From: Actinomycetota bacterium
GTDB taxonomy: Bacteria; Actinomycetota; Thermoleophilia; Gaiellales; Gaiellaceae
Length of the DNA stretch: 64,000 nucleotides
Reading direction: 5' to 3'
Assembly: GCA_046732255.1 (NCBI GenBank)
Contig: JBKPMR010000061.1
Coordinates: 17,436 to 81,435 of the forward strand
Shown: piece after piece, positions 1 through 64,000 of the stretch
Layout of the letters: the number at the start of each line of letters is the position of its first letter
How positions within the stretch are numbered: position 1 is the stretch's first letter
Position numbers and translations under genes: made by a program
Notes under the pieces: generated by a model
The model's database searches: none
What the model saw: only the letters and a program-made list of their open reading frames with translations
What the model was told of the DNA's origin: nothing

Positions 1-436
1 CGAGCGCTTTCAGCACCTGGGCGGACTGGAGCGCCGTCTGTCCAAACGCCTGCGCGAGCGCGTTCACGATCTCGGTCGCGCTGAAGCCGACCGCCTTCAA
101 CACCTGTGCCGCCTGAACAGCGGACAGGTTGAAGGCCGTCCCCAGAAACGACCCGATCGCCACGACTCCGATGCTGTTGTCCTTCAGCACCTGCGCGGCT
201 GTCTGCTGCGGCGAGATCCCCGCAGCGCAAAGGTTGAGGATTTCCTGGTTGATCGAGCTCTCGGTGTGTCCCGAGATCGCCGAGAGCTGGCTCGGGTTGT
301 AGCCATGCTCCGCGAGCGCACTGTCGGCGATGCTCTTGCAGGTCGGCTTCGGCGCCGGGAGCGCGGCTCCGGAGAACCCCAGAGCAGCGGCGCATACCGC
401 GACGAGCACGCCGACGAGGATCCTGCCTCTCCTCAT
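1..436 (-). CDS. secreted repeat protein, C-terminus cut by window edge
   Basis: ATG at 436-434 sits 6 nt after a GGAGG SD (rc of 443-447). My translation MRRGRILVGVLVAVCAAALGFSGAALPAPKP... is signal-peptide-like, followed by repeated ..AQVLK.. modules. The frame stays open to position 1. Absent from the ORF track because there is no stop in the window. Confidence 0.5.
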   Translation of the reverse strand, partial: MRRGRILVGVLVAVCAAALGFSGAALPAPKPTCKSIADSALAEHGYNPSQLSAISGHTESSINQEILNLCAAGISPQQTAAQVLKDNSIGVVAIGSFLGTAFNLSAVQAAQVLKAVGFSATEIVNALAQAFGQTALQSAQVLKAL

Positions 437-465
437 CTCTAACCTCCCCCGTTCGACTGCCGGGT

Positions 466-495
466 ATTGATGCAAAGGGCACATACAGCTGTCAA
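466..495 (-). promoter_or_regulatory. candidate sigma-70-type promoter for the secreted repeat protein gene
   Basis: Minus strand reads TTGACA (495-490), then an 18-nt spacer, then ATCAAT (471-466) preceded by TGC. About 30 nt upstream of the ATG at 436. Confidence 0.3.
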
Positions 496-496
496 A

Positions 497-516
497 CAAA
501 CCCCCCGAAAGGGGTA
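497..516 (-). terminator. weak intrinsic-terminator-like hairpin downstream of amidase
   Basis: Minus-strand RNA is ACCCC-UUUC-GGGGGG followed by UUUGUUU, ~40 nt after the amidase stop (558). The stem is only 4-5 bp. Confidence 0.3.
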
Positions 517-557
517 GTGCCCGCCTGCGAGTGCCGTCAGTCTCCTACAGCGGGAGG

Positions 558-1934
558 TCAGGCGACCGGTGGCCGGCGGTCGCGCCACGGCCGCGCCTGC
601 TCGAGCTGTGCGGAGACTCGGAGCAGCGTCGCCTCGTCGGCCGGGCGGCCGACGAGCTGGACGCCGACCGGCAGCCCGTCGGCACTCCACGCGAGCGGGA
701 CCGAGACCGCCGGCAGGCCCGTGATGTTCGCCACCTGCGTGAACGGCGTGAAGCGGCCGGCGTTGGCGAACTGCACCCACGGGTCGTCGTCCTCGAGCGC
801 GCCGATCGCGACGGGAAGCTGCGCGAGGGTCGGCGTCAGGAGCAGGTCGTAGTCGTCGAGGAACCCGACGATCCGTCGGGACAGGTTGCGCAGCCCCGCC
901 GTAGAGCGCACGTAGTCGACCGCATTCAGTTGCGAAGCGGCTTCGATCAGGGCGCGGGTCTCGGGCTCGAACAGCTCGGTCGGCCGGTCGTACAGCGCCG
1001 GCATGACTTGCCAGACCTTCATGAACCACCCGATCAGCTCATAGTCGCCCCAGGGTGGGGTCGCCTCCTCGACCGAATGGCCCAGCTCCTCGAGCACAGA
1101 CGCCGCCTCGGCTGCCGCCGAGACGCACTCCGGCGCGACCGGTGCGTCGATTGGGGGCGTTGTCGTCAGCGCCACTCTGAGCCGGCCGGGGTCGGCGCCG
1201 ACCTCGTCCCCGAACGGGCGGTCGGGCGGCGGAGCCCAGTACGGGTCGCCGGTCTCGTACCCGGCGATCACGTCGAGCAGAGCGGCGGCGTCGAGCACGG
1301 TCCGCGCCAGCGGCCCGCTGGTCGAGAAGCCCTCCAACCCGCCGTACGGCGCCGGCGAGACGCGCCCGCGCGCAGGCTTGATCCCGAACAGCCCGCAGCA
1401 GGACGCGGGAATGCGGATCGAACCGCCGCCGTCGCTCCCGTGCGCGGCGGGGGCCAGGCCGGCCGCGACCGCCGACGCGGCGCCGCCGCTCGAGCCACCG
1501 GGCGTCCGGGCCGTGTCCCAAGGGTTGCGACACGGGCCGTTCAGCTCCGACTCGGTGACGGCCGTAAGGCCGAGCTCCGGCGTGTTCGTCTTCCCGAGCA
1601 CGACGAAACCGGCGGTCTTCAGTCGACGCACCACCGCGGCATCGAAGTCCGGCACGTAGTCGGCGAACGCACGCGACGAGAACGTCGTCCGGATGCCGGC
1701 CGTCTCGTTCAGGTCTTTGATCGGCAGCGGCACGCCGCGGAACGGGCCGTCCGCAAGCGCCCCTGCAGCGGCCGCGCGCGCCTCGTCCGCACACACGGTG
1801 ACGTAGGCGTTCAGCTCGGGGTCGAGACGCTCGATCCGCTCCAGGTAGGTCTCGACCAGCTCGACGGACGTGACCTCGCGGCGGCGGACGAGGTCGGCCT
1901 GCTCGGTCGCGGTCAGGAAGGCGAGGCCGTCCAC
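558..1934 (-). CDS. amidase (amidase-signature family, GatA-like)
   Basis: ORF 558..2075. Contains the amidase signature GGSSGGAASAVAAG and the PIKDL context. Start placed at GTG 1934 (VDGLAFLTATEQ) because codons further upstream overlap the PPOX gene; start uncertain. Confidence 0.85.
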   Translation of the reverse strand: MDGLAFLTATEQADLVRRREVTSVELVETYLERIERLDPELNAYVTVCADEARAAAAGALADGPFRGVPLPIKDLNETAGIRTTFSSRAFADYVPDFDAAVVRRLKTAGFVVLGKTNTPELGLTAVTESELNGPCRNPWDTARTPGGSSGGAASAVAAGLAPAAHGSDGGGSIRIPASCCGLFGIKPARGRVSPAPYGGLEGFSTSGPLARTVLDAAALLDVIAGYETGDPYWAPPPDRPFGDEVGADPGRLRVALTTTPPIDAPVAPECVSAAAEAASVLEELGHSVEEATPPWGDYELIGWFMKVWQVMPALYDRPTELFEPETRALIEAASQLNAVDYVRSTAGLRNLSRRIVGFLDDYDLLLTPTLAQLPVAIGALEDDDPWVQFANAGRFTPFTQVANITGLPAVSVPLAWSADGLPVGVQLVGRPADEATLLRVSAQLEQARPWRDRRPPVA

Positions 1935-2299
1935 TCGGTCCGCTCCTCGATCGTCACCGCGATCACCGGCCCTGCGGGTGGGCGCTCCCGGTACTGCGGA
2001 TACTTGGCGACGAGCAGCGCCACCGCGTGTCGATCCTCCGCGATCCGCGCGGTCCCGCGTAGCCGCACCCACCACAGGCGCGACCAGTCATCCTCGTAGT
2101 GGTCGATCACCACCTCGACGGCCGGATTCGCCTCGATGTTCGCCAGCCGCTGCAGCCGCCGTGTCCGCTTCGGCTTGTCGTCGACCGCCGTGTACAGCCT
2201 GTCGCCCTCGAGGGCGAAGCAGATGGGAACGACGTGCGGGCGGCCGTCGGTGCCGACGGTGGCCAGTCGCGCGACCTGCTCAGCCTCAGCCGACGGCAA
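1913..2299 (-). CDS. PPOX-class (split beta-barrel) probable F420-dependent enzyme
   Basis: C-terminal 128 aa of ORF 1913..2473: LATVGTDGRPHVVPICF...DDKPKRT..L.RL.N...NP.V..V.DHY.DDW..LWWVRLRG. TTG start at 2299 just after AGAGGAAAG and after the fbiC stop (2310-2312). Adjacent to fbiC. Confidence 0.7.
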   Translation of the reverse strand: MPSAEAEQVARLATVGTDGRPHVVPICFALEGDRLYTAVDDKPKRTRRLQRLANIEANPAVEVVIDHYEDDWSRLWWVRLRGTARIAEDRHAVALLVAKYPQYRERPPAGPVIAVTIEERTEWTASPS

Positions 2300-2309
2300 G
2301 CGCTTTCCT

Positions 2310-4628
2310 CTAGGCAGCTTGCGCGCCGGGCCGCACGAGCACCTTCGGACGGCGCAGCTGCGACGTGTCGACCGGCGGATTGACCGGATCGGCGAGCGGC
2401 GCGGCACCGAATGACGCCGCCGTGCGCTCGGCCGCCGGCGTTCCGTAGAGCGTCGTCCGCTGCCGCGGTACACGGCCGGCCGCCCGGATCGCCTCCTCCA
2501 TCAGCTCGGGCGGCATCTCCTGGCCGTGGCTCGCGCCCGCCGCCCGGGAGATCGACTCGTTCATCAGCGTCCCGCCGAGATCGTTCACACCCGCGCTCAG
2601 ACATGCCTGCGCACCGTCGAGCCCGAGTTTCACCCAGGAGGCCTGGATGTTCGTGATGTGCGGGTGGAGGGCCAGTCGCCCGACGGCGTGCATCAGGAGC
2701 GCTTCGCGGTAGGTCGGCCCGCGGCGCGCCTTTCCCTTCAGGTAGATGGGCGCCTCCATGTGGACGAACGGCAGCGGTACGAGCTCGGTGAAGCCGCCGG
2801 TGCGCTGCTGCAGCTCCCGGATGCGAAGCAGGTGCCGCGCCCAGCTTCGCGGCGTGTCGACGTGCCCGAACATGATCGTGGCGGTCGAGCGCAGCCCGAG
2901 CCCGTGCGCTGTCTCGTGTACCTGCAGCCACTGGGCAGTGTTCACCTTGTCGGGGCAGAGGACCGCACGGACCTCGTCGTCGAGGATCTCGGCCGCCGTC
3001 CCAGGCAGCGAGGCGAGGCCCAGGTCGCGCAGCCGCGTGAGGTAGGCATCGAGCGGCTCGCCCAGGGTCGCCGCTCCCTGCCAGATCTCGAGCGCCGAGA
3101 ACGCGTGCAGGTGGAGGTCGGGCAGCTCCCGCTTGATCGCCTCGCAGATCCCGGCGTAGTAGTCGCCGTCGAAGCCCGGGTGGATCCCGCCCTGGAGGCA
3201 GATCTCGACCGCGCCGCGCTCCCAGGCCTCGTGCGCGCGACGCACGATCTCCTCGATCGGGACCACGTACGCCGGCCCGCGCAGGTCCTCGGCGAGCTTC
3301 CCCTTCGAGAACGCGCAGAAGCCGCACCGGAAGTAGCAGACGTTCGTGTAGTTGACGTTCCGCGTGACGACGTAGCTGACCTCGTCGCCGTTCGTCTCGC
3401 GCCGGAGCCGGTCGGCGGTGGCCAGCACGCGGTCGAGCTCCTCGCCGCGCGCGGCGAACAGCCGCACGATCTCGTCCTCGCCGAGCTCGTCGGCGGTGAG
3501 CGGCAGGACGTCGCGCGGGGTGAACGGCGCCGCCGTCTGGGCGCCGGCGTACCACCGGTCACCGCGCCCGAGCCCTTCCGCGTCGGACGAGCGGAGCGCC
3601 TGCGTCAGCACCCGGGGCTCGAGCCACAGGCCGCTCAGGTACTCCGGATAGACGGGCAGGCGCGGCGCGAGCGCCAGGCCCCGCTCCTCGGTCGCGCTCC
3701 GGAGCCGCTCGATCTCCGGCCAGGGAGCCTCGGGGTTGACGTGGTCGATCGTGACCGGGGAGACCCCGCCCCAGTCGTCGATCCCGGCGTCGAGCAGGCG
3801 CGGGAAGTCGTCGTAGCTCAGGTTCGGCGGGCACTGCACGTGAACGTCCTCGGGGAGCACGATCCGAGCGACGGCGGCCGTCCAGAGCAGGTCGTCGAGC
3901 GAAGGCTCCGGATGCTCCGCCATCTTGGTGCCCGGCTTCGCGCGGAAGTTCTGGACGATCACCTCCTGGATGTGGCCGTACTCGCGGTGGAGGGCGGCGA
4001 TCGCCTCCAGCGCCTCGATGCGCTCGGCGCGGGTCTCGCCGATCCCGATCAGGATCCCGGTGGTGAACGGCACGCGCAGCGCGCCGGCGAGACGGAGCGT
4101 CTCCAGCCGGGCCGCCGGCAGCTTGTCGGGCGAGCCGAAGTGAGGCCCACCCCGCTCCGAGAGCCGATCGGCGGCGGTCTCGAGCATCAGCCCCTGCGAA
4201 GCGGTCACCTCGCGCAGCGCGGCCAGCTCGTCGCGCGTCACCACTCCCGGATTGGCATGCGGCAAGAGGCCGGTTTCCTCGAATACGAGCCGACAGGCTC
4301 GTACCAGGTACTCGATGGTCGTCTCGCAGCCGAGCGCGGCGAGCTGGTCGCGGGCGACCCGGTAGCGGCGCTCGGGCTTGTCGCCGAGCGTGAACAGGGC
4401 CTCGGTGCATCCCGCGGCGGCGCCTGCGCGAGCGACGTCCAGGACCTCGTCCTGGGTCATGTACGCGCGCTCGCCGCGGCGCGGCGGACGGGCGAAGGTG
4501 CAGTAGTGACAAACGTCCCGGCAGAGCTTCGTCAGCGGGATGAAGACCTTCGGCGAGTACGTGACGACCGGCCTCGAACGCAGGCTCCGCGCCTCGGAGA
4601 GGAGCTCCTCGAGGGGCCGGTCGAGCAC
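2310..4628 (-). CDS. fbiC: FO synthase, fused CofG/CofH (7,8-didemethyl-8-hydroxy-5-deazariboflavin synthase)
   Basis: ORF 2310..4721. Two radical-SAM cysteine motifs (CRDVCHYC and CYFRCGFC) in two TIM-like halves. Start moved to GTG 4628 (VLDRPLEEL), which lies exactly 6 nt after a TATGCT -10-like box. The ORF-track start 4721 would overlap cofC divergently. Confidence 0.93.
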   Translation of the reverse strand: MLDRPLEELLSEARSLRSRPVVTYSPKVFIPLTKLCRDVCHYCTFARPPRRGERAYMTQDEVLDVARAGAAAGCTEALFTLGDKPERRYRVARDQLAALGCETTIEYLVRACRLVFEETGLLPHANPGVVTRDELAALREVTASQGLMLETAADRLSERGGPHFGSPDKLPAARLETLRLAGALRVPFTTGILIGIGETRAERIEALEAIAALHREYGHIQEVIVQNFRAKPGTKMAEHPEPSLDDLLWTAAVARIVLPEDVHVQCPPNLSYDDFPRLLDAGIDDWGGVSPVTIDHVNPEAPWPEIERLRSATEERGLALAPRLPVYPEYLSGLWLEPRVLTQALRSSDAEGLGRGDRWYAGAQTAAPFTPRDVLPLTADELGEDEIVRLFAARGEELDRVLATADRLRRETNGDEVSYVVTRNVNYTNVCYFRCGFCAFSKGKLAEDLRGPAYVVPIEEIVRRAHEAWERGAVEICLQGGIHPGFDGDYYAGICEAIKRELPDLHLHAFSALEIWQGAATLGEPLDAYLTRLRDLGLASLPGTAAEILDDEVRAVLCPDKVNTAQWLQVHETAHGLGLRSTATIMFGHVDTPRSWARHLLRIRELQQRTGGFTELVPLPFVHMEAPIYLKGKARRGPTYREALLMHAVGRLALHPHITNIQASWVKLGLDGAQACLSAGVNDLGGTLMNESISRAAGASHGQEMPPELMEEAIRAAGRVPRQRTTLYGTPAAERTAASFGAAPLADPVNPPVDTSQLRRPKVLVRPGAQAA

Positions 4629-4663
4629 GCGATGAGCATACGTGGCGGAGGTAAGGTCACGGC

Positions 4664-5212
4664 GTGGACGCCCATGTGCTCGTCCCGCTGAAGCGGATCG
4701 ACCCGAAGAGCCGCTTGGCACACGCCCTTCCGCTCGACGAGCGGGTGCGGCTGATGCGCGGCCTGCTTGCGGGTGTCGTCTCGGCAGTACGAGAAGCCGG
4801 CGTCGAGCGCGTCACGGTCGTGACCGGCCTGGCGCTGAAGGGGTACGAGGTCTGGGACGATCGCGGGCTCGCCTGGAACGACGCCCTTGCTGCTGCGATG
4901 AAGGAGGTGGTCAGCGCGCCACTCGCCGCAGTCATCTCGGCCGATCTGCCGCTCATCCGCGCCGACGACGTCGAGGAGCTCCTCGCGGCGACACCCGAGC
5001 AGGGAATTGCAATCGCCCGCGCACTCGACGGAGGTACGAACGCCGTGGCGATGCGGCCCCCGGGCATCGTCCGGACGCACTTCGGCGAGCCGCAGAGCTC
5101 CGCCGTTCACGCCCGGCTCGGCGTCCCTCACGTCATCGTCGACCTGCCCGGTCTCGCGTTCGACGTGGACACGCCCGCGGACCTTGCACGCATGCAGGCC
5201 GCATGCCTCTAA
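4664..5212 (+). CDS. cofC: 2-phospho-L-lactate / PEP guanylyltransferase
   Basis: 182 aa, VLVPLK..K.RL...L...R..L....L..V... and GGTN motifs typical of CofC/FbiD. GTG start follows GGAGG (4647-4651). Confidence 0.88.
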
Positions 5213-6201
5213 GGCTGGGCTACAAGGCTTCGGCAGAGCAGTTCCCGCCGCGCCGTCTCCTCGACCTCGCCGTCGAGGCGGAGCGGCTCGGGCTCGACCT
5301 GATCGGCGTCTCCGACCACTTCCAACCGTTCCGTCACAGCGGCGGCCACGCGCCCGCGTGCCTGCCCTGGCTCGGCGCTCTCGGCGAGCGCACGGAGCGG
5401 GCGCTGCTCGGGACGAGCGTGTTGACGCCGACGATGCGCTACCACCCATCGGTCGTCGCCCAGGCGTTCGCGACCCTCGCGTGCCTGAACCCAGGGCGCA
5501 TCTGGATGGGCGTCGGCACGGGCGAGTCCCTGAACGAGACGCCGGCCATGGGCGCCGAGTGGCCCGGTGCGAAAGAGCGCCGGCTCCGCCTCGCCGAGGC
5601 GATCCACCTGATGCGGCGCCTCTGGACGCAGGAGCGGGTGACCTTCGAGGGCGACTACTACCGCACGGCGAACGCGACGATCTACGACCGGCCCGACGAG
5701 CCGGTGCCGATCTACGTCGCCGCCTCCGGCCCGCTGGCGGCAAAGCTGGCAGGCCGCACGGGCGACGGCCTCGTCGTCACCAGCGGCAAAGGTCCCGAGC
5801 TGTACGAGGAGCTGGACGCGGCGATGGCCGAGGGTGCCGCGTCGGCCGGACGGGATCCCGCCGCGATCGTCAAGCTGATCGAGATCAAGGTCTCGTACGA
5901 CCACGACCTCGAATACGCGCGCGAGGCTTGCGACTACTGGGCCCCGCTCGCGCTCACGCCCGACCAGAAGCGCGACGTGGAGGACCCGATCGAGCTGGAG
6001 CGGCTCGCCTACGAGCACCCGGGGATCGCGCAGCGTCGCTTCATCGTCTCCGACGACCCCGACGAGGTGGTCGAGAAGATCGAGCCCTACGTCGCCCTCG
6101 GCTTCGACCACCTCCTCTTCCACGCGCCCGGCGACGACCAGCTTCGGTTCCTCGACCAGTTCTGCCGGGACGTCGTCCCGAGGCTCAGAGCGCGTTTCTG
6201 A
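5203..6201 (+). CDS. fgd: F420-dependent glucose-6-phosphate dehydrogenase (LLM family)
   Basis: C-terminal 332 aa of ORF 4642..6201 ([14 protein letters not shown]...[16 protein letters not shown]...[14 protein letters not shown]...[12 protein letters not shown]) closely resembles mycobacterial Fgd1 as I remember it. ATG 5203 overlaps the cofC stop. Confidence 0.85.
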
Positions 6202-6670
6202 ACGCCGACTCGGCCTCCGCGCCGTAGACGGCGAAGACGACGCGACCGAGCGTCCGGGGCTCGTGCGCGCGGACCGCCTCGACCATCAGCCGCGCGCACT
6301 CGTCCAGCGGAAAGCCGCCGACGCCGGTCCCGAACGCAGGCAGCGCGAGCGACTCGGCTCCGAGCTCGTCCGCGACCGCAAGCGTCCTCCGAGTGGCATT
6401 CGAGATCGCTTCCGCATTGGTCTGGAGATCCTGGCCCATCACCGCGGCGTGGATCACCCAGCGCGCCGCGAGCCGGCCGCCGCCGGTGGCGACCGCATCG
6501 CCGACGGCAATCGGCCCCTTCGCCACCGCTTCGCGCTCGATCTCCTCGCCGCCGGCCCGCTTGATCGCCCCGGCGACTCCGGCGCCCATCCACAGGCGGT
6601 CGTTCGCCGCGTTGGCGATCGCGTCGACCTCGAGCGCGGCGATGTCGCCGTCCACAACTTCCACATCCAT
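6185..6670 (-). CDS. macro-domain protein (ADP-ribose / O-acetyl-ADP-ribose hydrolase-like)
   Basis: Last 161 aa of ORF 6185..7267: [33 protein letters not shown]...GG.... The ORF part further upstream runs through a non-coding repeat. Confidence 0.85.
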
Positions 6671-6691
6671 GTGCCCCAACTCTTCCAGTTT

Positions 6692-6823
6692 CGTTTCACC
6701 TCCGGTCTCAGAGACCGGGGCGCAAACGCTGGAACCATGCGGACGGCCCCGGTCCATGTGGATGAGTTGTCCCACAAGCGTTTCACCCCTGGTCTCAGAG
6801 ACTGGGTGTGAAACGCCACAAAC
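6692..6823 (+). repeat. composite double-hairpin dispersed repeat, copy A
   Basis: Hairpin 6692-6728 and hairpin 6779-6815 (CGTTTCACCCCTGGTCTCAGAGACTGGGTGTGAAACG), separated by a spacer containing GCGGACGGCCCCGG. About 75-80% identical by eye to 42042-42171, same orientation. Confidence 0.8.
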
Positions 6824-6929
6824 CCGCCAGCCGTCAACGAGGTCAGGCCGAACCACAACCTCGGTCCCTTCTGGCCTTGGCTGTTCCCGCGGGGAGCGCT
6901 GCGGTGACAGAAGCGGAGCGCGAGCGAGC

Positions 6930-6948
6930 GGCCGGGCTTTGCCCGGCC
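6930..6948 (-). terminator. GC hairpin downstream of the GGDEF gene
   Basis: GGCCGGGC-TTT-GCCCGGCC, perfect 8-bp stem, 18 nt after the stop at 6966. No U-tract. Confidence 0.45.
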
Positions 6949-6965
6949 TGCGACGCGACCTATTG

Positions 6966-9536
6966 CTACGTCGAGATATGGAGCGCCAGGCTCGCCTGGT
7001 TGGCGATCCCGGCCAGGAGGCGCAGCTTGCGCTCGGGAAATCCGCCCGGGACGGCGGCGGCGACGCAGCCGATCCGGCCCGACGGGAGCACCACCGGCGC
7101 GACCGCGAGCGGATCCTCCCCCGCCGGGACCATGTCCATCGTGCCCGGCTGGAGCACGAACGGCTCGCCCGCTTCGAGCGCTCGGCGCGCGCCGGCGAAG
7201 TCGACCACGCTGCCGACCGGCACGATCGGCAGGGCGCCGTCCTCTCGCCACGCGGCCTCGATCGCAAACGAACCCGGCCGCCCGCGCTCGAGCCAGAGCC
7301 ACGTCCGCGGCGACCCGAGCATCTCGCCCGTCAGCTCGACGATCCGGCGGCGGAGATCGTCCGCGGTCGTCCCGGCGAGACGGCGCGAGAACTCGAGCAG
7401 CGCGCCCGTCACCTCGGCGCTCTCCTGCTCGGACTGGAGCAGCACCGTCTTCTGGAGCGCAACGGACGCCCGGTACGCGAGACCCTCGAGCAGGCGCAGA
7501 CGCTCGCCCGTGAAGTGCCCGAGGTCGCCCTCCGGCGCCCGCACTGTGACCCAACCGCGGATGCCGTAGCCGGCGCTCAGCGGCGCAATCGCCGCCGACG
7601 TGATCGCCGCGTCGCCCGCGTCCTCGCCGAGCAGTGCGCGAAACTCCTCGCCGCCGAGCGTGAACGGCGTCTTCCTGCCGTCGAGCAGGCGCGAGCCGGT
7701 CGCGCGGCTGGTGCGGAGGTCCGGAACGAGGGCTGCGCGCGGATCCTGCTCGTAGCCGTGCGAGGCCAGGCAGCGAAAGTTGGCCGCGTGCGCGTCCTCG
7801 ATCCAGAGGGACGCCTGCTCGACCTCCATCACACGACAGATGGTGCCGACAGTCTCGTCGCCGACGGCCTCCACGGAGCGCGCCTCGGAGAGAGCGTCGG
7901 CGAACTCGAGCCAGACGGTGGCGTTCTCCGCCTCCCGCCGTGCCGACGCGTACAGCCGCGCATTCTCGAGCGCGACCGACGCATGGCCGGCGACGACCTC
8001 GAGCAGGCGCAGGTCGTCCTCGTCGAACTGCTCGACGCCGAGCTTCGCCATCGTGATCGCGCCGATCACGCGCTGGCCGTGGCGCAGCGGCACCGACGCG
8101 AGCGACTCGTCGCCTTCCTCGTCGTTCAGCCGCTTGCAGATGTCCGACTCGAGGACGTTGGCGACGAGCATCGGCCTGCCGGTCTCGGCGACCAGGCCGG
8201 TGAGCCCCTCGCCGACCTTGAACTCGAGCCGCTCCGACCGCTCGGTCTCGAACTGCCCACGGACCGCGACGGGACGAAGGCGCTCGCCCTCGAGCAGGTA
8301 GACGACGCAGTTGTTGTAGTCGACGAGCACGCGCAGCTCGTCGACGATCGCCTCGCCGATCTCGGTCACGTCGTTCGACCGGTTCAGCTTCCGGGCGAGG
8401 CTCTGGAGCAGCTTCAGGTGAGCGATCGACCGGACGTCCCGTTCGCCGTCGGCGTCCTGCGGCCGCTCGGCGCCGAACTCGTCGAAGACGACGACCTGAT
8501 CCTTTCCCTGCGTCTTCGCGGTCATCATCGCCGCTTCGGCGCAGGCGAGCAGCTCGCGTGCGTTCATCGCGTGCTCCGGGCCGAGCGCCACGCCGATCGA
8601 GAGCGTCACCTGGCCGGCCGCGTCGGTCGCGACCTCGGCGAGGCTGGACTTCAGGCGCGCCGCCATCGCGACCGCGTCGGCTGCGCCGCACGCGGGCAGG
8701 ATCGCCGCGAACTCCTCGCCTCCCACCCGGCAGACCACGTCCGACCCCCGGACGGTCGCCCGCAGCACCGCCGCGATCGTCTGGAGCACCTCGTCGCCTT
8801 CGCCGTGGCCGCAGACGTCGTTGACGCGCTTGAAGTCGTCGATGTCGAGCATCATCAGCGCGAGCGAGTCGTGCGCCCGGCCGGCACGGCTGAGCTCGGC
8901 GCGCAGCCGCTCGTGGAAGTAGCGGTGGTTGTAGAGGCCGGTGAGCGAGTCCGTGTGGGCGAGATGCTCGAGCCGCGCGCGGATCTGGGCGTTGTCGAGC
9001 GCGAGCGCGGCGGCGTCCGCGAACCAGCGGGCGAGCTCGAACTCGTCGTCGTCGAACGACGCGTCCTCGCCGATGCGGTAGATGTTCAGCGCGCCCTTCA
9101 GCGAACCGCGCGCGATCAGCGGCACGGTGATCAGCGCCTCGGGATCGGGAGGCGTCCCCGGGACGAACTCCACCCGCGGGTCGAGGTGCGCCTCGTTTGC
9201 GAGCACCGGGCTGCGATGAGACACGGCCCAGCCGGTGATCCCCTGGCCGTAGGGGACCGTGCTCGCCAGGACCTCTTCCTCCCACGGCCCCTTCGCGAAG
9301 ACCGGCACCAGCTGTCGACGCTTCTCGTCCACCTCGTAGATGTGCAGGTCATGGTGGGGGACCAACTCGCCGAGGGTGTCGGCGATCCGGTCGAGGAGCG
9401 CCTCCGGCCGCTGCTCGGACAGCACCTCGTGGAACACCGCCGCGAGCCGCCGGTACGACTCGACGAGCGCCGCGTCGCGCGCAGCATCCGACCTCCCGGG
9501 CTCGGGATCGGGAACGAGCGCAGCGTTCACTGCCAC
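6966..9536 (-). CDS. diguanylate cyclase, GAF-GGDEF-GAF-GAF-GAF architecture
   Basis: 856 aa. N-terminal GAF, then DSLTGLYNHRYF...MLDIDDFKRVND..GH..GD......RVGGEEF (GGEEF active site). About 500 further aa contain GAF-like blocks (GEGLTGLVAETGRP..., ENARLY). Confidence 0.85.
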   Translation of the reverse strand: MAVNAALVPDPEPGRSDAARDAALVESYRRLAAVFHEVLSEQRPEALLDRIADTLGELVPHHDLHIYEVDEKRRQLVPVFAKGPWEEEVLASTVPYGQGITGWAVSHRSPVLANEAHLDPRVEFVPGTPPDPEALITVPLIARGSLKGALNIYRIGEDASFDDDEFELARWFADAAALALDNAQIRARLEHLAHTDSLTGLYNHRYFHERLRAELSRAGRAHDSLALMMLDIDDFKRVNDVCGHGEGDEVLQTIAAVLRATVRGSDVVCRVGGEEFAAILPACGAADAVAMAARLKSSLAEVATDAAGQVTLSIGVALGPEHAMNARELLACAEAAMMTAKTQGKDQVVVFDEFGAERPQDADGERDVRSIAHLKLLQSLARKLNRSNDVTEIGEAIVDELRVLVDYNNCVVYLLEGERLRPVAVRGQFETERSERLEFKVGEGLTGLVAETGRPMLVANVLESDICKRLNDEEGDESLASVPLRHGQRVIGAITMAKLGVEQFDEDDLRLLEVVAGHASVALENARLYASARREAENATVWLEFADALSEARSVEAVGDETVGTICRVMEVEQASLWIEDAHAANFRCLASHGYEQDPRAALVPDLRTSRATGSRLLDGRKTPFTLGGEEFRALLGEDAGDAAITSAAIAPLSAGYGIRGWVTVRAPEGDLGHFTGERLRLLEGLAYRASVALQKTVLLQSEQESAEVTGALLEFSRRLAGTTADDLRRRIVELTGEMLGSPRTWLWLERGRPGSFAIEAAWREDGALPIVPVGSVVDFAGARRALEAGEPFVLQPGTMDMVPAGEDPLAVAPVVLPSGRIGCVAAAVPGGFPERKLRLLAGIANQASLALHIST

Positions 9537-9615
9537 AGTGCTTTTGGTATCGGCATTTGGAACGTCCGCACGGCTCCCCGTTTGGGGGGATACCGCGGCG
9601 GCAGACCGCTTGGAT

Positions 9616-10341
9616 TCAGCGAAAGAGATCGTGGTCGGGCGGCATGACCAGCTCGGCGGCCGTCCCCGATCCGGCGACCTCGAGGCCGCGCACGACCGCG
9701 GCCGGGATCCGCGAGGTCTTGCCCATCACGAGCTCGGCCGCCGCCGCGATCTCGTCGGCGAGCGCGATCACGGTCGAGTGCAGCTCGTAGCCGGTCGGGT
9801 CGTAGACGCCGCGTAGGTCGCGGAGCACCTCGGTTCCGGCCGCGCCGATCGCGACGTTCGTGATCCCGAGCCGCCAGGAGCGGCCGAACGTGTCGGTGAC
9901 GATCACCCCGAGCGTGCGGCCGGTGAGCTCCTCCAGGGCAGCACGGAGCCGGGCGGCGGAGACGTCCGGATCCTCCGGCAGCAGGACGACGGTGTCGGGT
10001 GCCGGCGCGTTCGAGGCGTCGACCCCGGCCGAGGCGCAGACGAGGCCGTGCCTGGTCTCGGCGATCACGAGCGGGGGGCGGCTCCGGACGATCCGCACCG
10101 ACTCGCGCAGGACGACCTCCAGGCGGCGCGGGTCGCCGTCCTGCCCGGCGAGCCGCCGCGCCTCCTCCGAAGGCTCGACCTCGTCGAGGCGGACGACGCG
10201 CCCCTCCGCCTTCGAGACGACCTTCTGAGCGACGCAGACCACGTCACCGTCGCGCAGCTCCACCGCCGCCGCGATCAGCGACGCCAGGTCGTCGCCTTCG
10301 GCGATCTCCGGCAGCCCCTCGACCGGCAGCACCTGGATCAC
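9616..10341 (-). CDS. cofE: F420-0:gamma-glutamyl ligase, stand-alone single-domain
   Basis: Last 241 aa of ORF 9616..11352 (VIQVLPVEGLPEI..GDDL......DGDVVCVAQKVVSKAEGR...DTFGR.WR.G..NVAIG). The GTG start at 10341 overlaps the cofD TGA (GTGA). Confidence 0.9.
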   Translation of the reverse strand: MIQVLPVEGLPEIAEGDDLASLIAAAVELRDGDVVCVAQKVVSKAEGRVVRLDEVEPSEEARRLAGQDGDPRRLEVVLRESVRIVRSRPPLVIAETRHGLVCASAGVDASNAPAPDTVVLLPEDPDVSAARLRAALEELTGRTLGVIVTDTFGRSWRLGITNVAIGAAGTEVLRDLRGVYDPTGYELHSTVIALADEIAAAAELVMGKTSRIPAAVVRGLEVAGSGTAAELVMPPDHDLFR

Positions 10342-11270
10342 CGGCCCACCTCCAGCACGGCCTCGGCCAGGCGCCGCGCAGCACGCCGGTCCCGCATCAG
10401 CGTCCGGGTCACGTGCGGCCGGACACCGGCTGCCTCGACGGCTGCGGCGCCCGCCCGGTCGGCCTCGTCGACGACCAGCGCATCGAGCAGACCGGGGTAA
10501 CAGCCGGCGACGTGCGCGGGCGAGGTCCCGCCCGCGAGCCGACGCAGCATCCGGTCGGCGGGCCCCTTCACCGCCTTGCCGCCGATCAGCGGGCTCACAC
10601 CGACGACCGGCCGCGCCGTGGCCCGAACCGCCTCGCTGATTCCGCGGACGGCCAAGATCGGCCAGATGCTGATGTACGGATTGCTCGGCGCGATCACGAC
10701 CAGCGAGGTCCGCTCGATCGCCTCCACCACACCCGGCGCCGGAGTCGCGAACGCCGCCCCTTCGAAGCGGACGCCGTCGACCGCGTCGCGGCCGCGGCGC
10801 TGCACGAACCACTCCTGAAGCGACCGGGCGCCGCCCGGCGTCTCCAGGATCGTCCGCAGCCGATGGTCGGTCGCGGGAAGGACGCGGACGTCCACGCCGA
10901 ACGCCTTCGCAATCCGCGCCGTCACCGCCGACAGCGGCTCGCCTGCTCGCAGCGCCTTCGTCCGAACCAGGTGGAGACCGAGGTCGCGGTCGCCGAGCTG
11001 GAACCAGGTCTCCTCGTCGCCCAGCGCCTTCGCCGTCTCGAGCGCGTTCCAGGTCTCGCGGCGCCGTCCCCAGCCTCGTCGCGTGTCGTGAAGGTCGGCG
11101 AGCGCATAGACGATGCTGTCCAGATCGGGCGAGACGTGCAGGCCGAAGAACTCGTCGTCGTCGCCGACGTTGCCGATCACGGTCACGTTCCCAGGCCCGA
11201 CGACGTCTACGAGCCCGCGTACGAAGCGCGCGCCGCCGACGCCGCCCGAGAGAACGCACACGTTGTCCAT
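10338..11270 (-). CDS. cofD: 2-phospho-L-lactate transferase
   Basis: 310 aa, MDNVCVLSGGVGGARFVRGL...GNVGDD...SNPYISIWPIL, typical CofD/FbiA. Confidence 0.92.
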   Translation of the reverse strand: MDNVCVLSGGVGGARFVRGLVDVVGPGNVTVIGNVGDDDEFFGLHVSPDLDSIVYALADLHDTRRGWGRRRETWNALETAKALGDEETWFQLGDRDLGLHLVRTKALRAGEPLSAVTARIAKAFGVDVRVLPATDHRLRTILETPGGARSLQEWFVQRRGRDAVDGVRFEGAAFATPAPGVVEAIERTSLVVIAPSNPYISIWPILAVRGISEAVRATARPVVGVSPLIGGKAVKGPADRMLRRLAGGTSPAHVAGCYPGLLDALVVDEADRAGAAAVEAAGVRPHVTRTLMRDRRAARRLAEAVLEVGR

Positions 11271-11290
11271 CCCGCAGTGACACTACCGCC

Positions 11291-12937
11291 GTGCCGGAGC
11301 AGGAGCATCTGGACAACAAGGCGATTGCGGCGCGGCTCGACTCCTTCGCCACGCTGCTCGAGCTCGCCGGGGCGAACCCCTATTCGGCGCGCGCCTACCG
11401 CCGCGCTGCGGAGCTGATCCGCTCGACCGAGGCGCCTGTCGCCGAGCTGATCCGCGTCGGTCGCGTCCGCGAGCTGCGCGGAATCGGCTCGGGGATCGGG
11501 CGTCGTCTGGAAGAGCTGGTCGAGACGGGAGAGATCGCCGAGCTCGAAGAGCTCGAGCGGCAGGTCTCGCCGGACCTCGTCGGGCTCGGCCTCTACCTGG
11601 GGATCGGCGCCCGCCGCGCGGTCCAGATCGCCGAGACGCTCGGCATCCGCACGGCCGCCGAGCTGCGCGAGGCTGCCGCGGCCGGGCGCCTGCGCGAGGT
11701 GCCTGGGATCGGGCCCTCGACCGAGGCGAAGCTGCTCGCCGCCCTCGCCCGCGAGGAAGAACCACGCGCAGCGCGCGGGATGCTGCTCCACCGCGCGCGG
11801 CGACTGCTCGCCGAGATCGCCGAGCCGCTGGGCGGCATGCCGGCCGGCGACCCGCGCCGGTACCGAGACTCGAGCGAACGGCTCGCCGTCGTCGCCGCCG
11901 CAGACGACCCGGAGCCGGTGCTGGCCGCCTTCGAGGCGTTGCCGCAGATCGTGTCGGTGCTGGAACGGTCGGAGCGCCGCGCGTACGGCGTCACCGTCGA
12001 GGGAGCGCCCGTGGAGCTGGTCGTGGCAGCGCCGGCGAGCTTCGGCACCGAGCTCCTCCGGGCGACCGGCGCGCCGGAGTACGTCGCGGCGCTCGAGCCG
12101 CTCCCCGACGCGCCGGACGAGGACGGCGTCTACGGAGCGCTCGGGATCCCGTTCTGTCCGCCCGAGCTCCGGGAGGCGGCGTTCCGCGACGAGCCGCCGC
12201 CGCTCGTCGAGCTCGCGCAGATCCGCGGCGACCTGCACGCGCACACGACCTGGTCGGACGGCACGGCGACGGTCGAGGAGATGGCGCTTGCCGCAATGGC
12301 GCGCGGCTACGACTACATCGCGATCTGCGACCACACACCCGCGGTCGGCGCCGTGCGAGGGCTGACCGCCGACGACCTGCGCCGGCAGGCACTCGAGATC
12401 GCAGACGTGAACGAGGCGGTCGCCCCCTTCCGGGTGCTCCGTGGCACCGAGTGCGACATCCACCCGGACGGTCGGCTCGACTTGCAGGACTCGATCCTGG
12501 CCGAGCTCGACTGGGTGCAGGCGAGCGTGCACGGCGGTCAGCGCCTCCCGAAGCGCGAGCAGGTCAAGCGCGTCGAGGAGGCGCTCCGCAACCCCCACGT
12601 TCGCTGTCTCTCTCATCCGAAGGGCCGGTACATCAACCGACGCCCGGAAAACGAGCTCGACGTCGACCGCCTGATCGAGGTCGCGCTCGAGGAGGGAGTG
12701 GCGCTGGAGGTGAACGGCCTCCCCGACCGGCTCGACCTTCGTGACGTCTACGTACGGCAGGCGGTCGAGGCCGGCGTGACGATCGTCTGCTCGACGGACG
12801 CGCACTCCGTGCGCGGCCTCGGGAACATGGAGCTGGCGGTAGCGACCGCCAGGCGCGGCTGGGCGCCGCCTGCGGCCGTGCTCAACACCCGGCCGCTAGA
12901 TTCCGTCCTTCGTGGACGCGGATCGCTTCGCCGCTGA
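11291..12937 (+). CDS. family X DNA polymerase with C-terminal PHP domain (PolX)
   Basis: 548 aa. N-terminal helix-hairpin-helix repeats (GIGSGIGRRLEE, VPGIGPSTEAKL). C-terminal PHP motifs (GDLHAHTTWSDG, ICDHT, VHGG, LSHP, STDAH). Confidence 0.85.
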   Translation: MPEQEHLDNKAIAARLDSFATLLELAGANPYSARAYRRAAELIRSTEAPVAELIRVGRVRELRGIGSGIGRRLEELVETGEIAELEELERQVSPDLVGLGLYLGIGARRAVQIAETLGIRTAAELREAAAAGRLREVPGIGPSTEAKLLAALAREEEPRAARGMLLHRARRLLAEIAEPLGGMPAGDPRRYRDSSERLAVVAAADDPEPVLAAFEALPQIVSVLERSERRAYGVTVEGAPVELVVAAPASFGTELLRATGAPEYVAALEPLPDAPDEDGVYGALGIPFCPPELREAAFRDEPPPLVELAQIRGDLHAHTTWSDGTATVEEMALAAMARGYDYIAICDHTPAVGAVRGLTADDLRRQALEIADVNEAVAPFRVLRGTECDIHPDGRLDLQDSILAELDWVQASVHGGQRLPKREQVKRVEEALRNPHVRCLSHPKGRYINRRPENELDVDRLIEVALEEGVALEVNGLPDRLDLRDVYVRQAVEAGVTIVCSTDAHSVRGLGNMELAVATARRGWAPPAAVLNTRPLDSVLRGRGSLRR

Positions 12938-13583
12938 GCTGCCCGGGCTGTTCGACGATTTCCCCCGCTCCGAGATCCCGCGTGGCCGCAGGTTCGACGA
13001 CGTGATCGGCGGGATCCCCAACCTTGCGACCGAGAACGTCCTGGCGCTGCTCAACCTCGCGGCATCGCTGCTCGGGCCCGACGAGAGCTACGTCGAGGTC
13101 GGGTCGTTCTACGGCGCCAGTTTGATCGGTGCCATGCGGGGCCACACGGGCGACTTCGTCGCGATCGACCGGTTCTCGTTCGACGTGCCGGAAGTGCGCG
13201 GCCGGCCGCTCCCCAAAGCGAACCGGGCCGGGCTAGAGGAGAGCCTCGCGCGGTTCAGCGCCGACAGCGCGACGATCCTCGAGGGCGACGCCTTCGAGCT
13301 GATCGAGGGCGGCGCGCTCGGCGACCGGCAGGTCGGCGTGTACTACTGGGACGGCCCGCACGACTACGACGGCCAGCTGCGCGGGATGAGGGCGATCGAG
13401 CCGTGGCTGGCACCCGAGGCGCTGATCGTGGTCGACGACTACGACTGGGGCACGGTCGCACAGGCCACTCACGACTACGTCTCGACCGACCCGAGGGCCG
13501 AGCTGCTGGTGGAGATCGGCGGCGAGGCGGCCGACCAGGTCTGGTGGTGGGACGGCGTCGCCGTCGTGGCCAAGCGCAGCTAG
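12912..13583 (+). CDS. class I SAM-dependent methyltransferase (Methyltransf_24-like)
   Basis: 223 aa, YVEVGSFYGASL...VAIDRFS...WDGPHDYDGQ...LIVVDDYDW. GTG start overlaps the polX end by 26 nt. Confidence 0.6.
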   Translation: MDADRFAAELPGLFDDFPRSEIPRGRRFDDVIGGIPNLATENVLALLNLAASLLGPDESYVEVGSFYGASLIGAMRGHTGDFVAIDRFSFDVPEVRGRPLPKANRAGLEESLARFSADSATILEGDAFELIEGGALGDRQVGVYYWDGPHDYDGQLRGMRAIEPWLAPEALIVVDDYDWGTVAQATHDYVSTDPRAELLVEIGGEAADQVWWWDGVAVVAKRS

Positions 13584-13591
13584 ATGCGTCA

Positions 13592-13614
13592 GGGGGGAAC
13601 CGGCCGTTCCCCCC
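13592..13614. repeat. REP-like GC hairpin (GGGGAAC-N5-GTTCCCC family), probable bidirectional terminator
   Basis: GGGGGGAAC-CGGCC-GTTCCCCCC, perfect 9-bp stem, between convergent genes (stops at 13583 and 13653). Confidence 0.7.
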
Positions 13615-13652
13615 GCGCGAGCGAGCAATGCGGCCGGAGGCCGCGGCGAGCG

Positions 13653-13925
13653 TCAACGGCGACCTGGGCCTGACATCGTCCACTCCGTGAGGTCGAACCA
13701 GTGCGAGCCCTTCAGCGCGTCGACCACACGTGGATCGGTATGACGCTTGTAGAAGACGTGTCGCTCGACGTCGGCGCAGATCTCGACCTCGTCGAGATTG
13801 ATGTCCGGGATCTTCATCAGCGCCTCGGCCGGGAGCTGCGCCTCCCGTACGGTCAGGTGCTTGAACTGGAGGTCGGGCGCGAGCTCCATCAGCTCGGGCC
13901 AGTCGGGGCAGCTCTGGTAGCTCAT
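13653..13925 (-). CDS. hypothetical small acidic protein (90 aa) translationally coupled to wzt
   Basis: MSYQSCPDWPELMELAPDLQFKHL.... Its ATG (13925) overlaps the wzt TGA (ATGA). Third-codon positions are overwhelmingly G/C, as in neighbouring genes. Confidence 0.6.
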   Translation of the reverse strand: MSYQSCPDWPELMELAPDLQFKHLTVREAQLPAEALMKIPDINLDEVEICADVERHVFYKRHTDPRVVDALKGSHWFDLTEWTMSGPGRR

Positions 13926-15145
13926 CGCCCTGTTACTTCGGCAGTGGCGCCGATCTCCTGCAACGACCACGTGCCGTCGAGCAGCACCGGGCCGCGTGCA
14001 CCCTCCCCCGGGTAGACGACGAACCGGACTCCGTCGTCGAGCCAGTGGTAGAGCCGGCGGCCGCTCTGGTCGCCGAGCTCGAAGCGCAGGCGGAATCGGC
14101 CGTCGGCGAGGGGCGGCCGCTCGACGTCGAACCGGAGCAGGCGTTCGCCCGGCACCTCCTCCCAGCCGAGCTCGGCTGTATCGAGCGCTGCGGCGGCGAG
14201 CAACAGCCCCGCCTCGTCTCTGAGCTCGATCGAGACCCGGGGCGGCGCCAGAGCTTCGCGCGCGGCGATCCGGAGCTCGACCGTGAGGGGCTCGCCGGCG
14301 GCGAGCTGCTGCCGCTCCTCGCCGTCGGGCCCGAGCAGGCGGGCGGCGGCGATCCGGGCTTCGCCGCTCCCGTACTCGCGCAGGCCGGCCGCGCCCTCGG
14401 CCGGGTCGCGCTCGTCGGCGAGCAGCTTGTGGTAGCGGGCGATCGCCTCCTGCGCCGAGCCGTCGAGCTCGACGCGTCCGTTCCGCAGGAGCAGCGCGCG
14501 CTGGCACAGGCGCTCCACCGAGGCGGCGTCGTGCGAGACGAAGACGATCGTCCCGCCGCGCTGCTTGTACTCGAAGATCTTCGCGAAGCACTTGCGCTGG
14601 AACTCCTCGTCCCCGACCGCGAAGACCTCGTCCAGCAACAGGATGTCCGCGTCGATGTGGGCCGCGACCGCGAAACCGAGGCGCATGTACATGCCCGACG
14701 AGTAGGTGCGCACCGGGTTGTCGATGAACCGTTCCAGCTCGGCGAAGGAGACGATCTCGTCGAACCGCTCGTCGATTGTCCTTCGCTTGAGGCCGTACAG
14801 CGAGCCGTTCAGGTAGACGTTCTCGCGCCCGGAGAAGTCGGGATGGAACCCGGCGCCGAGCTCGAGCAGCGACGCGACCCGCCCACCCGCAGCGACGCGG
14901 CCCGACGTGGGCGTGATGATCCCCGCGATCAGGCTGAGCAGGGTCGTCTTCCCCGAGCCGTTGCGGCCGACGAGGCCGACCGCGTCGCCCGGCTCGACTG
15001 CCAGCGAGACGTCTCGGAGCGCCCAGACCTCCGCCGCAGAAGGCCTGCCGCGGCGCAGCACGAGCTCCTTCAGCGTCCGCACCGGCTCCGGGTTGACCAG
15101 GAAGCGCCGGCTCGCTCGCTCGGCGCTGATCTCACCGGGTTTCAT
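13922..15145 (-). CDS. wzt: polysaccharide-export ABC transporter ATP-binding protein with C-terminal glycan-binding domain
   Basis: 407 aa. Walker A GRNGSGKTTLLS, signature YSSGMYMRLGFA, Walker B LLLDEVFAVGDE. Has a ~150-aa beta-rich C-terminal extension like the Wzt C-domain. Confidence 0.9.
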   Translation of the reverse strand: MKPGEISAERASRRFLVNPEPVRTLKELVLRRGRPSAAEVWALRDVSLAVEPGDAVGLVGRNGSGKTTLLSLIAGIITPTSGRVAAGGRVASLLELGAGFHPDFSGRENVYLNGSLYGLKRRTIDERFDEIVSFAELERFIDNPVRTYSSGMYMRLGFAVAAHIDADILLLDEVFAVGDEEFQRKCFAKIFEYKQRGGTIVFVSHDAASVERLCQRALLLRNGRVELDGSAQEAIARYHKLLADERDPAEGAAGLREYGSGEARIAAARLLGPDGEERQQLAAGEPLTVELRIAAREALAPPRVSIELRDEAGLLLAAAALDTAELGWEEVPGERLLRFDVERPPLADGRFRLRFELGDQSGRRLYHWLDDGVRFVVYPGEGARGPVLLDGTWSLQEIGATAEVTGR

Positions 15146-15169
15146 GGGCCAGATCCTGGCCCATGAAAC
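15139..15169 (-). promoter_or_regulatory. perfect 14-bp inverted repeat sequestering the wzt SD and start codon
   Basis: GTTTCATGGGCCAG-ATC-CTGGCCCATGAAAC. In the minus-strand mRNA the 3' arm contains the wzt AUG (15145-15143), and the AGGA SD sits at the stem top. Confidence 0.6.
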
Positions 15170-15184
15170 GGGGGAGGGGTCCGA

Positions 15185-15204
15185 GGGGAACCGGGAGGTT
15201 CCCC
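15185..15204. repeat. REP-like GC hairpin (same family)
   Basis: GGGGAACC-GGGA-GGTTCCCC, 8-bp stem, preceded by GGGGAGGGGTCCGA. Lies between the hemH stop and the wzt start. Confidence 0.65.
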
Positions 15205-15236
15205 TGTTAACGTCGGCCTCTGGAAGAAGGGGGCTC

Positions 15237-15261
15237 GTGGGGGAAACATGGTTTCTCCCAC
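15237..15261. repeat. REP-like GC hairpin (same family, variant)
   Basis: GTGGGGGAAAC-ATG-GTTTCTCCCAC, 11-bp stem with one G.U, preceded by AAGGGGGCTC. 27 nt after the hemH stop. Confidence 0.6.
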
Positions 15262-15287
15262 GGGAGCGAGCTGGAGGCGAGCGACTT

Positions 15288-16247
15288 TCATGCCGTCGAG
15301 GGTACCGCCAGCGCCCGCCGCACTATGGTCGCGAGCGTGTCGACGAACGCGGGGTCCGCGTTCGGCATCTCGATCCGGGCAAGTCGCAGCCCCAGCTCGG
15401 CCGCCTTCTCCTGCGCCTCCGTGTCGATGTCCCAGCGGATCTCGAGATGGTCGGCGACGAACCCGACCGGGCAGACGAGCACGTCGTCGACGCCCCTGCT
15501 GCGCAGCTCGGCGAGGTGGTCGATGATGTCCGGCTGGAGCCACGGCTCACCCGTCCGGGACTCGGATTGGTAGCTGAAGGTCCAGTCGCGAAGTCCTGCG
15601 GACTTCGCGACTAACTGACTCGTCTCGAGCAGCTGTTCCTGATACGGATCATCCTCCTCGAGAATTCGAGCAGGAAGCGAATGCGCCGTGAAGACGACAT
15701 GCGCGGTCGTCCCTCGCACTCGGTCGGCGAGGAGCTCCACGAAGCCGGGCTCCAGATGCCAGCTCTCGACGAACGTGATGTCCGCCCGCCCGGCGACCGC
15801 CTCCTCGAGCTGCTCGCGGTAGCCGCCGATCGAGAGTCGCGAGTAGTGCGGTGCGAGGACGAGACCGACGATCGCGTCCGCCCCCGCGTCTAGCGCCGAC
15901 TCGGCCGCGTCGGCGATCCGCGGCCGCCAGTGCTTCATCCCGGTGAGGACCGGCAGGCCGAGCTCGGCCTCGAGCGCGGCCCGAACCTGCGCGGTGATCT
16001 CGTTCAGCGGGTTCGAGTCCTCGATCCCGAGCCGCCGGTAGCGCTCGGTCAGGTCGGCGAGCAGCTCGGGCCGCACCGGCCGGCCGCCGCGGATGTCGGC
16101 GTAGTAGGCGGGGACGTCGTCGATCCGGTCCGGCGAGCCGTAGGCCATGAGCACCACCGCAGCGTTGACGCCTTCAGCGTCACGACATCGCCTCGTACCA
16201 AACTCGACAGCCGCGTTGTCGGCTTTGTACTCGGCTTCATCTCTCAC
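15288..16247 (-). CDS. hemH: ferrochelatase
   Basis: ORF 15288..16661. AVVLMAYGSPDRIDDVPAYYADIRGGR...VGLVLAPHYS...FTAHSLP...SQSESRTGEPWL.PD. GTG 16247 overlaps the hemE TGA (GTGA). An alternative start lies ~27 codons downstream (VNAAVVLMAYG). Confidence 0.88.
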   Translation of the reverse strand: MRDEAEYKADNAAVEFGTRRCRDAEGVNAAVVLMAYGSPDRIDDVPAYYADIRGGRPVRPELLADLTERYRRLGIEDSNPLNEITAQVRAALEAELGLPVLTGMKHWRPRIADAAESALDAGADAIVGLVLAPHYSRLSIGGYREQLEEAVAGRADITFVESWHLEPGFVELLADRVRGTTAHVVFTAHSLPARILEEDDPYQEQLLETSQLVAKSAGLRDWTFSYQSESRTGEPWLQPDIIDHLAELRSRGVDDVLVCPVGFVADHLEIRWDIDTEAQEKAAELGLRLARIEMPNADPAFVDTLATIVRRALAVPSTA

Positions 16248-17275
16248 GTGACCGCCCGCGCAGTCCGCTCGTGGACGAGCTCCACGAGTCGCGACAAGTC
16301 CGAGGGACTCGTCTCGGGCAAGACGCCGTGACCGAGGTTGAAGACGTGACCAGGGCGCCCACCGGCACGCGTTAGCACGTCGCCTGCGGCCGCTTCGATC
16401 CGCGGCCACGGCGCGAGCAGCGCGGCCGGGTCGAGGTTCCCCTGCACGGCACGTTCGGGGCCGACCGCGAGCCAACCCTGGTCGAGCGGCACGCGCCAGT
16501 CGAGGCCGATCGAGTCGCCGCCCGTCGTGGCCATCGACGCAAGCAGATGTGTAGTGCCGGTGCCGAAGTGGATCGTCGGCACGTCGACCGCAGCCAGGAT
16601 CCGCGCCGAGTAGGGCGCCACGAACTCCTCGTAATCGAGAACTGAGAGCACGCCGACCCACGAGTCGAAGAGCTGGATCACGTCGGCACCGGCCCCCGCC
16701 TGAGCCACGACATACGCGGCGAATCCTTCGGTCAGCCGGTCCATCAGCGCATGCCAGACGGACGGCTCGCGGTACATCAGCTCCTTCACCCGGACGAAGT
16801 CGCGGCTCGGCCTGCCCTCGACCAGGTAGCCGGCGACCGTGAACGGGCCTCCGCAGAAGCCGACGAGGGCCTGCTCGGCGCCGAGCTCGCGGCGCACGAT
16901 TCGGATCGCCTCGAGCACTGGGCCGTAGGCATCCCCGGGATCGGGCAGGCTCAGCCGGTCGACGTCGGCTGCGCCCGCGATCGGCGCGGCGACGACCGGT
17001 CCGACGCCTTCGACCAGCTCGACCTCGAGCCCCATCCCGAGGACCGGCGTGACGATGTCCGCGAACAGCACCGCGGCGTCGACGCCGTGCCGGCGCACCG
17101 GCTGAAGCGTTACCTCGGCACAGAGCTCGGGCGTGCCCGCGATCTCGAAGAAGGAGTGCCGTTCACGCAGCGCCCGGTACTCCGGCAGCGACCGGCCGGC
17201 CTGGCGCATGAACCACACGGGGGTACGCTCGACCGGCTCACGCCGCAACGCGCGGACGAGGAGCGGATCGGACAC
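16244..17275 (-). CDS. hemE: uroporphyrinogen decarboxylase
   Basis: 343 aa, PVWFMRQAGRSLPEYR...HFEIAGTPEL..EVTLQP..R.GVDAAVLFADI...FNLGHG. The GTG start is preceded by TAGTGT at a 6-nt distance. Confidence 0.92.
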   Translation of the reverse strand: MSDPLLVRALRREPVERTPVWFMRQAGRSLPEYRALRERHSFFEIAGTPELCAEVTLQPVRRHGVDAAVLFADIVTPVLGMGLEVELVEGVGPVVAAPIAGAADVDRLSLPDPGDAYGPVLEAIRIVRRELGAEQALVGFCGGPFTVAGYLVEGRPSRDFVRVKELMYREPSVWHALMDRLTEGFAAYVVAQAGAGADVIQLFDSWVGVLSVLDYEEFVAPYSARILAAVDVPTIHFGTGTTHLLASMATTGGDSIGLDWRVPLDQGWLAVGPERAVQGNLDPAALLAPWPRIEAAAGDVLTRAGGRPGHVFNLGHGVLPETSPSDLSRLVELVHERTARAVT

Positions 17276-17296
17276 GGCCCTACACTAGCCCCGAAA

Positions 17297-17989
17297 ATGC
17301 AGACGGTTCCCGACCACCGCGTCCCTGCCGGCCCGCTTGGGGTGCGCTGGCTCGCATACGAGCTCGAGCAGCCGCAGGCCGGAGCCGTTGGCTCCGCCAC
17401 GGTCGAGCTGGAGAACGCCGGCACCGAGCCGTGGCGCGGGCTCGCGCTCGCGTACCACTGGCTGGACGAGCTGGACAACGCGATCGACTGGGACGGCCTC
17501 CGAACGCCGATCGCGCGCCTCGAGCCGGCGGAGCGCGTCACGGTCGCAGCGCAGGTCCGGGCGCCGATGCCACCGGGCCGCTACCGGCTCGCGTTCGACC
17601 TCGTGCTCGAGGGCCGCTACTGGCTGTCGGAGATCGGCAACGAGATGCTCGCCGCGGAGGTCGACGTCGGCCCGCGCGACGCGGGCCCGGCGGTCGCGCA
17701 CCTCCCGCCGGAGGTGGAGCCGGCGGACGACTGGCACGAGCTCGTCCGCATAGCCCACGCGGAGGGCTACGCCGCCGTCGGCGGAGCGATCGAGAGCCGC
17801 GAGCGGACGCTCCGCCCCTACCGGCCCGGCGGCGGCCGCAACCCGTCGTTCTCGGAGCCGCTCGTCTGCCCCTCGCTGCTCCCACCGCTCATCCCGAACT
17901 GTGTGGTCGCCGCACTCCCAGCCTGGCGCCCGGAAGGCTGGGAACCGTGGATCTTCGACGGCCGGATCAGAGCCCGACTCCGCAGGTAG
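17297..17989 (+). CDS. hypothetical protein with N-terminal Ig-like (NBR1-like) domain
   Basis: Last 230 aa of ORF 16751..17989. ATVELENAGTEPW...YHWLD...DG.RTP...L.P.E.V.....V.AP..PGRYRLAFDLV.EG..W, the same domain type as in the C-half of the GT2-like protein 22615-24093. Confidence 0.55.
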   Translation: MQTVPDHRVPAGPLGVRWLAYELEQPQAGAVGSATVELENAGTEPWRGLALAYHWLDELDNAIDWDGLRTPIARLEPAERVTVAAQVRAPMPPGRYRLAFDLVLEGRYWLSEIGNEMLAAEVDVGPRDAGPAVAHLPPEVEPADDWHELVRIAHAEGYAAVGGAIESRERTLRPYRPGGGRNPSFSEPLVCPSLLPPLIPNCVVAALPAWRPEGWEPWIFDGRIRARLRR

Positions 17990-18007
17990 GGGAACCGGCT
18001 GTTCCCC
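17989..18007. repeat. REP-like GC hairpin, probable bidirectional terminator
   Basis: GGGGAAC-CGGCT-GTTCCCC, starting in the TAG stop of the + gene and 8 nt from the vapC stop (convergent). Confidence 0.7.
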
Positions 18008-18014
18008 GGCGCTG

Positions 18015-18431
18015 TCAGCCCTGTCCCGGCAGCGCGACGGTCGCCAGCTTCTTCTCTCTGGCGACGGCGAGAACATCAGGGTCTGACGTCGCGATGCGGT
18101 CGCCGCTCTTGGCCGAGGCGATGAGGGCGGCATCGGCGAGCGAGATCGGGCGCGTGGAACGGTGATAGTGCTCGGCGCGGATCTCAGCCGCGCGGCGAGC
18201 AACGTCGCGGTCGAGGTCGATCGCGACCAACGGCCCTTCGAACAGCGGCTCGAGGATCTCGGTCGCGCGCGGAACCGGGAGCCGGTACAGGCGCTGCGAG
18301 ACGTCGAGGGCTTCGGCGATGTTCGCAGTCGCCACGCCCACGCCGCCTTCCCGCAGGATGCGGCGTACCTGGGCCGTCGCCGGTCCCCCCACCAGGAACG
18401 CGATCAGTGCATACGCGTCGAGCAGGATCAC
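18015..18431 (-). CDS. vapC: PIN-domain toxin VapC
   Basis: 138 aa, MILLDAYALIAFL.... The first acidic residue sits in LLD, plus later D/E positions. The GTG start overlaps the antitoxin TGA (GTGA). Confidence 0.8.
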   Translation of the reverse strand: MILLDAYALIAFLVGGPATAQVRRILREGGVGVATANIAEALDVSQRLYRLPVPRATEILEPLFEGPLVAIDLDRDVARRAAEIRAEHYHRSTRPISLADAALIASAKSGDRIATSDPDVLAVAREKKLATVALPGQG

Positions 18432-18682
18432 CGTGCGCGGCGCCCGCGCCGGCCGGTGTCATCGGAGGCGCGCGCCTCACGGCGCAGGCGCGCCACGTCG
18501 ATCCGCTCGAACTGGGCGGCGAGCGCACCCTCGGCGGCCGCGATCGGATCGTCGGGGGCGGGCTCCAGGACGATGCGATCGCCCTGGTCGTCGAGTGCAA
18601 CGGTCGAGGTGCCCCAACGGTGCCGAATCGACGCCGGGATCGAGATTTGACCCCCCTTCGAGATCTTCATGCGCTTCTTCAT
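18428..18682 (-). CDS. vapB: AbrB/MazE (SpoVT)-type antitoxin VapB
   Basis: 84 aa, MKKRMKISKGGQISIPASIRHRWG....VLEP (swapped-hairpin motif). Directly upstream of vapC. Confidence 0.75.
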   Translation of the reverse strand: MKKRMKISKGGQISIPASIRHRWGTSTVALDDQGDRIVLEPAPDDPIAAAEGALAAQFERIDVARLRREARASDDTGRRGRRAR

Positions 18683-18837
18683 GAATCATGAAGACTATCA
18701 TGGGCTAGCCCGATCGCTCGGCACGAGCCGGCATGCTCGAACGCATTACTTGCATCAGCGGCGCGCGGAGGCGAGACCCGCGCTCTCGCCGGAGCGCACG
18801 GGAGGCCCGTCACGCGTGCCGGGGAGGGGCTCACGGG

Positions 18838-18854
18838 GGGAACCGACTGTTCCC
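18838..18854. repeat. REP-like GC hairpin downstream of wzm
   Basis: GGGAAC-CGACT-GTTCCC, preceded by GGGGAGGGGCTCACGGG. 6 nt after the wzm stop (18860). Confidence 0.6.
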
Positions 18855-18859
18855 GCGCG

Positions 18860-19666
18860 CTAGAGCTCGACTGCGATCCGGTCGTCGACGCGTCTGAAGA
18901 CCCACGCGCCGACCGCGAGTGCGATCGCCGTCGCGACGAGGAGGTAGACGACGTCCCAGACGTCCGGGAGCGTCCCGTAGAAGAGCGGATCGCGGAGCGC
19001 GTACAGCGGCGGCGTCAGCGGGTTGCCCCAGCGCAGGATCGTCACCACCCAGTCGTACTTCTGCACCCCGCCGGGCAGGTCTTCGAGGCGGTAGAGGATC
19101 GGCGTCAGGAAGAACCACGGGAGCAGCACGGCCTGGACCAGGTGCTCGACGTCGCGGAAGACCACGTTCGCGCACGACACGAGCAGCGCGACGCCGGCGA
19201 CGAACCCCACGAGCACGGCCGCGATCGGGATCGACAGGAGAAACGTGTCCCGGGTCTCCGGGATCACGATCACGTCGACGACGATCAGCACGAGCAGCAT
19301 CGCGGCGAAGGTGACGAGTTGCGTCGCAACGACCGACAGCGGCACCAGCTGCCGCGGGAACCGCACCTTCTTGACCAGCGCCGCGCTGTCGACCATCGAG
19401 CGCGACGCGGTCGTGAGCGAGGTGGAGAAGAACAGCCACAGCGCGAGCCCGACGAGCAGGTACAGCGGGTAGTGGTCGATGTCCGTCGCCTTCCAGAGCA
19501 CCGAGAAGACGAGGACGTAGATCGCCATCAGGATCAGCGGGTTCAGCAGCGACCACGCGACCCCGAGCGCCGAGCCCTTGTACCGGGTCTGCAGATCGCG
19601 CCGGAAGAGGTTCCCGAACAGCTCCCGGTAGCGGTACAGGTCGGCGTAGATCGACACGGTCGTCAC
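18860..19666 (-). CDS. wzm: ABC-2 type polysaccharide-export permease
   Basis: Last 268 aa of ORF 18860..20404. YRYRELFGNLFRRDLQTRYKGSALGVAWSLLNPL... and six hydrophobic segments. GTG 19666 overlaps the upstream TGA (GTGA). Confidence 0.88.
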   Translation of the reverse strand: MTTVSIYADLYRYRELFGNLFRRDLQTRYKGSALGVAWSLLNPLILMAIYVLVFSVLWKATDIDHYPLYLLVGLALWLFFSTSLTTASRSMVDSAALVKKVRFPRQLVPLSVVATQLVTFAAMLLVLIVVDVIVIPETRDTFLLSIPIAAVLVGFVAGVALLVSCANVVFRDVEHLVQAVLLPWFFLTPILYRLEDLPGGVQKYDWVVTILRWGNPLTPPLYALRDPLFYGTLPDVWDVVYLLVATAIALAVGAWVFRRVDDRIAVEL

Positions 19667-20532
19667 CGATTGAACAGGAAGCTCCGGTGCTCGACCGGTG
19701 TCTCCGGCGCACCCGCGGCCGAGAACAGGGCGTCGAGCAGGAACTCCCGCGCCGGTGTGACGCCGGCCCCCGCCGCGTACGCCAGGAACTCGTGCCGGTT
19801 CAAGACCCAGCCGAGGTACTCGGTCTCGTAGCCGTAGGCGTAGGCGCGCTGGAGGACGACGAACGACGGCGCGCTCAACGCCACCGGGACACGCGCGACG
19901 TACAGATGCGAGGCGGAGGCCGCGGCGAGCCGATCGAACAGCCTGCGCCAGTCCTCGGCGTACTGGAGCGATGAGCTGGCGACGACGAGGTCGTAGGTCC
20001 GCTCGAGGCACGACTCGTCCTCGTGGAAGACCACTTCCCGCGCCGCCTCGCGTCCCTCGGCGCACACCGCCCGGGTTTCCTTCACGTGGTAGTCGAGCTC
20101 GAGCCCGGGCACCACCGAGCGGGCCAGCGCCCAGTAGTGGCCCAGGCCGCCTCCCCAGTCGAGGACGGAGAGTCGCTCGCGACCACGCGCGGCCAGGGCG
20201 ACCACGTACGCGAACGCGACGAGCATGTTGTGGGCCGAGACATCGCCGGTCGTCACCTGCGCCGTCTCGTGGTGGACGCCGAGCGGGTTCGGAGCGTCGA
20301 TCGCGGCCAGGTAGGCAGGCCACTTCTCGCGGTACGCGCGCGCGACCGCCTCGACGTCCCAGCCCTTTGTAGGCCGCGCCCAGCCCTCGCGGACGTACTC
20401 CCATTCCGGCGGTTCCTGGGCGGTCAGACCCGCCTTGGGGGTCAGACCCTGGGGTTCCGGTCGCTTCCCCGCGCCGAGTCGCCTCTTCGTCACGAGGATC
20501 GTTCGTCTCAGTCGGCGGCGCAGACGGCTCAC
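19663..20532 (-). CDS. SAM-dependent methyltransferase of the type common in O-antigen clusters (TIGR04325-like, from memory)
   Basis: ORF 19663..20877. EWEYVREGW....GW......Y..KWP...VLDWGGGLGHYW...SSSLQY. Start is either GTG 20532 (GTGA with the DegT stop) or GTG 20493. The N-terminal ~40 codons have lower GC3 and contain DNA palindromes. Confidence 0.7.
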   Translation of the reverse strand: MSRLRRRLRRTILVTKRRLGAGKRPEPQGLTPKAGLTAQEPPEWEYVREGWARPTKGWDVEAVARAYREKWPAYLAAIDAPNPLGVHHETAQVTTGDVSAHNMLVAFAYVVALAARGRERLSVLDWGGGLGHYWALARSVVPGLELDYHVKETRAVCAEGREAAREVVFHEDESCLERTYDLVVASSSLQYAEDWRRLFDRLAAASASHLYVARVPVALSAPSFVVLQRAYAYGYETEYLGWVLNRHEFLAYAAGAGVTPAREFLLDALFSAAGAPETPVEHRSFLFNR

Positions 20533-21623
20533 GCTGCGCGGACCGCCTCGACGACCTGCTCGGCCTCGGCGTCGGTCAGCTCGGCGTAGAGCGGCAAGCT
20601 GACCACCCGCGCGCACACGCGCTCCGAGACGTCGAGCGGCAGGTCGCCGGCGAGCGACGTGTACGCCGGCTGCCGGTGGATCGGCTCCGGGTAGTGCACC
20701 AGCGTCTCGACGCCGCGCCCGCGCAGTCCAGCGCGGAACGACTCGCGGTCCTCGGCGAGCACGACGAAGAGGTGCCACACGTGGCTGCCCTTGTCCGGCT
20801 CGGCAGGGAGGGTGACCGGAGCGCCGGCGAGCTCCTGCCGGTAGTAGGCGGCCAGCTCGCGGCGGCGGGCGTTCCACGCGTCGAGGTGGCCGAGCTTGCG
20901 GGTCAGGAGCTCGGCCTGGATCTCGTCCAGCCGGCTGTTCACGCCCGGCACGATCGCGATCCCCCGCGCTTCAGCCCGCTCGCCGTGGGAGCGGAGCCGG
21001 CGGAGCTCGTCGGCGATCGCCGCGTCGTTCGTCACCACCGCGCCGGCGTCCCCGAGTGCCCCGAGGTTCTTGGTCGGATAGAAGCTGTAGGTCGCGGTCG
21101 AGACCGAGCCGGGTCTCGACCCCTGGTACTCGGCACCGTGGGCCTGCGCGGCGTCCTCGACCAGAACGAGGCCGCCCTCGGCGGCCAGCGCCCTGAGTGG
21201 CTCGAGCTCCGCGCACCGGCCATAGAGGTGCACCGGCACGAGTGCCTTCGTTCTCGGCGTGAGCGCGGCCTCGGCCGACGCCGGATCGAGCGTCCAGGTC
21301 TGCGGATCGACGTCCGCGAGCACGGGAGTCGCTCCGGTGGCGACGATCGCGGTGATCGTCGCGACGCAGGTGTTGGCCGCGGTGACGACCTCGTCGCCAG
21401 GGCCGATGCCGTGTGCCCGGAGCGACAGCGCGATCGCGTCCGTCCCCGAGTTGAGACCGACCGCATGGGCGGCGCCGCAGTAGGAGGCCCAGGCCTCCTC
21501 GAACCGCTCGAGCGCCGGCCCGCCGACGAAACGGGCGCCCCGGAGCACGTCCGCGAACCCTTCCTGGAGCTCGTCCGCGATCGCCGCCGCCTGGCGGCTC
21601 AGGTCGACGAACGGGACGCTCAC
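20529..21623 (-). CDS. DegT/DnrJ/EryC1/StrS-family sugar aminotransferase (PLP)
   Basis: 364 aa, ...NSGTDAI.L......GDEV......C.AT....TGA.PV..DVD...SFYPTKNLGALGDAGAV. Confidence 0.9.
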   Translation of the reverse strand: MSVPFVDLSRQAAAIADELQEGFADVLRGARFVGGPALERFEEAWASYCGAAHAVGLNSGTDAIALSLRAHGIGPGDEVVTAANTCVATITAIVATGATPVLADVDPQTWTLDPASAEAALTPRTKALVPVHLYGRCAELEPLRALAAEGGLVLVEDAAQAHGAEYQGSRPGSVSTATYSFYPTKNLGALGDAGAVVTNDAAIADELRRLRSHGERAEARGIAIVPGVNSRLDEIQAELLTRKLGHLDAWNARRRELAAYYRQELAGAPVTLPAEPDKGSHVWHLFVVLAEDRESFRAGLRGRGVETLVHYPEPIHRQPAYTSLAGDLPLDVSERVCARVVSLPLYAELTDAEAEQVVEAVRAA

Positions 21624-22603
21624 CAGTATGCCTCGGCATGCTCGCGGTAATACTCGAGCGACCGTTCGAGCCCCTCGCGCAGGCCGACCCTCGGCGCCCA
21701 GTCCAGCCGCTCGCGGATCTTCCCGTCGTTCGCGACGTAGTCGCCGATGTCGATCGAGAGCCGCTCGTCCGGGAAGGGCACGAGCCGGAACGACGCCTCC
21801 GGCGCCAGCTCGACCAGCAGCTCGGCAAGCTCGAGCAGGCTGACCGACTCGTCGCCGCCGAGGTTGAAGACCTCGCCGTCGGCCTCCTCCCGCGCCGCGG
21901 CGAGCAGGAACGCCTCCACCGCGTCGTCGACGTAGGTGAAGTCGCGCCGCTGGCTGCCGTCGCCGAAGATCGCCAGCTCCTCGCCGAGCACCGCGAGCCG
22001 AAGCCAGGTGCCGAGGAACGTCTGGCGGTCGTCCTTCACACGCATCGCCGGCCCGTACGTGTTCGTCAGCCTCAGCACCGCGCAGTGGAGGCCGTACAGG
22101 CGCCCGTACACCAGGTGGTACGCCTCGCCGGCCGCCTTGTTCACGCCGTTCGGGTCGACGGGCGCGACCGGATGGGCCTCGTCCACCGGGAGGTACTGCG
22201 GCCGTCCGTAGAGCTGCCGGGTGCTCGCGAAGACGACCTTGGCGTCAGGCGCCTCCCGGCGGCACGTCTCGAGGATCGAGAGCTGGGCGCGGCAGTTGAT
22301 GTCGAGGTCGGTGTACGGGTCGTGGAGCGAGTCGACATGGCTCGTCTGGCCGGCGAGGTTGAAGATCACCGCGCACCCCCGGATCAGGGAACGCAGGCTG
22401 TGCCGGTCGCGTACGTCCGAGACGTTGACCGTAACTGCGTCCTCGATCCCCGCGATGTTCGCGCGGTTGCCGCCGTACTCGGGAATCAGCGAGTCGACGA
22501 GCACGACATCGGCCTCGAGGCCGACGAGCCTGCGCGCGAGGTTCGATCCGATGAACCCGAGGCCGCCGGTGATCAGGACACGCTTCCCGCGGTACTCGAC
22601 CAT
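21620..22603 (-). CDS. extended-SDR NAD-dependent epimerase/dehydratase homolog lacking the catalytic Tyr
   Basis: 327 aa. Rossmann motif ITGGLGFIGSNL and the AST motif are present. Where PYGxSK is expected the sequence reads PNGVNK (Asn152, Lys156). Confidence 0.8.
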   Translation of the reverse strand: MVEYRGKRVLITGGLGFIGSNLARRLVGLEADVVLVDSLIPEYGGNRANIAGIEDAVTVNVSDVRDRHSLRSLIRGCAVIFNLAGQTSHVDSLHDPYTDLDINCRAQLSILETCRREAPDAKVVFASTRQLYGRPQYLPVDEAHPVAPVDPNGVNKAAGEAYHLVYGRLYGLHCAVLRLTNTYGPAMRVKDDRQTFLGTWLRLAVLGEELAIFGDGSQRRDFTYVDDAVEAFLLAAAREEADGEVFNLGGDESVSLLELAELLVELAPEASFRLVPFPDERLSIDIGDYVANDGKIRERLDWAPRVGLREGLERSLEYYREHAEAYW

Positions 22604-22614
22604 GCGCGCGGACG

Positions 22615-24093
22615 CTACCGCAGGCGGCGCCGCACGATCGACGCTGGCGTCAGCTCGACGCCTGACGAGGACTGCACCGGGATCCCGAGCGCCCTCGCCT
22701 CGCGCAGCCGCGCGAGCAGCGGCCGCCGGCGGCCCTGCCGGACGACCACGTCGGGTACGACCAGGCGCGTCGCCCCGCCCGGATCAGCTGCGACTCGGCC
22801 GCCGAACCGGCGCGCGAGCTCGTCGGGACGGTCGGTGACGACGAGCGGCTCGTCGTGCGCGTCGAGGCTTCGCAGCACCGCGAAGAGCGCATCGTCCTCG
22901 CCGGGGTCGAGCACGGCGACGAGTCGCGACGGCGCGACGTCCACCTCGACCCGGAGCTCGGTTCCGAACCAGCGCACCTGCTCGTGGACGAGGTCGAGCG
23001 TGAGCGTCCAGCGGCCCGCGGCCGGCGGGATGGTCAGGGGAACGGGGACGATCGCGCGCCCTCCCCCCGCGAGGGCGGCGGGGAGCGGCCGGTGGGCGCC
23101 GTCCACGACCTGGTCGCCCCGGTGCCAGCGGGTTCCCACCGCGAACACCGCGCCCCACGGAAGCGGCTCGCCGCCGAGATTGTCGACCAACACGTCCACC
23201 GTCTCGGTCCCTCCCGCCTGCACCGGAGGCACGGCCTCGAGCAGGGTCAGGCGGGCCTGGTACGCGGACTCGGGCAGCCTGCGCCCGGCCCAGAAGCGGT
23301 CGATCTCCTCCCGCTCGACCCTGCTGATCTCCGCACGTGACCCGGCCGCCGGCGGCGCGGCGAGCACTTCCTCGACGAGCGCCAGGTCGTCGGCCGGCAC
23401 GTTCGCCGTCGGCGGATCCACCAGCTCCGGGAGGTAGAAGGCCTCGTTGAGCGGCCGGCCGGCGACGCGCTTCCCCGGGTGGAGCCGCTCGTACCGCTCA
23501 GCCTTCGCCGCTCTTGCTTCCCGCGAGTTGAGCAACGTGTCGGCGTGGTAGAAGCCGTCCGCGAGATAGCGCGACGGCCCGAGGACGGCAACCGGCACGT
23601 GCGTCTCGTCCGGGAAGCCGAGCACGCGGGGGTCGTTGAGCACGAGCCTGGGCTGGTAGTCGGGCCGCCACGGCCGGGCGTCGAGGTACCGGTCGGCGGT
23701 GGGGTACAGCCACCGGCGCGGGACCCAGTAGTGCGTCACGTCGGCCGCCGCCACCAGCGACGGCAGCGCGTCGAGCAATCCACTGCTCGGAATCTCGTCG
23801 TCGTCGACGGTCAGCACCCAGTCGCCTCGGCACTCCGAATGGATCCACGCGAGCGGCCGGTCGACCGGATCGGCATATGGGTAACGGACCACCCGGTCTG
23901 CGACCGCAGCCAGCGCCTGCGCCGTCGCCTCGTCGGCCCGGTCGTCGAGCGCGACGAGGATCTCGTCGGCGACCCCGCGGAAGAGCGCGAGCATCGCGGC
24001 GACCCGGTCTCCGGGCCCGCGGGTCATCACGTTGACCGAGAGGCTCAGAAGAGCTTCCTCGCGAAGACGCTCACGCCGCTGTAGCCGTAACAC
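22615..24093 (-). CDS. GT2-like glycosyltransferase fused to an Ig-like domain and a C-terminal domain
   Basis: ORF 22615..24237. SLSVNVMTRG......ILVALDDRAD...WVLTVDDDE (DxD-like). Start ambiguous: GTG 24093, CTG 24048 (CTGA with the upstream stop), or GTG 24030 / ATG 24027, which would cut the first beta strand. Confidence 0.65.
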   Translation of the reverse strand: MLRLQRRERLREEALLSLSVNVMTRGPGDRVAAMLALFRGVADEILVALDDRADEATAQALAAVADRVVRYPYADPVDRPLAWIHSECRGDWVLTVDDDEIPSSGLLDALPSLVAAADVTHYWVPRRWLYPTADRYLDARPWRPDYQPRLVLNDPRVLGFPDETHVPVAVLGPSRYLADGFYHADTLLNSREARAAKAERYERLHPGKRVAGRPLNEAFYLPELVDPPTANVPADDLALVEEVLAAPPAAGSRAEISRVEREEIDRFWAGRRLPESAYQARLTLLEAVPPVQAGGTETVDVLVDNLGGEPLPWGAVFAVGTRWHRGDQVVDGAHRPLPAALAGGGRAIVPVPLTIPPAAGRWTLTLDLVHEQVRWFGTELRVEVDVAPSRLVAVLDPGEDDALFAVLRSLDAHDEPLVVTDRPDELARRFGGRVAADPGGATRLVVPDVVVRQGRRRPLLARLREARALGIPVQSSSGVELTPASIVRRRLR

Positions 24094-24983
24094 GTCTGCG
24101 CGAACCACGTGGCCGCGGAGCGACCGACGAGCGGCAGCCGGCGCAGCCTCCCCCCGATCCGCCGGCCGCGCAGGTCGTCGTCGCCCTCCGCGTGCTCGAC
24201 CCGGCGGACGGCGAGCCCCGCCCGCGCGAACGCCCACACGTAGGCGTAGAGCGTGTGCACGTGCTCGTTGATCCCGAAGCTCTTCTCGTGCTCCTGGTCC
24301 TCGACCTCGCCGCTCGCCCGCACCGCGCGCGTCCCCTCATTCAGCGCCGCGACGGTGCCGCCGCGGCGCGTGACCCGAGCCATCTCGGCGACCATCCGCC
24401 TCAGGTCGAGCGCGTGGTGCAGTGCGGCGACGCAGTAGACGAGGTCGAAGGAGCCCGAGGCGAACGGGAGGTGCTCGCCGTCCGCCTGGATCCGCGCGAA
24501 CGGCCCGACGCGGCCCTCGTAGAACGCGCCTCGCCCGAGACCGATGATCGGGTCGGCGAGGATGTCGGTGGCGACGTAGTCGACGCCGAGTGGGACGAGG
24601 TGCTGGGCCGCCCACGCCTTCGCCGCCCCGACCTCGAGGACGCGCATCCCCGGCCGCACATACCGCTCGAGGAGCAGTGAGAACGAGTGCTCGTTCGCAC
24701 GCCAGGTCCGATCCTCCCACTCGAGGTCGCGGGTCAGGTACGGCAGGTGCGCGTCGACCTCGTCGTCGGGCTCGTACCAACCTTCGGCGCGCGCCATCGC
24801 CGGCCAGCCCTCGATCTCGGCCCGCTTGTCCGCGATTCCGGGGATGCGGTCGTCGAGCATCCGCGGGATGCCGTCCTCAATCGGGAAGACGGCGCCGCAA
24901 CGCGTGCAGCGAAGCCCTTCGGGTTCGTCCCCCAACTGCCCGCGGCACACGGGACAGCGCATGACGTCGAGCGGGAAGGTCAA
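24045..24983 (-). CDS. class I SAM methyltransferase with N-terminal Trm112-like zinc ribbon
   Basis: 312 aa. CPVCRGQL....LRCTRCG..FPI.DGIP.ML, then VLEVGAAKAW...DLVYCVAALHH. Confidence 0.75.
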   Translation of the reverse strand: MTFPLDVMRCPVCRGQLGDEPEGLRCTRCGAVFPIEDGIPRMLDDRIPGIADKRAEIEGWPAMARAEGWYEPDDEVDAHLPYLTRDLEWEDRTWRANEHSFSLLLERYVRPGMRVLEVGAAKAWAAQHLVPLGVDYVATDILADPIIGLGRGAFYEGRVGPFARIQADGEHLPFASGSFDLVYCVAALHHALDLRRMVAEMARVTRRGGTVAALNEGTRAVRASGEVEDQEHEKSFGINEHVHTLYAYVWAFARAGLAVRRVEHAEGDDDLRGRRIGGRLRRLPLVGRSAATWFAQTCYGYSGVSVFARKLF

Positions 24984-25027
24984 CCTGTATCCATCTCCGC
25001 ACCAATGCTTAACACGGCTCGGTTACG

Positions 25028-26848
25028 GTGTCGGCCGTGAGTGCCGCCGCAGCAGCGGTCGCATTGCCCGTGGCCGCGTTCGTGATCTGGTCGCTCCTGC
25101 ACTCGCCGGTCGCGCGGCGTCTTGTCGCCCACCCGACAGGTCAGCGCTGGAGCGAGCTTCCGACCCCGACCTTCGGCGGCGTCGGCATCTTCCTCGGCTT
25201 CGCCGCGGGTATCGCCGCGGCGATCGCGGCAGGGGGTGTCCACGCGCACGAGGAGCTGCTCGGAGTCCTCGGCGCCGCCGCGCTGCTCTTCGTCGCGGGT
25301 CTGGTCGACGACGTCTACACCCTGCCGGCATGGGTCAAGCTCGCCGTCCAGTTCGGCGCCGCCGGGATCGCCTTGGCCGCCGGCCTCTCGGTGCAGATCG
25401 TCTCGAACGACGTGCTGGGGACGATCCTCGGCCTGCTCTGGCTCGTGGGCATGACGAACGCCTTCAACCTGCTGGACAACATGGACGGGCTGGCGGGGAC
25501 GCTGGCGCTGATCGCGGCTGCGTTCTTCGCGATCGACGCCGTCACCGTCCACCAGGAGCGGCTGCTGCTGGTGCTCTCGCTCTCCCTCGGCCTCGCCTGC
25601 CTCGGCTTCCTGATCTTCAACTTCCGCCTGGGGAAGCCGGCGCTCGTCTTCATGGGCGACTCCGGGAGCCAGGTGCTCGGCTTCACGCTCGGCGCGCTCG
25701 GGCTGGCGACGAGCTGGAAGGTCGCCGAGACGACCGTCGCGACGTTGCTGCTTCCGGTCCTCGTCCTCGCGATCCCGATCCTGGACACGGCCCTCGTCAC
25801 CGCGGTCCGGGTGCGCGAGCGCCGCCCGATCCACCAGGGCGGCAAGGACCACACCTCGCACCGGCTCGTCCGCGGCGGGCTGTCGGAGCAGAAGACGGTG
25901 ATCCTCCTCGACGCGATCGCCGCCGGACTCGGTGCTACCGCCCTTGCCTACAGCGTGCTCGGCGACTACCGGATCACGCTCGTCGGTGTCCTGATCACCT
26001 TCGCGCTGCTCGTCCAGTTCGCCGGCTTCCTCGTCGACCTCGAGCGCGGCGCGGCGATGGAGGACGAGACGGTGCCGGGCGGCTGGCGCATGCGGACGGT
26101 CGTCCTCCATCGCCGCCGACTGTTCGAGGTACTGCTCGACTTCGTCCTCATCTCCGCCTGCTTCACCGCCGCCTACTTCCTGATCGTCCAGGGCACCGGT
26201 ACGACGTACGAGCGCCACGTGTTCACGGTCGCGCTGCCGGCCGTGCTGGTGACGCGATACATCGCGTTCATCCTGCTCGGGCTCTACCACGGCATCTGGC
26301 GCTTCGCCGGATCCCGGGAGGCCGCCTCGATCGTCGTCGGGACCGCCGTCTCCGAGCTCGCGGCAGTCGGCATCGTCGTCCTCACCACGCCCCTCGGCGG
26401 CTTCCCGGTGAGCGTGTTCGTCCTGGACGCCCTCCTCTGCATGGCCGTCATCGGTGGGTCGCGGTTCGGCGAACGAATGCTCTTCCGGGCGCGCTCGACC
26501 CTGCGTGAGCGGGACGCGCGGCGGACGCTGATCGTCGGCGCCGGACGGTCGGGCCGTAGCCTGCTCCGCGAGCTTCGCGAGACAGCGGGCGAGCGCGTCG
26601 TCGGCTTCGTCGACGACGATCCGCGCCTGCACCGCCGACGGCTGCTCGGCGTGCCGGTGCGGGGCGGCACCCTCGACATCGAGCGGATCCTGGCGACCGC
26701 CCATCCCGACACCGTCCTCGTCACCATCCCGCACGCACCGCCGGACCGGCTGGACGCCGTCGTCCGCGCCTGTGCCGCCGCCGCCGTCCCCTGCCGCTTC
26801 GTGCGGCGCGAGACCGACCTCGATCCCGTCGTCGTGCTCGGCGCGTGA
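25028..26848 (+). CDS. WecA/MraY-family polyprenyl-phosphate N-acetylhexosamine-1-P transferase fused to a WbaP/CapD-type membrane + Rossmann-like module
   Basis: 606 aa. PNPT motifs VDDVYTL, NAFNLLDNMDGLAG, MGDSGSQVLGF, HQGGKDHTSHRL. Then 4 more TM segments and RTLIVGAGRSGRSLLRELRE....VVGFVDDDP....R.LLGVPV.G, homologous to residues ~170-270 of the WbaP-like protein 56114-57646. Confidence 0.85.
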   Translation: MSAVSAAAAAVALPVAAFVIWSLLHSPVARRLVAHPTGQRWSELPTPTFGGVGIFLGFAAGIAAAIAAGGVHAHEELLGVLGAAALLFVAGLVDDVYTLPAWVKLAVQFGAAGIALAAGLSVQIVSNDVLGTILGLLWLVGMTNAFNLLDNMDGLAGTLALIAAAFFAIDAVTVHQERLLLVLSLSLGLACLGFLIFNFRLGKPALVFMGDSGSQVLGFTLGALGLATSWKVAETTVATLLLPVLVLAIPILDTALVTAVRVRERRPIHQGGKDHTSHRLVRGGLSEQKTVILLDAIAAGLGATALAYSVLGDYRITLVGVLITFALLVQFAGFLVDLERGAAMEDETVPGGWRMRTVVLHRRRLFEVLLDFVLISACFTAAYFLIVQGTGTTYERHVFTVALPAVLVTRYIAFILLGLYHGIWRFAGSREAASIVVGTAVSELAAVGIVVLTTPLGGFPVSVFVLDALLCMAVIGGSRFGERMLFRARSTLRERDARRTLIVGAGRSGRSLLRELRETAGERVVGFVDDDPRLHRRRLLGVPVRGGTLDIERILATAHPDTVLVTIPHAPPDRLDAVVRACAAAAVPCRFVRRETDLDPVVVLGA

Positions 26849-27008
26849 CCGTCGCTCGCGTTCGGGTCGCTCCCGCGGGGGAAACGGCCACGCGCACGCG
26901 AAGCGTGCAACGCCAGCAGAGCCCCCCTGGGGCGCCTGGGGCGCCCCGCGAGCCCCCTTTCGTCGGTCGCGGCGACGGTCGCCCGGCGAACTACGGTGCG
27001 GGTGACCC

Positions 27009-29285
27009 GTGAGCGCCGCCGTGCCTGCCGCAACCACCGTCCCCGCCGTCACCGAGCGGACGTGGGCGGACCGGATCACGAACGCGGTCCCGGTCGTCGT
27101 CGCCTACCTGTGGCTCTGCGTGCTCTACGGCTGGCAGACCCGGGGCCACGTGACCCCGTGGCTCTTCACGGACGAGCTGAAGTACACCCAGATCGCACGC
27201 AGCATCGCCGAGACCGGGCAGGCGGCCGAGCGGCATCACTCGGTCGCTTTCGACACGCTCTACACGTACTTCATCGCCCCGTTCTGGCGGATCGACGACG
27301 TCCACACCGCCTACTCGGCGGTCAAGTACTTCAACGTGATCGTGATGACGTCGGCGATCTTCCCGACGTACCTCCTCGCCCGCATGGTCGTCTCGCGACC
27401 GTGGGCGCTCTTCGCCGCCGTGGGTGCGGTCGCGGCCCCGGCGCTGGCGTACTCGTCGTTCATCATCGAGGAACCGGCCGCCTACCCCGCCTGCGCGCTC
27501 GCCTTCCTGCTGATCGCGAAGGGGCTGGTGACACGCTCGTGGCGCTGGAACATCGCAGCCTCGGGGTCGGTCCTCTTCGGCTTGTTCGTCCGCGGCCAGC
27601 TCGCGATCCTGATCGTCGCCTACGTCGTCGCGGTGCTCTTTCTCGTCTGGTCGAGCGAGCCGGTGCGTCGCTGGCGGGCCGGGTGGTCGACATGGGACTG
27701 GGTCGGCTTCGTCGTCCTCACGATCGGCGCGATCATCGTGTTCAGCGCCAGCGTCGGTGCCTTCTCCCAGAGCTGGCTCGTGGCCACCGGCTACTACCGG
27801 CACCGGATGATCGTCTACGGCCTCTCGGCCGGCGGTGCGTTCGCGACCGGCGTCGGGCTCTTGCCGGTGATCGCCCTGGCGGCGCTGGTCCGCCCGAAGG
27901 GCGTCCCCTCGTCGCGCGAGCTCCGCGCCTTCGTCGCGCTGACGGCGGCGTGCGTGCTCGTCTTCGGGGTCTACACGGCGGTGAAGGCTGCGTTCCTCTC
28001 GACCGTGTTCTCGACGCTCGTCGAGGAGCGGAACCTGATCTACCTCGGGCCGCTCCTGTTCATCGCCACCGCGCTCGCCTTCCAGCGCCGGCGGCTCAAC
28101 CTCTGGGCCGTCGCCGCCAGCGCGGGCTTCGTCCTGTACGTGATCCTGACCACGCACTACCAGCTCGACTGGCCGTACTTCGAGGCGCTCGGCTTCGGGG
28201 TCGTGCAGATGGCGAACCGCGACCTCGCGTTCGACGTGGGCGACATCAAGGTCCTGCTCTCCGTCGTGCTCGTCGTCTCGCTCGCGCTCCTGCTCCTGCC
28301 CGGGCTGCGCTCGGTCGCGAGGCGCCGCTGGGCGAGCACGGGAATCGTGGCGACCGCAGTCGTGCTCCTGCTCGCGTGGAACGTTGCCGGCGAGGTTTCC
28401 GCGTCGAACGGCGTCAACGTCTTCTCCCGGAACCTCCTGCAGAACTTCCCGACGCCGCCGACGTGGATCGACGACGCGACCGGCGGCAAGCCGACGATCT
28501 ACCTCGGCCAGAAGATCACCGACCCGCAGGGGATCTGGCTGATGGAGTTCTGGAACCGCGGCTTGACCTACGTCTGGAGCCTGGACGGAACCGCGCCGCC
28601 TCCCGGCCGCCAGGCGCCGGGCTTCGTCACGCCCGACGCCGGCCCGGACGGCCGGCTCACCGGCCAGTCGATCCCGACCGGAGCGCCGGCCGGAGTCGAC
28701 TACATGGTCGCCGACGTGGACATCCAGGTCCAGGGCAAGGAGATTCTCCGCCCGACCACGCAGTCGGTGATCACCGAGGACGCGTTCGGCTTCCCAATCC
28801 ACAAAGTGGTCACCGCGCCGGCACCGTGGCGGCTGCTCAAGATCGACCGGCCGCTGCGGCTGTCGAGCACGCCGACCGGAATCGACCCGGACGGCTGGGT
28901 GACACCGCCACTCGGATCCCCGGAGGGCGCTCCGGCCTTCAGCGCCTACAACCAGTTCTCCACGCCAGGCGGCAAGCCGGGCTGGATCAGAATCGTCGTC
29001 TCGCGAGCAGGCTGGCAGGGCACGGACAAGCCGGGCAAGGTGACGATCACGGTGGGGCCGCTCGTCCGCGGAGCCGACAAGCAGCCGGCGTTGGGGAAGG
29101 TCTCCCAGGTACTCCACTGGACGGTGCACAGCGGCAAGACGCGCGTGTTCTACGTGCGGGCCGTGCCCCCGACGCGCGTGGAGCTGACCGTGTCGCCGAC
29201 GTTCTCGCCGCACGACTTCGGCGGCGGCGACCGCCGCCAGCTGGGTGCGCAGGCCTCCTACTCGTTCTCTCCGACCCGGCCCTAA
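27009..29285 (+). CDS. ArnT/PMT_2-like GT-C membrane glycosyltransferase with large C-terminal extracytoplasmic domain
   Basis: 758 aa, many TM segments. First-loop motif FTDELKYTQIARSIAETG (compare ArnT DETRYAEISREM). Paralogous to 35490-37583. Confidence 0.7.
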   Translation: MSAAVPAATTVPAVTERTWADRITNAVPVVVAYLWLCVLYGWQTRGHVTPWLFTDELKYTQIARSIAETGQAAERHHSVAFDTLYTYFIAPFWRIDDVHTAYSAVKYFNVIVMTSAIFPTYLLARMVVSRPWALFAAVGAVAAPALAYSSFIIEEPAAYPACALAFLLIAKGLVTRSWRWNIAASGSVLFGLFVRGQLAILIVAYVVAVLFLVWSSEPVRRWRAGWSTWDWVGFVVLTIGAIIVFSASVGAFSQSWLVATGYYRHRMIVYGLSAGGAFATGVGLLPVIALAALVRPKGVPSSRELRAFVALTAACVLVFGVYTAVKAAFLSTVFSTLVEERNLIYLGPLLFIATALAFQRRRLNLWAVAASAGFVLYVILTTHYQLDWPYFEALGFGVVQMANRDLAFDVGDIKVLLSVVLVVSLALLLLPGLRSVARRRWASTGIVATAVVLLLAWNVAGEVSASNGVNVFSRNLLQNFPTPPTWIDDATGGKPTIYLGQKITDPQGIWLMEFWNRGLTYVWSLDGTAPPPGRQAPGFVTPDAGPDGRLTGQSIPTGAPAGVDYMVADVDIQVQGKEILRPTTQSVITEDAFGFPIHKVVTAPAPWRLLKIDRPLRLSSTPTGIDPDGWVTPPLGSPEGAPAFSAYNQFSTPGGKPGWIRIVVSRAGWQGTDKPGKVTITVGPLVRGADKQPALGKVSQVLHWTVHSGKTRVFYVRAVPPTRVELTVSPTFSPHDFGGGDRRQLGAQASYSFSPTRP

Positions 29286-29338
29286 GGGCCAGCCTCTACG
29301 TCGGTTCACTTACTGCGACCTGACACCTGACCGGTATC

Positions 29339-29785
29339 GTGCCGCGCGTCATGCAGACACCTATCTGGATCCGCCGTCTCGCCGTTGCCGCCGCCGTGAC
29401 TGCGCTCGCGGTGGCCGGAACGGCTGCCGGCGCCGCCGGCCGGACCGTCTCGCTCACGCTCACCGGAACGCATACCAAGTTCGCCGCTAAGTGCACGAAT
29501 GCCCGAACGGACCCCTACTCGACCGTCAGCCGCGGGGCCGCCTTCACCCTCGTCGGCGCGGTACGACCGGTGCCGGCGAAACCCGGCTGGCGAGTGCGCG
29601 TCGTCGTCAAGCGCTGCGTCGGCGGTCACTACAGCAAGGTCTGGACGGGAACGACGCCGGGCCGGACGGGAGGGACGTTCCGGATCGCCTACACGCCGAA
29701 GAGCGCCGGGCTCTTCATCGCCGTCGCCGACTACGGCAAGGATCCGAACGTCTCCAGCCGCAAGGTCCGACTTCACGTCCGCTGA
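29339..29785 (+). CDS. small secreted hypothetical protein
   Basis: 148 aa. Signal peptide IWIRRLAVAAAVTALAVAGTAAGAAG, then a beta-rich mature part. Start is GTG 29339 or ATG 29351. Confidence 0.5.
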   Translation: MPRVMQTPIWIRRLAVAAAVTALAVAGTAAGAAGRTVSLTLTGTHTKFAAKCTNARTDPYSTVSRGAAFTLVGAVRPVPAKPGWRVRVVVKRCVGGHYSKVWTGTTPGRTGGTFRIAYTPKSAGLFIAVADYGKDPNVSSRKVRLHVR

Positions 29786-30360
29786 CGCCACGCGGCGACC
29801 AGGTAGGTAAACCGGTGCCGAAGGGCGATCCGCGCCAGCGGCCCACTCCGCTCGGCGGCGACGAGCACGGTGCCGACCGGACGCGGTAGCGCCCGCGTCT
29901 GCGGAACGAAGAACGGCCGCATCGAGACGGCGTCGAGGCCCGCAGCGCGGAGGTCGGCCTCGACGGCGGCCGGCGCGTACTGGCGGGGGTTGAGGTCGAA
30001 GACGAGCTTGCGTTCGGTGAAGCCGGCGACGTGCCGGAAGAACGCACGCCGGTCGGGCGCGTAGTAGAGCGCGCGAAAGAGCGTGGTCGCCGCGACCGGC
30101 CGATCCGGCCGGAACGTGTTCAGATCGGCGTGCACGATCACGCGCCCCTTCGACGCGCCCTCCTCGACCATCTTCGGGTCGGCGTCGACGCCGAGGTACT
30201 CGACCCCCGGCAGGAAATCGCCGAGACCGCCGTCGCCGCAGGCGAGGTCGAGGAGCCGGTCGCCGGGCTCGAGCTGCGGCCCGAGCGACAGGATCACCTC
30301 CGCCCGGTGCCGCAGGTAGGGCACCGGGTCGGCATAGGCGCGGTCGGTCCACGTGGTCAT
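29773..30360 (-). CDS. class I SAM-dependent methyltransferase
   Basis: 195 aa, RLLDLACGDGGLGDFL..VEYLGVD. Confidence 0.7.
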   Translation of the reverse strand: MTTWTDRAYADPVPYLRHRAEVILSLGPQLEPGDRLLDLACGDGGLGDFLPGVEYLGVDADPKMVEEGASKGRVIVHADLNTFRPDRPVAATTLFRALYYAPDRRAFFRHVAGFTERKLVFDLNPRQYAPAAVEADLRAAGLDAVSMRPFFVPQTRALPRPVGTVLVAAERSGPLARIALRHRFTYLVAAWRQRT

Positions 30361-30439
30361 CTAATGCGCGTACCTGCGATTCGCATACCTGCGAATGACG
30401 ACTGTGCGTATCATCGCGCACGCCTGGTAGCGTACAAGG

Positions 30440-31591
30440 ATGGCAGCCGCACGAAATCCGTTCCGCTTCGGCGATCTCGCCCTCGACGAGGCGTTCACCG
30501 ATCGTGAGAGCGAGCTCCGCGCCCTCGAGGCAGACATCCTGAACGGGCAGAACGTGGTCATCCTCGCTCCCCGACGCTACGGGAAATCGTCGCTCGTGTG
30601 GCGCGCCGCCCAGCGTCTGACCGCGAAGAAGGTGCTCGTCGCCCAGGTCGACCTGATGACGGCGGCGACCAAGGAGCAGTTCGCCGCCAAGCTCGCCCAG
30701 GCGATCTACGAGGAGATCGCCTCTCCGCTCTACCGCGCCCGCGAGCGGGCGGCGAACGTCTTCCGCAGCCTGCGAATCACGCCGACGATGACACTCGATC
30801 CCGTCGACGGCTCGGTCCGCTTCAGCTTCACCGCCGGCTACGCGCCCGAGGACGTGGACGCCACGCTCGAGCGGCTGCTCCAGCTGCCGGCGGAGCTGTC
30901 CGCCGAGCGCAAGCGACGGGTGTGTCTCGTCTTCGACGAGTTCCAGGAAGTGCTCGAGCTGGACCCGAGCCTGCCCGCGCTGATGCGCGCCGTCTTCCAG
31001 GCGCAGCCGGAGGTCGCCCACGTATACCTCGGCAGCAAACGGGCGATGATGGCGAGGCTCTTCAACGACGAGAACGAGCCCTTCTGGCGGAGCGCCAAGC
31101 TCATGGAGCTCGGGGTGATCGCCCCAGACGAGTTCGCCCCGTTCATCCGCAACCGGTTCGAGGGCACCGGACGCCGGATCGGCGACGACGCGCTTGCCGG
31201 CGTGCTCACGACCACCCGCGGCCACCCGTACGCGACACAGGAGCTCTGCTACCACCTCTGGGAGGAGACGCCGGCCAGGCGCACGGCGGGCGAAGCCGAG
31301 CTCGACGCCGCGGTCGCCCGCGTCCTGCGGTCCGAGAACGCCCATTTCACCCTGATCTGGGACCGCGCCTCGCGCGTCCAGCGCGCGACGCTCCAGGCGC
31401 TCGCCGCGGAGCCGCTCGTCTCCGCCACCGCCCGCGAGTTCCGCCGCCGGCACGGTCTGCCCGGCGGCTCGAGTGTCCAGCGTGCGCTCGACGCCCTGGT
31501 CGCCGAGGAGCTCGTCGTCCGCGAGGCGGCCGGCTCGTACCGGATCGCCGAGCCGTTCCTCGCCGAGTGGATCCTGCGCCTACCTGCCTAG
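30440..31591 (+). CDS. Arch_ATPase-type (AAA+/STAND-like) NTPase with C-terminal winged-helix region
   Basis: 383 aa. FTDRESELRAL......G.NVVILAPRRYGKSSL (Walker A), VCLVFDEFQEV (Walker B), C-terminal ...VQRALDALVAEELV. The ATG lies 6 nt after TAGCGT. Confidence 0.75.
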   Translation: MAAARNPFRFGDLALDEAFTDRESELRALEADILNGQNVVILAPRRYGKSSLVWRAAQRLTAKKVLVAQVDLMTAATKEQFAAKLAQAIYEEIASPLYRARERAANVFRSLRITPTMTLDPVDGSVRFSFTAGYAPEDVDATLERLLQLPAELSAERKRRVCLVFDEFQEVLELDPSLPALMRAVFQAQPEVAHVYLGSKRAMMARLFNDENEPFWRSAKLMELGVIAPDEFAPFIRNRFEGTGRRIGDDALAGVLTTTRGHPYATQELCYHLWEETPARRTAGEAELDAAVARVLRSENAHFTLIWDRASRVQRATLQALAAEPLVSATAREFRRRHGLPGGSSVQRALDALVAEELVVREAAGSYRIAEPFLAEWILRLPA

Positions 31592-32335
31592 GAGGCGTTC
31601 CGGGTGCTTGCGGACGAACCGCATGATCGACCGCCAGTGCCAGAGCGTGCGTCGCGTCCAGAAGGTTCGGTCGGTGAGCGCGTCCCAGCGGTGGCGCACG
31701 ACCGCGTCCGGCACGTACCACCGCTCCCAGCCTGCTTTCGCCGCCCGGTAGCAGAGGTCGATCTCCTCCCCGTACATCCGGAACCCGGCGTCGTAACCGC
31801 CGAGCTCGTCGAGCATCGACCGGCGGAGGAGCAGGGAGCCGCCGAGCATCCAGTCCGCCTCGACCGGCTCGGTCGGCCGCTCGTCGAGGTTGTAGTGCGC
31901 GCGCTGGTGCTCGAGCGGTGGGAAGAGGCGGCGGAGCGGCGTGCGCCGGACGAGCGTGCCGGTCACCGTCGGGAAGCGGCGGCGTGACGGCTGCCACGAG
32001 CCGTCGGGATTCTCCAGGCGCGGGCCCGCGATCCCGCAGCGGGGACGGGACTCGAGGAAGTCGGCCAGTGTCGCCACCGCGCGGGGTTGAGGGACGGCGT
32101 CCGGATTGTTGACCAGCACAAGCTCGCCGCGCGTCTCGGCGATCCCGCGGTTCATGTTCGCGGCGTAGCTCAGCGGCCGGCCGTTCTCGACCACGCGCGC
32201 GCCGTGGACGTCGTCGGGGAGGCTGTCCGGGACGTTCGCGATCACCACGATCTCGTCGACCTCGGGCGCGAGCGCCGGCAGCGACTCGGCGAGCTCCTCG
32301 CGGTGGCCGTGCGAGACGACGATCGCCGAGATCAC
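31580..32335 (-). CDS. GT2 family glycosyltransferase
   Basis: 251 aa, ISAIVVSHGHREEL...IVVIANVPD...NPDAV.... Confidence 0.8.
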   Translation of the reverse strand: MISAIVVSHGHREELAESLPALAPEVDEIVVIANVPDSLPDDVHGARVVENGRPLSYAANMNRGIAETRGELVLVNNPDAVPQPRAVATLADFLESRPRCGIAGPRLENPDGSWQPSRRRFPTVTGTLVRRTPLRRLFPPLEHQRAHYNLDERPTEPVEADWMLGGSLLLRRSMLDELGGYDAGFRMYGEEIDLCYRAAKAGWERWYVPDAVVRHRWDALTDRTFWTRRTLWHWRSIMRFVRKHPERLLGR

Positions 32336-33369
32336 TCTGCGAGCGCTCCGCGGTAGACATCGAGCGTTCGGCGGGCCGTCTCCTCCCAGCTGAACGCCTT
32401 CGCGCGCTCGAGACCGGCAGCGACCAGACGGTCGCGCTCGGTCAGGGCGGTACGGACAGCTTCGGTCAGATCGCCGTCCGAGTAGACGGCGGCGTCCCCG
32501 GCCACCTCGCGGAGCGCAGCGTCTTCGGAGACGACGACCGGGGTACCGCAGGCCATCGCCTCGAGTACGGGCAGCCCGAACCCCTCGTAGCGCGAAGGAA
32601 GGAGGAGGGCGGCGGCGCCGCGGTACAGGTTCGCGAGCTCCGCCTTGTCGACGTAGCCGCGGAGATCCGCGCCGAGCGCCGAAAGCTCGCGTGCAAGCGC
32701 GGGCTCGCGCTCCGGGCCTGCGACGACGAGCGGGAGCCCGACCTGCTGCGCGGCGCGGGCGGCGGCGAGCGGGTCCTTCCGCGCCTGGACCGCGCCGACG
32801 TAGAGGAGGTATCCGCCGCCGGCGACCTCACCCGGCCCGAAGGCGGGATCGACGCCGTGCGGCGTGACCGTGACCTTCTCCGGCGGGATCCCGTACAGGT
32901 CGACGAGGTCTCGCTTCGTCCGCTCGCTCACCGCGATCACGTGTTTCGCGCGGCGGGCGGCGCGCGGGACGACGCGCTTGAAGACGAGGCGGTCGCGGCG
33001 GCTCATCGCCGCTGCGTCGCGCTCGAACGAGAGGTCGTGGATCGTCACCACCGCCGGGCACGGGTAGCGAAGCGGCAGCGCATGCTCGAAGTGGGCGAGC
33101 GCCGGCCGGAGCCGGCGAAGCAGTCGCGGCAGCGACCACGCCATCCGCAGCTCCTGCGAGCCGGTGCCCAGGCGAACGGCGTCGACGCCGGAGGGCACGA
33201 GCTCCGGGTGGCGTGTCACAGCCGCGAACCGGAAGTCTCCGCCGCCGAGCTCCGGCAGGAGGCGGACGAGATTCTCGACGTAGGTCTCGTCCCCGGTCCG
33301 TTGCCGGCCGAGGACGTCGGCGTCGATCAGCACGAGCTCGGCGCTGCTCATCCAGTCCCCTCCGGACAT
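32332..33369 (-). CDS. GT4 family glycosyltransferase
   Basis: 345 aa, ...LLPSRYEGFGLPVLEAMACGTPVV.S (E-x7-E region). Alternative start at ATG 33351 (MSSAELVLIDAD). Confidence 0.85.
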   Translation of the reverse strand: MSGGDWMSSAELVLIDADVLGRQRTGDETYVENLVRLLPELGGGDFRFAAVTRHPELVPSGVDAVRLGTGSQELRMAWSLPRLLRRLRPALAHFEHALPLRYPCPAVVTIHDLSFERDAAAMSRRDRLVFKRVVPRAARRAKHVIAVSERTKRDLVDLYGIPPEKVTVTPHGVDPAFGPGEVAGGGYLLYVGAVQARKDPLAAARAAQQVGLPLVVAGPEREPALARELSALGADLRGYVDKAELANLYRGAAALLLPSRYEGFGLPVLEAMACGTPVVVSEDAALREVAGDAAVYSDGDLTEAVRTALTERDRLVAAGLERAKAFSWEETARRTLDVYRGALAE

Positions 33370-33487
33370 GGCCGGGGTCTGACCCCGGCAGCGGCTGCAA
33401 ACGGCACGGCCGACCGGTCACGCTCCGCGTGGTTATGCGGCGTGGTATCCCACTTGGCCATGTCAGGGGTCTGACCCCGGCCACGGC

Positions 33488-34441
33488 TCATCCCGCCACC
33501 TCCTCGTAGACGCTCCGGGTCGCCTCGGCGACTCGCGCCCACGTGAACGCTTGCGCCCGGTCGAGCCCCATCCGGACCAGCTCGTCCCGGCGGGAAACCG
33601 CCTCCTCGATCCCGGCCGCGATCGCCGTCGGATCGCGCGGGTCGACGAGCACCGCCGCGCCGCCCGCGACTTCCTCCGTCGCTCCGCCGACGCTCGTCAC
33701 TACCGGCGTCCCGCAGGCCATCGCCTCCACCACGGGGATGCCGAAGCCTTCGTAGAGCGACGGGTAGACGAGACAGCGGGCGCCGCGGTAGAGCGCGGCG
33801 AGTTCCTCGTCGGAGACGCGGCCCAGCCAGCCGTCGACCTGCACTTCACCCCAGCCGGGCGCGCCGACGACTCTCAACTCCACACCGAGCGTTCGTACGG
33901 CTTGCTGCACGAGCGCGAGATTCTTGCGCGGCTCCAGCGTCCCGACGGCGAGGACGTAGTCGCCCACGGCTGCGGAGCCCTGGGCGACGAACGGCTCTCC
34001 GACACCGTTCGGGATCACGCGGATCCGCTCGGCTGGGACGCTGAGCAGCTCGACGATCTCGCCGCGGGTGAACTCGGACACGGCGATCAGGCGCCTCGCC
34101 GCCCGCACCACCGTGGGAACGGCAATGCGGCTGTAGCGCCGCGTCCACTGGTTGAACGTCCCTGGGTGGCGCAGGACGGCGAGGTCGTGGACCGTTACCA
34201 CCACGGGCACGGAGCTCCGTACAGGGCCCCGGAAGGTCGGGCAGTGCAGGACGTCGAGTCCACGCGCCGCGTGCGGCAGGCCGTGGGGGTACCACCAGAG
34301 GTCGCGAACGAGCGTCGCGAGCCGCCGCGAGCCGCCCCAGGACAGCCGCTCGTACTGGTTGTGCGTGAGCAGCCCGCGGACGTAGCGGGCGGTGCCCGCC
34401 TGCGTCTGGACGAGCGGCGACGTGTCGAGGCCTACGCGCAT
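33488..34441 (-). CDS. GT4 family glycosyltransferase
   Basis: 317 aa, [26 protein letters not shown]. Confidence 0.85.
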   Translation of the reverse strand: MRVGLDTSPLVQTQAGTARYVRGLLTHNQYERLSWGGSRRLATLVRDLWWYPHGLPHAARGLDVLHCPTFRGPVRSSVPVVVTVHDLAVLRHPGTFNQWTRRYSRIAVPTVVRAARRLIAVSEFTRGEIVELLSVPAERIRVIPNGVGEPFVAQGSAAVGDYVLAVGTLEPRKNLALVQQAVRTLGVELRVVGAPGWGEVQVDGWLGRVSDEELAALYRGARCLVYPSLYEGFGIPVVEAMACGTPVVTSVGGATEEVAGGAAVLVDPRDPTAIAAGIEEAVSRRDELVRMGLDRAQAFTWARVAEATRSVYEEVAG

Positions 34442-35490
34442 CGGAGAAACGCGTCAAGCATGACGCGCCCGGTCTCATTCCAACGGAACCGGGCGGCATG
34501 GGTGAGGCCGCGAGGAACGAGCTCGTCGGGTCGCCGAAGCGCCTCCTCGAGAGCCGTGCCGATCGCCGACGGGTCATCCGGGTCGGCACGGACGGCCACG
34601 TCGCCGGATGCCTCATCCATCGACGGATGGGCGGAGGCAACGACCGGCACGCCGGCCGCCATCGCCTCGACGATCGGGATCCCGAACCCCTCGAACCGGG
34701 ACGGGTAGACGAACGCAGCCGCGCCGCGGTACAGCCGTCCGAGCTCGTCGTCGTCCACGTAGCCGAGCCGGATCACGTCGGGACGGTCGAGCGACGGCTG
34801 CGGCCCCCATCCAGCCGCACCGACGACCGCAAGCGCATGTCCGTCCGGAAGCGGCGCCGCGAGCAGCGTCTCCAGGTTCTTGCGCGGCTCGAGCGTCGCG
34901 ACCGTGAGGACGTACGGCCGCCCGAGGTCCGCGCGCTCCCCGGCCGCCGCGACATCAACGCCCGGATACGCGACGACGACGTTCTGCGGCGACACCCCCA
35001 GCAGCTCCACGACCTCGCCCTTCGTGAACTCGGAGTTGACGAAGACCACGTCGCACGTGCGAGCCGCGTTCCGGTACTTGGCGCCGTGCATCCGCTTCGT
35101 TCGCGCCTGCACCCACTCCGGGAAGCGAAGCGGCACGAGGTCGTGGACCATCGTCGAGCGGATGCCGCCTCGCTGCGGCGGGTACATCCAGTCGGAGAAG
35201 TGGAGGACGTCGACCGGGCCCAGGAAGCGCTCCAGGGGCGGCCAGGCCGCGCGGCTCCAACCCTGGCGCCAGTGGTGCGCGAACGGGAGGAAGACCAGCC
35301 GCGGCTCGACCGGGATCCCGGCGAGCGCCTCCGGGATCCGCCGCTTGCCCTGCGGGCTCGTCGGCGCGAACGGCACGACCTCGTGTCCGGCGCCCGCCGC
35401 CTCGACCAGCCCGGCGAGCGAGCCGCGGATGTAGTTCCCCACCCCGGTCCGCGGGTGCGAGAGCGGCGAGACGTCGAAGGCGATCCGCAC
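34432..35490 (-). CDS. GT4 family glycosyltransferase
   Basis: 352 aa, VYPSRFEGFGIPIVEAMAAGVPVVAS. Confidence 0.85.
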   Translation of the reverse strand: MRIAFDVSPLSHPRTGVGNYIRGSLAGLVEAAGAGHEVVPFAPTSPQGKRRIPEALAGIPVEPRLVFLPFAHHWRQGWSRAAWPPLERFLGPVDVLHFSDWMYPPQRGGIRSTMVHDLVPLRFPEWVQARTKRMHGAKYRNAARTCDVVFVNSEFTKGEVVELLGVSPQNVVVAYPGVDVAAAGERADLGRPYVLTVATLEPRKNLETLLAAPLPDGHALAVVGAAGWGPQPSLDRPDVIRLGYVDDDELGRLYRGAAAFVYPSRFEGFGIPIVEAMAAGVPVVASAHPSMDEASGDVAVRADPDDPSAIGTALEEALRRPDELVPRGLTHAARFRWNETGRVMLDAFLRCA

Positions 35491-37583
35491 TACGGTCGGT
35501 AGGTGAACCGCGTGAAGTGGACGCCGAGCTCGCGCGGATCGGGGTTCTGTCCCTTGGTCACCACCTTCGGCACCGCCGTCGGCGAGACGGTGAAGCGAAC
35601 GATGCAGGATTGGCCGAGCGCCTCGAGCGGAACCTCGAGGAGCTTCGTCGCGGTCGGCGCCACCTGCGCGCGCGCCACCTCGCGGCCGGCGACGGACGCA
35701 ACGACGCTCGTCGGCTTCGTGAACAGCGACGGGTCGCTCTGGAGGGTGACGACGACCGAGCCGCCGCGGCAGTCGTGCCGCGTGTAGGTCACCTCACGGC
35801 CGGACCACGTGTCCTGCGGGTACAGGCCGTCGACCCGCGAGACCTGGCGCAGCGGCCCGACGATCCGGCGCAGGACGATTCCCTTCCGGGCATCCTGCGC
35901 CACGACACGGCCGCCGACGTCGACGGTCCCGTCCGTGAGCACGTACTCGGCATGGACGACCTTGCTGTCGGGCCCGCGCATCAAGCCGGTCTCGGCGTCG
36001 GTGGTGAGCGGCTTCTCCGGGAGGTCGCCCTCGAGCGGCGAGCTCGTGTAGTAGAAGTGCCGCACGCTCCGGTTGAAGAACTCGTTCTCCCAGACGGAGT
36101 ACTTGTCGGTGTTGCCGGACCAGATCAAGGCGACCTGCGCGTCACGGCCGACCGAGCGATCGACCCAGTCCGGGTGAGCGGCGGTGATCCCCTGGAAGAG
36201 GTCGAGGATCGACGTCTGCCGGTACTTGCCCTCGATCGGCTTCTGCGAGACCCCGAAGTAGACGAATACGAGCAGCGGCAGCACGAGTGCGTATCGCGCC
36301 GGCACGAAGAGGAACAGCAGGCACGCACCCAGCGATGCGACGAGGGCGAGCCACTGCAGGTTCGGAATCCCGCCGAACGACGGCGCGACCGACCAGAGGA
36401 CGACCAACGCGGTCGTATCGGAGACGGCCGGCAGCCCGATCAGCTTCGTGTACGGCAGGACCGTGACGGCCACGACCGCGACCGCGACGGCGGGAACGGC
36501 CACCGCCCAGGGACGCGGACAGCCGCGCTCGACCCAGAGCATCAGGGCGGTCAGGAACAGCGGAGCGACGTAGAACATGTTCCGCTCCTCCACCCGCAGC
36601 GACTGCTCGGATGCGAACGTCGCCACCTCGAGCACGAGCCAGAAGGAAAGCGTCACCGCCGCCGCCAGGAACGCGCGCTCGGACCGCGGCCGCCCGCGCA
36701 TCGTCAGCGCCAGAACGACCAGCGCTACGAACGGAATCACGCCGAGCGACAGGATCAGCTCCTCCCAGTGGTAGAGCCACCAGTGGAAGACGCCGTCCGC
36801 CGTGTAGCCGGCGTGTCCCGCGATCTCGTACGCGCCGAAGATCCCGAATACCGACGCACCGCGCCCGACCTGGACGACGACGACCACCAGCACCGCCGCG
36901 GCCCCGGCAGCGAAGAACCAGCGGAACTCGCGCAGCGCCCGCCGCCCCGAGACCAGGAAGGGCGCGGTCGCGACCGCAGGCAGGATCGCAACCGCCTGCG
37001 CCCGGGTGAGGTAGGCCAGCACGAACGCGCCGAACAGCAGGAGCGTCCGGGTCAGGTCCGGCCGCTCGAGCCACACAACCATCGCCAGGGCCGCGAGCAG
37101 GAACGCCGGGTAAAACGCGTTCTCGGTCATCAGCATCCCGGCGAAGAGCAGCGTCGGGACCGACATCGACAGGACCGCGGCGGCGAACGCGTACGGCCGC
37201 GAGCAGACCCGCCGGGCGAGCAGGTATGCGGGCACGGCCGCCAGCGAGACGACGACGGCGTTGATCCCCTTCGCCGCCGCGTAGGCCTGCGGGACACGAT
37301 CGAAGAGCGCCCAGGCCGGGCTGAGCAGGGCCGGGTAGACGAGCCCGTAGGCGGCGGTGTGCTCGCCGCGGAGCAGGAAGCGGCCGGTGTCCGCGAAGCT
37401 CTTCGCCAGCTCGGAGTAGACGAGCTCGTCGACCATGATCCACGGCGCGACGATCCGGCGGGCGAGCGCATAGCGAATGCCGGCTGAGACGACCACGAGG
37501 CCGCCGACCCACACCCACATCGGGACGGCGCGGACGAGCTCGGCCGCGCGCGTGCGCGACTGGGCGACCGCGTCAGTCGCCAA
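35490..37583 (-). CDS. ArnT/PMT_2-like GT-C membrane glycosyltransferase, paralog of 27009-29285
   Basis: ORF 35490..37682. MVDELVYSELAKSFADTGRF, more than 10 TM segments, ~300-aa C-terminal soluble domain. Start is TTG 37583 or ATG 37520. Confidence 0.7.
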   Translation of the reverse strand: MATDAVAQSRTRAAELVRAVPMWVWVGGLVVVSAGIRYALARRIVAPWIMVDELVYSELAKSFADTGRFLLRGEHTAAYGLVYPALLSPAWALFDRVPQAYAAAKGINAVVVSLAAVPAYLLARRVCSRPYAFAAAVLSMSVPTLLFAGMLMTENAFYPAFLLAALAMVVWLERPDLTRTLLLFGAFVLAYLTRAQAVAILPAVATAPFLVSGRRALREFRWFFAAGAAAVLVVVVVQVGRGASVFGIFGAYEIAGHAGYTADGVFHWWLYHWEELILSLGVIPFVALVVLALTMRGRPRSERAFLAAAVTLSFWLVLEVATFASEQSLRVEERNMFYVAPLFLTALMLWVERGCPRPWAVAVPAVAVAVVAVTVLPYTKLIGLPAVSDTTALVVLWSVAPSFGGIPNLQWLALVASLGACLLFLFVPARYALVLPLLVFVYFGVSQKPIEGKYRQTSILDLFQGITAAHPDWVDRSVGRDAQVALIWSGNTDKYSVWENEFFNRSVRHFYYTSSPLEGDLPEKPLTTDAETGLMRGPDSKVVHAEYVLTDGTVDVGGRVVAQDARKGIVLRRIVGPLRQVSRVDGLYPQDTWSGREVTYTRHDCRGGSVVVTLQSDPSLFTKPTSVVASVAGREVARAQVAPTATKLLEVPLEALGQSCIVRFTVSPTAVPKVVTKGQNPDPRELGVHFTRFTYRP

Positions 37584-38781
37584 GGCCGACCTCGCGCAGC
37601 CTCGCCGCGAGGAGGGTCGCGTCCTCTCCGTCCATGCCGACGTCGGCAGCGGCGGAGGCGACCTCGTGCAGCACGCGCTCATGGACGATCGGACCGCCGG
37701 CGAGCGCCTCCAGCGCGGCCGCGTAAGCCTCGGCCACCCGTTCGACCAGGTGCTCGCGCTCGATCAGTTCCCGCGCACGGTCCCCCATCGCTGCGCGGAC
37801 ATCCGGGTCGGCGAGCGCCTCCAGTGCAGCCACCAGCGTGTCCTCCTCACGCTCGTCGACTGGCACCTTCAGCACCGCGTCGGCGGGGAGCTCGCCGAAC
37901 CAGCCGACGTCGCTGACCACCAGCGGCTTGCCGAGCGAGAGCGCGCGGATTGCGCTGCCCGAGGTCTCGCCCATCGTCGGCGAGCGGAGCGAGACGATCG
38001 CGTCGCAGGCGGCCATCAGAGACCAGAGTTCGTCCTCCGGCACGTAGTCGTGCCTGATCACGCCCTCCGGCAGCTCCAGACGCGACAGCCGGGATGCCAG
38101 CGAACCGACGAGCAGCAGCCGCGCCTCCGGCCGGCGCCCGCGCACGCGCGCGAACGCCGACAGGAGCTCTTCGATCCGTTTGCTCTCGTTCAGGTGGCCG
38201 AAGCAGCCGTACAGCGGATCGCCGACGACGTCGGCGGGCTCGAGCTGCGGAACGGGCCAGGCCGGGTGCGGGATGCGGACGATCGGGCCGCGGTAACCCG
38301 CCTCGCGCGCCCGCCGCTCGACGTAGTGCGAGTGGACGATCAGTGCGGTCGCGTGGTCGAGCACCTCGCGGGCGAGCGGGAAGTCCTCGGGTCGCGTCTC
38401 CCAGAGCGGCGGCAGCTTGTTGTCGAGCACCGCGTAGGCGAGCAGCCGGCCGACGAGGCCGCGCTCGCGCTCCATCGCCGCGAGGTAGCCGGCAGCGTCG
38501 CCGCGGGCGAAGGTGAGGCCGACAACGAGGTGGTGTAGGACGAAGTCGTGGAGGACGACGACGCCGGGCTTGCGGCGCAGCGCTTCGACGATCCAGCCGT
38601 GGGCCTCGGCGTCGTTGCCAACGTGGTAGAGGCGGAGGTCGGCAGGCGGCTCGCGCCGGAACCGGCCGGGGCGGGCGACGACGACCTCGATCCGCCGCTC
38701 GAGCTCCAGCAGCAGCAGCGCCGAGTAGTCCGCGATCCCGGAGCGTGACGGCGGAAGCGGGGAATAGTAGGCGACCTTCAC
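37573..38781 (-). CDS. GT4-like glycosyltransferase (tandem paralog 1)
   Basis: 402 aa, MKVAYYSPLPPSRSGIADYSALLL...SLRSPTMGETSGSAIRALSLGKPLVVSD. Confidence 0.8.
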   Translation of the reverse strand: MKVAYYSPLPPSRSGIADYSALLLLELERRIEVVVARPGRFRREPPADLRLYHVGNDAEAHGWIVEALRRKPGVVVLHDFVLHHLVVGLTFARGDAAGYLAAMERERGLVGRLLAYAVLDNKLPPLWETRPEDFPLAREVLDHATALIVHSHYVERRAREAGYRGPIVRIPHPAWPVPQLEPADVVGDPLYGCFGHLNESKRIEELLSAFARVRGRRPEARLLLVGSLASRLSRLELPEGVIRHDYVPEDELWSLMAACDAIVSLRSPTMGETSGSAIRALSLGKPLVVSDVGWFGELPADAVLKVPVDEREEDTLVAALEALADPDVRAAMGDRARELIEREHLVERVAEAYAAALEALAGGPIVHERVLHEVASAAADVGMDGEDATLLAARLREVGLGD

Positions 38782-39875
38782 GCCGCCACCGCCGGGATCA
38801 TCGCCTGGAGCGCCTCGGCGTAGAGGTCGGCGGTCCGGTCGAGGCGATGCTCGGTCGTGGCGACACGTCTGGCCGCCTCGCTCATCTGCTCGTTGCCAGC
38901 CGCGTGGCGCATCGCCTCTTCGAGCGCGTCGATCTCACCGTCGCCGACCGGCACCTTGATCGAGACCTCGTCGGGCAGCTCACGGAACGCGCCGACGTCG
39001 CTGACGATCAGCGGCTTGCCCACCGAAAGCGCGCGAATCGCAGCCGCCGAGGTCTCGCCCATCGTCGGCCAGCGCAGCGACACGACCGCGTCGCAGGCGG
39101 CCAGCAGCCGCCAGAGCTCGTCCTCGGCGACGTAGTCGCGACGAATGACGTTCGGCGGCGGCTCGATCCGGGGCAGCCGCGGCGACCAGGAGCCGACGAG
39201 CAGCAGCCGCGCCTCCGGCCCGAGTCGCGTGAACGCCCCGAGGATCTGCGGGACGCGCTTGCTCTCGTTGACGTGACCGAAGCAGCCGAGGACCGGACTG
39301 CCGTCGATCGGCTCCGGGACGATCGGCGGGACGGGCCACGCGGGCATCGGCACCCGACGGATCGGGCGGTCGTACCCGGCGTCGCGGGCAAGGCCCTCGA
39401 CGTACCGGGAGTGGACGATCAGTCCGGTGGCCGCGTCCAGCACCCTGTGCACGAGCGGGAACTCCTGAGCCCGCGTCTCCCAGAGCGGCTCGATACGGCC
39501 CTGCTGGACCGCCAGCCCGAGCTCGCGCCCCTCCGGACCCGCGTCGCGCTCGAGCGCGGCGCAGTAGCCCTCGACGTCTCCGCGGGCGAGGGTGATCCCG
39601 GAGACGAGATGGTGCAGGACGAACTCGTGCAGCACGACGACGCCCGGGCGCCTCTGGAGCGCTTCGACGATCCAGCCGTGCTCGTCGGGGTCGTTGCCGA
39701 CGTGGTACAGGGCGACGTCAGCTTTGGGCGCGCGGCGGAAGCGTCCGGGCCTGGCGACGACGACGTCCATCCGCTCCTGGAGCGCAGGCAGGAGGAGCGC
39801 CGAGTAGTCCGCGATCCCGGACCGCGACGGCGGAAGCGGCGAGTAGTAGGCGACCCTGACGGCTTCGTCTCTCAC
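38778..39875 (-). CDS. GT4-like glycosyltransferase (tandem paralog 2)
   Basis: Last 365 aa of ORF 38778..40748. VRVAYYSPLPPSRSGIADYSALLL...SLRWPTMGETSAAAIRALSVGKPLIVSD. GTG 39875 overlaps the upstream TGA. Confidence 0.8.
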   Translation of the reverse strand: MRDEAVRVAYYSPLPPSRSGIADYSALLLPALQERMDVVVARPGRFRRAPKADVALYHVGNDPDEHGWIVEALQRRPGVVVLHEFVLHHLVSGITLARGDVEGYCAALERDAGPEGRELGLAVQQGRIEPLWETRAQEFPLVHRVLDAATGLIVHSRYVEGLARDAGYDRPIRRVPMPAWPVPPIVPEPIDGSPVLGCFGHVNESKRVPQILGAFTRLGPEARLLLVGSWSPRLPRIEPPPNVIRRDYVAEDELWRLLAACDAVVSLRWPTMGETSAAAIRALSVGKPLIVSDVGAFRELPDEVSIKVPVGDGEIDALEEAMRHAAGNEQMSEAARRVATTEHRLDRTADLYAEALQAMIPAVAA

Positions 39876-40876
39876 GCCAGCAGTCTGTCGATGGTCGTGT
39901 CCCAGGTGACGCGCTCGGCGAGCTGGTGACCGGCCCGGCCCCAGGCCTGCGCGTCGTCGGGATTCAGCCTGCCGAACGCCGCCGCCAGCTCCTCGGCCCG
40001 CGGCTCGCAGACCAGGCCCGTCACGCCGTCTCTGACGATCTCCAGCGGGCCGCCGGCGTCGGTCGTCGTCACGACGGGCTTGTCGGCGAGGAACGCCTCG
40101 TAGGGCACCATCCCGAAATCCTCGTCGACCGGCGCGTAGAACACGGCGAGACAGCCTGCGTACAGGTCGGTCAGCTCCTGCTCCGAGACCCGGCCCGCGA
40201 AGCGCACCTCCCCTCCGTCGGCCACCGACTCCAGCCGTTCGCGATCGGGCCCGTCGCCCGCGATCACGACGGGCGTCCCGGACTTCGCGGCCGCCTCGAT
40301 CAGCAGGTCGATCCGCTTCGCGCGGTCGAGCCGGCCGACGGAGAGCACGAAGTCGCCGTACGCATCGCAGCGGTACGGAAGCTCCTGGGGCGGGTGCGGC
40401 ATCACCTCGGCGGAGATCCCGGTGGAGCGCTCGAGGCGGTCGGCGACGTTCCGGGAGGTGGCGAAGACCTTCCGCGCCTCGCCGAGCGCGAGCCGGTCGA
40501 GCTGCTGGACCTTCCGCCGGATCGCCCGGTCCTCGGGCGACTCGCCGAACTGGCCGAGTGCCGTGCGGTCGAGCTCGTAGGCCTGCCGGAACTGGTGGAC
40601 GAGCCAGACGACCTTGTTCGGGTGGCGGACGACGTAGGAGGGAAACTTCGTCGCGATCACGAGGTCGATCCGGCGGCCGTCGGCCTCCTCGAGGTCGACC
40701 AGCCGCCAGAGGAAGGTCTGGGTCAGCACCCGCTCCCCCGGATACCACTTGAACGGGACGCTGACGAGGTCGGCGTCGTGGCCGCGGCGTCGCAGCTCGG
40801 CGACGAGGTCGTCGGTGAAGATCTCGACGCCGCCGCGGGCGAACGCGACCTGCGGCCTGCAGACGGCGATTCTCAA
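39872..40876 (-). CDS. GT4 family glycosyltransferase
   Basis: 334 aa, ...FYAPVDEDFGMVPYEAFLADKPVVTT. TTG start in a TTGA overlap with the upstream stop. Confidence 0.8.
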   Translation of the reverse strand: MRIAVCRPQVAFARGGVEIFTDDLVAELRRRGHDADLVSVPFKWYPGERVLTQTFLWRLVDLEEADGRRIDLVIATKFPSYVVRHPNKVVWLVHQFRQAYELDRTALGQFGESPEDRAIRRKVQQLDRLALGEARKVFATSRNVADRLERSTGISAEVMPHPPQELPYRCDAYGDFVLSVGRLDRAKRIDLLIEAAAKSGTPVVIAGDGPDRERLESVADGGEVRFAGRVSEQELTDLYAGCLAVFYAPVDEDFGMVPYEAFLADKPVVTTTDAGGPLEIVRDGVTGLVCEPRAEELAAAFGRLNPDDAQAWGRAGHQLAERVTWDTTIDRLLA

Positions 40877-41970
40877 GTTCTGGCGACGATCGCGTAGTCG
40901 AGCGGCGCGAAGAGGATCTCGCGAATTCGCTCGTCGACGTCGTCGGCGTGGCGCGGCGCGTTCAGGAAGCGGGTCTCGATTGCCCGGAACCCCGCTTGGG
41001 ACGCCAAGAGCTTGAGCGTCTCGGGGACGAGCGGCTGGGCGTGGGTGAGGTCGGCGAAGTACGAGCGGAGGGCGAGCGGCGAGAGCGGGTTGATCGTCTC
41101 GGCGATCAGCGGGCCGCCGGGGCGCAACTTCTGCGCGGCAAGCTCGAGGAAGCGGAACAGCACGGCCGGCGGCAGATGCTCGACGACCTGCCCGGCAAAG
41201 ATCCCGCCCAGGTTCCCGTCCGGCAGCGCCTCGAGGTAGGCGAGTGCGTCGGCCTGTTCGACGTCGAGCCCTTCTCCTCGTGCGAACGCGACCATGTCGG
41301 CGTCGGCGTCGATGCCACGGGCCTCGACGCCGGCGTCGCGCCGAAGCCCGAGGAGCTCGCCGCGGCCGCAGCCCACGTCGAGCACCGGGGAGGCGTCGCG
41401 AAGGTCGTCCACGTAGGGGCGCTGGCGCTCGCGGACGTCGGTCGTCGAGCCGCGCATCCTCGCCTCGAAGGCGAAGTAGTCGGGGACGGCGGCAGCGGCA
41501 GGCTGTGACGCGACCGTCTGCGGAACCGCGCCGGCACCACGGCGCTCCGCGCGGATCAGCCGCTCCTCGAGCTCGCCGAGGGTGCGCTCGGCCTCTGCGC
41601 GGGACGTCTCGCCGCGGTCGACCTCCTCCAGAATCCCGTCGACCATCTTCAGGACGACGTCGTTGAAGGACCGCTGCTCCGCCGCCAGGGGCTCCACGTA
41701 CCAGCGCAGGAACGGCCTGAGGATGCGCTTCAGCGGATACGCGACCCAGCCCTTCAGCCCCGGGCGCCGCTCCAGCGGGCGGTCGGCCGAGACGGACCAG
41801 AGCCGCTCAGCGCGGTGCCGGGCGGCGAGCAGGCGCCCGCGTCCCTCGGCGGTGCCGTTCCGGCCGCCGGCGAGCTCCTCGCGGAGCCGCTCGACCAGCG
41901 CGTTCACGTCCACCTCCGAAGCGGTGGAAATCCCCGAAGCATGGCTCGACGACTCGGCGCTACCGGGCAC
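40873..41970 (-). CDS. SAM methyltransferase with N-terminal coiled-coil region
   Basis: 365 aa. N-terminal ~130 aa are helical and charged (ERTLGELEERLIRAERR), then VLDVGCGRGELL...GIFAGQVVEHL. Confidence 0.75.
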   Translation of the reverse strand: MPGSAESSSHASGISTASEVDVNALVERLREELAGGRNGTAEGRGRLLAARHRAERLWSVSADRPLERRPGLKGWVAYPLKRILRPFLRWYVEPLAAEQRSFNDVVLKMVDGILEEVDRGETSRAEAERTLGELEERLIRAERRGAGAVPQTVASQPAAAAVPDYFAFEARMRGSTTDVRERQRPYVDDLRDASPVLDVGCGRGELLGLRRDAGVEARGIDADADMVAFARGEGLDVEQADALAYLEALPDGNLGGIFAGQVVEHLPPAVLFRFLELAAQKLRPGGPLIAETINPLSPLALRSYFADLTHAQPLVPETLKLLASQAGFRAIETRFLNAPRHADDVDERIREILFAPLDYAIVART

Positions 41971-42041
41971 CGATCCATTGTAAGAGCGCCTCGTTACGAC
42001 CCTGTTAGCTCACTGGATCCACACCCTGTGAACGTTCTGCA

Positions 42042-42171
42042 CCACAAACGTTCCAACCCCCGTCTCAGAGACCGGGGTGAAAGCGGCTTGCCGACGCGGA
42101 CGGCCCTGGCACGGGGGACAAGCTGTTCCACAAACGTTTCACCTCCGGTCTCAGAGACTGGGTGTGAAACG
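42042..42171 (+). repeat. composite double-hairpin dispersed repeat, copy B
   Basis: Degenerate hairpin 42049-42084, spacer with GCGGACGGCCCTGG, and near-perfect hairpin 42135-42171 (CGTTTCACCTCCGGTCTCAGAGACTGGGTGTGAAACG). Lies in the divergent region between 41970(-) and 42237(+). Confidence 0.8.
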
Positions 42172-42236
42172 TCACGAGCTCCGCCACGGCTCTTGCAGAC
42201 GCAAGGATCGGCCCGCGATCCTGATTAACTCGCCGC

Positions 42237-43298
42237 GTGGTCGGACTCTCGATGCTGACCCTCGTTCCCGGGATCGTCGGCGGGTCGGAGACCTACGCGC
42301 GCGAGCTCTGCAAGGCGCTCGGTCGGGTCGGACGCCTCGAGTACCACGCGTTCGTCCCGACGATCGCCCCGGACGCAGGCGGCGGACTGCCGACCACCGT
42401 CGTCCGCGAGTATCGGGCCTCCCGCTCCATGCCGGGTCGCATCGTGGCGATGTCCCGCGCCGCGGCCGCCCCGGGCCGCCTGCGGCGCGCGCTCCGCACG
42501 TCAGAGCTCGACGCGATCCACTTCCCGCTGAGCGTGATGCTTCCGCCGCTCGATGCGCCCCCGGCCGCGACGACCGTCCTCGACGTCCAGCACGAGGTCT
42601 TCCCGGAGTTCTTCTCGCGCGCCGAGCTCACCTACCGGCGACGTGTCTACGGCTGGACAGTGAGGAGGAGCCGCATCGTGATCACGATCTCCGAGCACGC
42701 GCGCGCCGCGCTGATCGACCGCCTCCACCTCGATCCGGGACGCGTACGCGCGATTCACCTGGCGGTCGACCACGAGCGCTTCTCCCCGGATGGGCGGACC
42801 CGCGGGCCGTTCCTGCTCTATCCCGCGAACGCGTGGCAGCACAAGAATCACGCGCGCCTCTTCGAGGCCTTCACGGAGATACGCAGCGAGCGGCCGGAGC
42901 TTCGCCTCGTTCTCACCGGCGCGGGCCACGACCGCCTGACCCTCCCGGGCGGAGCGGAGTCGCGCGGCCACGTCAGCCTCGACGACCTCGTCGACCTGTA
43001 CCGCAGCGCCGGCGCGCTCGTCTACCCGAGCCTGTACGAGGGCTTCGGGATCCCCTGCGTGGAGGCGATGGCCTGCGGCTGTCCGGTGGCCGCCTCGAAC
43101 GTCGCGTCGCTCCCGGAGGTCTGCGGCGACGCGGCCGTCTACTTCGACCCCCTCGACGCCGAGTCGATCGCGGATGGGATCCGCGCCGTTCTCGACCGAC
43201 CGCCTCCCGGAGGGCCGGAACGCGCGTCCCGTTTCACCTGGGAGCGCTGCGCCCGTGAGCACGACGCGGTCTACGAGGAGCTGGCGGCGACCGCCTGA
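42237..43298 (+). CDS. GT4 family glycosyltransferase
   Basis: 353 aa, [26 protein letters not shown]. Confidence 0.85.
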
Positions 43299-44263
43299 CC
43301 GCGGAGCCGGTCCAGGTCGGCGTCGACGAGCAGCCGCACGAGCCCGTCGAACTCGATCGTCGGCGCCCAGCCGAGCCTCGCGTGCGCCTTCGAGGAGTCG
43401 CCGACGAGATCGTGGAGCTCGGCCGCGCCGCGGCGCAGCGACTCGTCGATCTGGACGTACTCGCGCCAGTCGAGGCCGACGTGGGCAAACGCGAGCTCGA
43501 CCAGCTCGCGGACGCTGTGCGGCACGCCGGTCGCGATCACGAAGTCCTCGGGCTCGTCCTGACGGAGCATGAGCGCCATCGCGCGCACGTAGTCGCCGGC
43601 GTAGCCCCAGTCGCGCCGGGCGTCGAGGTCGCCGAGCCAGAGCTCGCCTGCGAGCCCGAGCGAGATCGACGCTGCCCCGTTCGCGATCTTCCGCGTGACG
43701 AAGTCGAGCGGCCGGCGCGGGGACTCGTGGTTGTAGAGGATCCCCGAGCAGGCGTAGAGGCCGTAGCGCCGCCGGTACGAGCGCACGATCAGGTGCCCGT
43801 ACGCCTTGGCGACGCCGTACGGCGTCACCGGCAGGAGCGCCGTCTCCTCGGTCTGCGGCACCTCGCGCGGCTCGCCGAAGATCTCCGACGAGGAGGCCTG
43901 GTAGAAGCGGATCTCCGGGTCGACGTGCCGGATCGACTCGAGCAGTGCGGTGACGCCGACGGCGGCGAACTCGGCGGTCAAGACGGGCTGTTTCCACGAC
44001 ATCGGGACGAACGACGGCGAGGCGAGGTTGAAGACCTCCTGCGGACGCCGCTCGCGCAGCGCGTCGACGAGCGAGAGCTGGTCTAGGAGGTCGGCCTGGA
44101 CGAGCTCGATCCGGTCGCGAATCGCGGCCAGGTTGTCGAACTGCTCGGAGGTCGCCCGCCTGACGACCCCGACGACCTCGTAGCCCTCGTCGAGCAGGCG
44201 CTCCGCGAGCAACGATCCGTCCTGGCCGGCGATCCCGGTGATCAGCGCGCGGCGCGCAGCCAT
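43271..44263 (-). CDS. gmd: GDP-mannose 4,6-dehydratase
   Basis: Last 330 aa of ORF 43271..44551. ALITGIAGQDGSLLAERLL..GYEV.G..RR......FYQASSSE.FG......Q.E....P.TPYGVAKAYG....YRRRYGL.A.SGILYNHESPRR. Confidence 0.92.
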   Translation of the reverse strand: MAARRALITGIAGQDGSLLAERLLDEGYEVVGVVRRATSEQFDNLAAIRDRIELVQADLLDQLSLVDALRERRPQEVFNLASPSFVPMSWKQPVLTAEFAAVGVTALLESIRHVDPEIRFYQASSSEIFGEPREVPQTEETALLPVTPYGVAKAYGHLIVRSYRRRYGLYACSGILYNHESPRRPLDFVTRKIANGAASISLGLAGELWLGDLDARRDWGYAGDYVRAMALMLRQDEPEDFVIATGVPHSVRELVELAFAHVGLDWREYVQIDESLRRGAAELHDLVGDSSKAHARLGWAPTIEFDGLVRLLVDADLDRLRGQAVAASSS

Positions 44264-44288
44264 CGGGCCTAGACGATAGCTTCCGCGC

Positions 44289-45005
44289 ATGTCGCTGACC
44301 GAGGAGCTCCGCTCGGCTCCGCCGGGGCTGCACGGCCAGTCGGAGTTCTGGGGGCTCGCCTGGGAGGCGCTGGCGTTCATCGAGCGGACGGTGCAGCCGG
44401 GGATGGCGACGCTCGAGACGGGCGCCGGTGCGAGCACGATCGTCTTCGCCGCCCGAGGCGCCGAGCACGAGACGGTGACGCCGTCGCAGGAGGAAGCAGA
44501 CCGCATCCTCGGCGAGTGCGAGCGTCGTGGGATCTCGACCGCGAACCTCACGTTCCGGATCGGATCTTCGCCGGACGTCCTCCGCGGCTGGCGGGCGCGG
44601 CCCCTCGACCTGGTGCTGGTCGACGGCGCCCACGCCTTCCCCTATCCCACGCTCGACTGGTGGTACCTGGCACCGCACCTCAAGGTCGGCGGGTTGATGC
44701 TGTTGGACGACGCCTATATGCCGCCCGTCACTGCGGTCGTCGACCACCTGCGGAACTCACCCGCCTGGCGGCTCGAAGAGCCGATCAGCTTCCGCACCGC
44801 GGTCGCGCGCAAGCTCGCCGACGAGGTCCCGGACGGCGAGTGGAAGGGCGAGCGCGTCGCCGGACGGATGAACTTCCGCTACCTGCCGCCGCGCAGACGC
44901 GCCGTCGCCGCCGTCCGCCAACGGGTGTTCTCGACGCGACTGGGGCTGCGTGCGGTCGAGGTCGTACGCCCGTACATCAGCCGTTCCGGCGGCGGAGCGG
45001 GCTAA
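44289..45005 (+). CDS. class I SAM methyltransferase (Methyltransf_24-like)
   Basis: 238 aa, [14 protein letters not shown]...[17 protein letters not shown]....[11 protein letters not shown]. The ATG lies 6 nt after TAGCTT. Confidence 0.65.
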
Positions 45006-45019
45006 CCTAGGCGATCGGA

Positions 45020-46183
45020 ATGGCGCCCATCGACGCCGACGTCGCCTGGACAGAGCAGGCGCTCACAAACCTGACCGCGGAGTTCGGAGACATCTACTCC
45101 GGACGGACGGTGCTCGTCACCGGTGCGGACGGCTTCATGGGCTCCCACCTGACCGACGCGCTCTGCCACCTGGACGCCGACGTCCATGCCTTCGTCCGCG
45201 CGACCTCGAGCGGCGCGCTCAACAACATCGGCCACCTGCGCTCCAAGCTCACCGTCCACTTCGCCGATCTCACCGACAAGACCTCCGTCGACTACCTGAT
45301 CCGCGACCTGGACGGTACGAAGCCCTACGTCTTCCACCTCGGCGCGCAGGCCCACGTGGGCGAGTCGTGGCACCGGCCGTACGAGACGGTGACGGCGAAC
45401 ACGCTCGGCACGCTGAACCTGCTCCAGTCGATCGTCGACCACGGGCTCGAGATCGAGGTGTTCGACACCGCGGGCACCTCCGAGGAGTACGGGAACGTGC
45501 GCGAGGCGGTCGCGCACCACCACGACTTCGACGAGGCCGGCGGGCTGATCCTGCACGAGCGCTCGCCGATCAACCCGAAGTCCGTGTACGCGACCTCGAA
45601 GGTCGCCGCCGACTTCCTGACCATGAACTACCACGACGCGTTCGGGCTCCCGGCCGTCGTCACCCGCATGTTCAACAACTACGGGCCGCGCCAGAACCCG
45701 CGGTACGTGACCGGGACGATCATCACCCAGGCGCTCGAGCGGCCCGAGATCGAGCTTGGCCAGCTCGAGCCGCTCCGCGACTTCTGCTTCTGCACCGACG
45801 GCGTCCGCGGGCACCTGACCGTTGCCGCAAAAGGCATTCCCGGCGACGTCTACGTCTACGGCCAGGGCGAGAACGTCTCGATGGCGGACTGGAGCGACCT
45901 GATCATCCGCACCGGCGAGGCACACGGCTTCTGGCCGGCGGGGCGGCGCGTGGTCAGCACGGAGGCCCGCTACCGACCGGGCGCGAGCGAGGTGATGGCG
46001 CTACGCGTCGGCTACGAGAAGCTCAACCGCGAGACCGGCTGGCACCCGAAGGTGAGCTGGGAGGAAGGGATCCTGCACACGATTCGCTGGTATGCCGAGA
46101 ACAGGGAGCGCTGGATCGGCCGCGTCGACTGGAAGGTCCAGGTCGCGGAAAGTGCTTCGCACTTTCCGCGAGGAACAGCATGA
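45020..46183 (+). CDS. extended-SDR NDP-sugar dehydratase/epimerase
   Basis: 387 aa, [31 protein letters not shown] (intact YxxxK). Confidence 0.85.
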
Positions 46184-47100
46184 GAACCCTTGTCACCGGT
46201 GGGGGAGGCTTCCTCGGCAGCCATCTCGTCGAGCGGCTGCGGGAGCAGGGCGTCGATCCGTTCGTCGCGCGGCGCGCCGACTACGACCTCACGCGCTGGG
46301 AGAACGCCGAGCGGCTTTTCGCCGACGCGCGGCCCGAGCTCGTGTTCCACCTCGCAGCGGAGGTCGGAGGGATCGGCGCCAACCGTGCCAACCCGGGGCG
46401 CTACTGGTACGCGAACCTGCAGATGGGCGTCAACATGCTCGAGCTGTCCCGGATCCACGGCGTCGACAAGCTCGTGATCGCAGGCACCGTGTGCGGCTAC
46501 CCCAAGCTCGCGCCCGTTCCGTTCCGGGAGGACGACTTCTGGGACGGCTACCCGGAGGAGACGAACGCGCCCTACGGCGTCGCGAAGAAGTCGCTCCTGG
46601 TCGGTGCGCAGAGCTACCGGGAGCAGTATGGCCTGAACGCGATCTTCCTGCTCCCCACCAACCTCTACGGCCCGCGCGACAACTTCGACCTCGAGACCTC
46701 GCACGTGATTCCGGCGCTGATCCGGAAGATGATCGAGTCGCCGGACCAGATCGTGCTCTGGGGCGACGGGTCGCCGAGCCGCGAGTACCTGTACGTCGAG
46801 GACTGCGCCGAGGGATTTCTCCTCGGCGCCGAGCGCTACGACGGGCCGGAACCGGTCAACCTCGGCACCGGCGTCGAGACGACCATCCGCGAGACCGCGG
46901 AGCTCGTCGCCGAGCTCACCGGCTTCGCCGGAGAGATCCGGTGGGACGAGTCGATGCCCAACGGCCAGCCGCGCCGCAGCCTCGACGCCTCCCGCGCGAA
47001 GGAGCTGTTCGGCTTCGAGGCGAAGACGCCGCTGCACGAGGGGCTGGAACGGACGATCGCTTGGTACCGGGCACAGGCGCCCGTCCATGCGGCCCCGTGA
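46180..47100 (+). CDS. fcl: GDP-L-fucose synthase (GDP-4-keto-6-deoxymannose 3,5-epimerase/4-reductase)
   Basis: Last 306 aa of ORF 44950..47100. [13 protein letters not shown]...[18 protein letters not shown].....NL.MG.N......HGVDKLV..G..C.YPK....PF.E.....[14 protein letters not shown]......SYREQYG.N....[11 protein letters not shown]....[14 protein letters not shown] 46180 is in an ATGA overlap. Confidence 0.9.
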
Positions 47101-48811
47101 ACGCGCGCGGCCACTCTGGTCGCTGATCGTCCGACGTCAACCCTGGAGCGTTCTCGGCCCGCTGCTCGTCCTCCAGTGGCTCTGCCTGGTCGTGTTCGCG
47201 CTCCGGGCCGAGCACAACGGCTGGCTCTACTACCAGGGCGGCGACCAGTCCTACTACTGGACCGGCGCGCACCAGCTCTCCGAGTGGACGCTCCCGGTCG
47301 CACTCGTCGGCTACGCGTGGTCGTACCTGCTGATCCCGATCGCCTTCTTCGCCGGCGCGAACGTCCTCTCGGGCCTACCGGTCGTGATCGTGCTCAACGC
47401 GCTGATCCTCCTGCCCGCGGCGCTGCTCTGCCTATACGGGATCGCGACGCGGATCGCGGGAAGGGTCTTCGGCTACTGGGCCGCGTTCCTGTGGGTGATC
47501 GTCCCCTACGCGACGATCCCGATGTTCGACCAGCGCTACCACGAGAAGTACGTCGACATCACGCTCCCGCAGTCCCTCGGGCTGACCGTGCTCGGGGACT
47601 TCCCGTCGATGGTCTTCCTCCTGGTCACGGCGTACCTGATCGTCCGCGCGCTCGACACGCGGGACTGGACGGACGCGGTCCTCGCCGGTCTGACCGGCGG
47701 CTTCGCAATCGGTCTGAAGCCGTCGAACTCGATCTTCTTCGGTGCCGCCGTGCTCTGCCTGGTGGTCGCGCGGCGGTGGACGCAAACGGCGGCGTTCGCG
47801 GCTGCGCTCGTTCCGGGCCTGTTCCTGCTCGCGCTCTGGAAGCAGCGCGGGCTGGGCGAGCTGCCGGCGTTCTCGTCGACCGGGACGGGCGGCAGCAGCG
47901 GGTCGCTGGCGGCGATCGGGGCGGACGCGCCGATCGGATCGCTCGTCTCGCCGGTTCGCCGGTACGTCGACCTCAACTGGCACCAGCTGCACCGGAACAT
48001 CGACGGCGTCCGCGAGTTCTTCTGGGCGGTGCGGCCGCTCGAGTTCGTGCCCTTCGCGGGGTTGCTCGCGATCGGCCGCCGCTCCTGGCCGAAGGCGATC
48101 CTCGTCTTCGCCTGGTTCATGACGTTCCTGCTGATCAAGGGAACCGACGACAAGGCGAACATCGAGGACGCGAGCTTCTTCCGCCTGCTGATGCCGAGCT
48201 TCCCTGCCTTCCTCCTGCTCCTCGCCTCGATCCCGCTGCTCGTGCCCGCCTTCTCCTGGACGCGCCGCGTGCTCCCGGTGCCGCTCCCGGCGCTGCCGTC
48301 GCGACGTCACGGTCGCCGGCTGCTCGCGGCGGCGGCCGCCGTCCTCGTGGCGCTCCCGCTGATCGTGGTCGCGGGCGCGATCCCGCAGAGCAATGCAGAG
48401 GCCGTCACCTACCGGCTCCAGGACGTCTACGTCCCGGTGCAGTCGTTCCACCTTAAGGCCGAAGTATCCGGCGGAAGAGTGCGCCTGACGTGGGACGCGC
48501 CGTACTCCGGCCGCACGAAGGTCTTCTACACCGTGCTCCGCTCGCGACCGGTCACGACCGATCCGGTGAACGACGACCGCAGGACGGTCGACGGGCTGTC
48601 GTGCAAGGAACGCCGGCACGGCGCACCGCTGAGCTGCGACCTGGAGATGACGCACCTCTCGACCACGACCGACCGGCGCTACGACGATCGCCCGCCGCCC
48701 GGCCGCTGGACGTACCGCGTCGGCATGACCGCGAACTGGGTCAACGACACCTCGCTCGGCGACGTGATGATCGTCAGCGACCCGGTGACGGTCAGCGCTC
48801 GCTCGTCCTGA
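47087..48811 (+). CDS. polytopic membrane protein, GT-C-like, with C-terminal soluble domain
   Basis: 574 aa, about 11 TM segments. First-loop motif [18 protein letters not shown]-terminal ~130 aa are beta-rich. Confidence 0.55.
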
Positions 48812-50366
48812 GGGCGCCGGCAAGCCGCCCTGCGCGGGCCAGTGCCGCCGGCAGGCCCACGGCGACGAGCGTGATCCCACCCGCGAGCCCGAGCGTCGCC
48901 CACGGGCCGTGGTCGTCCAGGACGTCCGGCGCGCGCCGCACGAGCAGGATCCAACCGACGATCGCGAGCGCCGCCCTGGCCGCGTCGACCGGTCCGAGCG
49001 ACGGCCTCGCGGTGGCGACGATGCCGAATCCAACCGCGGCCGCCAGCGCCACGAAGAAGAGCGCGACGCCGTGGCCGATGTGCAGCAGGTCGGCGACGGT
49101 CTCGGCGAACTGGCCGGCGGCGAAGCGGTGGAACCACGCCCGGTCGTCGGTGAGGAGCGGAGTCGTCAGCGTGAGCACGACCATCTCGACCCCCGAGCCG
49201 ACCGCGAGCGCAAGCGTGGTCAGGGGAAAGGACCGGTACGCCGCCGCGAACCCGAGAGCGAGGAACGGGAGGGTGGCGACGAGGAAGCGGGGCCCGGGTG
49301 AGTTGCCGCCGAACGGAGTCTCGTAACCGGCGTTGAGGACGAGGTAGAACGCGGCGACCGCCGCCGCAACACCCGCCTCGAGCCGGTGGCCGCCTCGGTA
49401 GAGAACCACCAGCCCGGCCGCGCCTGCGAGCACGACCGGCGTGAGGATGAGCAATCCGATCGGCGAGAACAGGAGTTCCACCAGGGTGCGGAAGTCCGGA
49501 CCGGTGATCCCGAACAGCCCCCGCTTGTTCGCGTCCTGGTCGCCGACGACGTTCGCGTACGAGAACGTGAACGGGTTCCCGAACGCCCAGAGGTTGAAGA
49601 GCAGCGCGGGCAGCCCGCCGACGATCGCACCGCCGGCGTAGACGCCGAGCCGCGTGAGCACGGGCCGGCGCGCGATCGCGTACAGGCCGAGGATCGCGCC
49701 GACGAGCGCGACAGGGAACTCGACGGTCGCGGCGAGACCCGCCAGCAGCCCGGCGAGTCCGACCGAGAGCAGGCGAGGCGACCCGAGACGCTCCTGCCGG
49801 AGGACGGCAAACGCCGCGAAGGCGAGCGTCGCGCTGAGGACGTGCGAGAACAGCATCGTCGCGAACGGCAGGACCATCGTCGCCAGGCCGAGGGTGACCG
49901 CCGCCGCGGTGCCGAACCCACGCTCGAGACCGTTCGCCGTTCGGGCAACGAGCACCAGCAGCAGGACTGCAGGGAGGAGCGCGCCGAAGAGCTGGAGAAA
50001 CCAGACCTCCGGCCGCGACTCCCTGATCGGCTCGGCTCCCCCGGTCGCCTTCAGCAGGAGATACGGCGGCAGCACGGCGAAAGCAAGCCCAGGGGCCTTC
50101 GCGGCGTAGTAGTGGCCGTCGATGAACGAGAGGTCGCCGGTGCCGTCGTCCGCCATGCCGCCCTTCCCGACCTCGAACCGCGTCCGGTCGACGTAGGGCT
50201 TGCCGTCGGCGAGTGCGCGGACGAGGGCGTAGTGCGCGCCCTGGTTCCAGCCGAGGTACTGCACCGGGATCAGGTAGACGACGCCGACGGCCGCGATCGC
50301 CAGGATCGCCGCGTTGGCCCGGACCCAGGCCGCCGTCCGGGCGATGCGCTCGTCGCCGCCGTGCAC
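48792..50366 (-). CDS. polytopic membrane protein, possible GT-C-fold glycosyltransferase
   Basis: ORF 48792..50540, more than 12 hydrophobic segments, GWNQGAHYALVRALADGKPYVD...GHYYAAKAPGLAF. Start uncertain (GTG 50366 chosen; the ORF-track start is 50540). Confidence 0.5.
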   Translation of the reverse strand: MHGGDERIARTAAWVRANAAILAIAAVGVVYLIPVQYLGWNQGAHYALVRALADGKPYVDRTRFEVGKGGMADDGTGDLSFIDGHYYAAKAPGLAFAVLPPYLLLKATGGAEPIRESRPEVWFLQLFGALLPAVLLLVLVARTANGLERGFGTAAAVTLGLATMVLPFATMLFSHVLSATLAFAAFAVLRQERLGSPRLLSVGLAGLLAGLAATVEFPVALVGAILGLYAIARRPVLTRLGVYAGGAIVGGLPALLFNLWAFGNPFTFSYANVVGDQDANKRGLFGITGPDFRTLVELLFSPIGLLILTPVVLAGAAGLVVLYRGGHRLEAGVAAAVAAFYLVLNAGYETPFGGNSPGPRFLVATLPFLALGFAAAYRSFPLTTLALAVGSGVEMVVLTLTTPLLTDDRAWFHRFAAGQFAETVADLLHIGHGVALFFVALAAAVGFGIVATARPSLGPVDAARAALAIVGWILLVRRAPDVLDDHGPWATLGLAGGITLVAVGLPAALARAGRLAGALRTSER

Positions 50367-50452
50367 CGCGGGGAGCCTACTCGGAGGGCTTGGCGAAACG
50401 TGGTCTGTGTCGTCAGGCCGCGCTGGGCGGCGCGCTGCGGCGTCCTCAGTCG

Positions 50453-50478
50453 CCCCGATAGTTGGTTCACTATCGGGG
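50453..50478. promoter_or_regulatory. perfect 10-bp inverted repeat in a divergent control region
   Basis: CCCCGATAGT-TGGTTC-ACTATCGGGG, between the 5' ends of 48792-50366(-) and 50587-51879(+). Confidence 0.4.
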
Positions 50479-50586
50479 CTCCCTGCGTCCTTGCATCGTG
50501 CTCGCCCATCGCACCCTGGCGACGAGCAACGTTCCGCCAAGCCCTCCAGTGATTCGGGTCCGGGCTCGTTTGCGTAGATTCCGCGG

Positions 50587-51879
50587 GTGTCTCAGGCCGA
50601 CCTGTCGATCGCCTCGGAGCCGCGGGAGTCAGCCGTCCACCGGCTCCTTCGGGCACCGCTGACACCGTGGTACCGGTTGGCGACCACGGGCACGTGGCTC
50701 GCGGCCGTGTGGGCGACCACCCACTGGTACTCGTGGCAGCGGACCATCGATCTGCTGTTCGGCTCGGACGTGGTCGAGTACGAGCGCGTCGCCCGGGCGG
50801 CACCCGGCTTCACGAATGAGCCGCTGCCGTCGCAGCACGCCGACCGGTTCGTCCCGCATTACCTGATCGGCCTGATCTCGGACGCGCTCCGTGTCGACGA
50901 CCGGATCGTCTACTACGTGGTCGCGTTCGTCCTCCTGGGCTTGATCGTGCTCCTGGTCGACCGGCTGATCGCGCCGCTGGGCCTCCGCCGGCTCGAGTAC
51001 GCGGTCGCGATCGGCGCGTTGATCGGGAACCCGTACATCTTTCGCTTTCTCGCCATCTGCCCCGGCCGCCTGGCCGACTCGGTGTTCATCCTCGGCGGGC
51101 TGGTCGCGCTGCTCGGCCTACTACGCGGCAACGGCTGGCTGCTGGTCGGCGGGCTGGCGGCGGCCACGTGCGGACGCAGCGAGGCGGTGTTCCCGCTCGC
51201 GGCGCTGGCGCCGTTCGGCGTGCTCTTGTCGCAGGAATGGCGGGGGAAGACACCGCGGGTGCGGATCACATCCGCCGTGCTCGCCCTCGGCGTCCCGCTC
51301 GCGGTCTACGGGCTCCTGCGCCTGGCCGACCACACGTTCTCGGTGCGCGACCACCCCAAGTTCTTCGGGCTGACGATCTTCGGAACGTTCCGCGACCTGC
51401 CGGAGAGCGGCGGGCGCTTCGGGCTCCATATCGCCCGGATCATCGTCGGCATCGCCGGCGCCCTCGCCGTCCTGGTCGGAGCGCTGGCGGCAAGGCGGAT
51501 CGGCCGTTTCTCGGCCCTGCCGTTGGCGTTCTGGGCAGGCCTCGCCGGTGGAATCGCCGTCTCCGGCGAGGCGCTCGTGCTCAACCCCAAGTGGATCAAC
51601 GGCAGCGAGCCGCTGCTCTCGGCACTCGGCGCCGCCTTCTTCGCCGTCGCCGCCGCGGCCGCGCTCGCCTCGCTGGACATCGGGCGCTGGCGGCTCCAGG
51701 TCACCGGCGGCCTGGTCGCGCTCGGGGCGCTCGCCGTGCTCTCGCTGAACCATCGGTATGCGGCGATCACGCCGGTCTCGACGCCCGGCCAGTTCGCGGC
51801 GCTCACGGCGGTGTTCGCAGTCGTGGCCGCGGCGGCAATCGCCTTCGGTGGCTCGCGCGAGCGGTCGGCAGAGTCCTGA
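50587..51879 (+). CDS. polytopic membrane protein (polymerase/ligase- or GT-C-like, unassigned)
   Basis: 430 aa, about 11 hydrophobic segments. I recognise no soluble-domain motifs. GTG start uncertain. Confidence 0.45.
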   Translation: MSQADLSIASEPRESAVHRLLRAPLTPWYRLATTGTWLAAVWATTHWYSWQRTIDLLFGSDVVEYERVARAAPGFTNEPLPSQHADRFVPHYLIGLISDALRVDDRIVYYVVAFVLLGLIVLLVDRLIAPLGLRRLEYAVAIGALIGNPYIFRFLAICPGRLADSVFILGGLVALLGLLRGNGWLLVGGLAAATCGRSEAVFPLAALAPFGVLLSQEWRGKTPRVRITSAVLALGVPLAVYGLLRLADHTFSVRDHPKFFGLTIFGTFRDLPESGGRFGLHIARIIVGIAGALAVLVGALAARRIGRFSALPLAFWAGLAGGIAVSGEALVLNPKWINGSEPLLSALGAAFFAVAAAAALASLDIGRWRLQVTGGLVALGALAVLSLNHRYAAITPVSTPGQFAALTAVFAVVAAAAIAFGGSRERSAES

Positions 51880-51966
51880 GCCGTTACCGCACAGTCACGA
51901 ACGTGTGCCGATACGCGGACCGCTCCCGATCGAGCGCGATTGCACCGTACTGTGGACGACGGCGTC

Positions 51967-52053
51967 GGAGGGTGAAATCCCGAGGCGGGATGAGCAGTTG
52001 AGAGCTGACTCGACCGACGCGAGTCGGTTCCGGTTCGAGTCCGGCGCCCTCCG
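51967..52053 (+). tRNA. tRNA-like gene with non-canonical 8/4 cloverleaf, long variable arm, anticodon GAG (allo-tRNA-like)
   Basis: 8-bp acceptor (51967-51974 with 52045-52052). D-arm AUCCCG/CGGGAU with a tiny loop. Anticodon loop UUGAGAG. Variable arm ACCGAC-GCGA-GUCGGU. 4-bp T-stem CCGG/CCGG with loop UUCGAGU. Discriminator G52053. No CCA in register. Folded by hand. Confidence 0.55.
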
Positions 52054-52118
52054 CGCCAACACAGCTACGATAGTTGGAAGCTCTCAGCTGCTCGCGGGCA
52101 GTCAGCCCGTTTCACCTT

Positions 52119-52142
52119 GGAGCCCGTCTCACGGCGGGCTCC
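52119..52142 (+). terminator. GC hairpin downstream of the tRNA-like gene
   Basis: GGAGCCCG-TCTCACGG-CGGGCTCC followed by GAACTTTCCC. 65 nt after the tRNA-like 3' end. Could equally serve the convergent DUF2304 operon. Confidence 0.35.
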
Positions 52143-52230
52143 GAACTTTCCCGGTCGTGCCCACCGACCTCTGATGTCAGCCATATGTGACAGCCCGGAC
52201 GGGTGAACCGGCCGGCTCGGCTAGGCAGGC

Positions 52231-52581
52231 CTAGTCGTGTTCGCGCAGACGCTGCTCGAGCAGAGCCAGCCGCTGGGCGAGCATCGTGTTCTGGTCGTGC
52301 AGCTTCGAGATCACCGTCGAGTAGTGCAGCAGCACGAGCAGGACGAAGAGCGCGCCGACCGCGAACAGGACCGCGGGCGGATACGTCTCGATCCCGACCC
52401 AGCCGGCGATCGTGTTCAGACCGGAGCGCCACAGCGACAGCGCGAGCAGGACGACGCCCGTGAGCAGCCAGAGCAGCGCGTAGCGCTCGCGCAGCCGCCG
52501 GCTGCGGATCAGCTCGAGCACGACGAGGATCAGGATCACCGAGGCGATCGCGGCGACGATGGAGACGACGAGCGGGGTCAC
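52231..52581 (-). CDS. DUF2304-family small membrane protein
   Basis: 116 aa. Three TM segments plus a C-terminal helix, ...IRSRRLRERYALLWL...LHYSTVISKL. GTGA overlap with the upstream GT2. Confidence 0.75.
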   Translation of the reverse strand: MTPLVVSIVAAIASVILILVVLELIRSRRLRERYALLWLLTGVVLLALSLWRSGLNTIAGWVGIETYPPAVLFAVGALFVLLVLLHYSTVISKLHDQNTMLAQRLALLEQRLREHD

Positions 52582-53420
52582 TTCACCTCCTCCAGCGGAG
52601 TGACGTTCTTGCGGAACAGCCCGACGAACAGGGCGAGGAGCACCTTCACCATGTAGTAGACCGAGGCAAGCGCGCCGATCGACGAACGGCCCGCGGAGCG
52701 CTCGCGCATCTGCACGGGCACCTCGGTCATCCGCAACTGGTGCTTGTGCACCATCAGCGCCGCCTCGACCTCGGGGTAGTCGTGCGGGTAGTCGGCTGCG
52801 AAGAGCGCGATCGCGCGGCGGTTGAGCGCCTGGAAACCGGAGGTCGGATCGGTGACACGGCGGCGGACGATCAGCGACAGGGTCCCCGCCAGGATGGAGA
52901 TACCGAGCCGGCGCGAGCGCGACGAGCGGTACCCGCCGCCCGAGCTGGATACGCCGGCGGCCGAGCCGCCGGCGCCCTGCCCAGGGTCGGGGGCGTCTGC
53001 GGCGCCCCCGGGGGCGAACCGGGTGCCGACCACGATGTCGGCCTCGTCGGCCAGCACGGGCGCGAGCAGCGCACCGAGCTGGGCAGGGTCGTGCTGCCCG
53101 TCGCCGTCGACGCGGACCGCGACGGCGAACCCGTTCTCGAAGGCGTAGCGGAAGCCGGTCTGGACCGCCCCGCCGATCCCGAGGTTGAACGGCAGCCGGA
53201 CGACGTGTGCACCGAGCCGCTCGGCGGCGGCCGCGGTTGCGTCGGTCGAGCCGTCGTCGACGACGACGATCGCGAAATCGGGATCGAAGGCGCGGATCTC
53301 CTCGATCACGTCGGCGACGCAGTCCTGCTCGTTGAACGCGGGCACGATCGCGATCCGCCGGACCGCAGCGGGAACCGCGGATCCGCCCGCCGGACGGCTC
53401 TGGGTCACGACCTCAGCCAC
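52578..53420 (-). CDS. GT2 polyprenyl-phosphate glycosyltransferase (DPM1/GtrB-like)
   Basis: ORF 52578..53579. IAIVPAFNEQDCV...IVVVDDGSTD...RVDGDGQHDP....IVVGTRF. Has a Gly/Ser/Ala-rich insertion (about 52923-53015). GTG 53420 chosen as start. Confidence 0.8.
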   Translation of the reverse strand: MAEVVTQSRPAGGSAVPAAVRRIAIVPAFNEQDCVADVIEEIRAFDPDFAIVVVDDGSTDATAAAAERLGAHVVRLPFNLGIGGAVQTGFRYAFENGFAVAVRVDGDGQHDPAQLGALLAPVLADEADIVVGTRFAPGGAADAPDPGQGAGGSAAGVSSSGGGYRSSRSRRLGISILAGTLSLIVRRRVTDPTSGFQALNRRAIALFAADYPHDYPEVEAALMVHKHQLRMTEVPVQMRERSAGRSSIGALASVYYMVKVLLALFVGLFRKNVTPLEEVK

Positions 53421-54699
53421 GTACCGCCTCCTGCCCAGCCGGAATGCCGGCCCCGCCGTGCGGGGCTGTTCCGTCAAAGCCCTGACCCGAAGGGGCAGGG
53501 CTCTGTGGTTGCACGCCGAGCCCGAGCAGGCCGAGGAGACGCCGCGCCCGGTGCAGGAACGTGTGCTCGTCGAGGGCACGCTCCCGCGCCGCCCGGCCCA
53601 TCTCCTCCGCCTGGGCCGGATCGTCGAGGAGCTGTACGTACGCGTCGGTCGCCTGGTCGGCGTTCTCGACCACGAGCAGCTCGCGACCGGGCTCGAACCA
53701 GCGGTCGATTCCCTCGTGCGGGTTCGAGACGATCGTCGCGCCGGACATCGCCAGCTCGAACGGCCGAGAGGTGGACGAGGCGTACACGGAGGCGTGCGCG
53801 CGGCGGGTGACGTTGAGGTTGATCCGGGCCGTGGAGATCGCCCGCGAGAACACGTTGAAGGGGACGTCGCCGGCGAGCCGGGCGCGGCCGACGTCGCCGC
53901 GGAAGTCGCGCCCGCCGAGGGAGAAGTCGGCGTCGAGGCGCCGGCTCGGCTCGCCGATCATCGCCGCCGTCCACTCCTGGCGGAACTTGTCGCCGTAGCC
54001 GTAGAAGAAGACGTCGGTCTCCTTGTCGACGTCGTGCGGCCGGAACAGCTCGGGGTCGGCGCCCCAGAAGACCGCCTCGGCCCGACGCGCCCCGAGCTCC
54101 CGCAGCCGATCGAGGCCGCCCTCCGAGTTGGAGACGACCAGGTCGTACTCCGACGGATCGGCGCCGAAGTAGTAGTTGAAGCCGGTGTCGTGGCCCCCGA
54201 ACTCGGGCAGGCTCATCGGCACGTCGCCGTCGTAGAAGACGACGGGGACGCCGAAGCGCTCGCGGAGCAGGGTCGGGATCCCGCGGAGGTGGCTCATCGG
54301 GACGGTGAAGACGACGACCGCGTCCACGTCGCGCTCGCGCTCGAGCAGCTCGACGAGGTGCGTCCGCCAGCGCGGGGTCACCCAGCGCCAGATCGCCTGA
54401 CGGACGAAGCGGTCGGTGTCGCCGGGATCGCGCTCGGCGCGTCGGAGGTAGCGGTCGCCCTTCAGGCGTGCGGCGAGGTCGCGCACGCGCGCGAACGCCT
54501 CTCCCTCGTAGTAGCAGGGGTTCGCTGCCGTCCGCCACCAGGGCGACTCGACCGGGCGGCCTCGGTACGGCGTCACGATCAGGTCGCAGCCGGCCTCGTG
54601 CAGGCCCTTCCAGAGCTGCCACCACGCCGGCGTGCAGCCGTAGCGGAAGTCGAGGTCGACCGCGGACGCGACCGCAAGGATCTTCGGGGCGGCCTTCAC
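53413..54699 (-). CDS. CgeB-family / Glyco_trans_1_2-like glycosyltransferase
   Basis: 428 aa, ...DVFFYGYGDKFR......INLNVTRRAHA....SSTSRPFELAMSGA.IVSN. Confidence 0.6.
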   Translation of the reverse strand: MKAAPKILAVASAVDLDFRYGCTPAWWQLWKGLHEAGCDLIVTPYRGRPVESPWWRTAANPCYYEGEAFARVRDLAARLKGDRYLRRAERDPGDTDRFVRQAIWRWVTPRWRTHLVELLERERDVDAVVVFTVPMSHLRGIPTLLRERFGVPVVFYDGDVPMSLPEFGGHDTGFNYYFGADPSEYDLVVSNSEGGLDRLRELGARRAEAVFWGADPELFRPHDVDKETDVFFYGYGDKFRQEWTAAMIGEPSRRLDADFSLGGRDFRGDVGRARLAGDVPFNVFSRAISTARINLNVTRRAHASVYASSTSRPFELAMSGATIVSNPHEGIDRWFEPGRELLVVENADQATDAYVQLLDDPAQAEEMGRAARERALDEHTFLHRARRLLGLLGLGVQPQSPAPSGQGFDGTAPHGGAGIPAGQEAVRG

Positions 54700-54717
54700 C
54701 GCACCTCAGTATGGAGA

Positions 54718-55098
54718 TCAGGCGGGAAGGAGCGCCACGTGGTAGGCGGCGAGCGCTCGATCGCTGGTGACGAGCGTGAGTCCCTCGACCTGCGCCTGGG
54801 CAATCAGCAGCCTGTCGAAGGGATCTCGATGGTGTCGCGGGAGCGCACCGGCGGCAAGGCCGTGCTCCCACGTCACTGTCAGCTGGGTGAATCCGGCGAC
54901 GTCCAGCTCAGCGCGAAGATCCGCGGGATTCACCTCGAGTTTCCCCAGCGCGCGTTTGATCGCGGCTTCCCATACGGACACCGCGCTCACAAGAACCTGA
55001 CTTTCGGCGTCGTGGACAGCTGCCCGGGTCTCCGGTCGAAGCCGGTTCGGCCGGCCCAGCGCCCAGAGCATCGCCTGCGTGTCGAGGAGGAGCCTCAG
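54718..55098 (-). CDS. vapC: PIN-domain toxin VapC, start extended to CTG
   Basis: ORF track gives 54718..55071 (MLWALGR...). The 9 codons upstream read L-R-L-L-L-D-T-Q-A and supply the conserved first PIN Asp. CTG 55098-55096 overlaps the antitoxin TGA (CTGA). Confidence 0.7.
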   Translation of the reverse strand: MRLLLDTQAMLWALGRPNRLRPETRAAVHDAESQVLVSAVSVWEAAIKRALGKLEVNPADLRAELDVAGFTQLTVTWEHGLAAGALPRHHRDPFDRLLIAQAQVEGLTLVTSDRALAAYHVALLPA

Positions 55099-55343
55099 AG
55101 CTCTTCGTCCTCGGCGCCTTCGAAGAGCGCGATGAGCTCCTCGTCCGTCTCGTCGAAGTCGTCTGCAATCCAGATCTTCCCCTCGAGGCCGCCGAGCTTC
55201 CGCGGCTCCTTCGCCTCGTACTTGACGAGCTTGGCGACGGGCTTGCCCGCCCTGGCGATCACGACCTCCTCGCCGTCGTTGACCTTCTCGACGAGCTTGG
55301 AGAGCGTGGACTTCGCCTCGTGCATGTTGACGATCGTGGCCAT
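55095..55343 (-). CDS. Phd/YefM-family antitoxin
   Basis: 82 aa, MATIVNMHEAKSTLSKLVEKV..GEEVVIARAGKPVAKLV. Acidic C-terminus. Confidence 0.85.
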   Translation of the reverse strand: MATIVNMHEAKSTLSKLVEKVNDGEEVVIARAGKPVAKLVKYEAKEPRKLGGLEGKIWIADDFDETDEELIALFEGAEDEEL

Positions 55344-55344
55344 G

Positions 55345-55374
55345 CGCTAGTTAGCTAAATCTAGCTAACTAGCG
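55345..55374. promoter_or_regulatory. 13-bp perfect inverted repeat, likely TA operator/promoter
   Basis: CGCTAGTTAGCTA-AATC-TAGCTAACTAGCG starts 2 nt upstream of the antitoxin ATG. AT-rich island in GC-rich DNA. Overlaps the stop of the methyltransferase gene at 55365. Confidence 0.6.
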
Positions 55375-56024
55375 TAGCAGACTCGCGCCTCGGTCCGGTA
55401 CCGGAACGGGAACGGCGACTCGGGCTGCTCCGCGCCGAGCCCGCGGACCTGCTCGAGAACACGGGCGCGCTCGTCGTCCGGCAGCCGCGCGATGTACGAG
55501 ATCGTCCCGATCCGCTCGGCGAGGCCTTCGGCGTCGAACCACTGCTCGAACGTCGTCGCGAACTCCTCCGCCGACCTGAACAGCGGGCTCGCGTCGACGA
55601 CCGGGATCCAGCTCAGGATCTGCTCCGCCGTCGGCAGATACCGGCCGATGATCGCCTGCAGCTCCCGCTGCAGGGGATCGGCGAGGTCGCGGCCGTTACC
55701 GACGGTCGCGAGGGCACCGCCGGGGACGAGGACCCGGTGGATCTCCTCGAGCGCACGTTCCGTCTCGAACCAGTGGAACGCCGAGGCGGCGACGACCGCG
55801 TCGACGGAGTCGTCCTCGAGGGGCAGGCCCTCCGCCGAGCCCGCGAGCACCTCGGCGTCGGGGACTACCGTTGCCAGCTGCGCGCGCATCTCGGCGAGCG
55901 GCTCGACCGCGATCACGTGCGCGCCTGTCGGCACGAGATCCCGGGTCAGCTTCCCGGTCCCGGCGCCGAGGTCGACCACCGTCGTGCCGGGCCGGAGCCC
56001 GAGCCGGTCGCCGAGCCACTCCAC
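55365..56024 (-). CDS. class I SAM methyltransferase (Methyltransf_11-like)
   Basis: 219 aa, VVDLGAGTGKLTRDL...VIAVEP...DAVVAASAFHWF. Confidence 0.8.
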   Translation of the reverse strand: MEWLGDRLGLRPGTTVVDLGAGTGKLTRDLVPTGAHVIAVEPLAEMRAQLATVVPDAEVLAGSAEGLPLEDDSVDAVVAASAFHWFETERALEEIHRVLVPGGALATVGNGRDLADPLQRELQAIIGRYLPTAEQILSWIPVVDASPLFRSAEEFATTFEQWFDAEGLAERIGTISYIARLPDDERARVLEQVRGLGAEQPESPFPFRYRTEARVCYAS

Positions 56025-56113
56025 GAGCGCGGCCGGGTAGGTCGGCCGCCGGCGCTCGTAGGTCTCGGCGACGGAGCCGAAGGCGGCCGACGACGACCGG
56101 TCGAACCCTGCGC

Positions 56114-57646
56114 TCAGTATGCGCCCCGGCCGGCGAGGACCGCGGGCACCGTCTTCGCCAGGATCGAGATGTCGAGCCAGATCGACCAGTTCTCGAGGTA
56201 GTAGAAGTCGAGCCGTACGAGATCGTCGAACGAGAGGTCGGAGCGTCCCGAGATCTGCCAGAGGCCGGTCATGCCCGGGAGCACGTTCGAGCGGCGGCGG
56301 TGCCAGTCCTCGAGGAGGGCGTGGTCGCGGAGCGGCAGCGGACGCGGCCCGACGAGGCTCATCTGGCCGTGGAGGACGTTGAGCAGGTTCGGGAGCTCGT
56401 CGATCGAGAACCGGCGGAGGAGCCGGCCGACGGACGTGACGCGCGGGTCGTCCTTGATCTTGAAGAGCGCGCCGCCGGCCTCGTTCTCCCGCTCCAGGTC
56501 GGTCTGCTGGTCGGCGGCGCCGGCGACCATCGTCCGGAACTTGATCATCCCGAAGGTCTGCTCGCCGAGGCCGATGCGCGGATCGCGGTAGAAGACCGGC
56601 CCCCGCGAGCTGAGCTTGATCGCCCCGGCGATCGCGAGCCAGAGCGGGAGGCCGACGACGATCACGAGGCAGCTGACCAGCAGGTCGAACGTCCGCTTGA
56701 CCGCCCAGTCGGTGCCGGCGAACACGGGTGGGCGGAGCTCGAACAGCGGCAGGCCCTGACCCGGCACGTACTCGGCACGCTGCACGAGCAGCTCGGTCGT
56801 CTTCGGTGCGATCCGCACCTTCACCCCCGAGCGGTGGGCGTAGTCGACGATCTGGAGCAGCTGCCGGTCGGTGTAGTCCGAGTCGGTGACGATCAGCTCG
56901 TCGGCCGGATGCTGCTCGAGCACCGTGCGGAGCTCGTCGACCCGGCCCAGCCGCGGCAGATTGCGTGCGTCGTCGGCGTCCTCGCTGACGACGCCGACGA
57001 AGTCGTACTCGATCCCGCCGCGAACCGAGCCGAGCGTGCGCAGGAGGTGGTCCAGATGGTCGCCTTCGCCGACGACGATCGCCCGCCGGCGCACGCCGAT
57101 GACGTGCAGCGCCTCGCGGCTGATCGTGTCGTAGCTGGCGCGCAGCAGACCGTCGACGACGATCGCGATCACGAGCGCGGTCGGGATCAGGCCGAACGTA
57201 TAGAAGTCGTGGCCGGTGCCGAGCCCGAAGGCGAAGACGAGCAGGACGACGACGATCAGGGACGAGACGACCCGCCCGAAGCCCGCGCGGCGCTCGCGCT
57301 CGGCGTAGAGCCCCGCCTGCCAGTAGACGAGGATCGTCACGAGCGCGACGAACGGGAACCAGTCTGCGAAGCGCCCCGTCCAGATGATCCCCCAGTAGAT
57401 CGGCGTGTTGCCGTAGTAGAGCTCGCGCAGCACGAGGGCGCCGTACAGGGCAAACCCGACCGAGACCACGTCGATCGCGATGAGCGCGACCACGCTCGCG
57501 ACCCGGAAGGCGAGGTGCCGGAGTGGGCTGGAGGCGAGAAAGTAGGGGCGGCTGCGCCTGATGTCGGCTGCGATCGGCGCGTCGTTCGGCTCCGTCGCGC
57601 CGGCAGCGGTCGCGACATCCGCAGGCGGAGCTTCCTTTGTTGCCAC
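56114..57646 (-). CDS. undecaprenyl-phosphate hexose-1-phosphate transferase (WbaP/WcaJ-type, Bac_transf)
   Basis: 510 aa. 4 N-terminal TM segments, a Rossmann-like module (AIVVGEGDHLDHLL), and a C-terminal catalytic domain ...KRTFDL......PLWL...KLSSRGPVFY...R.G..G..F.M.KFRTM...DELPNL.NVL.G.MSLVGPRP. Confidence 0.9.
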   Translation of the reverse strand: MATKEAPPADVATAAGATEPNDAPIAADIRRSRPYFLASSPLRHLAFRVASVVALIAIDVVSVGFALYGALVLRELYYGNTPIYWGIIWTGRFADWFPFVALVTILVYWQAGLYAERERRAGFGRVVSSLIVVVLLVFAFGLGTGHDFYTFGLIPTALVIAIVVDGLLRASYDTISREALHVIGVRRRAIVVGEGDHLDHLLRTLGSVRGGIEYDFVGVVSEDADDARNLPRLGRVDELRTVLEQHPADELIVTDSDYTDRQLLQIVDYAHRSGVKVRIAPKTTELLVQRAEYVPGQGLPLFELRPPVFAGTDWAVKRTFDLLVSCLVIVVGLPLWLAIAGAIKLSSRGPVFYRDPRIGLGEQTFGMIKFRTMVAGAADQQTDLERENEAGGALFKIKDDPRVTSVGRLLRRFSIDELPNLLNVLHGQMSLVGPRPLPLRDHALLEDWHRRRSNVLPGMTGLWQISGRSDLSFDDLVRLDFYYLENWSIWLDISILAKTVPAVLAGRGAY

Positions 57647-58320
57647 GAGAGATCGAGTTTACCGGCGCGCCGTTCAGGCAATCTGGAGGCGTGCCCCGGC
57701 CCGAGCAGCTCGAAACGGTCTACCGCGCCCATCACGAGGCGCGGCGGCCGAAAGACTTCGTCTTCTGCGGGCCGGAGAGAAGCGCGCTCTTCCGCGAATG
57801 GGTCGGGACCGGCGGACGCGTGCTCGACGTCGGCTGCCGCTTCGGCGCTCTCACCCGGTCGTACCTGGACGGCAACCAGGTGGTCGGCGTCGACATCGAC
57901 CGCCGCGCGCTCGAGGCGGCGGCGGTGCTCGGGATCGAGCCGGTCTGGGCCGACGCGGCGGAGTCGCTCCCGTTCGAGGACGGGAGCTTCGACGTCGTGG
58001 TGGTCGGCGAGCTGCTGGAGCATCTTCCGCTGCCACAGCTCACGGCCGGCGAGGCGAGACGCGTGCTGCGGCCGGGAGGACGCCTGGTCGGCTCGGTGCC
58101 GAACGCCTACCGCCTGAAGGGGAGGTTGTCATTCCTCTTCGGCCGGCCGCCGGAGCCGGACCCGACCCATCTGCACCTGTTCTCGCCCGACGACCTGCGC
58201 CGGCTGCTTCAGGACTTCGACCAGGTACAGCTCCGCTTCGTCGCCGGACGGCTGACGGCGCTCCATCCACGCCTGTTCGCGAACGACATCTGCTTCAGGG
58301 CACGGAAGCCGCTGCGCTGA
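57637..58320 (+). CDS. class I SAM methyltransferase (Methyltransf_11-like)
   Basis: 227 aa, RVLDVGCRFGALT...VVGVDID...FDVVVVGELLEHL...LRPGGRLV. Start uncertain (TTG 57637 or GTG 57691). Confidence 0.75.
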   Translation: MLPREIEFTGAPFRQSGGVPRPEQLETVYRAHHEARRPKDFVFCGPERSALFREWVGTGGRVLDVGCRFGALTRSYLDGNQVVGVDIDRRALEAAAVLGIEPVWADAAESLPFEDGSFDVVVVGELLEHLPLPQLTAGEARRVLRPGGRLVGSVPNAYRLKGRLSFLFGRPPEPDPTHLHLFSPDDLRRLLQDFDQVQLRFVAGRLTALHPRLFANDICFRARKPLR

Positions 58321-59014
58321 AGTCGAGCTCGGCCTCTGCGAGAACGCCGTCGAGGCGCTCGCGGCGGCGGCGGCGTCCGATCAGTCGCAGCGCCCACGCA
58401 AGCGCCCGCCGTCGGCCGCCGTCGAGCAGGTCGGTGTCGTGGAAGCACACGTGGACGTAGCCCGGTAGCCGACCGAGCGCGGCACGAGCGGCCATGCCGA
58501 GTGAGTGCGTGGCGGGCAGCTCACGGAGCGACGCCGTGCCGACCCTGAGGGTCGCCGGCTCGGCCAGCGCGAGCCGCGGGGCGCCGGGGGCGAGGTAGGG
58601 CGGTCGAAACGCGGTCGCCGTGCAGTCGGTGACGTCGAGCTCCGCGAGCACGGCGGCGACGCCCTGGTCGATGTACCAGCCTCCACCGGCGAACAGCGCC
58701 GGCCGCAGGCCGCGCTCGTCGAGCCACGTGACCTGCTCGCGCACGACGGCGGCCGGCTCGCCTCCGGTCGGCCGTGCCTGCGTCGGCCCGCCCCAGTGCG
58801 TGTGGAGCCCGAACGGCCCGCGAGCGGCGAGGATCCGGGCGCGTGCGAGCCAGAGCGACTCGCTCTCGCCGGACACGGGATCGGGCGGACGCATCAGCGC
58901 CGCGATCTCGAACCCGCCCGGGCGGCGAGCCTGGAAATCCGAGAACGCGCTCCACGCACGGTCGTCGAGCGGCTGCTCGACGTGGCAGGAAACGACGGCA
59001 CAGGCGTCGGCCAT
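58295..59014 (-). CDS. hypothetical protein (possibly a polysaccharide-deacetylase-like fold)
   Basis: 239 aa, high GC3. Motifs VSCHVEQPLDD and LHTHWGG are only loosely NodB-like. No confident family assignment. Confidence 0.4.
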   Translation of the reverse strand: MADACAVVSCHVEQPLDDRAWSAFSDFQARRPGGFEIAALMRPPDPVSGESESLWLARARILAARGPFGLHTHWGGPTQARPTGGEPAAVVREQVTWLDERGLRPALFAGGGWYIDQGVAAVLAELDVTDCTATAFRPPYLAPGAPRLALAEPATLRVGTASLRELPATHSLGMAARAALGRLPGYVHVCFHDTDLLDGGRRRALAWALRLIGRRRRRERLDGVLAEAELDFSAAASVP

Positions 59015-59042
59015 CTCGCCGCCATCGTAGGCTCATTGCCCG

Positions 59043-60920
59043 ATGTGTGGCATCTGCGGGTTGCTCGCGCCGTCCGGCGACCGGCCGGACCCGGCGCTCG
59101 TCGAGCGGATGAACGGCGCCCTCGTCCACCGCGGCCCCGATGAGGGGTCGGTGGACGCGTTCGGGCGCTGCGTCCTCGGCCACCGCCGACTGCGCGTGAT
59201 CGACCTCGCAACCGGTAGCCAACCGGTCGAGAACGAGGCCGGCGACGTCGTCGCCGTCTTCAACGGAGAGCTGTACAACTTCCTCGACCTCCGGGCCGAG
59301 CTCGCGGGCCACGCAGTGCGCGGCTCGGGTGACACTCCGGTGATCCCGCACCTGTACGAGGAGTCGGGCCCGGAGTTCGCGTTGCGGCTCGAGGGGATGT
59401 TCGCGATCGCCCTTTGGGACGCAGCCCGCGAGCGGCTCGTGCTCGCCCGCGACCGCGTCGGCAAGAAACCACTGCTGTGGACGCAGCTTCCGGACGGAAC
59501 GCTGGCGTTCGCCTCCGAGCTGAAGGCGCTGCTGCGACTGCCGGACGTGCGCCGTGACGTCGACCCGGAGGCCCTCGACGCATACCTGGCGCTCCAGTAC
59601 GTCCCGGCCGGGACCGCGCTCCGCGGTGTCGAGAAGCTGCCGCCCGGCCACCTGCTCGTCGCCGAGAACGGCGCGGTCCGGGTGCAGCCGTACTGGTCGC
59701 TTGCTCCGCGCGAGGAGCACCTCGAGGAACCAGAGTGGCTGGAGCGGGTGCGCGAGACCGTCGGCGCGGCAGTGCGGCGGCGGCTCGTCGCAGACGTCCC
59801 GCTCGGCGCGCTCCTCTCGGGCGGGATCGACTCGAGCATCGTCGTCGCCGAGATGGCCGGGGCGGGCGGTCGCGTACGCACGTTCACGGTCGGTTTCGGC
59901 GACGAGCGCTACGACGAGCGGCAGTACGCACGGGCGGTCGCCGAGCGGTACGGCACGGAGCACGAGGAGATCGTGGTCGAGCCCGACGTGACCGAGCTCC
60001 TCCCCCGGCTCGCCTGCTCGTTCGACGAGCCGCTCGGGGACGAGGCCGCGCTGCCCGAGCTCGTGGTCAGCGAGCTCGCCCGGCAGCGGGTGACGGTCGC
60101 GCTCACCGGGGACGGCGGAGACGAGGCCTTCGCCGGCTACGAGCGGTACGCGGCGGTCGGTCTCGCCGAACGGGTGGCCGTGCCCGGCGTCGGAACGGCC
60201 GCGCGGGCGCTGCGCTGGGCCGGACGTCGCGAGCCGAGGTCGCGCGCGAACCGCGCCGGCAGGTTGCTCGAGCTGGGAGCGCTCCCGGCCGCGGAGCGGT
60301 ACGGGCGGCTGATCGAGGTCTTCCCCGCTGAGCTGCGGGCGGAGCTGTGGGAGCCGTCGTTCATCGCCCGACCCCGACCGGCCTGGGAGCTGCTCGTGCC
60401 GCCCGAGGACGGCATCTCCGGGATCCAGCGGCTCGACGTGCGCACCTATCTCCCCGGCGATCTCCTCCTGAAGGCGGACATCGCCTCGATGGCGCACTCG
60501 CTCGAGCTGCGCTCGCCGCTGCTCGACCATGCCGTGCTCGAGCTCGGCGTGTCGTTGCCGGACTCGCTGAAGGTCGAGGGGCGACGCGGGAAGGTCGCCT
60601 TGCGGCGCGCGTTCGAGGACGCACTCCCGCCAACGGTCGCGCGACGCGGCAAGACCGGGTTCGGCGTGCCGATCGCGCGCTGGTTCCGCGGCGAGCTGCA
60701 GCCGCTCGCCCGGGACGTCCTCCTCGGCGAAACCGCACGGGCACGCGGTCAGTTGCGGCCGACGGCCGTCGCGCGGCTGCTGGACGACCACGTCTCCGGT
60801 CGCGCCGACCATGCGCACCGGCTCTGGTGCCTCCTGATGCTCGAGCTCTGGCAACAGACATACGTCGACGCCGCCGGCCCGGTCGGGACCGCAGGATTTT
60901 CGCCGCCGCGACCGGCATGA
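59043..60920 (+). CDS. asnB: asparagine synthase (glutamine-hydrolysing) family amidotransferase
   Basis: 625 aa. MCGICG (Ntn Cys2), HRGPD, HRRL.V.D, SGGIDSS (PP-loop). Confidence 0.9.
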   Translation: MCGICGLLAPSGDRPDPALVERMNGALVHRGPDEGSVDAFGRCVLGHRRLRVIDLATGSQPVENEAGDVVAVFNGELYNFLDLRAELAGHAVRGSGDTPVIPHLYEESGPEFALRLEGMFAIALWDAARERLVLARDRVGKKPLLWTQLPDGTLAFASELKALLRLPDVRRDVDPEALDAYLALQYVPAGTALRGVEKLPPGHLLVAENGAVRVQPYWSLAPREEHLEEPEWLERVRETVGAAVRRRLVADVPLGALLSGGIDSSIVVAEMAGAGGRVRTFTVGFGDERYDERQYARAVAERYGTEHEEIVVEPDVTELLPRLACSFDEPLGDEAALPELVVSELARQRVTVALTGDGGDEAFAGYERYAAVGLAERVAVPGVGTAARALRWAGRREPRSRANRAGRLLELGALPAAERYGRLIEVFPAELRAELWEPSFIARPRPAWELLVPPEDGISGIQRLDVRTYLPGDLLLKADIASMAHSLELRSPLLDHAVLELGVSLPDSLKVEGRRGKVALRRAFEDALPPTVARRGKTGFGVPIARWFRGELQPLARDVLLGETARARGQLRPTAVARLLDDHVSGRADHAHRLWCLLMLELWQQTYVDAAGPVGTAGFSPPRPA

Positions 60921-60945
60921 CGGGCGCGGCACCGGACGGCAGGCT

Positions 60946-62259
60946 GTGAATCCAGTCGCGAACGCCGGCGGCGAAGCCGCCGGCGGACCTCGGAAGGGGG
61001 CTCACGGGGGAAACCGGCTGTTTCCCCCGTGGTCGATCGTCGCCGTCGTCGCGGCGCTGCCGCGGCTGGTCGTGCTCCTGGTCGAGCGCCGGGACATCCT
61101 GACCGCCTTCACCGAGAAGAGCGACGACATTGCGCGGACCTTCGTCGACTCCGGCACCTTCGGATTCATCCCCGGTCACCCGACCGCGTGGACGCAGCCG
61201 CTCTACGCCTGGTTCCTGATCCCGATCTACTGGATCTTCGGCCGGTCGTGGTGGGCGGTCGGACTGATCCAGATCGCCGTCGCGGTCGGCACCGCGCTCC
61301 TCGTGTACGAGCTCGGCCGGCGCTTCGTCTCGAAGCGGGTGGGTCTGGTCGCGGCGGTCGTCGCGACGCTGAACCCGTACCTCGTCTGGCACGACGTGCA
61401 CGAGAACCGCGAGATCCTCGACCAGTTCCTCGCCGTCGCGATCGTGCTGCTCGTGATGATCCTCGCCGGGCGGCGGTCTCTGTGGCTCGCGGCCGCGCTG
61501 GGAGTGACCCTCGGGCTGGCGATCCTCGGGAACACCCGCCTCCTCTTCCTGCCCGTTCTGTGCTGTGGATTCCTCGTCGGTCGCGAGCGCCGGACGTGGG
61601 CGGTCGTCGGCGTCGTCCTCGCCGGTTGTGTGCTCGCCCTGCTCCCCTGGATTGTGCGAAACCGTGTTCAGGTGGGTTGCTTCACGCTCACGACGGACAC
61701 GCGGGCGCTGTGGAAGGCGAACAACCTGAACACGTACGACACCCTCGCGCAGGGGAAGTGGATCGACGACGTGCCCCCGCTGCCGAACGAGCCGCCGACA
61801 CCGGAGTTCGCGGGCGCCTACTACGAGGTCTACGGCAAGGTGCTGCCTGTGAACGAGTGCGCGCGCATGCGGGTCTACCGGCACCTCGTCTTCGATTTCT
61901 GGCGTGAGCATTCGGGAGAGAAGGCGAAGCTGGCCGGGCAGGCCTCGGCGATGCTCTGGAACCCGCAGGCGATCCGTACCGAGGGGCGCGCGGAGTCGGG
62001 CGGTGCGGTCGACGCCTTGCGCCGGTGGGCGCAGCCGGCCTACTCGATCCCGCTGTTCGTACTCGGCCTGCTCGGCGTCTGGCTGCTGCCGGGCAGGCTC
62101 GCGCTGCTCGGGGTGGCGCTGCTCGCCTACCAGACGCTGCTGGCTGTCGGCTTCGCCGGGGCGACCCGGTACCGAGTGCCGTGGGACTTTCTCATAGCGC
62201 TGGCGGCGGCCGCTGCCCTGTGGTGGGCGGTCGACCGGCGGAGGCGGGCGGCGAGGTGA
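60946..62259 (+). CDS. ArnT/PMT_2-like (GT39/GT83-type) GT-C membrane glycosyltransferase
   Basis: 437 aa, ...SDDIARTFVDSGTFGF....P.AWTQPLYAWF..P......WW.VGLIQIA. Codons ~17-29 coincide with a REP-like hairpin, so the start is uncertain. Confidence 0.7.
   Translation: MNPVANAGGEAAGGPRKGAHGGNRLFPPWSIVAVVAALPRLVVLLVERRDILTAFTEKSDDIARTFVDSGTFGFIPGHPTAWTQPLYAWFLIPIYWIFGRSWWAVGLIQIAVAVGTALLVYELGRRFVSKRVGLVAAVVATLNPYLVWHDVHENREILDQFLAVAIVLLVMILAGRRSLWLAAALGVTLGLAILGNTRLLFLPVLCCGFLVGRERRTWAVVGVVLAGCVLALLPWIVRNRVQVGCFTLTTDTRALWKANNLNTYDTLAQGKWIDDVPPLPNEPPTPEFAGAYYEVYGKVLPVNECARMRVYRHLVFDFWREHSGEKAKLAGQASAMLWNPQAIRTEGRAESGGAVDALRRWAQPAYSIPLFVLGLLGVWLLPGRLALLGVALLAYQTLLAVGFAGATRYRVPWDFLIALAAAAALWWAVDRRRRAAR
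61003..61031. repeat. REP-like GC hairpin (longest copy)
   Basis: CACGGGGGAAAC-CGGCT-GTTTCCCCCGTG, perfect 12-bp stem, preceded by AAGGGGGCT. Confidence 0.7.
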
Positions 62260-63320
62260 CTCGAGTCGTCCACGTCCACCGGATCCGCGGGATCGGCGGG
62301 TCGGAGCGGCACCTGCTGACGCTGCTGCCGGCGCTGGCGGCCGAGGGGATCGAGCCCTTGTTCCTGGGCCTCGACGATCCGGGCTGGGCGGTCGAGCCGT
62401 TCTACCGCGAGCTCGGCGTGGAGGCGGTGCGGCTGCCGTGCCCGCGGGACGTCGATCCACGCCTGCTGCGGCGCGTGCGCAGGGAGCTCGCGCGGCTCCG
62501 CCCCGACCTCGTCCACACCCACCTCGTGCACGCAGACGTCTACGGGACGCTCGGGGCGGCGGGCGCGCCGGTCGTCTCCACGAAGCACAACGACGACCCA
62601 TTCCGGCGGGGCCCGTTCCGGTTCGCGGAGCGGCTGCTCACGCGGCGGGCGGCGCGCGTGATCGCGATCACACAGGCGCTGCGGCGGTTCTGCGTCGACG
62701 AGGTCGGGCTGCCGCCGGCGAAGGTGGAGGTCGTCCACTACGGGCTCGACGAGTTGCCCCGGCCGTGGGGCGTCGACCCGCCGATCGAGCTGCCGGACGG
62801 CGCACGGGTGCTGCTCTGCGTCGCCCGGCTCGAGCCGCAGAAGGGCGTCGACCTCGCGGTGCAGGCGCTCGCCCGCGTGCGGAGGGTCGAGCCGCGGGCG
62901 GTGCTGGTGGTGCTCGGCGAGGGCCCGGAGCGGCCGCGTCTGGGCGGCGAAGGGGTCTTCCTTCCAGGTCGGGTCGGTGACGTGGCCGCGTGGTACCGGC
63001 GGGCGGAACTGCTCGTCCATCCCGCGCGCTGGGAGGGGTTCGGGCTGGCGTTGCTCGAGGCGATGCTGGCCGGCAAGCCGGTGGTCGCGACGCGGGTCAG
63101 CTCCGCTCCGGAGATCGTCGCCGACGGCGAGACCGGGCTGCTCGTACCGGCGGACGACGCGGGCGCGCTGGCCGAGGCGTTGTTGGCGGTCCTCAGCGAT
63201 CCGGCGCGGGCGGCGGCGATGGGGAAGGCCGGTCTCGCGCGGGCGAGGAGCGAGTTCTCGGTTGCGAGGATGGCCGGGCGGACGGCGGCCGTCTACGCGT
63301 CCGTGAGCGCCGACCGGTAG
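62256..63320 (+). CDS. GT4 family glycosyltransferase
   Basis: Last 354 aa of ORF 62025..63320. VHPARWEGFGLALLEAMLAGKPVVATR. GTG 62256 is in a GTGA overlap. Confidence 0.85.
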   Translation: MTRVVHVHRIRGIGGSERHLLTLLPALAAEGIEPLFLGLDDPGWAVEPFYRELGVEAVRLPCPRDVDPRLLRRVRRELARLRPDLVHTHLVHADVYGTLGAAGAPVVSTKHNDDPFRRGPFRFAERLLTRRAARVIAITQALRRFCVDEVGLPPAKVEVVHYGLDELPRPWGVDPPIELPDGARVLLCVARLEPQKGVDLAVQALARVRRVEPRAVLVVLGEGPERPRLGGEGVFLPGRVGDVAAWYRRAELLVHPARWEGFGLALLEAMLAGKPVVATRVSSAPEIVADGETGLLVPADDAGALAEALLAVLSDPARAAAMGKAGLARARSEFSVARMAGRTAAVYASVSADR

Positions 63321-64000
63321 AGGATCTCCGTCCGGTCTACGCAGCGCGCCTCGAGGAAGTCCCGGAGAGCACGGTCGCGGCCGGCGCGGCCCATCTCGGC
63401 TGCCCGCCCCAGGTCGCCCGCGAGCCGGACGATCGCCTCGCGGAGCGGCTCGGCCTCCCCCGGAGCGACGAGCAGCCCGGTCTCGCCGTCGCGGACGAGC
63501 TCGCCGAGACCGCCGATCTCGGCGGCGATCACCGGTCGTGCGCGCTCCATCGCCTCGAGCGCGACCATCCCGAACCCCTCCCCCATCGAGGGCACGACGA
63601 CGATCGCCGAGCGCTCGATCGCGCTCTGGATCGGCGCGACGTACCCGAGGAAGTGCACGGCGTCGGAGATCCCGAGCTCGCGGGCGAGCGCGCGCAGAGC
63701 CGGCTCGAGCGGGCCGCGGCCCGCGATGTCGAGCTCGAGGCCGGGGATCTCCCGCCTCGCGGCCGCGAAGGCACGCAGGAGGACGATATGCCCCTTGATC
63801 GGGATCAGGCGGCCGACGCAGAGGAGCCGCGGGGCCGCGCCGCGGTAGGGGCTGGGCTCGCCGTTCGGCGTGATCCCGTAGTGGACGATCTCGAAGCTGC
63901 GCTCCTGGAAGCCCTCGGTGTTGGCGAGGTAGCGTGCGAGCCCGCGCGAGATCGCGATGTGGACGTGGGCGAGGCTGGCGACGGTGCGATCGCCGAGTGC
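63293..64000 (-). CDS. GT4 family glycosyltransferase, N-terminus beyond the window edge
   Basis: The frame is open from 64000 down to the stop at 63293. My translation: ...LLCVGRLIPIKGHIVLLRAF...LGISDAVHFLGYV...VVPSMGEGFGMVALEAMERARPVIAA. The ORF track lists only 63293..63658. Confidence 0.8.
   Translation of the reverse strand, partial: ALGDRTVASLAHVHIAISRGLARYLANTEGFQERSFEIVHYGITPNGEPSPYRGAAPRLLCVGRLIPIKGHIVLLRAFAAARREIPGLELDIAGRGPLEPALRALARELGISDAVHFLGYVAPIQSAIERSAIVVVPSMGEGFGMVALEAMERARPVIAAEIGGLGELVRDGETGLLVAPGEAEPLREAIVRLAGDLGRAAEMGRAGRDRALRDFLEARCVDRTEILYRSALTDA

What the first reader, a model, noticed from the sequence alone, without database searches (positions are those of the whole stretch)
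51967..52053. Non-canonical tRNA-like gene: 8/4 acceptor/T geometry, tRNA-Sec-like D-arm, long GNRA-capped variable arm, anticodon GAG (allo-tRNA-like)
The 350-nt, lower-GC gap between 51879 and 52231 contains an 87-nt stretch whose + strand folds into a tight cloverleaf that is not a standard tRNA.
- Acceptor: 51967-51974 pairs with 52045-52052 (8 bp, one G.U), followed by an AA linker.
- D-arm: 51977-51991, AUCCCG/CGGGAU, 5-6 bp with only 3-5 loop nt. There is no U8, A14 or large D-loop.
- Anticodon arm: 51992-52011, 6 bp with bulged A52008. The loop UUGAGAG gives U33, anticodon GAG (52000-52002) and A37.
- Variable arm: 52013-52028, ACCGAC/GUCGGU closed by a GCGA tetraloop.
- T-arm: 52030-52044, only 4 bp (CCGG/CCGG), with the consensus-like loop UUCGAGU.
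- Discriminator G52053; CCA is not encoded in register.
A 12-bp 8/4 branch, a tRNA-Sec-like D-arm and a long V-arm are the hallmarks I recall for allo-tRNAs (Mukai et al., Nucleic Acids Res 2017, cited from memory). A long V-arm plus G73 are SerRS identity features, whereas GAG decodes Leu CUC/CUU, which are very frequent codons in this genome. So the molecule is either a Leu-to-Ser missense tRNA (potentially toxic, presumably tightly controlled), a regulatory tRNA-like ncRNA, or a decaying gene. It sits inside the glycan region next to a TA-rich neighbourhood.
Basis: partly seen in the sequence, partly recalled or inferred. Interest (0 to 1): 0.85.

Follow-up and report, generated by a model that had tools for sequence, protein, structure and literature searches.

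The report
Odd tRNA with its own antisense RNA
The flagged stretch is a real, conserved, selenocysteine-tRNA-shaped "allo-tRNA" gene of soil Gaiellaceae bacteria. In nearly every relative it is followed by a short RNA segment that matches that copy's own anticodon arm, which suggests a built-in antidote for a tRNA that would mistranslate very common codons.

Summary
The cloverleaf is real. It is the minimum-free-energy fold (z = -4.8) and a full-length but sub-threshold Rfam tRNA-Sec match. A metagenome scan found more than 50 homologs, and their covariation supports the fold: 96% of cells pair and 16 of 31 pairs carry compensatory changes.

The geometry is allo-tRNA-like: 8 (or 9)/4 acceptor/T branch, long D-stem, long V-arm, G73. 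The host lineage, Gaiellaceae (Actinomycetota), is not reported for allo-tRNAs in the papers I read.

The conserved unit is about 200 nt (51948-52143), not 87 nt. Downstream lie:
- an invariant TANNNT box;
- a 15-nt segment complementary to that copy's own anticodon stem-loop (13 of 15 pairs covary, including the anticodon);
- a hairpin;
- UUCACC, which pairs with acceptor GGUGAA;
- a terminator-like hairpin.

Family anticodons (GAG, GAC, CAC, CAG and three rarer ones) nearly always have A35 and match the commonest hydrophobic codons. The module is a 370-nt insertion absent from a 95%-identical relative.

Best reading: a missense tRNA held in check by a cognate antisense sRNA, in toxin-antitoxin style. 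Expression and charging are untested.

The parts
51861..52230 (.). 370-nt insertion relative to close relatives. It sits between the convergent 430-aa membrane-protein gene and the DUF2304 gene, and it replaces the last few codons of the 430-aa gene.
   Evidence: In L011 (95% aa identity), L001, L002 and a fourth contig the two genes overlap by 4 nt. BLAST aligns window 51400-51860 and 52231-52405 to adjacent positions of L011.
51948..51953 (+). Putative -10 box P1 (TACTGT), 13 nt upstream of G51967. This is an inferred promoter of the tRNA-like gene.
   Evidence: A TANNNT motif ends 8-13 nt upstream of G1 in 43 of 57 family members. T, A, C and the final T are invariant or at least 90% conserved in alignment A4.
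51967..52053 (+). Allo-tRNA-like gene with anticodon GAG (52000-52002). Acceptor 51967-74 / 52045-52, D-arm 51977-91, anticodon arm 51992-52011, V-arm 52013-28, T-arm 52030-44, G73 = 52053. An optional ninth pair is C51966:G52053.
   Evidence: MFE fold with z = -4.76. Rfam tRNA-Sec 33.8 bits. Family model R1 106.2 bits. Covariation: 96% of cells paired, 16 of 31 pairs with double changes, slid controls below 48%.
52066..52071 (+). Putative -10 box P2 (TACGAT), 7 nt upstream of the anti-segment. This is an inferred promoter of the antisense sRNA.
   Evidence: In 44 of 44 modules that have an anti-segment, a TANNNT ends 4-7 nt upstream of the start of complementarity. This holds although the tRNA-to-segment spacer ranges from 14 to 61 nt. 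The background chance is about 0.03 per locus. T1, A2 and T6 are invariant in A4.
52079..52093 (+). Anti-anticodon-arm segment AGCUCUCAGCUGCUC. It is complementary to 51992-52006, i.e. the 5' strand of the anticodon stem, the whole loop including the anticodon, and two further nt.
   Evidence: 15 pairs, 13 with compensatory changes, 97.2% of cells paired. Self duplex score 26.7 against 12.4 +/- 3.9 for non-self. G.U outnumbers A.C 23 to 6 on the + strand.
52094..52110 (+). Conserved hairpin 1 (GCGGGC-AGUCA-GCCCGU) of the antisense part. In the duplex it lies opposite the tRNA D-arm.
   Evidence: 6 pairs, 99.4% paired, 2 with double changes.
52111..52118 (+). UUCACC(UU), complementary to GGUGAA at 51971-51976 (acceptor positions 5-8 plus linker). 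In the window the pairing extends to A51969.
   Evidence: 6 pairs, 96.8% paired. Copies with GGUUGAA carry UUCAACC (UA in 5 sequences at the covarying pair).
52119..52150 (+). Terminator-like hairpin (GGAGCCCGUC-UCAC-GGCGGGCUCC) followed by a weak U-tract (GAACUUUC).
   Evidence: 10 pairs, 100% paired in 26 sequences, 2 with double changes. In the sulfite-oxidase context it abuts the stop codon of the convergent gene. In L125 a group II intron begins about 8 nt after it. The simple terminator scan did not call it because the T-run is short.

Best explanation
Window 51948-52143 is a compact two-RNA module on the + strand.

(1) An allo-tRNA-type gene (51967-52053). It has an 8-bp acceptor stem (9 bp if C51966:G52053 counts), a 4-bp T-stem, a tRNA-Sec-like D-arm, a 6-bp anticodon stem, a long V-arm and G73. 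These are seryl-tRNA-synthetase-type identity features, yet the anticodon is GAG, which reads Leu CUC.

(2) Directly downstream and in the same direction is an antisense sRNA of about 75 nt. It has its own -10 box (52066-52071) and runs to a terminator hairpin (52119-52142).
- Its 5' end (52079-52093) pairs with the tRNA's anticodon loop and the 5' strand of the anticodon stem.
- Its UUCACC (52111-52116) pairs with GGUGAA of the acceptor 5' strand and linker.
- Its hairpin 1 faces the D-arm.

Proposed mechanism. The sRNA, or the same sequence as the 3' trailer of a read-through transcript, docks on the anticodon loop. It then strand-invades and pulls the cloverleaf into an extended, non-tRNA fold. 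This masks the anticodon and breaks the acceptor stem. A tRNA that would put Ser (Ala in some relatives) at very common hydrophobic codons is thus kept inactive unless the sRNA falls away. This is RNA-RNA toxin-antitoxin logic, or switchable mistranslation. The module is gained and lost between close relatives.

Shown by computation: the cloverleaf, the cognate complementarity and its covariation, the conserved TANNNT boxes, the terminator-like hairpin, and the insertion.

Inferred only: transcription, processing, aminoacylation, decoding, toxicity, and action in trans.
For: Cloverleaf:
- It is the MFE fold with z = -4.76.
- 52 homologs are 96% paired, against less than 48% for slid controls. 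All 6 anticodon-stem pairs, 4 V-arm pairs, 3 D-stem pairs and 3 acceptor pairs show compensatory changes.

tRNA-like constraints that pairing alone would not impose:
- The loop is 7 nt in 47 of 48 sequences. Position 32 is a pyrimidine in 44 of 47, position 33 in 47 of 47, and position 37 is a purine in 46 of 47.
- The GG of the D-loop is invariant; the T-loop UUCGAGU is as well, but my search pattern required it.
- ARAGORN independently calls about half the homologs as tRNA-Leu, tRNA-Val or tRNA-Thr.

Cognate antisense:
- Each copy's downstream segment matches its own anticodon arm: self score 26.7 against 12.4 +/- 3.9 for non-self.
- 13 of 15 pairs covary, including positions 33, 34, 36 and 38; 97.2% of cells pair.
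- GGUGAA:UUCACC pairs in 96.8% of cells, and GGUUGAA covaries with UUCAACC.
- G.U outnumbers A.C 23 to 6 in this helix and 61 to 14 overall. That points to RNA pairing on the + strand rather than a DNA palindrome.

Separate promoter:
- TANNNT lies 4-7 nt before the complementary segment in 44 of 44 modules, whatever the spacer length.

Energetics:
- The extended fold beats the cloverleaf in all 24 evaluable homologs.
- Bimolecular ddG is -3 to -24 kcal/mol, and -17 for the window.
- The sRNA seed is about 57% unpaired.

Toxicity logic:
- Family anticodons are GAG 20, GAC 14, CAC 5, CAG 5, and GAU, GAA and GGU once each. A35 is present in 46 of 47.
- CUC and GUC are the 2nd and 4th commonest codons in the window.
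- A Silvibacterium (8/4) allo-tRNA-GAG inserts Ser at CUC and kills E. coli, and allo-tRNAs were noted near TA systems (PMC5389517).
- Copies that lack a matching anti-segment are damaged (L134, L169, L137, second copy of L173) or have switched to G3:U70 + A73 (L144).

Mobility:
- The module is a 370-nt insertion absent from a 95%-identical relative.
- It is absent from the same neighbourhoods in three large Gaiellaceae-like contigs.
- It occurs in at least six different gene contexts.
Against: - There are no expression data of any kind. Both promoters, the terminator and the trans-acting sRNA are inferred from conservation.
- The T-tract after the terminator hairpin is weak, and the consensus scans call neither a promoter nor a terminator here.
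- One third of homologs have C33 instead of the near-universal U33, and A37 is unusual for a CUN-reading tRNA. Decoding may therefore be poor or absent.
- CCA is not encoded in register. The acceptor helix can extend into the flanks in some homologs, so the mature ends are uncertain.
- Many homologs sit in conserved housekeeping-type neighbourhoods without TA, transposase or phage genes.
- The homolog set was drawn with a pattern that fixed TGAAA and the T-arm. Conservation of those parts, and the apparent narrowness of the family, are therefore partly due to ascertainment.
- The genome-contig scan with a 5'-half pattern found no member.
- The link between missing antisense and damaged tRNA rests on only about 6 cases.
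- L142 and L161 have mismatched pairs.
Confidence: 0.5

Rival explanations
1. One non-coding RNA of about 190 nt that switches between two folds: tRNA-like cloverleaf and extended duplex. It is never aminoacylated or used on the ribosome. The tRNA shape would serve as a mimic or handle for a tRNA-binding factor such as RNase P, RNase Z, the CCA enzyme, a synthetase, or an anticodon nuclease or toxin. The anti-segment would act in cis as the off-state.
For: - There is no terminator between the tRNA-like part and the anti-segment, so P1 transcripts must contain both.
- The extended fold is the more stable one in cis in every homolog.
- C33 in a third of members, and an anticodon that drifts among orthologous sites, argue against a fixed decoding role.
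- No member reaches the Rfam tRNA or tRNA-Sec thresholds.
Against: - An invariant TANNNT sits at a fixed 4-7 nt before the anti-segment in 44 of 44 modules, independent of spacer length. This is hard to explain without a second transcription start.
- Anticodon-loop constraints (7 nt, Y32, Y33, R37, A35), G73, a near-invariant acceptor stem and switches to G3:U70 + A73 look like translation and identity features.
- A related allo-tRNA is known to decode (PMC5389517).
Confidence: 0.25
2. An ordinary functional allo-tRNA gene. The complementary 3' trailer only guides or delays maturation, as a 'pro-tRNA', and has no lasting antidote role.
For: - The cloverleaf covaries and has tRNA-like features.
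- Co-transcription from P1 is implied.
- Bacterial tRNA 3' trailers with functions of their own are known (3'ETS-leuZ; my own knowledge).
Against: - It does not explain the conserved P2 box.
- It does not explain the conserved hairpin 1 and UUCACC, which extend pairing into the acceptor strand.
- It does not explain why copies without the segment are degenerate.
Confidence: 0.15
3. A small selfish DNA repeat (MITE-like or recombination site) whose inverted repeats act at the DNA level. The cloverleaf would be a relic of a tRNA-derived element.
For: - Presence/absence polymorphism, and a clean 370-nt insertion.
- Several genomic contexts.
- Enrichment at contig ends: 16 of 52 against 7 expected.
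- Two copies 4.4 kb apart in L173.
Against: - No terminal inverted repeats, target-site duplication or conserved ends were seen.
- There are no other copies in the 64-kb window.
- Mismatches are biased towards + strand G.U, 61 against 14.
- The U7.G66 pair is invariant.
- Conserved promoter-like boxes and a terminator-like hairpin indicate an expressed RNA.
- No transposase or integrase is nearby.
Confidence: 0.05
4. A chance fold or a decaying pseudogene.
For: ARAGORN and Rfam gathering thresholds do not call it. The anticodon stem has a bulged A.
Against: - z = -4.76.
- 106 bits against the family model.
- More than 50 homologs with compensatory changes.
- The bulged nucleotide is itself common in the family.
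Confidence: 0.01

Closest known systems
(8/4) allo-tRNAs, in particular Silvibacterium bohemicum allo-tRNA-GAG (Mukai et al., Nucleic Acids Res 2017, PMC5389517)
   Same: - Acceptor/T branch with an 8-bp acceptor and a 4-bp T-stem.
- tRNA-Sec-like long D-stem with a tiny loop, a 6-bp anticodon stem, a long V-arm and G73.
- Non-serine and variable anticodons, including GAG.
- Some members carry G3:U70.
- Found in soil metagenomes.
- Surfaces as a sub-threshold tRNA-Sec model hit.
- Patchy distribution, with degenerate copies.
   Different: - The host lineage is Gaiellaceae (Actinomycetota). The papers I read list only Clostridia, Proteobacteria and Acidobacteria.
- A possible ninth acceptor pair would make the geometry 9/4.
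- The anticodon spectrum is narrow (A35; Leu, Val, Ile and Phe codons).
- Every intact copy has a cognate complementary segment with its own promoter-like box. The allo-tRNA papers I could read do not mention this.
- Sequence homology to the published allo-tRNAs could not be tested, because no sequences are held.
Selenocysteine tRNA (Rfam RF01852)
   Same: The best Rfam match, full length. Shares the long acceptor stem, 6-bp D-stem, 6-bp anticodon stem, long V-arm and G73.
   Different: - 33.8 bits against a gathering score of 47, and no homolog reaches the threshold.
- The anticodon is GAG or another sense triplet, not UCA.
- The T-stem has 4 bp; the bacterial 8/5 form has 5.
- No sel genes were seen nearby.
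Antisense-RNA control and RNA-only toxin-antitoxin pairs (type I antitoxin sRNAs; type VIII pairs such as SdsR/RyeA and CreT/CreA; CopA-CopT kissing complexes). From my own knowledge.
   Same: - A short sRNA with a 5' seed that targets a hairpin loop.
- Pair-specific covariation.
- Adjacent genes.
- A presumably stable target paired with a small regulator.
- Patchy, gain-and-loss distribution.
- The predicted complex of two intermolecular helices flanking two hairpins resembles a four-way junction.
   Different: - The target here is a tRNA-shaped RNA, not an mRNA.
- The sRNA lies in tandem on the same strand, not overlapping on the opposite strand.
- No toxicity, stability or expression data exist.
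T-box riboswitch (my own knowledge)
   Same: An RNA that reads a tRNA both at the anticodon and at the acceptor region, followed by a terminator hairpin.
   Different: - Here 15 + 6-8 nt of full antisense pairing would unfold the tRNA rather than dock on the folded L-shape.
- It pairs with the 5' acceptor strand, not the NCCA end.
- There are no Stem I or T-box motifs and no Rfam hit.
- No gene lies downstream in the same orientation.
Deliberate-mistranslation tRNAs of Actinomycetes (tRNA-ProX with ProRSx; reviewed in PMC11415595)
   Same: A soil actinobacterial accessory tRNA whose identity elements and anticodon disagree.
   Different: A different tRNA scaffold (canonical tRNA-Pro). It is partnered with a dedicated synthetase gene, not an antisense RNA.
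tRNA 3'-trailer-derived regulatory RNA (3'ETS-leuZ sponge; my own knowledge)
   Same: A functional RNA encoded immediately 3' of a tRNA and co-transcribed with it.
   Different: Here the trailer is complementary to its own tRNA and seems to have its own promoter.

Membership tests
allo-tRNA (Mukai et al. 2017) | 12-bp acceptor branch composed as 8/4 (or 9/3) instead of 7/5 | tested here: inconclusive
   [quoted passage not shown] However, C51966:G52053 can add a ninth pair (C:G in 44, U:G in 3 and G:U in 1 of 52 sequences). That would give 9/4, or 13 bp, as in tRNA-Sec. The mature ends are unknown.
allo-tRNA (Mukai et al. 2017) | tRNA-Sec-like D-arm: long stem and very small loop | tested here: met
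   5-6 bp stem (AUCCCG/CGGGAU) with a 3-5 nt loop containing an invariant GG. Three pairs carry compensatory changes.
allo-tRNA (Mukai et al. 2017) | Long variable arm and extended (6-bp) anticodon stem | tested here: met
   V-arm of 6 bp plus tetraloop, 96% paired, 4 pairs with double changes. Anticodon stem of 6 bp, all 6 pairs covarying.
allo-tRNA (Mukai et al. 2017) | Discriminator G73 or U73 (Ser-type identity), or G3:U70 (Ala-type) in some members | tested here: met
   G73 in 47 of 48 aligned sequences. G3:U70 in 4 of 52. L144 combines G3:U70 with A73.
allo-tRNA (Mukai et al. 2017) | Aminoacylation by SerRS or AlaRS, and decoding on the ribosome | not testable with these tools
   This needs biochemistry. 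Only indirect support exists: the anticodon-loop constraints.
allo-tRNA (Mukai et al. 2017) | Sequence relatedness to the published allo-tRNAs | not testable with these tools
   No supplementary sequences are held. Sequence strings were not found in the paper library. No sequences appear in the other allo-tRNA papers I checked.
tRNA-Sec (Rfam RF01852) | Score at or above the curated gathering threshold (47 bits) | tested here: not met
   33.8 bits for the window. No family member in 20 loci reaches it.
tRNA-Sec (Rfam RF01852) | UCA (or other recoding) anticodon, with Sec machinery | tested here: not met
   The anticodon is GAG. The family uses GAG, GAC, CAC, CAG, GAU, GAA and GGU. No sel genes were seen among the neighbours examined. 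The whole genome was not available.
Canonical tRNA (Rfam RF00005 / ARAGORN) | 7/5 cloverleaf recognised by standard detectors | tested here: not met
   There is no RF00005 hit in the window or in the homologs. ARAGORN misses the window copy, although it calls about half of the homologs.
Antisense-RNA / RNA-RNA toxin-antitoxin module | Cognate, extended complementarity between two adjacent RNA genes, maintained by covariation | tested here: met
   Helix 1: 13 of 15 pairs covary, 97.2% paired. Helix 2: 96.8% paired. Self score far above non-self.
Antisense-RNA / RNA-RNA toxin-antitoxin module | Independent transcription of the antisense partner | tested here: inconclusive
   TANNNT lies 4-7 nt upstream in 44 of 44 modules, and a conserved terminator-like hairpin follows. 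There are no transcript data, and the consensus promoter scan is negative.
Antisense-RNA / RNA-RNA toxin-antitoxin module | Toxicity of one partner and neutralisation by the other | not testable with these tools
   Only circumstantial support: the published toxicity of an allo-tRNA-GAG in E. coli, and orphan copies that are degenerate.
T-box riboswitch | Stem I specifier and T-box antiterminator motifs upstream of a regulated gene | tested here: not met
   There is no Rfam T-box hit even at E <= 10. The next gene downstream is convergent.

The most novel reading that the evidence does not exclude
An RNA-only toxin-antitoxin (or switchable-mistranslation) cassette. The 'toxin' is a Ser- or Ala-charged allo-tRNA that reads the commonest hydrophobic codons. 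The 'antitoxin' is a cognate antisense sRNA that unfolds it. Each paralogue carries a private anticodon-arm/anti-arm code that prevents cross-talk. The cassette hops between intergenic sites in Gaiellaceae and could act in abortive infection, persistence or stress-induced proteome diversification.
Probability: 0.3. Interest if true: 0.92.

Novelty: new variant of a known kind. Interest (0 to 1): 0.82.

Why it matters
Since 2017 allo-tRNAs have been a curiosity with no known biology. They can mistranslate and kill E. coli, and nobody knows how their hosts tolerate or use them. This locus offers a concrete, testable answer: a dedicated antisense RNA that co-evolves with the anticodon arm.

If that is right, three things follow.
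- It would be the first natural regulator that targets a tRNA by unfolding it.
- It would be a new kind of RNA-RNA toxin-antitoxin or controlled-mistranslation system.
- It would supply ready-made orthogonal tRNA/anti-tRNA switch pairs for synthetic biology.

The finding also extends allo-tRNA-like genes to Actinomycetota. It shows that standard annotation misses or mislabels them: Rfam thresholds call none, and ARAGORN calls about half as tRNA-Leu or tRNA-Val.

Tried and rejected
- **Genome-contig scan.** A 5'-half pattern (GGTGAAA...GAGCAGYTNNNAGCTK) gave 81 hits. The same kind of pattern in viral contigs gave only chance hits.
- **Viral contigs.** The successful family pattern found only ordinary tRNAs there, so I have no evidence of phage carriage.
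- **Plasmids and phages.** BLASTN of the 370-nt insertion found nothing.
- **Source contig.** An exact look-up of the DUF2304 product to identify it failed.
- **Inverted repeat.** I first took 51992-52006 / 52079-52093 for a partial inverted tRNA copy. Within the window alone it is no better than shuffles, and a minus-strand tRNA half is not conserved. It became significant only through cross-homolog covariation.
Rejected.
- **Minus-strand gene.** Rejected: z = -2.2 and the G.U bias favours the + strand.
- **Conserved protein partner.** I found no synthetase, TA protein, transposase or integrase. The neighbours are sulfite oxidase/DUF192, aldo-keto reductase, luciferase-like monooxygenase/M20 peptidase, acyl-CoA dehydrogenase/EF-G-like GTPase/RecQ, sarcosine oxidase/CBS, or glycan genes.
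- **Insertion termini.** Comparing filled and empty sites showed no target duplication or terminal repeats.
- **Published allo-tRNA sequences.** I could not obtain any for direct comparison.
- **Literature.** Searches for a described tRNA/antisense pairing of this kind found nothing relevant.
Full report
**1.

The reverse strand is unremarkable, with z = -2.2.

Standard detectors mostly miss the element.
- ARAGORN reports only an odd 99-nt 'tRNA-Ala' elsewhere in the window.
- Rfam finds nothing at gathering thresholds, nor in a whole-window E-value scan.
- A local scan of 51850-52250 gives a full-length match to tRNA-Sec (RF01852) at 33.8 bits, below the gathering score of 47, with E = 4.5e-5. 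That alignment adds a possible ninth acceptor pair, C51966:G52053.

**2. The surroundings: a recent insertion in a Gaiellaceae-like genome**

The gap lies between a 430-aa membrane-protein gene (+) and a DUF2304 gene (-), inside a set of glycosyltransferase and methyltransferase genes. Homologs of the 430-aa protein are soil-metagenome proteins, and the one informatively named hit is from a Gaiellaceae MAG.

In every relative I could fetch, the two genes overlap by 4 nt and there is no gap. These relatives are L011 (95% aa identity), L001, L002 and a fourth contig. BLAST and alignments place the boundaries so that window 51861-52230, about 370 nt, is an insertion. The insertion also rewrote the last few codons of the 430-aa gene. 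Another relative (L005) has a different two-gene insertion at the same junction. The association with the 'glycan region' is therefore incidental.

**3. Finding relatives**

Plasmid and phage collections gave nothing.

A metagenome scan fixed only TGAAA, a 49-74 nt gap and the unusual T-arm context TCCGGTTCGAGTCCGGC. It returned 73 loci, of which 56 are clear homologs. All come from contigs of 66-71% GC.

Neighbour proteins from two different contexts have their best named matches in Gaiellaceae or Actinomycetota MAGs. The allo-tRNA papers I read list only Clostridia, Proteobacteria and Acidobacteria as hosts.

One caveat applies throughout. The scan pattern forces conservation of the T-arm, of TGAAA and of the last acceptor pairs, so these parts say nothing about selection.

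**4. The cloverleaf is a selected structure**

On a MAFFT alignment of 48 sequences, 93.5% of cells pair and 15 of 31 pairs show changes on both sides. Versions with the 3' partner slid by 1-3 columns pair in less than 48% of cells.

On a model-based alignment of 52 sequences the figures are 96.0% and 16 pairs. All six anticodon-stem pairs, four V-arm pairs, three D-stem pairs and three acceptor pairs covary.

The window copy scores 106.2 bits against the family model, second best of all. It is therefore not a decaying copy.

Several features are tRNA-like in ways that helix pairing alone does not require.
- The anticodon loop is 7 nt in 47 of 48 sequences.
- Position 32 is a pyrimidine in 44 of 47, position 33 in 47 of 47 (U 31, C 16), and position 37 is a purine in 46 of 47.
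- The D-loop GG is invariant, and G73 is present in 47 of 48.

ARAGORN calls about half of the homologs as tRNA-Leu(gag), tRNA-Val(gac or cac) or tRNA-Thr(ggt). Rfam thresholds call none.

**5. The anticodon is not fixed**

Anticodons in the family are GAG (20), GAC (14), CAC (5), CAG (5), and GAU, GAA and GGU (1 each). A35 is present in 46 of 47 sequences, so nearly all read NUN codons for Leu, Val, Ile or Phe.

In the window's own genes, CUC is the second and GUC the fourth most used codon, at 61 and 57 per 1000. The acceptor, D and T arms stay nearly identical whatever the anticodon, and G73 is not the discriminator of tRNA-Leu or tRNA-Val. These are therefore not the cell's regular isoacceptors.

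Four members have G3:U70. One of them (L144) also has A73, which is an alanine-type identity set.

**6. The main new finding: a cognate complementary partner**

Similarity between the window and the homologs extends from about 51948 to 52143, not just over the 87 nt. Reading the flanks side by side shows a fixed order downstream of the tRNA-like part:
- a TANNNT box;
- 4-7 nt later, a segment of about 15 nt complementary to that copy's own anticodon arm (5' strand, the entire loop, and 2-3 nt beyond);
- a conserved hairpin;
- UUCACC, complementary to GGUGAA (acceptor positions 5-8 plus linker);
- a strong GC-rich hairpin with a short U-rich tail.

In the window these are 52066-52071, 52079-52093, 52094-52110, 52111-52118 and 52119-52150.

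The complementarity is specific to each copy. The best self duplex scores 26.7 on average, against 12.4 +/- 3.9 for non-self combinations.

On a 26-sequence alignment:
- the anticodon-arm/anti-segment helix has 15 pairs, 13 with compensatory changes, and 97.2% of cells paired;
- this includes position 33 (U-A 19, C-G 7), position 34 (G-C 23, C-G 3), position 36 (G-C 16, C-G 10) and position 38;
- GGUGAA:UUCACC pairs in 96.8% of cells, and copies with GGUUGAA carry UUCAACC;
- hairpin 1 pairs in 99.4% and the terminal hairpin in 100% of cells.

Non-Watson-Crick cells are mostly G.U on the + strand rather than A.C: 23 against 6 in the long helix and 61 against 14 overall. This points to RNA-level pairing of + strand transcripts, not a DNA palindrome or a minus-strand gene.

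Within the window alone the 15-nt inverted repeat is not better than shuffles. Its significance comes wholly from the comparative data.

**7. One RNA or two?**

In all 44 modules with an anti-segment, a TANNNT hexamer ends 4-7 nt upstream of the first complementary base. The distance from the tRNA end to that base ranges from 14 to 61 nt, and the background chance of such a hexamer there is about 0.03. In the alignment T1, A2 and T6 are invariant while the spacer around them is not. That is the signature of a sigma-A-type -10 element, so I infer a second transcription start at the edge of the complementary segment.

A similar box (TACCGT, TACGGT; window TACTGT at 51948-51953) lies 8-13 nt upstream of G1 in 43 of 57 copies.

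No terminator separates the two units, so transcripts from the first box would also carry the anti-segment as a 3' trailer.

The simple consensus scans call neither promoters nor a terminator here. All of this is inference from conservation.

Two side observations fit the final hairpin being a terminator.
- It abuts the stop codon of the convergent sulfite-oxidase gene in one context.
- In L125 a group II intron begins about 8 nt after it.

**8. Energetics**

For the read-through transcript, the fold that pairs the tRNA 5' half with the downstream segments is more stable than cloverleaf plus hairpins in all 24 evaluable homologs. For the window the values are -90.9 against -77.1 kcal/mol.

As two molecules, tRNA + CCA and a 75-nt sRNA gain -3 to -24 kcal/mol on cofolding, and -17 for the window.

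The predicted sRNA has a largely open 5' seed (mean unpaired probability 0.57), hairpin 1, an open UUCACC and the terminal hairpin.

In the complex, two intermolecular helices would flank the tRNA D-arm and the sRNA hairpin. The anticodon would be masked and the acceptor stem opened.

**9. Distribution**

Homologs occupy at least six gene contexts:
- DUF192 / sulfite oxidase;
- aldo-keto reductase / sulfite oxidase;
- luciferase-like monooxygenase / M20 peptidase;
- acyl-CoA dehydrogenase / EF-G-like GTPase (with a degenerate second copy beyond a RecQ gene);
- sarcosine oxidase / CBS;
- the window's site.

No TA protein, transposase, integrase or synthetase recurs. Some contexts recur across contigs and so look orthologous.

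Yet the same neighbourhoods in three megabase-scale Gaiellaceae-like contigs lack the module, and the window has it where a 95%-identical relative does not. Modules lie near contig ends more often than expected: 16 of 52 against 7, P about 3e-4. This hints at repeats or strain variation. I found no terminal repeats or target duplications and no copies in viral contigs.

Copies without a matching anti-segment are mostly defective or identity-switched.
- The second copy in L173 has a T-stem mismatch, A73 and no partner.
- L134 and L169 have a broken 3' acceptor strand.
- L137 has a 10-nt loop.
- L161 has an intact tRNA-like part whose anti-segment no longer matches it.
- L144 is intact but Ala-type.

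The numbers are small, but they fit a functional dependence.

**10. Interpretation**

Structurally this is an allo-tRNA-like gene. Mukai et al. showed that an (8/4) allo-tRNA-GAG from Silvibacterium inserts Ser at CUC and arrests E. coli growth. They also noted allo-tRNAs near TA systems and transposon remnants.

I commit to the following mechanism. The module encodes a potentially proteotoxic missense tRNA together with a cognate antisense sRNA, which is also present as the 3' trailer. The sRNA docks on the anticodon loop, invades the anticodon stem and the acceptor 5' strand, and holds the tRNA in an inactive extended fold. This is either an RNA-RNA toxin-antitoxin-like cassette or a switch for conditional mistranslation.

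Shown: the structure, the complementarity, the covariation, the conserved boxes and the insertion.
Inferred: transcription, processing, charging, decoding, toxicity and action in trans.

Points against a decoding role:
- C33 in a third of members;
- A37;
- no CCA in register;
- an acceptor helix that can extend into the flanks in some copies.

The main rival is therefore a single bistable tRNA-mimic RNA with no role in translation.

**11. Novelty**

I found no description of a tRNA paired with a covarying antisense partner of this kind in the allo-tRNA papers, two reviews or my keyword and sequence searches. The region beyond the tRNA-like part matches no Rfam family.

Direct sequence comparison with the published allo-tRNAs was not possible. 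I therefore file the tRNA part as allo-tRNA-like by structure only. I rate the whole as a new variant of a known kind.

Noticed in passing
window 40887-40985 (+): ARAGORN reports a 99-nt 'tRNA-Ala (cgc)'. There is no Rfam tRNA hit at gathering thresholds or at E <= 1, and no hit to the family model. It is probably a false positive.
   Followed up: partly
L125 about 337-2222: A group II intron (Rfam RF02001, RF01998, RF00029) starts about 8 nt after the module's terminal hairpin (GTACGCCCGG...). Terminator-targeting bacterial introns insert in this way, which fits the hairpin being an intrinsic terminator.
   Followed up: partly
L005 5324-7811: At the same convergent-gene junction where the window has the 370-nt insertion, this relative has a different insertion of two genes (164 aa; 542 aa with BTAD/Bmp domains). 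The junction looks like an insertion hotspot.
   Followed up: no
L173 1886-1973 and 6322-6408: Two family copies lie 4.4 kb apart and flank an EF-G-like GTPase gene and a RecQ helicase gene. The second copy has a T-stem mismatch, A73 and no complementary partner.
   Followed up: partly
L144 2740-2825 (-): An intact family member with G3:U70 and A73 (alanine-type identity set) and anticodon GAG. It lacks the downstream antisense segment altogether.
   Followed up: partly
L142 1331-1528; L161 566-760: These are modules whose anti-segment does not match their own anticodon stem. L142's anti-segment matches L116's arm, and its cofold gain is only -3.3 kcal/mol. They may be recombinant or decaying pairs.
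   Followed up: no
L115-L187 (family loci): Modules lie within 150 nt of a contig end in 16 of 52 contigs, against about 7 expected (P about 3e-4). This suggests assembly breaks at a repeated or strain-variable element.
   Followed up: partly
It falls outside the region conserved in homologs.
   Followed up: no
window 51861-51879: The insertion replaced the C-terminal codons of the 430-aa membrane-protein gene. The reading frame now ends inside the inserted DNA at TGA 51877-51879.
   Followed up: partly
L120 1115-1194: A weak second hit to the family model (22.7 bits) lies just after the module's terminator. It includes another TCCGGTTCGAGTCCGGCG T-arm and may be a partial tandem copy.
   Followed up: no
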